This document shows, piece after piece, positions 1 through 64,000 of a stretch of 64,000 nucleotides of DNA. Source of the DNA: Eimeria praecox (taxonomy: Eukaryota). The stretch spans positions 1,736,001 to 1,800,000 of the forward strand of contig OY986947.1 of NCBI GenBank assembly GCA_963920595.1, in the 5' to 3' direction. A model generated the notes under the pieces. That model ran no database searches, was not told the DNA's origin, and saw nothing but the letters and a program-made list of their open reading frames with translations. Made by a program: the position numbers and the translations under genes. The number at the start of each line of letters is the position of its first letter. Within the stretch, counting starts at the first letter, position 1.

Positions 1-505
1 GGGATAACTGGTTCAAAATGGTTTCCACAAGACATGCTTTCGGAAGCCAAGCGTTGTGGAGTCATCCTAAATGCGGTGCTGCATTGGCAAAATGTGCCAT
101 CCCCCCCTTGAAGCAACTAAAATGCAATTGATATCATGCGCCAACTCTTGCAACCAATTGTCGATACATGCTGCTGCTGCGAACCACTGATTTAAGCTGC
201 CGGTTCTAATACCTTTATTTGCAAGTGTCACAACATCCCTGTAGTAGTAACTGTGAATTACTTAACCTACGCAAATGGAGTTACTGTAGCCCTAACCCCC
301 ATCGAAAACCCAAACAGTAACTCTAGTGTCAGCTTCTCCAGGGAGAAGATTCACGCAAAACCAAAGGCTTCAACACGGCTAAAACCTCTACCGAACCACC
401 AAACAGGGAGCACCAAAATGCATATCGTACCTAGTTGCTCCTGAGTCCTTATAGCTTCCGGATGTCTCAGGAACACATACCAAAAGGATGCTGCGGCGTT
501 CTCCT

Positions 506-570
506 TCAGAAGTTGCGACAGTAATTCCTCAATAACAGTTCAGAGAGAGGAACAATAAATTTATCATCCT
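506..570 (-). ncRNA. Box C/D snoRNA candidate, paralog 1, with a D' guide resembling the LSU sarcin-ricin loop (repeated every +2173)
   Basis: Minus strand: box C AGGATGA (570-564), D' CTGA (543-540), C' TGAGGA, box D CTGA (509-506); GAGAGGAAC(A) follows D' on the + strand. Confidence 0.75.
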
Positions 571-632
571 TCAGCCGTTGTATCCCTTTTACAAAGGGGA
601 ATGCATGCACACATACACACTGCCAACACATG

Positions 633-696
633 TCAGGGATTGCGACAGTAATTCCTCAATAACAGTTCAGAGAGAGGAACAAAAGAGTATCATCCT
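633..696 (-). ncRNA. Box C/D snoRNA candidate, paralog 2 of 506-570 (repeated every +2173)
   Basis: Same core sequence as 513-553; box C 696-690, D' 670-667, D 636-633; flanking stem TGCCAAC (621-627)/GTTGGCA (701-707). Confidence 0.75.
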
Positions 697-815
697 TCTC
701 GTTGGCAGCATGCTGAATGGCCGGGCCAAGTTAATGGTGTAAGGTGAAATGGATCTAGCTGAACGCCGACGGGTACTCTACAGGCCCGTCCGTAAGCACC
801 AAGCCTACATGGCTC

Positions 816-900
816 TCAGCAGTTGTTTTAACGCGGCTTAGAAGTTAAGCAATGCATCGTGCCCCACCAAGCCACGCAGATACCCTGCTTGATTCATCCA
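816..900 (-). ncRNA. Box C/D snoRNA candidate, target unassigned (repeated every +2173)
   Basis: Box C TGGATGA (900-894), putative D' CTGC (879-876), C'-like CGATGC, box D CTGA (819-816); typical length. Confidence 0.5.
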
Positions 901-950
901 CCAACTATAAATGCACGCGTACATAAGTCATTCTCATGTTTCAGCGAACC

Positions 951-1016
951 TCAGTTTCAGCAATGCAGTTAATCAAAATTTCATTCATAGGACATGGATT
1001 ATAATGTCGTCATCGG
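951..1016 (-). ncRNA. Box C/D snoRNA candidate with a tentative D' guide to LSU GGACAUGGGUUA-type sequence (repeated every +2173)
   Basis: Box C CCGATGA (1016-1010), D' ATGA (988-985), guide GGACATGGATTA at 990-1001 (one G:U), box D CTGA (954-951), external stem TCAGCG/CGCTGA. Confidence 0.6.
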
Positions 1017-1055
1017 AAACGCTGATGAAATAAAATTAGGACATGATAAACCTTT

Positions 1056-1133
1056 TCAGTGCGATAAGGGATGCGTTCGCAGTTTGCTCATCACGGAAAT
1101 CAGCGAGATTCCCATGAGCGAATGGCTCATCCT
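1056..1133 (-). ncRNA. Dual-guide box C/D snoRNA targeting LSU positions equivalent to yeast A2326 (human U79 site) and A1143 (repeated every +2173)
   Basis: Box D 1059-1056 with GCGATAAGGGATG; perfect C' GTGATGA; D' 1103-1100 with CGAGATTCCCA (LSU AACGAGAUUCCCAC); box C AGGATGA 1133-1127; CCTT/AAGG stem. Confidence 0.85.
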
Positions 1134-1248
1134 CAAGGTGTCCTAAATATGTATTTGCATGCACAACACAACATCCAGCTACTCATACTAAAACACAAAA
1201 GCACGCAAAACGTAGCTGCTGTTTCTATATATAGGCTAGATGAGTATA

Positions 1249-1327
1249 TCAGGCAATGCTCTTGACCGATCCTCATCAAAGCAAGTAGCTGCAGAAGCAG
1301 AACTGGCTTGAGGTCATATTTCATCCG
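1249..1327 (-). ncRNA. Box C/D snoRNA, snR61/U38-like (yeast 25S Am1133) (repeated every +2173)
   Basis: Box D 1252-1249, C' TGATGA 1278-1273, D' CTGC 1294-1291, 13-nt guide AAGCAGAACTGGC (1295-1307) with D'+5 on the conserved A, box C CGGATGA 1327-1321. Confidence 0.88.
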
Positions 1328-1469
1328 CAGATGCAAACGAAACGCAGATAAGCAAAGACATTACCACCATATTCACGCCCCAGTTACTTACAAAAAATAA
1401 ATCAGAGAAATACGACGCATTATGCACACAAATACAGATACTCACTCATGCGGTGTAATGCTGCATTCA

Positions 1470-1530
1470 TCAGTTATGTCAAGTTACGTCATCGGTAGTC
1501 CGATATATGCTTGTCATTAAAATTCATCAC
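1470..1530 (-). ncRNA. Box C/D snoRNA, snR74/U27-like (18S Am28) (repeated every +2173)
   Basis: Box C GTGATGA 1530-1524, guide ATATGCTTGTC (1505-1515, 18S 26-36), D' CGGA 1502-1499 placing +5 on A28, C' CGATGA, box D 1473-1470. Confidence 0.88.
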
Positions 1531-1796
1531 CATTCCTCCCCTGCAGCCATTAACACCCTAGAAACAAAAACTGCACCCCATCATGCGTTCTCCTGCCTGC
1601 ACTCATCAGCAAAGTGAGAATAGCGAGATGGAGCTTGATTCATAACTTTTTAGCAGTCGTGTATATTCCATGCACCAGAATTGACAAGGCAATAAATAGC
1701 TTAGTCTAGGCTAGCACATGGCAGTACGTCAACTGCACATAAAACATAAAACTCTGTAAAGTTAGTTGGACGCATCGTCTTAGCCAATGCTCGCTC

Positions 1797-1866
1797 TCAG
1801 TCGAAAGATGGTGATTTGATTTGTAATCATCACAGGCAATCCGTATATAAGTAATAACTCCATCAC
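1797..1866 (-). ncRNA. Box C/D snoRNA, snR39/snR59/U51-like (yeast 25S Am807) (repeated every +2173)
   Basis: Box D 1800-1797 followed by CGAAAGATGGTGA (LSU CCCGAAAGAUGGUGAAC), D+5 = A807; C' GTGATGA 1833-1827; box C GTGATGG 1866-1860. Confidence 0.88.
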
Positions 1867-2166
1867 CGAGGAAGCACGGGTTCTTGCAAACTACTTTTCT
1901 ACATCATTTAGCAATGCCACTTTAATAGTGCAACTGAAAGGGCACAGAAACGTTGTATCACACATCATGAAGTTTTCTTAAATTTCACGTCTGAAGAGAC
2001 GGAAGCGACAAACTGCCACGTTCTGCTTGCCGCAGGGAAAATCGTATCGCTCCCGCGTTAGAAGTATTTGCAGCTAGTTTAACGCAACTGGAGAACAGCA
2101 GCTCCGAGAAGCGCTGATAAACTGCTATTAAACAACGTGTGAAGGGCATGGTAATGAGCAACGCCA

Positions 2167-2241
2167 TCAGACAGGGATAACTGGTTCAAAATGGTTTCCA
2201 CAAGACATGCTTTCGGAAGCCAAGCGTTGTGGAGTCATCCT
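2167..2241 (-). ncRNA. Box C/D snoRNA, snR38-like (yeast 25S Gm2815) with a second guide to the C2836-equivalent (repeated every +2173; last copy 13032-13105)
   Basis: Box D 2170-2167 followed by 14-nt ACAGGGATAACTGG (peptidyl transferase centre), D+5 = G2815; D' CCGA followed by AGCCAAGCGTT; box C AGGATGA. Confidence 0.9.
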
Positions 2242-5200
2242 AAATGCGGTGCTGCATTGGCAAAATGTGCCATCCCCCCCTTGAAGCAACTAAAATGCAA
2301 TTGATATCATGCGCCAACTCTTGCAACCAATTGTCGATACATGCTGCTGCTGCGAACCACTGATTTAAGCTGCCGGTTCTAATACCTTTATTTGCAAGTG
2401 TCACAACATCCCTGTAGTAGTAACTGTGAATTACTTAACCTACGCAAATGGAGTTACTGTAGCCCTAACCCCCATCGAAAACCCAAACAGTAACTCTAGT
2501 GTCAGCTTCTCCAGGGAGAAGATTCACGCAAAACCAAAGGCTTCAACACGGCTAAAACCTCTACCGAACCACCAAACAGGGAGCACCAAAATGCATATCG
2601 TAGCTAGTTGCTCCTGAGTCCTTATAGCTTCCGGATGTCTCAGGAACACATACCAAAAGGATGCTGCGGCGTTCTCCTTCAGAAGTTGCGACAGTAATTC
2701 CTCAATAACAGTTCAGAGAGAGGAACAATAAATTTATCATCCTTCAGCCGTTGTATCCCTTTTACAAAGGGGAATGCATGCACACATACACACTGCCAAC
2801 ACATGTCAGGGATTGCGACAGTAATTCCTCAATAACAGTTCAGAGAGAGGAACAAAAGAGTATCATCCTTCTCGTTGGCAGCATGCTGAATGGCCGCGCC
2901 AAGTTAATGGTGTAAGGTGAAATGGATCTAGCTGAACGCCGACGGGTACTCTACAGGCCCGTCCGTAAGCACCAAGCCTACATGGCTCTCAGCAGTTGTT
3001 TTAACGCGGCTTAGAAGTTAAGCAATGCATCGTGCCCCACCAAGCCACGCAGATACCCTGCTTGATTCATCCACCAACTATAAATGCACGCGTACATAAG
3101 TCATTCTCATGTTTCAGCGAACCTCAGTTTCAGCAATGCAGTTAATCAAAATTTGATTCATAGGACATGGATTATAATGTCGTCATCGGAAACGCTGATG
3201 AAATAAAATTAGGACATGATAAACCTTTTCAGTGCGATAAGGGATGCGTTCGCAGTTTGCTCATCACGGAAATCAGCGAGATTCCCATGAGCGAATGGCT
3301 CATCCTCAAGGTGTCCTAAATATGTATTTGCATGCACAACACAACATCCAGCTACTCATACTAAAACACAAAAGCACGCAAAACGTAGCTGCTGTTTCTA
3401 TATATAGGCTAGATGAGTATATCAGGCAATGCTCTTGACCGATCCTCATCAAAGCAAGTAGCTGCAGAAGCAGAACTGGCTTGAGGTCATATTTCATCCG
3501 CAGATGCAAACGAAACGCAGATAAGCAAAGACATTACCACCATATTCACGCCCCAGTTACTTACAAAAAATAAATCAGAGAAATACGACGCATTATGCAC
3601 ACAAATACAGATACTCACTCATGCGGTGTAATGCTGCATTCATCAGTTGTGTCAAGTTACGTCATCGGTAGTCCGATATATGCTTGTCATTAAAATTCAT
3701 CACCATTCCTCTCCTGCAGCCATTAACACCCTAGAAACAAAAACTGCACCCCATCATGCGTTCTCCTGCCTGCACTCATCAGCAAAGTGAGAATAGCGAG
3801 ATGGAGCTTGATTCATAACTTTTTAGCAGTCGTGTATATTCCATGCACCAGAATTGACAAGGCAATAAATAGCTTAGTCTAGGCTAGCACATGGCAGTAC
3901 GTCAACTGCACATAAAACATAAAACTCTGTAAAGTTAGTTGGACGCATCGTCTTAGCCAATGCTCGCTCTCAGTCGAAAGATGGTGATTTGATTTGTAAT
4001 CATCACAGGCAATCCGTATATAAGTAATAACTCCATCACCGAGGAAGCACGGGTTCTTGCAAACTACTTTTCTACATCATTTAGCAATGCCACTTTAATA
4101 GTGCAACTGAAAGGGCACAGAAACGTTGTATCACACATCATGAAGTTTTCTTAAATTTCACGTCTGAAGAGACGGAAGCGACAAACTGCCACGTTCTGCT
4201 TGCCGCAGGGAAAATCGTATCGCTCCCGCGTTAGAAGTATTTGCAGCTAGTTTAACGCAACTGGAGAACAGCAGCTCCGAGAAGCGCTGATAAACTGCTA
4301 TTAAACAACGTGTGAAGGGCATGGTAATGAGCAACGCCATCAGACAGGGATAACTGGTTCAAAATGGTTTCCACAAGACATGCTTTCGGAAGCCAAGCGT
4401 TGTGGAGTCATCCTAAATGCGGTGCTGCATTGGCAAAATGTGCCATCCCCCCCTTGAAGCAACTAAAATGCAATTGATATCATGCGCCAACTCTTGCAAC
4501 CAATTGTCGATACATGCTGCTGCTGCGAACCACTGATTTAAGCTGCCGGTTCTAATACCTTTATTTGCAAGTGTCACAACATCCCTGTAGTAGTAACTGT
4601 GAATTACTTAACCTACGCAAATGGAGTTACTGTAGCCCTAACCCCCATCGAAAACCCAAACAGTAACTCTAGTGTCAGCTTCTCCAGGGAGAAGATTCAC
4701 GCAAAACCAAAGGCTTCAACACGGCTAAAACCTCTACCGAACCACCAAACAGGGAGCACCAAAATGCATATCGTAGCTAGTTGCTCCTGAGTCCTTATAG
4801 CTTCCGGATGTCTCAGGAACACATACCAAAAGGATGCTGCGGCGTTCTCCTTCAGAAGTTGCGACAGTAATTCCTCAATAACAGTTCAGAGAGAGGAACA
4901 ATAAATTTATCATCCTTCAGCCGTTGTATCCCTTTTACAAAGGGGAATGCATGCACACATACACACTGCCAACACATGTCAGGGATTGCGACAGTAATTC
5001 CTCAATAACAGTTCAGAGAGAGGAACAAAAGAGTATCATCCTTCTCGTTGGCAGCATGCTGAATGGCCGCGCCAAGTTAATGGTGTAAGGTGAAATGGAT
5101 CTAGCTGAACGCCGACGGGTACTCTACAGGCCCGTCCGTAAGCACCAAGCCTACATGGCTCTCAGCAGTTGTTTTAACGCGGCTTAGAAGTTAAGCAATG

Positions 5201-8200
5201 CATCGTGCCCCACCAAGCCACGCAGATACCCTGCTTGATTCATCCACCAACTATAAATGCACGCGTACATAAGTCATTCTCATGTTTCAGCGAACCTCAG
5301 TTTCAGCAATGCAGTTAATCAAAATTTGATTCATAGGACATGGATTATAATGTCGTCATCGGAAACGCTGATGAAATAAAATTAGGACATGATAAACCTT
5401 TTCAGTGCGATAAGGGATGCGTTCGCAGTTTGCTCATCACGGAAATCAGCGAGATTCCCATGAGCGAATGGCTCATCCTCAAGGTGTCCTAAATATGTAT
5501 TTGCATGCACAACACAACATCCAGCTACTCATACTAAAACACAAAAGCACGCAAAACGTAGCTGCTGTTTCTATATATAGGCTAGATGAGTATATCAGGC
5601 AATGCTCTTGACCGATCCTCATCAAAGCAAGTAGCTGCAGAAGCAGAACTGGCTTGAGGTCATATTTCATCCGCAGATGCAAACGAAACGCAGATAAGCA
5701 AAGACATTACCACCATATTCACGCCCCAGTTACTTACAAAAAATAAATCAGAGAAATACGACGCATTATGCACACAAATACAGATACTCACTCATGCGGT
5801 GTAATGCTGCATTCATCAGTTGTGTCAAGTTACGTCATCGGTAGTCCGATATATGCTTGTCATTAAAATTCATCACCATTCCTCTCCTGCAGCCATTAAC
5901 ACCCTAGAAACAAAAACTGCACCCCATCATGCGTTCTCCTGCCTGCACTCATCAGCAAAGTGAGAATAGCGAGATGGAGCTTGATTCATAACTTTTTAGC
6001 AGTCGTGTATATTCCATGCACCAGAATTGACAAGGCAATAAATAGCTTAGTCTAGGCTAGCACATGGCAGTACGTCAACTGCACATAAAACATAAAACTC
6101 TGTAAAGTTAGTTGGACGCATCGTCTTAGCCAATGCTCGCTCTCAGTCGAAAGATGGTGATTTGATTTGTAATCATCACAGGCAATCCGTATATAAGTAA
6201 TAACTCCATCACCGAGGAAGCACGGGTTCTTGCAAACTACTTTTCTACATCATTTAGCAATGCCACTTTAATAGTGCAACTGAAAGGGCACAGAAACGTT
6301 GTATCACACATCATGAAGTTTTCTTAAATTTCACGTCTGAAGAGACGGAAGCGACAAACTGCCACGTTCTGCTTGCCGCAGGGAAAATCGTATCGCTCCC
6401 GCGTTAGAAGTATTTGCAGCTAGTTTAACGCAACTGGAGAACAGCAGCTCCGAGAAGCGCTGATAAACTGCTATTAAACAACGTGTGAAGGGCATGGTAA
6501 TGAGCAACGCCATCAGACAGGGATAACTGGTTCAAAATGGTTTCCACAAGACATGCTTTCGGAAGCCAAGCGTTGTGGAGTCATCCTAAATGCGGTGCTG
6601 CATTGGCAAAATGTGCCATCCCCCCCTTGAAGCAACTAAAATGCAATTGATATCATGCGCCAACTCTTGCAACCAATTGTCGATACATGCTGCTGCTGCG
6701 AACCACTGATTTAAGCTGCCGGTTCTAATACCTTTATTTGCAAGTGTCACAACATCCCTGTAGTAGTAACTGTGAATTACTTAACCTACGCAAATGGAGT
6801 TACTGTAGCCCTAACCCCCATCGAAAACCCAAACAGTAACTCTAGTGTCAGCTTCTCCAGGGAGAAGATTCACGCAAAACCAAAGGCTTCAACACGGCTA
6901 AAACCTCTACCGAACCACCAAACAGGGAGCACCAAAATGCATATCGTAGCTAGTTGCTCCTGAGTCCTTATAGCTTCCGGATGTCTCAGGAACACATACC
7001 AAAAGGATGCTGCGGCGTTCTCCTTCAGAAGTTGCGACAGTAATTCCTCAATAACAGTTCAGAGAGAGGAACAATAAATTTATCATCCTTCAGCCGTTGT
7101 ATCCCTTTTACAAAGGGGAATGCATGCACACATACACACTGCCAACACATGTCAGGGATTGCGACAGTAATTCCTCAATAACAGTTCAGAGAGAGGAACA
7201 AAAGAGTATCATCCTTCTCGTTGGCAGCATGCTGAATGGCCGCGCCAAGTTAATGGTGTAAGGTGAAATGGATCTAGCTGAACGCCGACGGGTACTCTAC
7301 AGGCCCGTCCGTAAGCACCAAGCCTACATGGCTCTCAGCAGTTGTTTTAACGCGGCTTAGAAGTTAAGCAATGCATCGTGCCCCACCAAGCCACGCAGAT
7401 ACCCTGCTTGATTCATCCACCAACTATAAATGCACGCGTACATAAGTCATTCTCATGTTTCAGCGAACCTCAGTTTCAGCAATGCAGTTAATCAAAATTT
7501 GATTCATAGGACATGGATTATAATGTCGTCATCGGAAACGCTGATGAAATAAAATTAGGACATGATAAACCTTTTCAGTGCGATAAGGGATGCGTTCGCA
7601 GTTTGCTCATCACGGAAATCAGCGAGATTCCCATGAGCGAATGGCTCATCCTCAAGGTGTCCTAAATATGTATTTGCATGCACAACACAACATCCAGCTA
7701 CTCATACTAAAACACAAAAGCACGCAAAACGTAGCTGCTGTTTCTATATATAGGCTAGATGAGTATATCAGGCAATGCTCTTGACCGATCCTCATCAAAG
7801 CAAGTAGCTGCAGAAGCAGAACTGGCTTGAGGTCATATTTCATCCGCAGATGCAAACGAAACGCAGATAAGCAAAGACATTACCACCATATTCACGCCCC
7901 AGTTACTTACAAAAAATAAATCAGAGAAATACGACGCATTATGCACACAAATACAGATACTCACTCATGCGGTGTAATGCTGCATTCATCAGTTATGTCA
8001 AGTTACGTCATCGGTAGTCCGATATATGCTTGTCATTAAAATTCATCACCATTCCTCTCCTGCAGCCATTAACACCCTAGAAACAAAAACTGCACCCCAT
8101 CATGCGTTCTCCTGCCTGCACTCATCAGCAAAGTGAGAATAGCGAGATGGAGCTTGATTCATAACTTTTTAGCAGTCGTGTATATTCCATGCACCAGAAT

Positions 8201-11200
8201 TGACAAGGCAATAAATAGCTTAGTCTAGGCTAGCACATGGCAGTACGTCAACTGCACATAAAACATAAAACTCTGTAAAGTTAGTTGGACGCATCGTCTT
8301 AGCCAATGCTCGCTCTCAGTCGAAAGATGGTGATTTGATTTGTAATCATCACAGGCAATCCGTATATAAGTAATAACTCCATCACCGAGGAAGCACGGGT
8401 TCTTGCAAACTACTTTTCTACATCATTTAGCAATGCCACTTTAATAGTGCAACTGAAAGGGCACAGAAACGTTGTATCACACATCATGAAGTTTTCTTAA
8501 ATTTCACGTCTGAAGAGACGGAAGCGACAAACTGCCACGTTCTGCTTGCCGCAGGGAAAATCGTATCGCTCCCGCGTTAGAAGTATTTGCAGCTAGTTTA
8601 ACGCAACTGGAGAACAGCAGCTCCGAGAAGCGCTGATAAACTGCTATTAAACAACGTGTGAAGGGCATGGTAATGAGCAACGCCATCAGACAGGGATAAC
8701 TGGTTCAAAATGGTTTCCACAAGACATGCTTTCGGAAGCCAAGCGTTGTGGAGTCATCCTAAATGCGGTGCTGCATTGGCAAAATGTGCCATCCCCCCCT
8801 TGAAGCAACTAAAATGCAATTGATATCATGCGCCAACTCTTGCAACCAATTGTCGATACATGCTGCTGCTGCGAACCACTGATTTAAGCTGCCGGTTCTA
8901 ATACCTTTATTTGCAAGTGTCACAACATCCCTGTAGTAGTAACTGTGAATTACTTAACCTACGCAAATGGAGTTACTGTAGCCCTAACCCCCATCGAAAA
9001 CCCAAACAGTAACTCTAGTGTCAGCTTCTCCAGGGAGAAGATTCACGCAAAACCAAAGGCTTCAACACGGCTAAAACCTCTACCGAACCACCAAACAGGG
9101 AGCACCAAAATGCATATCGTAGCTAGTTGCTCCTGAGTCCTTATAGCTTCCGGATGTCTCAGGAACACATACCAAAAGGATGCTGCGGCGTTCTCCTTCA
9201 GAAGTTGCGACAGTAATTCCTCAATAACAGTTCAGAGAGAGGAACAATAAATTTATCATCCTTCAGCCGTTGTATCCCTTTTACAAAGGGGAATGCATGC
9301 ACACATACACACTGCCAACACATGTCAGGGATTGCGACAGTAATTCCTCAATAACAGTTCAGAGAGAGGAACAAAAGAGTATCATCCTTCTCGTTGGCAG
9401 CATGCTGAATGGCCGCGCCAAGTTAATGGTGTAAGGTGAAATGGATCTAGCTGAACGCCGACGGGTACTCTACAGGCCCGTCCGTAAGCACCAAGCCTAC
9501 ATGGCTCTCAGCAGTTGTTTTAACGCGGCTTAGAAGTTAAGCAATGCATCGTGCCCCACCAAGCCACGCAGATACCCTGCTTGATTCATCCACCAACTAT
9601 AAATGCACGCGTACATAAGTCATTCTCATGTTTCAGCGAACCTCAGTTTCAGCAATGCAGTTAATCAAAATTTGATTCATAGGACATGGATTATAATGTC
9701 GTCATCGGAAACGCTGATGAAATAAAATTAGGACATGATAAACCTTTTCAGTGCGATAAGGGATGCGTTCGCAGTTTGCTCATCACGGAAATCAGCGAGA
9801 TTCCCATGAGCGAATGGCTCATCCTCAAGGTGTCCTAAATATGTATTTGCATGCACAACACAACATCCAGCTACTCATACTAAAACACAAAAGCACGCAA
9901 AACGTAGCTGCTGTTTCTATATATAGGCTAGATGAGTATATCAGGCAATGCTCTTGACCGATCCTCATCAAAGCAAGTAGCTGCAGAAGCAGAACTGGCT
10001 TGAGGTCATATTTCATCCGCAGATGCAAACGAAACGCAGATAAGCAAAGACATTACCACCATATTCACGCCCCAGTTACTTACAAAAAATAAATCAGAGA
10101 AATACGACGCATTATGCACACAAATACAGATACTCACTCATGCGGTGTAATGCTGCATTCATCAGTTATGTCAAGTTACGTCATCGGTAGTCCGATATAT
10201 GCTTGTCATTAAAATTCATCACCATTCCTCTCCTGCAGCCATTAACACCCTAGAAACAAAAACTGCACCCCATCATGCGTTCTCCTGCCTGCACTCATCA
10301 GCAAAGTGAGAATAGCGAGATGGAGCTTGATTCATAACTTTTTAGCAGTCGTGTATATTCCATGCACCAGAATTGACAAGGCAATAAATAGCTTAGTCTA
10401 GGCTAGCACATGGCAGTACGTCAACTGCACATAAAACATAAAACTCTGTAAAGTTAGTTGGACGCATCGTCTTAGCCAATGCTCGCTCTCAGTCGAAAGA
10501 TGGTGATTTGATTTGTAATCATCACAGGCAATCCGTATATAAGTAATAACTCCATCACCGAGGAAGCACGGGTTCTTGCAAACTACTTTTCTACATCATT
10601 TAGCAATGCCACTTTAATAGTGCAACTCAAAGGGCACAGAAACGTTGTATCACACATCATGAAGTTTTCTTAAATTTCACGTCTGAAGAGACGGAAGCGA
10701 CAAACTGCCACGTTCTGCTTGCCGCAGGGAAAATCGTATCGCTCCCGCGTTAGAAGTATTTGCAGCTAGTTTAACGCAACTGGAGAACAGCAGCTCCGAG
10801 AAGCGCTGATAAACTGCTATTAAACAACGTGTGAAGGGCATGGTAATGAGCAACGCCATCAGACAGGGATAACTGGTTCAAAATGGTTTCCACAAGACAT
10901 GCTTTCGGAAGCCAAGCGTTGTGGAGTCATCCTAAATGCGGTGCTGCATTGGCAAAATGTGCCATCCCCCCCTTGAAGCAACTAAAATGCAATTGATATC
11001 ATGCGCCAACTCTTGCAACCAATTGTCGATACATGCTGCTGCTGCGAACCACTGATTTAAGCTGCCGGTTCTAATACCTTTATTTGCAAGTGTCACAACA
11101 TCCCTGTAGTAGTAACTGTGAATTACTTAACCTACGCAAATGGAGTTACTGTAGCCCTAACCCCCATCGAAAACCCAAACAGTAACTCTAGTGTCAGCTT

Positions 11201-13125
11201 CTCCAGGGAGAAGATTCACGCAAAACCAAAGGCTTCAACACGGCTAAAACCTCTACCGAACCACCAAACAGGGAGCACCAAAATGCATATCGTACCTAGT
11301 TGCTCCTGAGTCCTTATAGCTTCCGGATGTCTCAGGAACACATACCAAAAGGATGCTGCGGCGTTCTCCTTCAGAAGTTGCGACAGTAATTCCTCAATAA
11401 CAGTTCAGAGAGAGGAACAATAAATTTATCATCCTTCAGCCGTTGTATCCCTTTTACAAAGGGGAATGCATGCACACATACACACTGCCAACACATGTCA
11501 GGGATTGCGACAGTAATTCCTCAATAACAGTTCAGAGAGAGGAACAAAAGAGTATCATCCTTCTCGTTGGCAGCATGCTGAATGGCCGCGCCAAGTTAAT
11601 GGTGTAAGGTGAAATGGATCTAGCTGAACGCCGACGGGTACTCTACAGGCCCGTCCGTAAGCACCAAGCCTACATGGCTCTCAGCAGTTGTTTTAACGCG
11701 GCTTAGAAGTTAAGCAATGCATCGTGCCCCACCAAGCCACGCAGATACCCTGCTTGATTCATCCACCAACTATAAATGCACGCGTACATAAGTCATTCTC
11801 GTGTTTCAGCGAACCTCAGTTTCAGCACTACAATTAATCAAAATTTGATTCATAGGACATGGATTATAATGTCGTCATCGGAAACGCTGATGAAATAAAA
11901 TTAGGAAATGATAAACCTTTTCAGTGCGATAAGGGATGCGTTCGCAGTTTGCTCATCACGGAAATCAGCGAGATTCCCATGAGCGAATGGCTCATCCTCA
12001 AGGTGTCCTAAATATGTATTTGCACGCACAACACAACATCCAGCTACTCACACTAAAACACAAAAGCACGCAAAACGTAGCTGCTGTTTCTATATATAGG
12101 CTAGATGAGTATATCAGGCAATGCTCTTGACCGATCCTCATCAAAGCAAGTAGCTGCAGAAGCAGAACTGGCTTGAGGTCATATTTCATCCGCAGATGCA
12201 AACGAAACGCAGATAAGCAAAGACATTACCACCATATTCACGCCCCAGTTACTTACAAAAAATAAATCAGAGAAATACGACGCATTATGCACACAAATAC
12301 AGATACTCACTCATGCGGTGTAATGCTGCATTCATCAGTTATGTCAAGTTACGTCATCGGTAGTCCGATATATGCTTGTCATTAAAATTCATCACCATTC
12401 CTCTCCTGCAGCCATTAACACCCTAGAAACAAAAACTGCACCCCATCATGCGTTCTCCTGCCTGCACTCATCAGCAAAGTGAGAATAGCGAGATGGAGCT
12501 TGATTCATAACTTTTTAGCAGTCGTGTATATTCCATGCACCAGAATTGACAAGGCAATAAATAGCTTAGTCTAGGCTAGCACATGGCAGTACGTCAACTG
12601 CACATAAAACATAAAACTCTGTAAAGTTAGTTGGACGCATCGTCTTAGCCAGTGCTCGCTCTCAGTCGAAAGATGGTGATTTGACTTGTAATCATCACAG
12701 GCAATCCGTATATAAGTAATAACTCCATCACCGAGGAAGCACGGGTTCTTGCAAACTACTTCTCTACATCACTTAGCAATGCCACTTTAATAGTGCAACT
12801 CAAAGGGCACAGAAACGTTGTATCACACATCATGAAGTTTTCTTAAATTTCACGTCTGAAGAGATGGAAGCGACAAACTGCCACGTTCTGCTTGCCGCAG
12901 GGAAAATCGTATCGCTCCCGCGTTAGAAGTATTTGCAGCTAGTTTAACGCAACTGGAGAACAGCAGCTCCGAGAAGCGCTGATAAACTGCTATTAAACAA
13001 CGTGTGAAGGGCATGGTAATGAGCAACGCCATCAGACAGGGATAACTGGTTCAAATGGTTTCCACAAGACATGCTTTCGGAAGCCAAGCGTTGTGGAGTC
13101 ATCCCAGCGGCGCAAACAGCATGTT

Positions 13126-13272
13126 AGGTGTTGCAGAATGTATCGACAGCAAGCTAGAAGGCACCAAACAGGCGGAGCTTGCTGCCGCGAATATGCTGCT
13201 ACCCAATGTCGCAAGATGAAAGGGTCAATGCGCCACAAGAGCAAGGCACACAGACTGAGTTTCTTGCGCAAG
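13126..13272 (-). ncRNA. H/ACA-like snoRNA candidate
   Basis: Two hairpins (CGCAAGA/TCTTGCG at about 13210-13268; GCAG..CAGCAAGCT/AGCTTGCTG..CTGC at about 13133-13199); ACA (13131-13129) lies 15 nt from the upper stem; hinge ACAUUG is an imperfect H box. Confidence 0.55.
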
Positions 13273-13344
13273 TAGAGCACAAGCAAGAATGAATATACAT
13301 GTGTGAGGAAAGCCTTGCAATGGACAATGAGGAACACACTCTTG

Positions 13345-13419
13345 CATTTCAGACTGGGGCGACAAATAATGTCGACAGGAAAAGCTTCCGACTGTCAGAG
13401 ATTGTCAATCATCAGAATG
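13345..13419 (-). ncRNA. Box C/D snoRNA, snR67/U31-like (P-loop, yeast Gm2619 = E. coli Gm2251), copy 1
   Basis: Box D 13352-13349 followed by ACTGGGGCGACA (D+5 = P-loop G); D' CGGA followed by ACTGTCAGAG (18S-like); box C CTGATGA 13415-13409; terminal stem CTTGCATT/AATGCAAG. Confidence 0.88.
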
Positions 13420-13489
13420 CAAGCAGCGGCCTATGTACTTCGGCTATTAAGTTGTTAAAACAAACAAAACACTCCGCATATAAAGCATG

Positions 13490-13563
13490 CTTCTCAGCCT
13501 GGGGCGACAAGACTGTCGACAGAAGATATTTCCGCCTGTCAGAGATTGTCAATCATCATGAAG
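13490..13563 (-). ncRNA. Box C/D snoRNA, snR67/U31-like, copy 2
   Basis: Box D 13497-13494 followed by CCTGGGGCGACA; D' CGGA followed by CCTGTCAGAG; box C ATGATGA 13559-13553; stem ATGCTTC/GAAGCAT. Confidence 0.88.
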
Positions 13564-13677
13564 CATTCAAACAGCCGCACTGCTAGTTCACAAAAGTCGC
13601 TGGAAAGTACAGAGCCAAAGACATCCGATTTAAAAAAAACAATAGGCTTTGAAGCGTCCGAAAGTTGAAAAAAAATG

Positions 13678-15709
13678 TCATGAATCGACTTCTATTGCTT
13701 CCACTTGCTTCTGTTCTTCAGCAAGTGCGAGCAGTGCACGCTGCTGCTGCTCGAGCAATAAAGCGGGTTGCTGGGCCGCTAGCTCCCTACGGATTTCAGG
13801 TCCAACCTTATCATGAAAATAGATCTTTAGAACCTCTTTCAACTTCGCTCTCTGCGACGATGTCAGGTTGACTGAGCACACACCAGCAAAGAGCGCCACA
13901 AAATGTAAACAGCGCTTCCGTTGTCCGCCAAATTCTGCAAATACCACGCTACAGGGATTCAGGAAGCCCTTCAAGCAAGCGTACCTTTGTACCGTTGTAC
14001 AAGAACGAGAAGACACTTGTGCCAGGCAACCGTCACCTTTACTTCACGTGAAAGGAAACGGTGAAAATGGTTGACACATTCGTCAATAGCCTGAACAAAC
14101 AAGCAGAGCAAGGCGGAATGAACTGATTTCGATTTACCAGCGGGAATAAGCGACCTGCCGTAAATGTTGCGAGGAAGGCCACAGATAGACGCTGCAAACA
14201 ATTTTGCAAGGTGAAAAAGGGTCTCCAGCAACCAGTGAATGCCGAGGCCGAGTGTGCCTTGCAGCCTTTAGCATATCCGGCAAAACCAGTGTAGCAGCCG
14301 AACGCACCTGGGTTGGAAGAGAGTACTTCTTGTCAATCAACACAGTCATCATGTGGCTGACTGACGGAATCCACTGGTCAGGCTCGACAGCAGCCAGTCT
14401 AAAAAGGGCTGCCGCGCCGTGGAGGACTGGAATCGAGACCTTCGCCACAACGCTCCCAACAATTATCGCCTCTCTAATGGTGCACCCCTGCAGAGAAGCA
14501 AAACATGCTCTCGCAACAACCACGTCATTCGATTTGAATGAATGTCGAAATGCTGTCGTACGACTGCTCGAACCAACGAAGGCTTGCTTACATTGAGTGC
14601 CAGGGGCAGGTAGATACCCTTGAAGAAAGCGCCTGGTTTGAACAGAGCTTTTTTAAGAGCCATGTAGAGATGGCAGTTTAGTTTTTTGTTTTCTGCAATA
14701 TCGTCTCGAACCGCTGGAAGGAGCACCGTGCACAAGAACCTCTGGGCCATGGCCTCCCGCAAGTTGCTACAGAAAATACGCGTCGCCTCCCTGGTGGCCT
14801 GCTTTGACCATAATGGCGGGTTGGTGAGCACGAGCACCTCCTCCCACGCATGAAGTCGAGGTATGATTTTGAACGCCTTGGGCATTTTCCCACTTCTGTA
14901 GCGCGCGAGGAACGGCGCCATTGCCGAGTACACCTCAACGACTTTTGGCGACAAGCTGGACTCCGGCGCTTCCACCTTCTCAGACGCGGTCTCGGTTTGT
15001 TTTTTCAGCTGTTCCATCACGAGATCGGCCAGATTCGTTGTACCGCGCGCGATGTCTCCAGCCCTCTGCTTGTAAAAGGCTGCATCCTCCTCGTCTTCCT
15101 CGCAGTCCAACACGACGAAGCCATCCTCGTCAGCCTCCTCCTCTTCACCAGAGTCCCTGCCCTCCTCATCCGACCCACTTGCAACACCTTCTCTGCAGAC
15201 GTGCAAACCAAAACCCATAAATACGGTCGTTCAGCCCCTGAAATATGCGCCAATTACGGATTGGGAATCGGCACCATACGGATGCCTGTGCAAAACAATG
15301 ACAGTTGACTCACGCCTTCTGCTGCTCCTCCACAAGCTTCAGCAGTTTCTTGCCGAGCTTTGCAGGTAGCATCGCATTCTCCGCAGCCTCCTCTCGACTC
15401 GTCGCTTCAACTGCTTCGGCATCTTCGAAAGCTTCTCTTATCTTCTTGTTGCGGTAAGCGTTTATTGCGCCCCCTGGTAGAGGAACGCCCTGCGCGTCCA
15501 GGACGTCCTCATGTAACGGGTTGTGACGGTAGGCGCCCTTGCGCCGTTTGCGCTCCGCTTTAGGCCTGAGCGCGAAAACCGTACAAATGCAGCACACCAC
15601 CAATGGGGTTCTGTAGCTCCAAGGGACGTTATCATCCGCAATGAGAACAAGGTGCAAATGATGCACAGACAGAAGCAAGTCCTCGGTCGCTCACATATTA
15701 CGGCGTCAT
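13678..15709 (-). CDS. BYSL: Bystin/Enp1 (40S biogenesis factor); exons about 15709-15702, 15565-15314, 15192-14592, 14487-14308, 14090-13985, 13871-13678
   Basis: Motifs [89 protein letters not shown]; phase-consistent GT-AG introns; first micro-exon tentative. Confidence 0.95.
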
Positions 15710-16301
15710 GGGCTGCTGAAGAAACGTATTGCTGCGATCTACAGGCGAATTCCCTGTATTTAATCAAGAAACTTTCTGCCAGCGCCGATCGAGGCTGCGA
15801 TTGCCTGGAAAATGGCAGTGCATAAGGCCCTACAAGCCTGCTGTAGGGAAATAAGTTAGATCCAGTGAAAGTACAAAGACAACTAGAAATAAATAGCCTT
15901 AGCTTGAGGTAATGATGAAACCCTACAGCTACAAGTCCTTCAACAGAGCAAAGCTGCCGTGTCGTGTGGGGACCGAAGTCCCGGTTCAAGGCGGCAGCCC
16001 TGCAAGCTTCAAGACAAAAACGGAGACTGGTCCGAACAATTATACGGAACTACTTGCACGCAAATGGGAAACAAATATGATCCCTAATGCTCGCAGACGA
16101 GATTCTTCTTTCAGGGCAGTGCAGCAGCAATGTGGGGAGAAGGCGCTGGGTCTGCACCCGGTAGCATAGCGGCCAGCCCCTGCCGAGTTATGGGGCCATA
16201 TGTTGCCTTCAAACTGCTTGAAGAGAACTGCCTCTTCTGTTGCATTTCTGTGGAGTTTGCCGACATCTTTTCTCTTCATTCCGATAATAAGGCGATCGAA
16301 A

Positions 16302-17127
16302 ATGTCGGTCTCGACAGGAATCCGTGGTGCGTTGCTCCCCAGGCATTTGCTGCTGTGGCTCCGTGGCACCCCACCACCAGAAGGCTAGGCTGTTTCTCTC
16401 CCTTTACCTCACCACTGCGTTTATTGTTTGGAAATTTTTCCATTCAAACCAAATGCTGATCTGTTGTCGATTCCATTGCGCCGATGTTTCGAGCTCGGCT
16501 GCCGTGCATGTGGCACACATCAGATCTCCAGGGACGGGGTTTTCTCCGTCACAACTCCCGGTGTTCTGAAGCGGAAGGCGCCAACTGCTTGCTGAGGCGT
16601 CAGCTAGTTGCCTGAAGCACTCTAGTGGACGCGCCACATTTTTTGCTGATGAGAGAACTCACGATGACTGGTGTTGTGCTTATCTACACAATGAACTGCT
16701 GCATGTAGTTCCTTGACGCGAATAGTTGGCTTGCATGACAAACATTTGGGTTGGCTTTCGTTTATTTCAGGACCTATTCAAGTCTCGTGTGAAGTTGTGT
16801 TGGGTGTCTGTGCTGTTGTTGCTGTTTTCAGTTGGCCTCAACAAGGGGTTCCTCGTGACGAAGAGGACACCTCCAGTTCGTCCTTCCCGCAGAAAGGGAA
16901 AGAAGACGACTCGAGTTCAGGCTATTCGTGAAATCATTCGCCAGGTTGCTGGGTTCGCTCCTTATGAGCGCCGCGTGCTGGATTTGATCAAGATCGGCAC
17001 TGCAGCCACCACGAAGCGCGCCCTCAAGTTCGCAAAGAAGCGCCTCGGGACCCACAAGAGAGGAAAGGCGAAGCGCGAGGAGCTCACAAACGTCGCCGCA
17101 GCCATGAAGAAGAAAGCTGCGGCATAA
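16302..17127 (+). CDS. RPL36: 60S ribosomal protein L36 (eL36); exons 16302-16326 and 16832-17127
   Basis: Spliced product [15 protein letters not shown]...[14 protein letters not shown]...[23 protein letters not shown]. Confidence 0.97.
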
Positions 17128-19036
17128 TGCACTAGCCTTATGCACACACCTGAGGTCACGCTGCGGGGCTGCGGGGCTACCTTGGGCGGCAAGGCAAGGC
17201 CAGCCTAAGCCTCAGCAGCTTAGTCAAGCTGCAGCTGCATTAGGGCTGCATGGCGAATAAGGGGAACAGCGGAAGAGGTATCAGAGTTGTTTTGTGGAGG
17301 TTGAAGAAACCTGTTCGACTCAATTCTTATTTTTGCAGCATCTTCCCGCACCTTCTGTGCGCTCAGGGCTACTCTATAGGTTTCAGATGACACAATGGGG
17401 GCACTGACAGAACCATACAGCGCATGCATGGGAAAATTTAGCTAGCATCATCACTTTTAACTCATTGCCATTCGAGTACTTCAAAGGTCCCTTGGGCGGC
17501 ATTAGCTAGCCTTGCTGTATGCTGCAATGAACGAAGGTGTACAAATCATTAGTATGGGGGCAGCCGCCTTGTGCATTCTTAGAGAGAAGTAGCGTGCATG
17601 TTGTCGTATCTGCATTGGGGCATGGTACCGCTTTCTCTGAAACAGCGGCAGATGCATCGGTAGTAGGCCATTCAGCTCGGCCTGCTTAGGTGGTGATCTC
17701 AGTAACGAAGTGTGGCTCTTTGCTTTTCTAAGTTGGAAAGGACTGCGCAGGAGGCCAGTGGTACAACGTGTATTGAGCTGAGTAGCCCTACGCAGTTTCC
17801 GCAGAATTCCATTTATGCGCGTCGTGCATACAGGCATTTGTCCTCGTCTGCGGGGAAATGTGCCTTGGCGGACGAGAGGCTTCTGAGGGAATCGATTGAG
17901 CACGAGGGGCTGCAGACGACTACATAGGCTGGGATGTTTCGGGCATACATATAAATGTAAGGGCATGTCTGTGCATCGTTGTAGCACGAGTTCTCGCGCC
18001 CTGCAGTGCGGGAGTGAAAACCGCGAAAGACGGGGTGCTTGCGTTTCCCTCGATGCCAAAATGTGAGCTCTTATACCCCCTCTGCGCATTGTGATCATAA
18101 GCAGCACATTGAGCCTATAATCAGGACCCTGATTTAGGCAGTTGCATCGCCGGTATGGCCCACTGAATTTAAAAATCTTCGCGAAGTTGTAATGCACTGC
18201 AAATTTCCCGAGTGTATTCGAGGTGACCTCAGGAAACCACCTGGTTCTTTGATATGTGGGGAAAGCGGGGGAACTTCGCACATCAGGCGCATTAATGAAT
18301 TCCTTTTATAGTTATTGGACACTAACAAAGAACATTTAGCGATATCCTAAGACACTGGCGGGTGAGCAATTGAACCGCAACTTTGTTCGGCGGCTGCTGC
18401 TCGTGACCGTACGGCGCACCCAGGGGATGTGGAAAGGAGAAAGAATGAAGTTTGCCTTCTTTTTAAGGTGGTTTGTGTGCAATGTGGAGGCCGCAGAGGG
18501 GATTCTGAGATATGCAAAGACATGCAGCTCCACTGCCAGCCTGTTGATTCCGTGGCTCGGGGTGACCTGAAAGCGGCGCATGCATTTGCCATTGGCTACA
18601 GGAAATTTCGTCTTTGAACTCCAACATCTGTAAAATTATTTTGATGTGAAATGTTGACTTATTTCGAGTTGCTGATAAAACGCTGGTGTGCGGGTCCGTT
18701 TGCTATCAACACCGCAGTGTTCCTTTGCAACCCTGCAATCTGCACAGCTGCTGCTCAACTTCTCGGCGAGTCCGAAACATTAATGGTATGAAACCTCCAT
18801 CTTAGAGTACGATGTGGCTTAATGTATTCGACAAAGCTTGGAAACATCATTTGTTTGGGTCTCGGGAAGCATGCAGTGTAGACAGAACCGGTCGGATCGG
18901 GGTTTGGCCTTGCTGACCAGAAACCGTCGAATTTTTGTATCTTCTCCCCCCTATTTTATCTTCGTTTAGTCACACGACCATCCAGCGGCAGTATAGTTAA
19001 TAAATGAATGCGGATTTACTAGTGTAATACAGCAAA

Positions 19037-22000
19037 ATGGCCCGCAAAAGCTTTCGCACGTCCCGGGTGGGAGCGGGCGATTGGATGACAGAAATGATAA
19101 GGGCAATTGTCGACGACAGCTCACTCGAATCTCTAGGTATATCAGCAGAAGATGCGGGGAAAGCGGTAGCCAGGAACGTCTTTCCAGTTATTAAGAAGCG
19201 TATTGCATTCATCGTGGGGTACACCGGAAGCAGTTTTGAAGCAGCCCTGGTGGACGAAATCACCCAGGGAGAGGGGCCAATTTCATCTCTTGAACTTCTG
19301 GAGAAAGTCAAAGAGGCGTCACAACGGATTAAAGAACTTGTGCGTCTCCCGCCCTTAGAACCACGAAGGTCACAACGCGTTAGGCACACAGTCCCGCAGG
19401 TGCCCCCATGTAGCCTACTGCCCATTTCAGACGCTTGACGCTCCCCAGTACTAGGGATTCCAGTAGCTTAAATCTTCGGAATGTGTAGTGATGCTTAGAA
19501 AGTTGTCTTAGTCCTTTGCATGTCCAGTAAGGTACCCCAAACTGTCAGCATCCGAGGCGGCGTACTTCTCGCCTCTTCAACACATGTTAAAGGCTCATCA
19601 CTCCCTAGCGTAGTGCACAAGCTGACGTATATCAGGCCTCTATACGAGCATTAAAATGTGTACGGCCTTTAAATGGGTTATTGAGGAGCCTCTGGGCTCC
19701 AGCGGCACAGAAAGTCTGCAGCTGCCTGTTCCTTGGGGCGTGCAGACGGGGATTATTGAGAGTCAGTCTGAGAAAATGCGGGAGTTGGAATCAAACCTTG
19801 CCCAAGCAAATGAGTTCCTCGACAAAGTGGAAAACGTCAAAGAAGATGCGCTTACTGCAGCGGAGAAGAGCAAGGAGTTTGTACGTTACAGAAAACACTG
19901 GCTGTACAGTGGGCTTCTCCCTTGCAGGCTGCAGACAAAGGTAAATTATGTATCAAAAATTATGTATCAGCTCTTTAAGGCAAGCATGTGATGCCTGCCG
20001 ATTAACAGGCCAAGAAAGAAGAAGAAAAGTTTCCTAAGACCAACAAGGAATTCTTAGAACAGCTTCGTTCAGAACTGCGAGAGGAAGTCGCCCTTGAGCT
20101 CGCCGAACAGGCTACAGCGGCTACGGCAGCATCAAATACAGAAACGGCTGAAAAAGAAGTACAGACAGACCCCGTGTCGTTGGAGCCCGCTGCCAGTACA
20201 CCGGAGTCGGTGCCTGTGGCACCGCCATCTGCCCCAGCGCCTGAGGCGTCCCCCGACACAAGTAGAGCAAATCAGCAGCTGACAGACGCAGACCGCGACC
20301 TCCTTCGCAGTTGCCTCGAGGAAATACGCCACCTGAATTCTACTCTTTCGAGTCATGCTGGTTCCCTGAGTGCTTGTCAGCAGAGTGACGTAAGAATGCA
20401 TGCAATATCTGTCCACCCTAGTTCACAAATGAGCAACTTCATTTGCGGAGGCTACCACAGCCGGCATGCAGGCCCATTCGTCCAAAAACAGTAGATGATC
20501 TAGTAGAGCAACGAGGGGCCAAGGAGTTGTTATCTCGGCTTTGTTGCAGGTCGCGGAGAGTCGACGGGGTGTATCGTTGCGCAACTCCTGCGTAGGCACT
20601 TCCGAAGGCGTTCTGGGGGGCCACCAGGGTACTGTGTACGAGCACGTGCCATTGACTACTTTGCATCTTAGTCCCATTTATCGCGCTCACCCCCAAAGAG
20701 AAGAACTGGGAAGCGCTCGCAGCATCCGGCTCTCGGCGCCTCTCTCACCTCACGGGCGGCTGCAGTTGGAGCGGCCTTCAGAGGATCACAGCAATGCAGG
20801 AGGCCCCAGCTTGGGCCCCCTTTGCCCACCCAGTGAACCCACTTTCGCGGCAGCTGCTTCTGGGACCGTCAACAGGCCCTCTGTTGCTGTCGAAACAGCT
20901 ACGCTGCAAGACGCGCCGCAGCAGCAGACGTTTGTCAATGCGCATATGATGTCAGCAGAACTGCCAGAGGAGGTCAGCGTACCCCCCACGCAGGATTACT
21001 CCTTGCATCCTCCTTGCCCCCCCGCAGAGGGTAGCATTGCTTCTTCCTCACTTTCAAGAGAAGGGTCCACTCTCAAACCGCGCAAACCAGGAGCCACCAA
21101 GGCACAGGGGAAGCTTCAAATATCATTTGCTGATGAACCCCTCCTGACCTCCGACCCCCCCGGCAGCTCAAGCGCCTCTTCAACCATTTTCAACCAGACG
21201 GAAAACATGCAACACGCTCTTGACTCTCCGCAAGATCTGTCAGAGCCAGTTAAAGCAACAGGTTCGCAAGCAGACGCAATAAGTGCACTCCCTCCATAGT
21301 GCAAGGGCACCGCCGGTAGCGCTACTGCTGCTTTCAACCCACCTCAGGGCGGCAACGCTGCAGCAGCAACGCAAGCAGAGGATACGAGTTGGGTAAAACT
21401 GCACTGTAGACAAAGCGTCAACGGGCCATGAAAGTTGCAAGGGCACCTCCGGACAGTGGTAGTTAGCTGGCTAGCAGTGGAGGGGATACCGCTAAGGCGG
21501 CCTCTACCAAGCTGGCGCCTCATGCTCAAAAGTGACTTCAGGGAAAGCTGCCACGTCCTCAGGAACTTCTGACATATATTCTATCGGCACGTTTTGGCAG
21601 AAAACCTTCTAAAGTGACCTGCGCCCCGCTTCCACCGTGTTATATATATGTATGCGTATATGCATGTATATGTTTACATTAAGCCAAAGAAGTGGAACAA
21701 AGAGAAACCATGGCAGGCAGCTGCACCGGGAGATTGAACGCCAGCAGCCCAACAAGGGATTGTGACAGAGGGCTGAAGCAACCAAAAGTTTTGGCTGCAA
21801 AATGCATATGGGCTGCAGTGCCTGAATATTTGCTGCTTGCGCACTTTTGAAGAGAAGTGCATAACTGATTTGCTCCTCAGCATGACGGGTAAGCCGACGT
21901 GGTGGGCCTCGGAGGAGGAAGCTCCTAAACAATATGCGTGCTTTTATTGCAGCCGCAGAGACGCCAGAGAGGGAGAATCCTTCGCACGACTCCGGTGAGA

Positions 22001-23483
22001 AGGCGGCTTCTTCGGTCAGTGGAGTTCAGCAGCAGCAACAGCAGCAGACCACAGAGAAGAAGCCTGATGAGGGGCTCCAGGAGCAGAATGCTTCCCCTGG
22101 CGGAGGGGCTGCAAGTATTTCCTTGTCTCACACCAGCGTGGCAAACTCCCTTATTTCGGAAGGAGAGAGGCAAGCGACGGTGCAGGGAGAGAATAGTCCC
22201 GTGGAAGACCACCAGCACCCAGACCCGCAGCAACCGCAGCAGCAAGAGGAGCAGCCACGCCAGCATCAGCAAGAAGAGCAGCCAACAGAACAGCAGCAAG
22301 AAGAAGAGGCTGAGAGAGGCCAACAAGTGCAGCAAGAGCAGGAACAAGCGCAACAACACGATCGGCAGCAACAACAACTACAAGCGGCCGAGGGTTCGCG
22401 TTCAATGACAAGAGACAACAGCTTCTGCCTCCCCCCTGAGGCTATATTTGGGCAGCATGGGCCGCCTATTTGGCCAATGGTTACTGGAGGCCTCTCTTGG
22501 TACCGCAGCCACGAGACGAAGACAATTCCCCTTGCTCCGTTGCAGCGCCAGGTCCGCGCAGAGTTCAGGGAGACTGTGGTGCCCATAGAATGTACAGGCA
22601 CCCCTCTTTTGATGTGTCCAGGCAAGTCTGTAGCTGTACGTGCGCTGCGTCGGTGTGCCGGCATACCCTAGTTCTATCTCTATATATTTCTATCTATCTG
22701 CCTATCTGTCAATCTATTTATATGCATATATATATATATATATATATAATTGTGTACACACATTTATATTCATCTACACGTGAAGCCGCAAAGACAGTTG
22801 CAATGGCTGCCAATAGGCAGGGAGGACATTCACCTGCAGTCTTCAGCCGGCTTCAAAAGCTGCATGTACATTCCATGCAAGGGCCTCCTAAGATTTTTGG
22901 CCTTTCCACTTGAGGCTACACAATGAATGTCTATTTGGGGGCAGGTGCTTCTTTATCTGCAGATGCAGGGAGAGAACGCTACACAGAATTTTCGCAAGAA
23001 CTGCCAAGCGACGCCCCATCAGAACACAGGCCACCCTCCGCAGACACATCAAATTCGGTGTATATACCCCTGAAGGGATCGAAGCTCGGCACTGGCACTC
23101 GCAAACTCTCTAAAAAAGAACCCCGGCCAACCCCTGAATCTACATGCAAGACTTTGAATGATCTGCGTATTCGAAACCAGGTGCTGGAGACCCAGGTGTG
23201 TTCCTTGAAGACCAACTCAGGAATACAACCTCAACATATGCATACGGGAAAAGTATACAAACTCAGCAGTACTAGAGATAAGGGCTTCCCATATTGTGAA
23301 TTGCACTTCTTTTCATGTAGCTGCCGGGGAGAACACCACGCGTCGGTGCTATGTGAAGCTCTTCTGCTTTTGGGCCTTCAGGTTCTTGGCCTCTCCGTCG
23401 CACTTCGGCAGGCCCACGAGAGGCTCAACACACTGACAAGGGCTTCTGACACACTCAGGAATGGAGTACCCGTGCCAAAATGA
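19037..23483 (+). CDS. Multi-exon hypothetical protein with coiled-coil and Q/E-rich regions; exon structure approximate
   Basis: Series of same-strand ORFs (19037, 19656, 20174, 20541, 21934, 22923) with GT/AG boundaries; no recognised domain. Confidence 0.55.
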
Positions 23484-24364
23484 TGTGGCTGCCTGCTGCC
23501 ACACAGGAGCAGGGAGCCTTTGGCTCCCACTGTACGGGCAGATGAATATGCAGAAAAGCGCAACAAGTCTGAAGCCGCTCACCAAGTCGTTCCCCTTGGT
23601 GTAAACGAAGAATACCGGCTGAGGCAAAAATAAAATGATTTATTTCATTTGAAGTAACGCTAGACGAGTGTCCCGTTGGGATATATTGTATAAATATACT
23701 GTATGCGTGTTAACATCGGTAGAGGGATGTGGCTGAATGCTTGTTCCTTCGGAAACTCCCCCAATCGGCGATCAAATACAACTGGCAGTGCTAGCTGCTG
23801 TACAGACACTTTCCATCGCTTTGGGGTTCGCACAGAGACTCTTCTTCCTTCCATTCCGTTGCAGCACTACTGGGAAGAGCCAGTGCCCTGCAGGCGTTTC
23901 GGTCTAGGTAGTGGAATGAGAAATCACGGCCGATTGCTCATGCAACGTGCAGTGCATTATTGTCGTAGCCCCACCCAACAGATGCAGTTCACTGAGTTTG
24001 TATTTACAAGACCTCAGCTTAACAGGTGTCTGTACACCTGAGCTGAGCAACAGGAATCTGACAGAGTATCTTAGTAACTGGGCAGACGAAAATAGGAAAC
24101 GTTAAGCACCCTGCCTTCGCGCTCTATAATTCTAATAATAACTGTTTCGTTGCTTCCAGCGAAAGATTTCCTCATAAAAACTGCAACTCTGATTCACTGC
24201 TGGTTCCGGTTGCACTGGAAAGCTGAAAATGGAGGGAGCGCGTCGTGCACCGACATGGGCTGAAGAGGTAATCAGTTCTTTTTCATCGAAGGATTCGTTG
24301 AATTCGTGAATTCTGCCCTCAACTTCAAATCAGAAACGCGCATTTCAAAGTAGGAGGGCAACTA

Positions 24365-25117
24365 ATGAACAGCAACCGACAGGCTCATCATGCCTGTTCA
24401 GTCGCTTTGCACAGGGTTTCAGTGACTGCGTTGGTGGCTTTAAGCCGCCTCGCTCTGTTGCCAGCGGAAGCTTCCTCTCCAGAGGCATTATCTTCGAGCC
24501 AGTACGACTCGTTTCGTTCCACTTGTTTCCCAAACGGTTTCACTCAGTTTCCTCCGCTTCCGGCGGAAAGCAGAACCTCAAGTGGAGGGCCAGCACAAGA
24601 AACCCTTCCAGTCGCCATCCCAGCGCCGTCACCCGTCTCTTCATCAGCGATCACTGCAGCAGAGGCTGATCATTCTCCCTTCTGCAGGAAACGCCAATGT
24701 TCTTCATCCGTTTCACAGGAGAACGAAGACAGCCGTGCAGCCACGAGGCGTGTCCCCTGTCAGCCGCAGAACCCCAGTCCACTGCAGCCGCTGAGCCCAG
24801 CAGATCCATCTCTATCCGATTCCCTGAGCTTCCCTGCTGCAGCTGACAATACTTCTGTTGCAGCTGAGACCCCTCAAGGCGGCCTTTATGGTATTGCGGT
24901 GGTGAGAGTTAATCTGTTGATAAACTGGGCTATAGCGAGCTTGCAAAAAGAAACAATTCAGGTCCCCGGCTGTAGTTGCAACTTGTGTCGCTGGGCAGCA
25001 CAAGTAAACTCCTTAACGGCAGGCAACATATTTCAACCCGTTTGTTTTACAACAGCACAGAAGAGCTGGCTAGCCAATGAGCTAGCTAGCAGTCAGACAG
25101 CCGGCACACTCGGCTAG
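24365..25117 (+). CDS. Possible hypothetical S/P-rich protein
   Basis: 250-aa ORF only; ends 23 bp from the convergent golgin stop, so it may be UTR. Confidence 0.25.
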   Translation: MNSNRQAHHACSVALHRVSVTALVALSRLALLPAEASSPEALSSSQYDSFRSTCFPNGFTQFPPLPAESRTSSGGPAQETLPVAIPAPSPVSSSAITAAEADHSPFCRKRQCSSSVSQENEDSRAATRRVPCQPQNPSPLQPLSPADPSLSDSLSFPAAADNTSVAAETPQGGLYGIAVVRVNLLINWAIASLQKETIQVPGCSCNLCRWAAQVNSLTAGNIFQPVCFTTAQKSWLANELASSQTAGTLG

Positions 25118-25140
25118 CTGTTCAACCTGATGCCTCCAAA

Positions 25141-28100
25141 CTACGATACTTCGCCATTTAAAAACTCCACAAACTGTTCAGAGAGGCCGCCGCTCTGCAG
25201 CGGAAAAGCAGAAAGAAATACACAACACAGCCAACGCACAGACTTGCACACAGGCCCCGTGCATGCGCCCTTCTAGGCTCGCATTTGGATATGCATGCAG
25301 AAAAATGTTTGTGCAGCTGACACAAATCTTTTCCTCCATAAACACCACCAACAATGTACATGAGTGCATTCGTTTTGGATGCGATTAGTTGCAGAGAAGT
25401 AGTTGCACATATATACCCACGCTTGCATGCAGCTGCAGACAGGCTGCCCACTGTTACCGTAAATGCACATTCTCCTTAACGTCAGTACTACTATGAATTT
25501 ATGTTCAACATTCCCAGGCGTCATAAGCGCAACCAAGCAGAGAAACAACATATCTGCACAGGCAGGCTGCCTTCTCTACTTCCTCTGCGCAACAGAGAGC
25601 GACTCGCTGTCACAAATTACTGTTGATCTTCACCTCTTTTTCTTTTTGTTTCCGCGGAAGGCCGTAACGCTCCCTATCTTCGTCGGAAAATCCCAAAACA
25701 TCACAAATCAACAGAAATATTTCGTCGCGGCGCCTCATGTTGCCCTGCAGATTACATACACCCCGCGACCCATGGCTCACCGCGGTGTATAGGCTCGTAT
25801 GCACAACTCTGGCTGCTGATGTACTTGAAAGAAAGACCTTCTGTTACTTGAATTAGGCATTTCACAGTTGCTTCATGTATACATTGATACAAGCATAATT
25901 GTGCAGACTGGCACACTGCCATGGACAGTCAGCACGTACGAGCATTCAAGAAAATATTGGTGGACACGCATACACACATAAGCACACACATACACACACA
26001 CGCCCTTCATGTACAGCACTACTGAGGTGTACAGACAGCTCACATGCATTTCCTGGTGCTTGGCAATCATTTGCGCAATAATTCGCTTGTCCACAAAGTA
26101 ATCCTGATCGTCAACTTGTGCATGCAGCTTTTGCAGAAGTTTTTGCATGCCGTCTCTGAGACCAAAAGAACACCAATAAACTCCAAACCTCAAACTTTCG
26201 TCTAAACTCTCAACCCAACGTCTGGTACTGGCTCTATGCTTCTTCTTGGGCTCACGAGATGATTTTGTTGTCTTCTTCATACTTCTTAGCTGTTGCTTCT
26301 GCACGATCGCGTTGCTGCTCAGCCTCTGCTAGCCGTTTTTCTAGATCGTGAATCTGCTCCTTGAGGGTTTCGTTCTGCGAAAGAACCAAAGCAGCAGATG
26401 TGGAGGCATTGTGGGCTAAGTCAGGTGTCTGCGCAAACACTGCGGCCCATGAGGGAGGGGCTGGAAGGTAGACTTGCCGCTCCAAGGTCACTCTTCAGCG
26501 CCTGCACTTCGTTTTGGCTAGTAGTCAATTCGGTACGCAGCCGACTGACGGTAGTATCGCAGTCTGCCTGTACACCGCAGGGAAGCACAAGGAACAGAAA
26601 CAGTGCCCGTGGCATTGCAAGAATCGGAGAGAGGGGGGAAGCAAGAGAAACATTAAGGGTGAAACACTCAGCAGCCACAGCTCTCTATCTTTCGAAGTGG
26701 AAACAGCATCATCTTCACTCCTCTAAACCCTAAACCCTAAACCCTAGTTATCCGTGGACGGACCTGAACCTTCTTTAAGACGCGAGCATACTTCTCGACG
26801 GCCATCTTTGCCTCGCGGAGTTCTTTCTCCATTTCATCTCTTTCAGAATGCGCTTTGATCAATTCCACTTCTGACATTCGTTCAACAAACACAAAAACCC
26901 TCCCCCAAACAACTGTTTGTTTATGAACTGTCCATCGCAAGCTTTAAACCCTAAATCCTATACCTAACCAACGTCAGCTGTAAAACCTAAACCCTAGGTA
27001 GAATCAAGGCCTGCTGTGAGCATTGCAACACAATGCTCAACTAATTTCGCTGTCTTTAGCAGCCATTGTTTCTGTATGCCATTTCAACTCTTTTCTGCGT
27101 GGTTAGGCGTTTGTCTGGGGTGTATGGACACCTGAGAGGCTCTGGATTTCGCGGATTTCCTCCAATCTTCCACGCTCTCGCTTGACCGTTTCCAGCTCTT
27201 TCTCGAGCGCTTGAATCCTCTGCGATTAAGCAACACACATGCCGGCAAACTAACCGTCCTCAAACACAAACTGTTGCCCTACAAACAAAGGCGATGACAG
27301 GTGCATGCAAGCTTAGATTAGTACTACCCTGCCTCTTCGTTTCCCTGTGCAAACCAAGGGATTCCTGGGGTTTATTCATCTCGGGTGTACGCACAGCTGC
27401 ATCTCCTCTGAGATCCGCTAGTTCTCCCAGGGCTTCTTGCAAAGCGTGAGAGACTGCGGCATGTGACGCCTACGAATATACGCATGCATATCAAGAATGG
27501 CAGGCGAGTCATTTCAAATGAAACACTATGTTTCATTCGTTTAAACAAAACATAAAGAAGAAACAGAGGAGGCAAATTAAATGCCGCCGTGGCTACAGTC
27601 TAAGCGGGAGCAGCAGGTGCCTGTTCCCCTGTCCAAACCCCTGCAACAGCTACCTGCCAGGAACGGAGTTGAAGGAGAAGATCTTTATTCTCCCCTGTCA
27701 GTTCCTCTGAGGCATCCTGCGGCTTGCTGCTCCGTCTCTTTTCGTAATTGGCCAGCAGCTCTTTGTAGAGATGCCTGAATAAACAGAAATCAAAAGCAGT
27801 GTACAAACCCTAAACCCTAGACCCTAGACCCTAAACCCTAGACCCTGCACCCTCAGTCCTAAGCACTAGTCCTATGGAACACACAACGCAGCACTCCATA
27901 TGCAGGCACCCTGAGGTCAAGCCCTAAAGATTGAATGCCTCTACATGCAGCAGCAGCAGCAAGACATACAAATGCCTCGTCTAGTCTAGGGTTTAGGGTT
28001 TGGGGTTTCAACCATCGACGGACCTGACCGTTTCGAGCTGTTCTGTGGCCCTTTCAAGCTGCTCCTTAAGTCTCTCTGTTTCTTCGTTGCCGGCCTGCAA

Positions 28101-30413
28101 GTCAGATGACAGGTGTACGTACACCGCAGCTCTGCCACACCGCAGCACTATATATGAACCCACAGTCCCCGGGGGTTCCGAGATATCAGCAGTAGCTGCT
28201 TTAGCCTCAGCAGAAAGAGAGGAAAAGAAGCTAGAAGGGTTTATTTGTGTTCTGCTAGAATAGAATTGTTTCTACGTGGGGGCTTCAGGAGCAGGTGAGT
28301 CCTGCGGTGTACGTGCAGGTAATGCCGCGGACCTGTTTCGTTCTTTCACGTTCTGCCTCTCTCTGTTCTTCAATTCTTTGTTGTGAATCTTTCAAATCTT
28401 CTGTCAGCTCCAACACCCGGCGATGCAGAGCTGCTGTCTGATGCTGCAGCTGCAGCCTCTTTGCAACTTCTTGTCTTAGCCGCCGCTCTGCTTCTGAGGC
28501 CTCAACAGCAGCAGCAGCAGGAATGCCCTCTCCGCCGCTGGCTGGCTCCTCTGTAGCTCGCGGTGTCCCTACATTCGATCCTCCAACAGAGGGGGGCCCC
28601 CAAGGGGCCCCCAGGGGCGTCCCTCCAGCTTCAGATTCCCCTCCTGCTGCAACTGCTAGAGAGCCAGCGCACCTGACGAGCTTCTGTGCTGTCTCGACAC
28701 AGCCAATGAGAGACAGAGATTGCTGACTGTGGTCTGAACGGGCCTTAGGGGGCCCCTGGGGGCCCCCCTGCCCTTCCCCTGAGCCCTCTGCTGTTGAGCT
28801 GGGGCTGCGCAGCCAGCGGTTTAGCTCACTAGGTAGACTTCGAGCAAGGGGACGGGCGAGCAGACTCTGGAAAGTGGATGACCCTGCAGGTAACCCCCCG
28901 TATTCCTCTGAAACCCTAAACCCTAAACCCTAAACCCTAAACCCTAAACCCTAAACCCTAAACCCTAAAATGCATGCAATGAGAGACCTATTAAACGGAA
29001 CGCACACACACGCGCTCCTGTTCCTCCCTCTTGCTGCTGGACGACTTCAGCTGTTTGAGGGTTTAGGGTTTGGCGTTTGTTTGAGGGTTTAGGGTTTGAT
29101 GTTTGAGGGTTTAGGGTTTTGTATTTGAGGGTCTAGCACCTTTTGTGTGTTCCCATTCAGCATTCACAAACTCCGCCATTTTGACGGTTCTCTCGAGGCT
29201 GCTGCAGAGGTCTTCGAAGATATCCCAGGGGTCTGCTTCGGGGGTAGCTAGCTGGCTAGCTAGCTGGCTAGCTGGCAAGCGCAAGGCCTGCGCCAGCCTC
29301 TGGAGAGGCTGAGACAAGTCCTCCAAATGAGCCGTGCCATGGTTGCTGCTCTCTCTACTCGAGCCTGCTGCTGTTGCTGCTGCTGCTGCTGATGTTGCTG
29401 TGTCTAGAGCATCGCCGGCGCCATCTAGCTGTTGCTGCTGTTGCTGCTGTTGCTGCTGTTGTTGCTGCTGAGTAGAGAGGCGAGAGCGGAGCTGACGGCA
29501 TTCTTTCCGGAGGCTGGCCAGCTGCCGGGCGTACTTTGCTGTCTCAGCCTCTGCAAAGAGGACGCCAAACCCTAAACCCTAAACCCTAAACCCTAAACCC
29601 TAAACCATGGGCCCTAAACGTAATCCTAGACCCTAGGGGTTAGTGCGCGTTTCAGTTGGAGGGCTCTCTAGCAAAGCCTTCGGGGGAAAGAGGCGTTGAA
29701 GAGGCCCTAAGGGGATGTGTGAACTGAGGTGTATATACACCTGAATGCAGCATGTTGCCTCCTCGTTGAAGTGTATACTGTTGTGTCCTCCTGCTTGAGG
29801 TGTATAGGCAGCTTGTTGAGGGGAATTAAATTAAGTGGAAGGGTATTCTGTTCATTTTATTTAAAAAGGTGTGTTTCGTGTTGAATGAGGTGTATATACA
29901 CCCCATGAAGTGTACACCTTTCTTTCTTGTTTTGCATGCATCTGTTTGGTTGTTTGTTTGTTTGGGGCTTGTTTGTTGTATTTCTCCTACCTGAAAACTC
30001 TAGCTGACGAGCTACGGCTTCGTGCTGCGCCTGCTGCTGCTGCAGCAGCAAGGGCAGATCTGCTCCTTGCGGCAGCCGTCCTGCTGCTGCTGCTGCTGCT
30101 GCTGCAGCCTCTGCTGCTTGTTGTTCTTCGTCTTCTTCATCATCATCTTCTGACAGCAGAACCTGCAGCACAACCAAACCCTAAACCCTAACCCTCGTCA
30201 AGAGCCCTTGCTGCAACCTGAGACAAACCCTTGAACATAAACCCCAGCGAAGGGACGAAACAAAGCATAGAAACCCTAAACCTCCAACACAAGTAGATCA
30301 TACACCAAGCTCATCAGCTAGGGTTTAGGGTTTAGGGTTTAGGGTTTAGGGTTTGAACCGACCGCATTGATTTCGTTGACGGCTCCGCGGATAGCGCACC
30401 AGGCATTCTGCAT
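25141..30413 (-). CDS. Coiled-coil golgin with a C-terminal GRAB domain and GA1 motif (GMAP-210/TRIP11/Rud3-like), multi-exon
   Basis: First exon MQNAWCAIRGAVNEINA; heptad-rich exons; FVDKRIIAQMI...RRDEIFLLICDVLGFSDEDRERYGL (GRAB-like); last exon 25194-25141 SGGLSEQFVEFLNGEVS* (GA1-like). Confidence 0.75.
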
Positions 30414-30976
30414 CCTCCAAGGGAAATGGAACCACTCGTAAACCCTAAACCCTAAACCCTAAACCCTAAACCCTAAACGGTAAACGTTAAACAGTAAACC
30501 CTAAACCCTAGCAGCTCGAAACAGCTCCGTGTTGCCCGCTAGCACGGGCGGACCCAAGACGAGGGTTTAGGGTTTAGAGGGTGATCTAGGCACAGAAAGA
30601 CGATCTAATTCATTATTAATTAAGAAAATTAATATTTAATAATTAAATACTTGCAATATATTTATTTATTTAAAGTGTATTTAACGGGACCCCGAGGATT
30701 CCCTTGGGGGCCCCGGGGGCCCCCATGAGATCGTATGTATGAATTTATTTCATACAAACTCGCGTTGCCTCTCATACATCGCGTTGCAGTGTATGTACAA
30801 CGATAGTCTGCCCTTTCAAGAAACAATTGTTGCTATAGAGGTTAGAGGTTATATATTATTACTTATATTTCTTCCTTTATTGCTGACAAGATGGCTTCTA
30901 TGAGTTAGAGATACACACAACTCGCATACTGAGTATCCTTGAATGCTTTGTACAGCATGTCTATGCACATACACAC

Positions 30977-31290
30977 CTACAGCAACAGCAGCAGCTGCAG
31001 CAACTGCAGCAACAGCTGCAGCAGCAGCTGCAGCAGCAGCAGCAGCTGCAGCAGCAGCAGCAGTTGCTGCAGCAGCAGCTGCAGCAGCAGCAGCAGTTGC
31101 TGCAGCAGCAGCAGCAGTTGCTGCAGCAGCAGCTGCAGCAGCAGCAGCAGTTGCTGCAGCAGCAGCAGCAGTTGCTGCAGCAGCAGCTGCAGCAGCAGCA
31201 GCAGCTGCAGCAGCAGCAGCAGTTGCTGCAGCAGCAGCTGCAGCAGCAGCAGCAGCTGCAGCAGCAGCAGCTGCAGCAGCAGTTGCTGCA
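30977..31290. repeat. Long CAG/CTG trinucleotide tract
   Basis: About 310 bp of GCA/GCT repeats. Confidence 0.95.
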
Positions 31291-33513
31291 AATGCTCATC
31301 GTAGTAGATGGCTGTGGGGGTCATTGGCTGCGCTAAAGAGAGAATTTAAGTTTAAATTTTCTAGGGTTTGACGGAGAAGGATGTGTCAGCAGGGTTTAGG
31401 GTTTAGGGTTTAGGGTTTAGGGTTTAGGGTTTAGGGTTTAGGGTTTAGGATCAGAACGTCTTAGCTCACTCTCATTATAAACAATAATAATATAATTTAT
31501 TTAGAGAAGATGATACACAATGCATGCAATTATACCTGCTGCAATAAGCCGCACAAGAAAACATCACGAACTCGATGCCAAACTCAGCTGTCTATACACC
31601 TGAAACAAACGGCACAACCCCCACCAAGTTCAGGGGATACGCTGGGGCCCCCCCATATGTATGGGGGCCCCTATACAATACATGCATACTCCCTTCAATA
31701 AATCCGTACTCTAGGAACGGCTTGCATGCATGCATGCATGCATGCATGCATGCATGCATGCATACATGTTCACAATACATATATACACGTAAAGAAATCA
31801 TACATACAGTAGAAGAATACATCCCCATATATATTTTATATAGTAGAATAAAGAGAAACAGCCCCAGAGGTGTATAGGGAAGAAGGCCAAGGCCAGGCCC
31901 TTGACGCCACACCACAGGGACACCCAGCCCCTCTCTCTGTTGAACAGACACTACCTAACTACTCCCACACCTGTAGCTAGCTGCAGCTAGCTGCAGCTAG
32001 CTGCTGTAGCCGTGAATCGTCACGTCTGTCTCCTATCTGCCTGTCTCCTCTTCTATCTGTCTCCCTGCGCTTTCATCGCGCCTTGGGGATATCTATGGCT
32101 TCTTTCTCTTAATTTGTGTCGGTGTCTCTTCGTTCGTTTCTTTGTATCTACCTATATCTGTCTGTCTCCACCTATATCTGTCTGTCTCCTTTCTACTTCA
32201 TATGTTCTCTGTCTTAGTTTGTCTCCTTCTCTGTCTCCTCTCCTTTTCTGTCTCCTCTGTGTATTCTGCTGTATATGTTTATCGGTCTCCTTTCTTGCTG
32301 TTGCTTTTCATGGCACTTTCTCTCTTCTTGTTTGTTTGTTTGCATGTCTGTCTCCTGTCTTCTTTGTGTTTTGTGTGTTTGTTTTTTGTTTATTTCTCCA
32401 TTTGTCTGTCTGCCTGTTTGTTTCTATTTTGTTTGTTTCTCTGTCTGTTTGTTTATTTCTCTATTTGTCTGTCTGCCTGTTTGTTTCTATTTGTTTGTTT
32501 GTTTGTTTGTTTGTTTGTTTGTTTCTTTCTTTCTTTCTTTGTTTCTTTGTTTGTTTGTTTGTTTGTTTGTTTGCGTTTGTGTTTGTGTCTGTGTCTCTGT
32601 GTGTGTGTGTCTTTGTGTCTCTCTCTTTTTTTAATGTGGTCTTTCGCCAAATACCCTGGAGTCTTCTTTGGGCTCCTTTCTTTTAATTCTGGAGTTGTGA
32701 GGGGCCCCCTCAGCTGTTCAGCTGCAGGATCCCCACAACTTCAGGTGTATGCCCAGCTCAAACTTGCACCTACACCATCCAAAAGGGAATAATGGCGCTC
32801 GCTACAACCTTTCATCATGACACAGACATGGGACGCCTCCACCCTGTGGGGCGGGCACCTCAGGGGGGCCCCCCCAGGGTCCCTTTGGGGGCCCCTCTTC
32901 CTGCGATGCAAACAGCAATACCTGGGGGCCCAGAAACGATCTCGGGGGCCCCTCAGGGCTTTGGCGGGCCTGCGGGGCCTCGGGAAGATTTGGGGGGCCC
33001 CTTAGGGCTTTGGCGAGCCTGCGGGGCCTCGGGATGACTTGGAGGCCCCCTAGGGGGGCCCCTTAGGGGCCCCCTGCGGCGCTCAAAAGGGCCTCTAAGG
33101 GGCCCCTAGGGGTTCCTGGGGAACCCCTAAGGGCCTCTGGGGGCCCCTAAGGCCCCCTGGGGGGCCCCAGTTTGTGGGGCCATCTCCTGGACAAACATTT
33201 ACGTGATAAAGACAGTGGCACCGGCCTCTGCTCTGAATGCACTCAAGGCAGCAGAGCCCCTCCTGCTTCGTGTTGCTGCAGCAACTACCCCTGTTGCTGC
33301 TGCTGCTGCTGCTGCTGCTTGCACTGTGCAAAAGTGGGAGGGAGGGGAAGAGAAGGGGGGGGGGGTAGAGGGCCTCCCCCTGCTCTTGGGGTAGTCCCCC
33401 TCTTACAGACGCTGCCAAGCTGCTGCAACTCCTGCTGCTGCACCTTCTTTTCCTGCTCCCCATCCTGCTGCCGCTGCCACTGCCACTGCCGCTGCTGCTG
33501 CTGCTGCTGCTGC

Positions 33514-33550
<37 letters not shown>

Positions 33551-33554
33551 ACAG

Positions 33555-33694
33555 CTAGGTGTGCTCGTTGGCCTGTCGGACTGCCAGCCGACAGCGGCGA
33601 GAGAGCTCCTCCCAGTCCACTTCTGGGAACTTCTCCCTTAGTTGCTCTCCCTGAAGAGAAGAGAGACAGAAACAGTGAGAGAGACAGAGACAGT

Positions 33695-33748
<54 letters not shown>

Positions 33749-33780
33749 CAGAGAGAGAGGGAGAGAGAGAGACAGCAGGA

Positions 33781-33815
<35 letters not shown>

Positions 33816-34863
33816 GAATAAATAATTAAAATATAAATAGTATTAAACAAACAAGCACAATACATATATAAAAGTACATACGAACAACTAATTTATAAAC
33901 AAGTACAAACAAACAAACAAATAAAAGAGACAGTCAAATGAGAAGAAGAAGAAAGACATACAACAGCATATATGCACGCACAGACTCACAGGATAGAGAC
34001 AGCAGAGAAAGAGACAGGAGACAGGGAGACAGGAGACAGAGAGAAGAGGAGACCCCAAAAAAGTAGAGACAAACATAGAGAGAGCCCAAAGGGGCAACAA
34101 ACAGAAAGGAGGAGACAGTTTGAAGGAGACAGGAGGAAGACTAGAAAGGATAGAATTTGAGAGAGACAGTAAGCAGATCAGACACACACCAAGGAGACAG
34201 TACACACGAGACAGCATCAAGGAGACAGCACACACACGATATAAAAGCCTCTATGAAGGAGACAGGAGGATAAAGGAGACAGCCATTTGGAGACACAATC
34301 AAGGAGACAGCTTAGCAACACAGAGGAAACAGCAGCATTAGAAAGGAGACAGTTTCAAGGAGACAGCAGCAGCATTAGAAAGGAGATAGTGTGAGGGAGA
34401 CAGTAGGAGAACTAGAAAGGAGACAGTTTGAAGGAGACAGCAGCAGAATTACAAAGGAGATAGTTGAAAGGAGGCGGGAGGAACATCAGAAAGGAGACAG
34501 CACGGAGACAGGCGAAGAAAAAGTAGAAAGGAGACAGTTCGAAAACGATAAGGGAAGGAGAATTAGAAAAGAGACAACACGGAGACAGCGCGAGCATTAA
34601 AAAGGAGACAGTTCAAAGAGGAGAGAGAGGGGTAGTAGGGCTAGAAAGGAGACAGTAAGAAGGGGAGACAGGTGTAGGAGAACACGAAAGGAGACAGTAT
34701 GAAGAGGAGACAGGTGTAGGAGAACACGAAAGGAGACAGTTGAAAGAGGAGACAGGTGTAGGAGAACACGAAAGGAGACAGTTGAAAGAGGAGACAGGTG
34801 TAGGAGAACACGAAAGGAGACAGATTAAAGAGGAGACAGAGTGGAGTATATGAGTAAGTATTC

Positions 34864-34938
<75 letters not shown>

Positions 34939-37160
34939 ATTAGCGTATGCAAGGAAATGAACAACCCAAGCTCCTCTATCTTGTCTCTGTACGCTGGTGT
35001 CAACAACTATACTACACCAACCTCCAATACATAGACTAAATCGAGTAGAGCATCTAGGATCTAAATCAATAGATAGAGGGTTTATAATTAAAGAGACAGA
35101 ACCTAAACAACCTTCTAAACCCCCCAGATCATACTCGCGACGATCACGAAACCAAAACCAATGCCCCCGATATAATAGAAAATATCGTGCACTCCATCGT
35201 GCTCGACATCGAGGCCAACAACTACCTGGGGCTGTATGTACGTTCCCTGTACACACAAAACCCTAAACCCTAAACCCTAAACCCTAAACCCTAAACCCTT
35301 TAAATACTTAACATGATACAAATACAATAAAATATGTTTACATGCTTTCTTCATACTATAATGCTCTAAACCCTAAACCCTAAACCCTAAACCCTAAACC
35401 CTAAACCCTTATCTTTAAATACAAACACCCTAAAATCTCTGGAAACGTGTAAACGCTCCCTGCACACAAAAACCCTAAACCCTAAACCCTAAACCCTAAA
35501 CCCTAAATAAATACAAAAACCATAAACTCCCAGGGCCGTGTGTACGTTCCCTGCACACACACCCTAAACCCTAAACCCTAGACCCTAAACTCTAAACCCT
35601 AAACCCTAAACAAACACAAACATCTTAAACTCCCAGGGAACATGCGCAAGCTCCCGGCAACCAAAGAACCCTAAACCCTAAACCCTATACCCTAAACCCT
35701 AAACAAGCACCATCACCCAAAACCCTCTGGAGTCGCGTGCATGCTCTCTGCAAACAAACAACCCTAAGCCCTAAACCCTAAACCCTAAGCCCTGAACCTT
35801 AAACAAAGACCAAAACCCTAAACTTCTAGGAGACGTATGCACGCTCCCTGCATGCAAACAACCCTAAACCCTAAACCCTACCCTACACAAACACCAACAC
35901 CCCAACACCCTGAATTCCCTTGAGCAGTGTGCACGTTTCCTGCAGACAAAACCCTAAACCCTAAACCCTAAACCCTACACAAAGACCAACGCTCTAATAC
36001 CCTAACACCCTAAACTCCCAGAAGAACTGTACACGTTCCCTGAACACAGACCCTAAACCCTAAACCCTAAACCCTATACCCTAACCAAACACCACCACCC
36101 TAACATTCTAAGCTCCTGGGAGCCCTGTGCACGTTTCCTGCATACAAACCCTAAACCCTAATACCCTCATCTCCCCCAAGCCTTGCTCACAGCCCTTGTA
36201 TAAAAACCCTAAACCCTAAACCCTAGCACCCACATGCAGCGTATGCAGCTTCCCTGCAAACAAACCCTAAACCTTAAACCCCTAACCCTCGAACCTTATA
36301 GCTAAGCTTAAAACCCTAAACCCTAAACCCTAAACCCTAACACCCTTACACCCTAAAGCCTAGGGCCCGAGAAACCGAAAGCTTATACTCCGAAAGCCCT
36401 AAACCCTAACCCACACAAACCTAAACCCTAACCCCTCCAACAACAGACCCTAAATCATGAGCCCCAAACCCTCGTCATAAACCCTAGACCCCTAACTATA
36501 AATACACTAACTGCTGCAGAATACGATACAGTAAGAACCCACTGTCATCCACATTCTCCTTAGGGTTTGGGTTTGGTTGCGGTTTAGGGTTTAGGGTTTA
36601 GGGTTTAGGGTTTATTGTTTAGGGTTAAGTACCATGATATAAGGGGAGTCTATCTATTCCCAGTTCGCCAGTACTATCTTCTAGAAGATATCCATTAAAT
36701 GCTCTTGATAGTCTAATTGCTGATGCAGACATTTGTCCCGAGGAAAATTGTTTGATAATTAATCTTTGAAACGATTTACTAGATATAGGATGTTTCTCCT
36801 GTACATACGTTGGCTGTCTCTTCACGTAGTCATCAACTCCTGCTGCCTCTCCCCCACTCTCTCCCTCCTGTTCTTGTTGTGTCTGTTGTTGTTGTTGCTG
36901 TTGTTGCTGTTGCTGTTGTTGTTGTTGGTGGTGCTGCTGCTCTTGGAGCTGCTGCTGCAGCAGTTGCTGCTGCTGCTGCTGATGTTGCTGCAGCTGCTGC
37001 TGCAGATACGCAGCAGAGTCGTACTGGAGCATGGGGGCCCCTCCTCCTGTCTCATCCTCGAAGGCGTTTATAATATCGCTTTCTGTATTACAAGGATGGA
37101 GTTCTAAGCCCGCAAACTGCTGCTGCAGCAGCAGTTGCTGCTGTTGTTGTTGCTGTTGTT

Positions 37161-37202
<42 letters not shown>

Positions 37203-37341
37203 GCTGCTGCTGCTGGGGTCCGTGATAAGGATACACCAAAGGAGAAGAAGCATACTTGTGTAAGGAGCCGCTGGCGCTGCTGCTACGCCGCGCAGCAGCA
37301 AATCGCGCCGACAGGTCAGGCAAGAAACCACGGGCTGCCCA

Positions 37342-37391
<50 letters not shown>

Positions 37392-37398
37392 CAGGGTG

Positions 37399-37429
<31 letters not shown>

Positions 37430-37572
37430 TTGGCTGTGAATGCAGCAGCAGCAGCAGCTGCTGCTGCTGCTGCTTCTCTCGGGTCAACAGAGGAGCTGGC
37501 GGTGTCGGTGGGCCACTGGGGCTGTGGAAAGAAGTGATCGTCGGGTCTCTTAGCCTCGTCAGACCCCTCCAT
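33555..37572 (-). CDS. PH-domain protein, paralog A; exons 37572-36633, 35246-34936, 33650-33555
   Basis: WSARYFLLYRGHWFWFRD...CLGSVSL...DRGAWVVHF is a PH-fold pattern; poly-Q/A/S N-terminus; phase-consistent splice sites. Confidence 0.8.
34660..34830. repeat. 42-bp minisatellite, about 4 copies, intronic
   Basis: GGAGACAGGTGTAGGAGAACACGAAAGGAGACAG repeated. Confidence 0.9.
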
Positions 37573-39574
37573 TTTTAGGGTTTAGGGTTTAGGGTTTAGG
37601 GTTTAGGCTACGAGGCGCACACCTCCTCCATACCTCTTTCAGGGACAACAGTCAAACAACAAGAGAGGGTTTAGCTGCTGCGTTAAACCCCGCAGCAGCA
37701 GCCCCCAGCGAGCCCTTCCCGATAGGACGGAGGCCGCAGATAATAACAAGTGGAGGAGGCAGCTAGGGTTTAGGGTTTAGGGTTTAGGGTTTAGGGTTTA
37801 AGAAGAGAACACTGCACAGGTAATCTGCGGCCCCGGCAGCCAGCCGATCGGCTGCGCAGGGCAGTGCGTGTGTTTGTGGTTTGTATCGTTGAGTCTCGAT
37901 AGATATAAGACAGAAAAAACCTAAACCCTAAACCCTAAACCCTAAACCCTCAGCTACGCCAAAGGCCCTCCAGCTCCCCAGAGCCGGGGGCCATACAGGA
38001 CAAGTTCGATACGGTTGTAGCCAGGGTTTAGGGTTTAGGGTTTGGTGGTCCAATGGTCTCATCTGCTCTTCAATTTTAAAAAACGCCAAAAGTGTATGAA
38101 CTCGTCAGTACCTAAACCCTAAACCCTAAACCCTAAACCCTTTTCGGGGGCCCCGTGGCCGGTCATTAGTTAGGTCAGCAGCAGCCTCTAGAGGCCCCGG
38201 CCCGAGACGGGCCCCCCTTGACAGCACGCTGTAAACTCTAAACCCTAAACCCTAAACCCTAAACCCTAAACCCTAAACCCTAAACCCTTTTGTTTTATAA
38301 CAATTTAAAGCGATGAAGAGACGGTTTGCATGCACCGGCCTTAGCTACAGTTGATGTTGTCGCTGACAGCCACAGCAGCGCGAGAGAAGAAAGCAGCAAA
38401 CATTAAGAGAGGGAGATTGTCGATAAACTGCAGTTAATTTAAGGTGTGCATACACCCGAAGTTGGAGACGGATATAGAGCTGTTTCCCTCGAAAGGCAGA
38501 GGCCGCTGCAGATACACCTGAGCGGCTTCAATACAATGCTGCTGCTCTTCTAAATGTGAGAGGGAAAGCAGCCAAGCGGACAGTGTGACAAACCCTAAAC
38601 CCTAAACCCTAAACCCTAAACCCTAGTTGAACGGACAGTGGAGAAAGACAACAGAGAGCGAAACTGCCTCAAGCCCTCCTTAACAACACACACACACACG
38701 TCAAAGATAGAAGAGATGTATAATAATGAGAGGCTTCAAGGCACTGACATTCGAAATAGAAGCCTACAGGGAAACATCTTAAATATAAACAAGGGGGGGC
38801 TCGTCTACAGTGTACGTACAGCGTAAACACAGAGACACAAAGACTGTAGGACAGCAGACCCTAAACCCTAAACCTCACAAGAAAACAAATTCTAAGAAAA
38901 GAAATACCCCGCCATGTACAGAGGGGCCTAAAATGCTTAAAAGAAAGAAAAAAAGATATGTTGTTAAGTCCTTCGGGGTGTATGCACATACCTGCACATA
39001 CACCCCAAGTCTACGAGAAATAGAGAAGGGAAACTCATGTTGCAAGTCGTGTGTGGTGTACATACACCCCAAAGTTGGAAGAAAACATTTGTTTATTGTA
39101 ATTTTAAAAGCGTGAACAACATTCGTTTAAACTATCTTTTCCCTATCATTTTGGAAGAGCTGCATATACACCCCAAAATATTTGAAGTGATTGGGGTGTA
39201 TACGCACATCTATCTGCAACGCAGTCAGAAATTCAAGTCTTTCTGCGCGGATTCGTTTATATTTATTTATAAAGAAACAAATTAATGCGCCCCAGTATGC
39301 CTATGGGCACACATCTTTAGAATAACAGGGGATCCTCTGCTGCTGCTTCTGCTGCTCCTGCAGCTGCAGCAGCAACAGCTGCTGCCGCTATACATCAGCT
39401 TGCAGTGTACGGACAGTTGCGCCCAAAGTAATGTATTTGCACCTGCTCGATGATGGTTAGAATATTCTCCACGCGAGAATCTCTCTCCCCCATCTGCACG
39501 TTCCAAACGTGCAGCCAAAACCCTAAACCCTAAACCCTAAACCCTAAACCCTAACCCCGAACTCTAAACCCTCA

Positions 39575-47057
<7,483 letters not shown>

Positions 47058-48715
47058 TGTTTCTCCTCCTGCTGCTGCTGTTGTTGTTGTTGTCGTTGCT
47101 GCTGCTGCTGCTGCTGCTGGAGCTGCAGCGGGGTACAACCGCTATGCCTCCGCCTCAGGCGGGCAGACACAGCCAGCAGATTAGACCCCCAAACACAGCC
47201 AATAGATAACAAAATGAAAAACTAGGGTTTAGGGTTTGGAGCTTAGGGTTTAGGGTTTAGGGTTTACGGTTTAGGGTAGAGAGCGCCGCTTCAACGCCCC
47301 CCTCTCAGGGTTGTAGCTGGCAGTCTGAAAGGTCTACAAATATATAAACCCTAATTTAGCGGATATATTCAAGATTTGCTTCATACAACCAAAACCCTAA
47401 ACCCTAAACCCTAAACCCCTGCATGCAGCCCCAGGGTGAGGGGGCCCTTTCAATTTCTGAGCCTCCTTCTTCGGTTTTAAACATTTACTGAACTTAATTT
47501 AATTTAATTATCTAAACTATTTGATATTATCATATTTTATTTGTATAATATAACATGGAGGGTGCTTAGGGGCTCTACTCAAAGGGCAGGCAACGCTAGC
47601 TTGAAGAAGTTGAGGTGTACATACACCCCGTTAAATTAAAAAACAAAACAAATCATATATTAATTGAATCCCCAAATTATAAAGGAAATGATAAAATAAA
47701 ATTAGTAATAATAATTTTTATTATTAAAAATAATAATAATAATAAATAATTCGATAATATATACAAATATGAATAGAATAGAACTTTGAGAACAAGAATG
47801 TGAGCAGAAAAAAAAAAGTAGAAAATAAATATAAATAATATAAATAAATAAAAATAAATAATTTATTTATTTATTTTATATTTTATAAATATTTTATATT
47901 TATTATATAGAAATAAATAAGAATAAGAAATGACAGAGAGGTTTTCTCCTCAACAATTTGATAGAAAGGCATCTTCAACTAATATTAATATTTATTTATA
48001 TTACATAAATAATATTTAAATAATCTAAAATAAATTAATCTAATGCTTTGAATTGAATAGGAAAACACCCATACACGAGGTGTACGTACACCAGAATCAT
48101 CAAACCCTAAACCCTAAACCCTAAACCCTAAACAGCAAGATGAAACTGCTGCTGCGCCACCGCTGTTTGCCTCTATCCTAAACAAGAAAGAATCAAACAG
48201 CAGCAAAACAACAACAACAACAGCAGCAGCAGCAGCTGCTGCTGCTGCTGCTGATTCTATTCCTCCTATTCAGCCTCACCTCCCCCCTCCTCCTTCTCTT
48301 AGTCTACAGCGAGTAGACTAACTAGCCAGAGCTACACATGCAATGTTGTTCTCACAGCTGCAGCAGCAGCAGCTGCTGCTGCTGCTGCAGCTGCTGCTGC
48401 TGCTGCTGCTGAAATACTCTTCAACCCCCCACGATCGGCAGCCTCCACCAACCCCACCGTTTAAACACCCTCCTCTTCCCCACAACCTGTGATGGCGTTC
48501 GACCATGCCGCAGCCCAGCAGCAGCAACAGCAGCAGCAGCAGCAGCTCAACGGGAGCAGCACATTCGCACATCAGCAGGTCAGCAGCAGCAGCAGCAGCA
48601 GCAGCTCCGCAGCAGCAGCAGCCAAGATACTGGGTCTAACTCTGAGAAGATGTGCAAAACCCTTCCTCTTAAGCTGTTACTTTTTCTTTACAGTGTGTCC
48701 CTATATATATAATAT

Positions 48716-48719
<4 letters not shown>

Positions 48720-48746
<27 letters not shown>

Positions 48747-49094
48747 TTTCTATATCTGCATCTATATATCTCTATATATCTATGTATATCTATCTATCTA
48801 CATCCATGCATCTATATCTATCTATATATATCTGTATCTATATCTGTATCTGTATCTATATCTATATCTATATCTATATCTATATCTATATCTATATCTA
48901 TATCTATATCTATATCTATATCTATATCTATATATCTATATCTATATCTATATCTATATCTATATATCTATATCTATATCTATATCTATATCTATATCTA
49001 TATCTATATCTATATCTATATCTATATATCTATATCTATATCTATATCTATATCTATATCTATATCTATATCTATATCTATCTATCTATCTATC

Positions 49095-49168
<74 letters not shown>
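48720..49168. repeat. (TATATC)n/(TA)n microsatellite
   Basis: Direct inspection. Confidence 0.95.
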
Positions 49169-49171
<3 letters not shown>

Positions 49172-49469
49172 GCTGCCATAGAACTTGGCAGTTTGCTTAC
49201 CTTGTGCTTCTTTAGGGTTTAATGTATTTTTGTGCTGTCATTAACAAAGACGAAAAGGACAGACAGACTGCATGCATTATGCATGCAACGTCTTCTTTAT
49301 TGCATGCATTATGCATGCAATATTTTCTTTATTGCATGCATTATGCATGCAATGAAAAGAGAAAACAAAGCAAAGATAACAGAACTGTCGAAGAGCATCC
49401 CATAGAGGGCTTCTGTATAAGCTACGGTGTACATACACCCCCCCAACGAGGGTACGGACAGCCTAAACC

Positions 49470-49600
49470 CTAAACCCTAAACCCTAGATATGTCGGATCC
49501 CCAACTTGAGACGCAATCAATCGAGAGCGGTTCTGCAAGACCTCCCAGTCAACCTGCGGGTAGCATTTCCTTATCAACTCTCCCTGTAAATACACAAGAA

Positions 49601-49668
<68 letters not shown>

Positions 49669-50771
49669 AATAGTAATAATAATAGTAATATATTTATAAT
49701 AATATATTATAATATACTTAATTAATCTAGAAAAGCCGCCTCTCTCCATGCAAGAAGATAGAAAGCCCCACCCACCGCATCACCAAACACAAGACAAATA
49801 GAAACAAAAAAACAAATATAGATGAAGATAGATATACGGCGAGCGTACATACACTCAAGCAACGACGTATATAGACAGAATGAGAGACTGAGAGGCAAGT
49901 AATCCAAACAAACAAACAAACAAATAAACAAACAAAACAAAACAAAACAAAAACAAAAAACAAACAAACAAACAAACAAAACAAGCAAAGTAAACAAACA
50001 AACAAACAAACAAACAAACGAAATAAACAAACAAACAAACCAACAAACGAACAAACAAAACAAAACAAAATAAACAAACAAACAAACAAACAAACAAACA
50101 AACAAACAAACAAACAAGAACGCACGAAAACAAACACAAATAAACAAGCAAACAAACAAACAAATAAACAAACAAACAAACAAACAGACAAGAACAAACA
50201 AACGAACAAACAAACAAACAAACAAAATAAACAAGATAAACAAACAAACAAACAAACAAACAAGAAAGAAAGCAAGAAAACAAACACAAATAAACAAACG
50301 GAGACAAACAGACAAACAGAGAGACAAACACACAGAGAGATTTAAACACCGAAAATAAACAAACAAACAAACAGAAAGACAGACAGACAGACAGACAGAG
50401 ACAGAGAGACAGAGAGAGAGAGACAGAGAGAGAGAGAGAGGGAGAGAGTGAGAGAGAGAGACAGAGAGAGAGAGAGACAGAGACAGAGAGAGAGAGACAG
50501 AGAGAGAGAGAGAGACAGAGACAGAGAGAGAGAGAGAGTCTCAGAAAGTATAAATAGGGAGACAGGCAATGATGCAGACAGCAAAACCACGCGGTGTACA
50601 TACAGCCAGAAGGTGCATATACAGTCAAAATAAATAATAAAGAGCAATCCCATTCTCTCTCATTCTCTCTTTCTCCCTCAAACACAATAAAGTAGAACAA
50701 AGAAGAAAAAAGAAAACAGAGGAGACAGTGTGTGTGGGTGTGCGCATGTGTAGTAGTTGTTGTAGAAGCTG

Positions 50772-50842
<71 letters not shown>

Positions 50843-50962
50843 TGAGAGAGAGAGAGAGAGAGAAGACAGGGACAGACAGACAGAGGGAGACAGACAGAGA
50901 GGAAGAGATAGACAGAGAGACACAGAGAGAGGAAGAGAGAGAGAGACAGACCGAGAGAGTGG

Positions 50963-50993
<31 letters not shown>

Positions 50994-51147
50994 CAACAGA
51001 TAGACAGAGACAGCCATTGAGACAGACATCAAGCCAGACAGAACGACAGAGAGACGGAGAGAGTGGGAGAGAGAGAGAAAGGGAGACAGACAGACAGACC
51101 GACAGATAGACAGAGACAGCCATTGAGACAGACATCAAGCCAGACAG

Positions 51148-51191
<44 letters not shown>

Positions 51192-51559
51192 CGATAAAGA
51201 GACAGTATATGCAGGACTTACTTTATTTTGATGAGCTAAGAAGTGTAGGACCCACGCCCCTCTGTCTCTCTTTTCAATGCTCGTATCAATGATCATATAA
51301 AACCAACCTCCTACAACTAAAACAAACCTACTACTACGTTTAGGGTCTAACTCAATTTGTACGGGGCTTATAATTAGAGACAGAGACCCTAAACAACCAT
51401 CCAATCCTAGAGACAGATACGATTGAATATCTCGAAACCAAAACAAATGACAACGATGAAGCAATAAATAGCGAAACGACCAACGCCGACGATGCAGCCA
51501 ACGTCCCCGCCCCAAAGGAGACACATTCACTGAACCTGCAGCAGCAGCAACAGCAGCAA

Positions 51560-51594
<35 letters not shown>

Positions 51595-51674
51595 GCAGCA
51601 GAGAATTTGCTGCAGGTAAGGTGGAAAGAGAAAGAGAAGCTGCAATATATACAGCAGCAGCGGCAACACATACT

Positions 51675-51710
<36 letters not shown>

Positions 51711-52427
51711 TGACAGCAGCACAAACAGCAACAAAACTAACAACAACAGCAGCAGCAGCAACAACACACAAAACAACAGCAAGACAAACAGCAACAGCAA
51801 CAGCAGAAGCAAAGGCGAGAGACAGAGGAGACAGAGCTCTATACAAAGAGAGACAGAAGATAAGACAGTCTATACACCTGAGCTGATGCATGCATGCGCA
51901 TACACCTCACTATATCTAAATTAATTAAAACAAAGGACAAGCAGCAGAAGCTGCAGATACAGCCGAGGGAATACAAACAGCAGCAGCAACAGCGGCAGCA
52001 ACAAATAGATAAATACAAATAAAGAGAGACAGAGAGAGCAACAGAGACAGAGACAGACACAAAAATATAGATAAATATAAACTCCAAAGACAGGGGGGGG
52101 AGAGAGAAGATATTCTACATCAAATACAAATATAAACACAGATAGAGACAGAGACAGAAAAATAAAGAGACAGAGACAGAGAGACAGATGTAGATGAAGA
52201 GAGAGATAGATATAAACGAAGATAGACAGACACACAAAGAAACAAATAAAAAGACAAACAACACAGAGAGAAACAGAGACAGAGGAGATAGAAGAGACAG
52301 AAGAGACAGAGAAGAGAGAGACACCCAAGCCTGTCTCAACGTACTTCAACAGGGTTAGGTGTTGGATGAGTGAACAGATGTCAACAGCAGCAGCAACAGC
52401 AGCAGCAGCAATAGCAGCAGCAGCAAT

Positions 52428-52458
<31 letters not shown>

Positions 52459-52632
52459 CGAGCATGAGGAGGAAGAGAGAAGGCGGCCCCCACCGACGGA
52501 TCCCCTCCTCCAAATCAGCAGCACGAACCCAAGCAGCAGCAGCAGCATCAGCAGCTCCAACAGCAGCAGCAACCGCATCACGAGCGCCATCATCAGCAGC
52601 ACGAGCAGCAGCAGCAACAGCAGCAGCAGCAA

Positions 52633-52664
<32 letters not shown>

Positions 52665-53038
52665 GCATACCATGGAAGAAGGGGAGCCTATCTAGGTCTA
52701 GCTCTCCTGTCGCATCTTCAAGGACATATCCATTAAATGCGACAGAGAGTTTAAGTGCTGCAGGAGAAAGTTGTTTATAAATAAATTGTTTAGTAATTAA
52801 TTTTTCGAAAGATTTTCGTGATATTATCTTTGGATTCGTTATATATGTACGTTGGGGGAATGAAGTCAAATACTCCTCTAAATATCTACCTTCTGTCTCT
52901 GTCTCTGTCTCTGTCTCCCTTTCTGTCTCCTTATCTCTCCTTCTTTCGTGCTCTAATTGCGTCGATTGCTTCATTAAACAAGATGCACGACGCCCCTCAA
53001 ACACTGGAACGCTGATGCAGCTATTACTACTATCACCA

Positions 53039-53079
<41 letters not shown>

Positions 53080-53410
53080 TGTTGTTGTTGTAGATGCAGC
53101 AGCAGCGCCTGCAGGGGGAGGAGGAGCAGCAGCAGCAGCGCCAGGGACAGAGAGACAAGAAGCAGCGACACCATCCCCAGAACCCCCAGCAGAAGGTGCT
53201 GCTGCTGCTGCAGCACGTGCTGCACGTACAGCACGTGCAGCAGCAGCAGCAGCAGCAGGAGCAGCAGCAAGAGCCTCATACAGTCTATCAATATCTGTAT
53301 CTGTAGATGTACGCTCCAGCTGCTCGTTCAACGTCTCCATCATCAGCCCGCTCGGCTCTGGGGGTGAGGGGCTGAGGTGTCTCGCGCTGCTGCAGTGCCA
53401 AGCCCCTCCC

Positions 53411-53459
<49 letters not shown>

Positions 53460-53809
53460 CGCCAATACATCTGCTGCACTGACAGAGACGATCTGATACG
53501 ACTCCACCACGGAAGACACCGCACCCCACACCTGTGGCTGTCTCACACCCCCTAAGCCCCTTTAACTGCTGCTGCAGCTGCTGCTGCAGTTGCTGCTGCT
53601 GCTCCTGAAGCTGCTTCTGTAGCTGCAGCTGCTGCTCCTGCAACTGTTCTTGCAGCTGCTGCTGCTGACGTAGTAGCAGCTGCTGCAGCACCTTCTGCTG
53701 CTGCTGCAGCTGCTGCAGTGGCTGCTGTTCCTGATGTGTTTCCCGCTGCTGCTGTGGCGTTTGTTGTTGCTGCAGCAGCTGCTGTTGCTGCTGCTGTTGC
53801 TGCTCTAGC

Positions 53810-53844
<35 letters not shown>

Positions 53845-54270
53845 GAAGGGCACCCCTGCTGCTGCTAGGATACGGGAGTTTGCTTCGAGCCTGTTTAACT
53901 GCAGCTGCAGCACAGCAGCATCGCGTAGAGCAGCAAGCAACCCCATATCCACAGTCTCAGTCTCCGAGCCGCTGCAGGTCTTGATGCTGCTGCTGTCGAT
54001 GCTGCTGCTGCTGCTGCTGTTGCTGCTGTTGCTGTTGCTGTTGTTGGTGCTGCTGTTGCTGCTGCTAATACTAATATCCACCCCTGAGGTGCTGCTGCTC
54101 ATGCTGTCGCTGCAGCTGTTGTTGTTGTTGCTGCTGCTGCTGCTACTGCTGCTGCTGCTGCTGATGATGCCGCCGTCGCTGCCTTCGAGCTCGTCGCTAG
54201 CCCGCGAGCTTACCCCCCGCACATTCGCCATTTCTATGTTGCTGCTGGTGTTGCTGCAGCTACTCTTGTT

Positions 54271-54307
<37 letters not shown>

Positions 54308-54378
54308 CTGATGCGAGGGCTGCTGCTGTCTCGCGTGCTACGTGCTTCGCCCCAGCGGCGCCCCAGCCTCCAAGGCAT
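49470..54378 (-). CDS. PH-domain protein, paralog B; exons about 54378-52671, 51535-51222, 49583-49470
   Basis: [18 protein letters not shown]...CLGSLSL...DRGAWVLHF; same intron positions and flanking blocks as paralog A; start codon uncertain. Confidence 0.8.
49900..51200. repeat. Intronic (AAAC)n, (AG)n/(AGAC)n and (TA)n simple repeats
   Basis: Direct inspection. Confidence 0.9.
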
Positions 54379-55122
54379 TCGTTAAACCCCACAATTCAAA
54401 TATCTAACAAATAAGATTGATAAGGATTGTAAGGATGTTGTTGTGTTGCTGTTGCTGTTGCTGCAGCAGCTGCTGCTGCAGCAGCTGCTGCTGCTGTGTC
54501 TGTGCCTTCCGGTGCTCGTGCTGTTGGTGGTTTCGATGTTGTTTCTGCTGCAGCAGAGTCTCTGCTGGTGTCTATACACCGATTTAAATATTTTATTTTA
54601 TTCTTTCTTTTATTAATAAATTAAAACCCCAAACAAATCTCAAAAGACCGCGTTTCCCTCACAAAGGAAGAGAGAGGCACACGAGAAGCAGCCACAGGTT
54701 TATCGTAGGCGTTCGAGGCACCGCAGGTTTGATTTTGTTTATTATGAAAGTATAAGACAGATGAATTATATATTTATATGACAGCAACAATTGCTGTTTT
54801 AAAATAATAATAATAATAAATATAAAACTCAACACCACATACACCGCGTTGCTTGAGGGGGGCTGCTCGTTCGTAGGTACGCTGATGGAGTGGTTTGGTC
54901 CTGCTGCCGCCTAGGCAGTAAATGTGGGGCTTTTCCTCTTTCTTATACTTTATATATTTATTTTAATTAATAAACATTTTATTTTTAATATATAAACACA
55001 AATTTAAACCCAAAAAACCATGAAAATGAAGCCTATATAACAGTACGCCTCACCCCCCTTCCCCCCCCCCCCCCCCCCCCCGCTCGAGACACTCTCGATG
55101 CACTCTGCTCTGCTCCCTAGGG

Positions 55123-55167
<45 letters not shown>

Positions 55168-58100
55168 TGTTCTTGTCTTGTTATTTGTTTAATTTTATTA
55201 TTATGAGACCATAATGATTTAATATAAACACCTGCTCCAGACACACGAGCCTCAAAATGCACTGTCTTCAACTGTCTGTTGTTAACGTCTCAGCCTACAA
55301 GTAGGGGGAGCGACTTCCCCCATGTACAATATAAATACAATCTGCTAGAGAGAGGGGAGCCCTCCCTAAAATATTGTTTGTTATGTTTATGATTATATCT
55401 GATTCTATCTGTTCTTTATGGTGGACAGAGCAACCCGAAACGATCTCAGTTCCAGCTGCAGGACCCTCATACAACTCTCCTCTCTCTGTGCAGGGTGTAC
55501 ATACTGTAGCAGCTGCGGGTGAGAGAAGAGCTTCTTGTATGTGTATGTAAGGGAGGAGGGTGTGGATAGATTGTGGGTGCCTCCTCTACCCTGACAGGAG
55601 GAGCAAGGGAGCGGCAGAGGCTTCCCTGAGGGGCAAGTGACACTGAGGGGGGATGGCGTCTCTGCGTCTCTCTCGCGTTTAACAGCTAAGTGGATTAGCT
55701 GCACCTAAGAAAGGCCTCAACTGATCAGGCTATACAAAGGCCACCTAGGGGCTTTGAGGGTAGTGTCTGTCTTTTTATGAGAAGTGTGCAGCTTAAGCTG
55801 AAGGGGAGTACTCCTCTGCAGCCACTCAGAGACAGCATGCAAAGCCCCTCAACGCAACACTCCATCTCCTCCAGCTAAAAGAAAAAGAGTTGGCTTCTAT
55901 TTACATGCACAGGGTTTGTTGAGTTTAACCTACCAGCATAGTATTCCCACCCGAGGAGTCCCTACAGTAGAAAAGAAGCCCTCAACTACATAAGATTATA
56001 AAAATAAAATATATAAAATTATATTATATTAATATTATATTAAATATATTAAAATATATTATATTAAATTGTAAGTAGGATTGTTATGCAATCTGACATT
56101 TCTTCCATTTCTTGACCTTCAAGGACAACTTGAAAGTGCACATTTTGCACAACCTGGCTCGCCGCTATCATTCATGTTCGTTAAGGGTGGCGTCTCATTC
56201 CCAGTGAAACGAAACACAGATAAGCCATTTCTTAAAGGGAGGGGGGGGGGTGAGGGAGGGGGGGGGGCCGGGGGGTTGCTGTATAAGAGAACAGGAACAC
56301 CCCATATTCAAGACAGTATGCCAATTACGGGCGCTTCTTGTGAAATACACCAGCATAATGCCATAGAAGAGACGGCCTCCAGTGATAGGATGGATGAAGA
56401 CATCGCAATTGTAAATGGGTATTGAGAACCCCAAAGTGGCTTTGGGTTGGAGATCCTTATGCGACCTTCTATCCCAAACGATTCCTCATGCTCATTCAAA
56501 CGCTGAAGGGCTATACCCGTTTTGCGTGGTCGCCGTCTGGCAGTTTATAATATCCCTTGTAGCCCCCCCCCCCACCCCCCCTGCACACAATTGGCTTATA
56601 GCATAACAGTGCAAACCTCCAGTTGTACGAATTCTCTGATCTACGCTGAACCACCGGTGCCTCAACTGACGCTGGATCTAGTTGTTGGCAGCCAGTCCAT
56701 TGTTTCCCCACCTTCATAAATCTACACATAGCTTGCACCCGCTCGAGAATGCATGATGAGTGTACAAGAACGCGAAGAATGAAACTATGAGTAGCAAATT
56801 TCTGCGTATATATTCTTTACCACGGTGATTTCGTTTTAGTCATTTGACACACTCTGAGGAACAAGCAGGAGAATGAGAAGCCGAAGAAGCTCAAGACACA
56901 TTGGATAGGCTCCTCTGCTTTTCGTTCACGGCTCAACGCGTTAGCGTACACCGTAACTTTACCACCAACGTGGAGATGCCACCATTTAATAAATGCATGC
57001 CTTCCAGAACAGCTCAAGAATACACTGAAAAAAATGTCGAATCCTTCCCCCCAAAGATAGTAACTACTCCGTCGCGTGAAGGAATAACAGGAGGAGGCTG
57101 AGATCCTGGACACGCGTGTAACAACGCACAGAAGCAAGAGAAGAGGAGAAATTGAGGGTAAAGTGCCATCATGAGGCCAATTTTGTCTCGACAGTAAATG
57201 TAATTAGGAGTGTGTTAGCAAAGCACGATAAAATACGTCTCCCCGCATACCATGAACGAGACGGATTAAAATCAAGTTGCAGCACGTGCTGTATCCTGCT
57301 TGTCACTGCGAACAATAACTTCTACTCTTCACCATTACCCAAACCTCATGACTGTAGAACAGGAAGGATGCCTCTTTACCAGCATAGGAGGAAATTCTCC
57401 TTCAAAAATAGTGTGCCGGCGGGGCGCTGTCGCCGTCTCATAGTTTTGAAGAGGAGCCAGCGTATTTGTTAAAGAGCTTAGCGCCAGTTATTACTGTGCA
57501 CTTTTGACCCCAATCCTATCATAGGAAAGTGGCCTCGGCACCCTTCATTTGCAAAGCAAGCACTCCGCCTTCCGCCCATACCGTGAGTGAGACTTGTTTG
57601 TATTTATTTGAGAAGGGTTCAACTCTCCGATACAATGTGGTATAAAGCTAAAGTAGCAAGCCAGGCATGGACTCGAGCATACGATACTAGAATCTGCACA
57701 ATATGCGGGATTTGTGGAGGATGGTCTTCTGACACCCCAAGCTGTGAAGGAAGGGTTTTCTGGTTTTCTACCGGACAATCGTCACCTCCCGCTACCACCG
57801 AAAACTACGATATATGGCTGGGACTTGTTTTATTCCTTCCCCCGCATTTTTTGCTGCTGACTCTTTTAACAAGGCACTGAGGAAACAAAATACAAATACT
57901 GTTGAACGATTATCGTCCAATAGACACACCTCGCCTCCCCTCAGATGAAGCTTGCTAATTTGCGTTCTGCATGCCCCCACATTAATTTCCCTTCTCTTGT
58001 TTGTTTTCTAACGAGGGGCTGCACTTCACCTTGTGTACATTTTACATGCATTGAAGGGAGAGCGCGTGGCTTATGTAGACTGCCGATCGGGGAGCCTTAG

Positions 58101-58258
58101 CCCCGGCTACAGCAATTTTATTATTAACCTGCATGCGAGAATGTTCTGTGAAGCATTATACACATCACTAAAGCTTTGAGGATCTCAAAGAAGCGTTTAT
58201 AACGTCTAATAAAAAACTAACATCACCAGGACTCAGGCAGAAAAGAGACGCGAGATTG

Positions 58259-58330
58259 TCCGAGTTAGTATAGTGGCTAGTATTTCCGCCTGTCACGCGG
58301 AAGACCCGGGTTCAATTCCCGGACTCGGAG
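58259..58330 (+). tRNA. tRNA-Asp(GTC)
   Basis: TCCGAGT/ACTCGGA acceptor stem, anticodon loop CTGTCAC, T-loop GTTCAATT, followed by TTTT. Confidence 0.97.
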
Positions 58331-58954
58331 GTTTTATTGCCACTTTATATGATGCCCATATAATATTATTATCGTCATACTATCGCGCGTTTTCGATTTA
58401 TTATATTAAACAAATACCCCCGGAGGTGTTGTACAACACAATTTGCAACTAAGGCTAACTCTAACAACGCAGGCCAGCTACCACCGAGAACCCCAGTGAG
58501 AATAGCCTGTTGGGTGTACATACACCCCGCAGTTACTACAACTACACCAGCTACATGTGTTATACAGTATAAGCAACCCCTAAGCCTGTGCGCCTGTTAT
58601 CTATAGGCTGCTTGTTGGTGGGGTCCTCGTCTCTTCAAATGTTTCTTTCTTGCTGTTTTGTTTCCTTCTTCATCTCTACACGTCTGTGGGCTTAGCTATA
58701 ACTGCCACGAAGTAGTTCATCTTCCTCTTAGAGAGAAGAAAATATAACCTACTTCATATATTTATACTTATGCTGCATCAGTGCATGCACACAGCCCCAA
58801 CCAGCCAGCTTTACGCTGAGAGAAAAGTTTACAAACATTTTTTTTTGGTTTTCTACCCTCAGCGCCCCCCACAAGAAATCATGAACAGAGACAGCGCATT
58901 TATTATTAATTAATCTGATGCACCGTTTCCGTAGTTGAACACATACAGTGTACA

Positions 58955-59241
58955 GGGTGTACGAGATACATGGGGCTGTATGGGACTGTATGCATGCATG
59001 CATGCCTGCATGCCTGCATGCATGCATGCATGCATGCAGGGTATACAAGATACATGGGGCTGTAAGGGATTGTGTGCATGCCTGCATGCATGCATGCATG
59101 CAGGGTATACAAGATACATGGGGCTGTAAGGGATTGTGTGCATGCATGCCTGCATGCATGCATGCATGCATGCTGGGTGTACAAGATACATGGGGCTGTA
59201 TGGGACTGTGTGCATGCATGCATGCATGCATGCATGCATGC
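58955..59241. repeat. Minisatellite, 4 copies of about 65-80 bp, carrying (TGCA)n
   Basis: GGGT(A/G)TAC(A/G)AGATACATGGGGCTGTA(T/A)GGGA..TG followed by TGCA runs. Confidence 0.9.
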
Positions 59242-59254
59242 GTTTTTGTTTGTT

Positions 59255-59552
59255 TTATCCTCTCGCTTCGTATAGCCTGCGTATATGGGCCTCTTCAGTT
59301 CTAATCCCTGTTACAGGACAGCGTCTGTGTCTTCTTATATACGCAACGATGCAACGATAACAAAATACAAAACCACTCGGCACACAAGCTGCTCCTTCAC
59401 GAGGAAAATGACAGAGGGGGCATATACGAGGATCCTGAGCAACATAAATATAAGAAACTGGTTTAGTTTATAACACTAATAAATTAATTAATTAATTAAT
59501 ACATAATATAAATACAAAAATACAGAATGAAATATGAAAAATAAATAAATAA

Positions 59553-59620
<68 letters not shown>

Positions 59621-59790
59621 CATATATACATACATGCGTAGACGCACAAACATCCATATATGTACATATATATTATATCTAAGTATATAAGCATAATACA
59701 TGCGCGTATACATATTACCTTAACACATAGCCTACATACATACCTACACAGATATACCTAAACAAAGATCTATACAACTATACAAACAGC

Positions 59791-59870
<80 letters not shown>

Positions 59871-60678
59871 TATACACTAGGAGCAGATAAACGTATTCTC
59901 CTACAACGGTATGAGTTGTAGTAGGAGGCTGCAGCTTCTGCAAGGGACAGTAGACAGCAGCAGCAGCAGCATGAGCAGCAGCAGCAGCAGCCTGAGCAGC
60001 AGCAGCATGAGCAGCAGCATTAGGAGCAAGCCAGGCAAGCAGAGGTAAGCCCTACCTGTGGCAGTGGTTTCAGCATGTGTCCTTTGAGGGGTTTAGGGGG
60101 AGCAGGAGGAGGAGGTATGTTTTCTTTGTGTGTTTTGTGTTGCTGCAGCAACGTTGCTTCATAATCAAACCACCACTCAAATGCTCGCAGCAGCAGCAAC
60201 AAAGCCACCAGCCCGCTCCGTAGTCTCCTAGCTCCCCCCTCTGCTACCGAAAGCCACCAAGAGCCCCTATCCCTATCCCTACCACCACCACCACCACTAC
60301 CTGCTGCTGCTGCTGCTGCAGCAGCAGCAGCAGGAGCAGCAGCAGCAGGAGCTTGGGGGGGAGCCCGTACATACACCAGCCCCAGCATATGCAAGTAAGG
60401 AGACCAGTAAGGGAAAGCTACAGGATCTGCTAGATATAAAAGAGCATAAATAAAAGAGAAGATATCATGAATAAGACTGAGGTGAGGATAAACAGCAGCA
60501 AGACGATTCCATACATTCTTACGAAGCCACTGCAGCAGCAGCAGCAGCAGCAAACGCCCCCGCAGATACTGCAGCAGAAGACGCAGCCGACACAGCCGTA
60601 GAAATATCCTCACACGATCTATCCATGCTGCTGCTGCTGCTGTTAAACGTAGTGCTGCTGTGTCTGGGATGCTGAGGC

Positions 60679-60713
<35 letters not shown>

Positions 60714-61111
60714 TTGCTGTTGCTGCTGTTGCTGCTGCTGCTGTCGTTCAGCAGCAACAAAACATCCTCTGGCGGCGTAGGAGAAGGAAGGGAGGCCTCT
60801 TGCTGTCTTTTCAGTGCTGCTGCTGCTGCAGCAACTGCGTCTTTTGCTGCTGCTATACGTCTTGAGAATGCTGCTGCTGCTGTTGCTGCTGCTTCGGGGG
60901 CCTCCTGCATCAACCTGTGCTGCTGCTGCAGCTGCCGCCGCAGGTGGGGCAGCAGCACTTCAACAGCAACACAGCAAGCAACCTTCTGTGGTGTCATAGA
61001 ACGAGGAAGAGCAGCAGCAACTGCTGCAGCATCGCGATGGAGTTGCTGCTGCTGCTGCAGCAGCGCCGTTGGTAGATGCAGGGGGATACCGCTGCTGCTG
61101 CTGTTGCTGCT

Positions 61112-61146
<35 letters not shown>

Positions 61147-61495
61147 AGAGCTGCGGGTGGTTGAGACGAGCATACAGTTCAAATACCCTCGCGTCTTCTC
61201 TCCTCATACAGTAGAATCCTTCCGCGAAGGAGGCCCCAGTAAGAACGAAGCTGTGTGTCTCTACAACAGACAGCAGCAGCAGATAGAGCCAATCAAAATG
61301 CTGTTCTATCCACTGCAGCAGAGCAGCAGTATCTGTCCGTAGCAGCAAACCTAACGAGCCTACATCTGCTGCTGCTGCTGCTGAAGCTACAGCCCCTCGT
61401 GCTGCTGCAGCAGCACGACACAGAATCCTCCATACCCACGCTGATAGAAACGAACCCTTCAAAGAGTGAAACTGTGGATGAGGCCTCTGCCGCCC

Positions 61496-61546
<51 letters not shown>

Positions 61547-62023
61547 CTGCTGCTGTTGCTGTTGCTGCTGCTGTTGCTGTCCCGTTCGTGCGTCTGCATC
61601 ACTCGACTCAGCTTCTGTCGCAGCGTCTCCCTGTTGTTGTGCTTCTGTTGCTGCTGCTCTTGCTGCAGCAGCAGATGCAGCAGCAGCAGCAGCAGCAGAG
61701 CTGCTGTCGGCATAGAAACCTTCTAGTGCAATGACACAGTGTCTAAGGGCAGCATACAAACCCTCTAGCAGCTTTTGCTGTGCTAGCAGCTCGAAGAAAG
61801 ATCCCTGCTGCAGCTGTGATGCTCGCTGCAGCAGCTGCTGCTGTCGGAGCAGCAAATCAACCCCTGTTCCTCCTCCTGCTGCTCCTGCTGCTGCAGCAGC
61901 AGCAGTAGAAGCCAAGCGTTGCTGCCGTGCAGCAGCAGCAGCAGCTGCTGCTGCTGCTGCTGCTGCCGGATGCCCCTCTGGCAGCTGCTCATACAACGAC
62001 GTTACAAACGCGTTGTCCGCCAT
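59255..62023 (-). CDS. PEX12: Peroxin PEX12 (Pex2/Pex12 N-terminal domain plus RING); exons 62023-60056 and 59434-59255
   Basis: [47 protein letters not shown] exon DPRICPLC...[10 protein letters not shown]...RCPVTG. Confidence 0.92.
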
Positions 62024-62037
62024 TTTCACAGCAGCAA

Positions 62038-62097
<60 letters not shown>

Positions 62098-62106
62098 AAC
62101 TGCTGT

Positions 62107-62402
62107 CTACGAATCCCAAGCAGGTAGAGAAGATAGGAATAGCTGCAGCTGTTCAGCAAATAGAGGAGAGTCTACGGGTTTAGAAGGTATGAATGTGGGG
62201 TTATTTATAACGAGTTCAATAAATAAAACAATATAAATATGATGGAGGGCAGCAGAGAGATAGGGTACATCCGGAGACGATAGACACACAAAGCCGTACC
62301 CTGTGGCTGTCTCTAAATAATGTAATTTATAATTTGGGGTAGAAAAGCAATTAAAACTGCTGGTGTTATTATTGCTGCTGATGTTACCGCTGTTGTTGTT
62401 GC

Positions 62403-62454
<52 letters not shown>

Positions 62455-62604
62455 TACAGAAGGGCCAACCTGCTCACAGAAACGACGCATAGAATATAAT
62501 AAACCCGCTAGCAGACGCCCTGTCTGCTGCTGCCGTTTTGTTAGGGGGGCCCCGGGGGCCCCTGCTGCTAGGGTATCTAAGGAGAAGCCTCCTTGACTAG
62601 CGTT

Positions 62605-62636
<32 letters not shown>

Positions 62637-62889
62637 CTGCTGCTGCTGCTGCAGCAGCAGGATTACGCTGCAAAGACACGTTCTGGGGTAAGGATGAACC
62701 CTGACGAGAAGAACCCAACGTGCTGCTGCTGCCTCTTTGCTGTTGCTGCGGTGCTGCTGCTCCTGCTCCTGCTGCTGCTGCTGCTGCTGCTGTGTCTGTA
62801 CTCGGTAGAGCAGCGCCTGCGCCTCTCTGTGGATATTGAGCGACAAAGATGCAGCGATTTCGGTGAAATATATAAACAGAATATATCAT
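62107..62889 (-). CDS. BET5: TRAPP complex subunit BET5/TRAPPC1 (sybindin-like), with homopolymer insertions
   Basis: MIYSVYIF..., LLAGLLYSMRRF, FSTPNYKLHYLETATGYGFVCLS, ELVINNP, SPLFAEQLQLFL. Confidence 0.88.
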
Positions 62890-62901
62890 CTTGCCAGCTG
62901 C

Positions 62902-62933
<32 letters not shown>

Positions 62934-63061
62934 TTGCTGTTGCTGCTGCTGCTGATGCAGCAGCACCCGCAATCGTTGCAGCTTCTCCTACAACACAACC
63001 TCTCAGGAGATCTGGTAAGAATGAAGTTGTTAACTAAGCTGCAGCGCATGCGCTAGTCGGC

Positions 63062-63100
<39 letters not shown>

Positions 63101-63247
63101 GCAGCTGCTGCAGCAACCAACACTGTCTGCTTCTCTCTGCTGCTATTAAGGAAGTTTGAGGTGTAGTGACACTCCAGATGAGCTAGAAAAATACACCTCT
63201 CCTTATAACTACCAAGACCAACAGGCAGAGAGACCCCCCCTTAAAGC

Positions 63248-63294
<47 letters not shown>

Positions 63295-63435
63295 CTCGAG
63301 AACAGCAGCAGCAGCAGGCTGCAAAGAAAAGAGAATAAACAACCTCCTCCTGATTTAATGCGTCTCTTTTGGTTCTGTCCTATGTCTTGTCTCTCCCGAG
63401 ACACCAAGCCCCAGGCGGGAGCACGAGCGCCGACT

Positions 63436-63480
<45 letters not shown>

Positions 63481-63661
63481 GCAGCTGCTGCTGCTGCTGC
63501 TGCAGCCCCTACATTGGACCAGCAGCAGCAGCCGCAGCTGCATGCGTGTGAAGGCGTTGAGTATAAGTTGTTTTACTTAAATAGCAAGAAGAATTGAAAA
63601 GCCACAGAGAGTTGCTCTGTGCGTGTTTGCTGCTGCAGCAGCAAAGGCAACAGCAACAGCA

Positions 63662-63703
<42 letters not shown>

Positions 63704-64000
63704 GGGGTTCCCGCAGCCGCCGCGGCAGCTCACTGTTGCTCTAGCGCACTTATTCTTTGAATAAAAGAAAGTGCTAGTATAGAATTGAGGGCTTTAGACT
63801 GTATGTACAGCTGCTGCTGCTGCTGCAGCGAAGCAGCAGCAGCTGGGGGGTTATTGTAAACAATAACTTTCTCTTGAATAGAAGGGAGCAGCAGCAAGTG
63901 CTGCTGCAGCAGCAGCAGCAGCAGCAATGGCGCCTCCTGTACTCTCTGAGTCCGTCCTTGGGGAGGAGGAGGATCAGCAGCAGCAGCAGCAGCTGCTGCA

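Follow-up and report, generated by a model that had tools for sequence, protein, structure and literature searches.

The window analysed here, i.e. the whole 64,000-nucleotide stretch of Eimeria praecox DNA, contains a bystin/ENP1 gene (Pfam PF05291, E 1.5e-58; best named matches are Eimeria bystins, 83-88%), two single-copy box C/D modules (a1 and a2) lying 119 and 263 nt from its stop codon, and a tandem array that begins ~570 bp behind the gene, after these two modules (Table 1). Bystin precedes the cassette, and a scan of its introns found no C/D-plus-guide module. Self-comparison resolves positions 1..13104 on the minus strand into 6.03 units with a period of 2173 bp, i.e. six units with a unit-to-unit identity of 99.3-100% plus 67 bp; the array ends at 13104, and the left end of the window cuts through it. 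Within each unit, seven box C/D modules on the minus strand carry a total of 11 guides antisense to rRNA, alongside three candidates that lack a guide. The modules are co-oriented, correspond to different putative snoRNAs and are separated by spacers of ~60-440 nt. The longest ATG frame in a unit has 64 aa, and a protein-coding nature of the repeat was rejected. What appears to be a 2.2-kb satellite consists of tandem units that each hold seven modules of likely rRNA-methylation guide RNAs.

Table 1. Features of the locus. Module coordinates refer to the bystin-proximal unit; those in the other units follow by subtracting multiples of 2173. Guide targets are predictions.
Feature	Position	Strand	Remarks
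bystin/ENP1 gene	13678..15690	-	intron-containing; upper bound is that of the open frame
module a1	13494..13559	-	single-copy; D guide to LSU G2613 of surrogate L074 (yeast Gm2619 site); 7-bp terminal stem
module a2	13349..13415	-	single-copy; a1 paralogue sharing both guides and register; 8-bp terminal stem
module 1	13032..13105	-	D' guide to LSU C2829 (11 bp); D guide to LSU G2808 (14 bp; yeast Gm2815 site)
~150-nt element	12842..12990	-	no C/D boxes; two hairpins; conserved in organism B
module 2	12662..12731	-	snoZ196/R39/R59 family; D guide to LSU A832 (13 bp); terminal stem
module 3	12335..12395	-	D' guide to SSU A28 (11 bp); PFS4 counterpart; SNORD27 E 2.3
C...D candidate	12267..12338	-	skipped in organism B alignment (joint 12195-12335)
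module 4	12114..12193	-	D' guide to LSU A1159 (13 bp; yeast Am1133 site); PFS6 counterpart; snR61 E 0.52
module 5	11921..11998	-	D' guide to LSU A2323 (11 bp); D guide to LSU A1169 (14 bp, one G-U)
two C...D candidates	11880-11806, 11764-11681	-	within block 11681..11880 aligning to organism B
module 6	11498..11561	-	D' guide to LSU A3023; D guide to LSU U2996
module 7	11371..11435	-	module 6 paralogue (93% over 60 nt); guides and register as module 6
inter-unit spacer	10952..11370	.	~420 nt; unaligned by organism B high-depth contigs

The seven array modules and the two upstream modules are 61-80 nt long and all have a box C and a CUGA box D at their ends. The C boxes are mostly one letter off the consensus (deviants include AGGATGA, GTGATGG and CGGATGA), and deviant D' boxes read CGGA, CCGA and, in module 4, the degenerate CTGC. 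A terminal stem is clear in a1, a2 and modules 2, 5 and 6 (-5 to -10 kcal/mol) and weak or absent in modules 1, 3, 4 and 7. Scored on four environmental eukaryote rRNAs, which served as surrogates and are not E. praecox's own rRNA, the guides pair over 10-14 bp and end 0-2 nt ahead of box D or D'. The initial annotation had described a minus-strand repeat with the 2173-bp period, C/D modules and six rRNA-identical blocks, and all of this is present: each block is the target of a minus-strand guide whose end lies 0-2 nt ahead of box D or D', and each occurs in at least three of the four surrogate rRNAs. By contrast, its count of about nine modules per unit becomes seven with a convincing rRNA guide, with the three guide-less candidates as extras, and its estimate of >50 snoRNA copies, reached only if these candidates are counted, becomes 44 complete guide-bearing copies in the window (7 x 6 = 42 in the array plus two upstream). 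The pattern listing holds 39 of the 42 array copies, and the remaining three deviate by 1-2 letters.

The +5 register equals that of Rfam or Plasmodium guides for A28, A1133, G2619, G2815 and the Z196/R39/R59 site. For A28, A1133, G2815 and the Z196/R39/R59 register, this bears out the known methylation sites proposed initially; the U79 site proposed there corresponds to the D' target of module 5, LSU A2323. In the comparison with Rfam and Plasmodium guides, A1169, which lies 10 nt away from the module 4 site, U2996, A3023 and U884, the predicted SSU target of the a1 D' guide, matched no known methylation site. 5.8S rRNA was rejected as the target of the module 5 D guide: that 11-nt match extends into box D, while the LSU match has 14 bp.

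Module 2 is the only one of the seven modules to pass its Rfam gathering threshold (RF00134, 60.8-62.1 bits against a cut-off of 55, in six of six units). The Rfam check suggested for one unit is thus positive for this module and below the cut-off for the other six, and the view that annotation pipelines would miss the cluster entirely was overstated, since a routine scan flags one module in every unit; ToxoDB/RefSeq annotation may already flag the snoZ196 copies. Among the weak matches in one unit, 11 of 12 are to C/D families, every one on the minus strand. Module 1, the PFS7/snoR09 counterpart, matches snoR09 under the gathering score with both guides aligned (E 0.037); other families (snoR38, snR61, SNORD27 and snoTBR7/SNORD31) match at the guide level only (E 0.018-5), and module 5 has no match in the scan of one unit. 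In RF00134 and in these other families, the guide sequence and its distance to box D/D' align with the modules described here. Module a1, a counterpart of PFS5 with the PFS5 register, weakly matches snoTBR7 (E 0.021), as does a2 (E 0.018; SNORD31, E 5.1). A snR190/SNORD12-like identity of a1/a2 was dropped, since position and PFS5 indicate the G2619 site.

A canonical CTGA with a conserved antisense 10-mer ahead of it occurs six times in the unit; 2000 dinucleotide shuffles average 0.098 such hits (maximum 3), the plus strand has none, and none of 44 control tiles has more than one. Three of the six hits are circular because surrogate rRNAs were retrieved using those guides; without them, three hits are left, a number attained by one of the 2000 shuffles. 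With a looser box definition, there are nine hits, of which two pairs share a guide, and none of the 2000 shuffles reaches this number (maximum 6).

We compared contigs from two studies of this organism (organism A; X2 and X1) and from one of a relative (organism B; X4); X5 (organism C) had low-depth near-identical contigs only and was left out as a second species. The ratio of unit to flank contig depth is 965/50.8 = 19.0 in X2, 9956/523-552 = 18-19 in X1 and 1975/493 = 4.0 in X4, which suggests ~19 units in both studies of this organism and four in organism B, with the reservation that contig depth is no direct copy number, that X2 is DNA by guess only and that the kind of X1 and X4 is not given. 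Contigs containing the unit-to-unit junction are present at roughly the depth expected for n-1 (906 in X2 and 1500 in X4). In organism B, the modules are conserved as blocks, while the spacers have diverged and are skipped in the alignment. Of the 10 substitutions listed for four modules, none falls in a paired guide core, and one shifts a C' box towards the consensus; differences were listed away from the alignment ends, and the D' guides of modules 6 and 7 lie outside this letter-by-letter comparison. Module 6 exists in organism B with its D guide unaltered, and in module 7 box C' is nearer the consensus there.

The three guide-less C...D candidates have no conserved match of at least 10 bp to the surrogate rRNAs, and the one at 12267..12338 is probably not a snoRNA. 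The ~150-nt hairpin element matches no family in the Rfam scan, and its folding is not significant (z -1.2). An H/ACA identity was rejected for this element, in which H and ACA boxes are absent by eye at the expected places, and for a spacer hairpin near 11200-11100 (z -1.7; unaligned in organism B). An apparent sense copy of the module 4 target in the hairpin element was likewise discarded, as two substitutions disrupt it in organism B. The ~420-nt spacer is a candidate site of a per-unit promoter or terminator.

A counterpart of the locus is described in Plasmodium. In the sections of the two reports used here, introns of the P. falciparum ENP1 homologue contain the expressed snoRNAs PFS5, PFS7 and PFS6, and PFS4 flanks the gene; these four guide Gm2619, Gm2815, Am1133 and Am28, respectively (PMC2656528); PFS4 to PFS7 are Pfa snoR12, 10, 08 and 09 (PMC2656528, PMC2811010), and the four cloned snoRNAs at the locus are represented by 8-79 cDNAs each (PMC2811010 supplement 2). 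On this evidence, the two loci have in common the host gene, the four target sites, the guide-to-box register and the strand of the gene. The PFS7 double guide is retained in module 1, and the 5'-3' order G2619, G2815, A1133 is equal. However, the Plasmodium set is single-copy and mostly intronic, while the Eimeria set lies 3' of the stop codon with seven modules tandemly amplified; the A28 guide is upstream of ENP1 in Plasmodium and downstream in Eimeria, and the Eimeria set additionally has guides for A807-type, U79-type and helix-95 sites. Beyond the initial annotation, the analysis adds the link to bystin/ENP1 together with its precedent in Plasmodium, modules a1 and a2 upstream of the array, and three more target sites.

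The tandem box C/D snoRNA cluster proposed there is in agreement with Rfam, the shuffle test, the Plasmodium register, block conservation in organism B and the depth ratios. The repeat, its boxes, their complementarity to surrogate rRNA, the position behind bystin and the Plasmodium-matching register are directly established. As a whole, they are best explained by a cassette array of likely snoRNA genes that, very probably, descended from an apicomplexan ENP1-linked cluster. In this model, transcription and cutting of the cassettes would likely yield snoRNAs, for which nine rRNA positions are the predicted targets of 2'-O-methylation. RNA polymerase II would generate multi-snoRNA precursors, with a1 and a2 probably transcribed from the 3' end of bystin, and the precursors would be trimmed to fibrillarin snoRNPs; a single precursor over several snoRNAs has been demonstrated for another Plasmodium pair, PFS11-12 (PMC2656528, in the part consulted). 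The origin would most likely be an ancestral bystin/ENP1-linked cluster, intronic and single-copy in Plasmodium and 3' of the gene here, which may have expanded via unequal crossing-over and homogenisation, and its copy number (~19 versus 4) may drift among species rather than being tightly set.

As far as the accounts consulted go, trypanosomatid clusters similarly comprise different co-oriented snoRNAs repeated head to tail, but there polycistronic transcription and trans-splicing have been demonstrated genome-wide, whereas here one cluster adjoins a host gene and has no identified H/ACA member (PMC6562600, PMC3091756). The finding is of limited surprise, given that its components are ordinary snoRNAs and that other protists also have repeated clusters. 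The snoRNAs of this lineage are described, in the passages available, as mostly single-copy (PMC2656528, PMC9465071); the listings and abstract openings covered by our literature search did not describe a snoRNA array in Eimeria or Toxoplasma, and the parts consulted of PMC13419753, PMC8092015, PMC9353057 and PMC5028923 contain nothing on the present locus.

It is possible, though we consider it rather unlikely, that the snoRNA genes are real and expressed only from the bystin-proximal or a few units, the rest being a silent satellite that captured the cluster by chance. The ~fivefold difference in copy number between organisms A and B would fit this idea, as would the G2619 pair staying at two copies outside the array, the lack of an identified promoter, and loose contig ends, which suggest that the array is truncated at its far end. 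On the other hand, boxes and guides are intact in all six units of the window, and of the 21 variant letters across these units (13 in the bystin-proximal unit, from 11295 on), three fall within the 490 module bases and none hits a box or paired guide, a pattern for which homogenisation alone could suffice. We see it as unlikely that amplification was selected to supply more guide dose when ribosomes are produced in a burst, during schizogony or while oocysts form: the tandem state in two organisms, the equal estimate in both organism A studies, the position of the cassette behind a ribosome-assembly gene with RPL36 ~1 kb beyond that gene and the likewise tandem Eimeria rDNA (PMC13107808, in the part consulted) speak for it, but copy numbers of 4 and 19 and the unamplified other guides at the locus speak against it.

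For the paralogous modules 6 and 7, the predicted target is the sarcin-ricin helix, in which LSU A3023 is presumably the final A of the GAGA tetraloop. As a spaced search pattern, their guide pair finds LSU rDNA in which the two targets follow each other in the order predicted, with 12 nt between them, and no matching rDNA in viral contigs. A U18 identity was rejected (Rfam snoU18, E 4.3): the guide deviates from the U18 consensus and fits helix 95 instead. It is doubtful that these RNAs act as chaperones of folding, which would base-pair with helix 95 in large-subunit assembly and not methylate it. Both guides would clamp one helix, 27 nt apart, and, as described in the part of the report used, the Tetrahymena C/D RNA TtnuCD32 has a predicted pairing at the base of the sarcin-ricin stem-loop and influences processing, whereas no methylation guided by it was detected (PMC6315972); however, TtnuCD32 is U14-like, the likeness is one of description, and modules 6 and 7 are ordinary double guides in which boxes D and D' are canonical and the +5 register is constant between the two paralogues. 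Moreover, Babesia rRNA is reported to have methylations in H95/H96 (PMC12642447, in the part consulted).

That faulty assembly turned a single-copy cluster into an apparent array, for which the 99.8-100% mutual identity of the inner units could be cited, or that the modules are chance matches, is hardly credible, given independent short-read contigs with a unit/flank depth of 18-19 that contain the unit-to-unit junction, private as well as shared variants among the units, and the shuffle test and Rfam.

A more far-reaching version of the cassette-array model is speculative and, in our view, improbable in full: the ENP1-linked set would have moved from introns to a self-standing, copy-variable cassette, amplified like rDNA for methylation dose, with a 2'-O-methyl group inside the sarcin-ricin GAGA tetraloop and an unclassified 150-nt structured RNA alongside. 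Because copy number differs between species, snoRNA dose can be tested, and the multi-copy, species-divergent spacer could be a diagnostic PCR target. The predicted helix-95 sites point to specific nucleotides in an elongation-factor binding loop. The analysis recasts an apparent satellite as likely genes, provides the first concrete predicted rRNA methylation-guide set for coccidia, and shows a link between snoRNAs and host gene that is common to Plasmodium and Eimeria, with an arrangement that shifted from introns to a tandem array downstream of the gene.

The array consists of 6.03 copies of a 2173-bp unit with an inter-copy identity of 99.3-100% (self-comparison), with the bystin-proximal unit diverging most, and the one unit searched for reading frames has no ATG frame longer than 64 aa. 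Two observations support the box C/D snoRNA nature proposed in the initial annotation. First, Rfam snoZ196/R39/R59 is matched in six of six units at curated cut-offs; among the 12 matches in one unit (E <=10), 11 are C/D families, all of them minus-strand, and only snoZ196/R39/R59 exceeds its cut-off. Second, a canonical D box preceded by a conserved antisense 10-mer occurs six times per unit, as compared to a mean of 0.098 and a maximum of 3 in 2000 shuffles, none on the unit's plus strand, and at most one in any of 44 tiles of the remainder of the window. Three of these six cases are circular because the surrogate rRNAs had been fetched with those guides; the three non-circular cases represent a level reached by 1/2000 shuffles, and the nine obtained with one-mismatch boxes allowed a level reached by none of 2000.

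A spaced pattern from the guide pair of modules 6 and 7 retrieved 116 metagenome loci. In each of the 25 most frequent contexts listed for them, 12 nt separate the two targets. Four long environmental loci from this set, each with full 18S, 5.8S and LSU genes (Rfam), served as surrogates. On these rRNAs, 11 guides in seven modules, numbered away from bystin, are predicted to address nine sites per unit. Against the about nine modules proposed per unit, the count of modules with such rRNA guides is seven; three other C...D stretches lack a conserved match of at least 10 bp to the surrogates.

Features of the window and predicted guide targets (+5 rule, surrogate rRNA, L074 numbering)
Feature	Position	Strand	Predicted target or remark
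Array	1-13104		
Module 1		minus	LSU C2829 (11 bp, 3/4 surrogates); LSU G2808 (14 bp)
Module 2		minus	LSU A832 (13 bp)
Module 3		minus	SSU A28 (11 bp)
Module 4		minus	LSU A1159 (13 bp); D' box CTGC
Module 5		minus	LSU A2323 (11 bp); LSU A1169 (14 bp, one G-U)
Modules 6 and 7		minus	LSU A3023 (11-12 bp, one G-U); LSU U2996 (14 bp)
18S antisense, module 5	11995-11983	minus	18S 87-99, 13 nt, perfect
Element without C/D boxes	12990-12842	minus	~150 nt, all units
a2	13415-13349	minus	single-copy, terminal stem, paralogue of a1
a1	13559-13494	minus	single-copy, terminal stem, paralogue of a2
Ribosomal protein L36 gene	16726-17127	plus	Pfam PF01158
Box C/D-like match	17454-17383	minus	single-copy; 10-nt antisense to LSU near 2173
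isrG match	30998-31264	minus	low-complexity artefact
tRNA-Asp(GTC) gene	58259-58330	plus	

The D' guide of modules 6 and 7 is predicted to aim at the final A of a GAGA tetraloop in the surrogate rRNA, which we take to be the sarcin-ricin loop. A literature search of titles and abstract starts returned no paper on a guide of this kind. Babesia rRNA is methylated within H95/H96 (PMC12642447), and a Tetrahymena C/D RNA with predicted pairing at the sarcin-ricin stem guides no detectable methylation (PMC6315972); because of the latter, a chaperone role at helix 95 is a rival explanation for these two modules. The 18S antisense in module 5 overlaps its box C; about 0.2 such matches are expected per unit by chance, and U14 domain A is reported to pair with the 18S region containing 87-99 (PMC2811010 supplement).

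Upstream of the array lies a minus-strand bystin/ENP1 gene, the closest named bystins being those of Eimeria (83-88%); the module scan found no modules in its introns. Between its stop and the array are a1 and a2, whose D and D' guides are predicted from surrogate rRNA to address LSU G2613 and SSU U884, respectively. Both weakly match trypanosome snoTBR7, and every one of the 11 Rfam matches found there belongs to a C/D family; 10 are minus-strand and none reaches its cut-off. In P. falciparum, PFS5, PFS6 and PFS7 are intronic in the ENP1 homologue and PFS4 flanks it (Mishra et al., PMC2656528), with yeast-equivalent sites Gm2619, Am1133, Gm2815 and Am28. Guide-to-box distances in their printed sequences equal those of a1/a2 and modules 4, 1 and 3, respectively, and by the published coordinates the order G2619, G2815, A1133 is common to both loci. 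Four C/D RNAs cloned from the Plasmodium ENP1 locus (Raabe et al., PMC2811010 supplement 2) were equated with PFS4-7 by spacing and the Rfam snoR09 consensus.

The L36 gene lies head to head with bystin at a distance of ~1 kb, and the two possibly share a promoter. The match at 17454-17383, one of three outside the cluster in the window-wide scan, has perfect boxes C and D and may be due to chance. The isrG match, above its Rfam cut-off, sits on a CAG/CTG microsatellite. From ~27800 onward the window changes abruptly from repeat-poor, where the array falls, to repeat-rich (AAACCCT, CAG, TGCA), the segmental layout known for Eimeria chromosomes. The AAACCCT and CAG repeats, together with the closest named bystins, mark the window as Eimeria-like.

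The stretch was found in five sequencing runs, none recorded as RNA. The ratio of unit to flank contig depth is 19.0 (run X2) and 18-19 (X1) in two studies of organism A, with junction contigs near n-1, and 4.0 in a relative, organism B (X4), with a junction contig at 3.0; because contig depth itself is no copy number, ~19 and 4 copies are estimates. One organism B contig extends from bystin across a stretch similar to a1/a2 in the direction of module 1. Loose ends at 11854, 11156 and 10942 suggest a truncated far end of the array, situated in unique DNA. The organism B alignment covers modules 1-7 and skips four spacers. Ten of 20 listed high-depth substitutions (nine further rows with contig depth <3 were left out) fall in four modules. 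They alter linkers, box C' (in one case bringing it closer to the consensus), an unpaired base ahead of box D, and the first base of the guide, where A becomes G and still pairs as G-U. Differences within ~30 nt of alignment ends are unlisted and, therefore, the D' guides of modules 6 and 7 lie outside this comparison. In organism B, the element at 12990-12842 shows the same degree of conservation as the modules; it is predicted to fold into two hairpins with a 12-bp stem, and the listed changes are in loops or preserve pairing (centroid fold). It matched no Rfam family, and no canonical H/ACA boxes were seen.

We consider it highly probable that the modules are methylation-guide snoRNA genes; going by what is established for this class and by its Plasmodium precedent, their RNAs would be cut from longer precursors and then built into fibrillarin particles. 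Transcription of the inner units may begin at bystin or at a promoter within the 420-nt inter-unit spacer, or these units may be silent; starts in each unit seem likelier than one ~40 kb read-through. The array would function like the repeated snoRNA clusters described for trypanosomatids (PMC6562600, PMC3091756). Plasmodium snoRNAs are reported as mostly single-copy, with one dicistronic precursor and one snoRNA within a 3' UTR (PMC2656528), and those of Cryptosporidium as mostly single-copy too (PMC9465071).

The components of the array and its host gene are already known; the array itself is undescribed in coccidia in the literature searched, with subscription papers and database annotations outside the scope. 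By linkage and guide identity, the array most likely descended from the snoRNA cluster described at the ENP1 gene of Plasmodium. Near-identical inner units and a diverged edge unit fit unequal crossing-over, and 4 versus 19 copies favours drift rather than tight dosage control; selection on copy number may still act.
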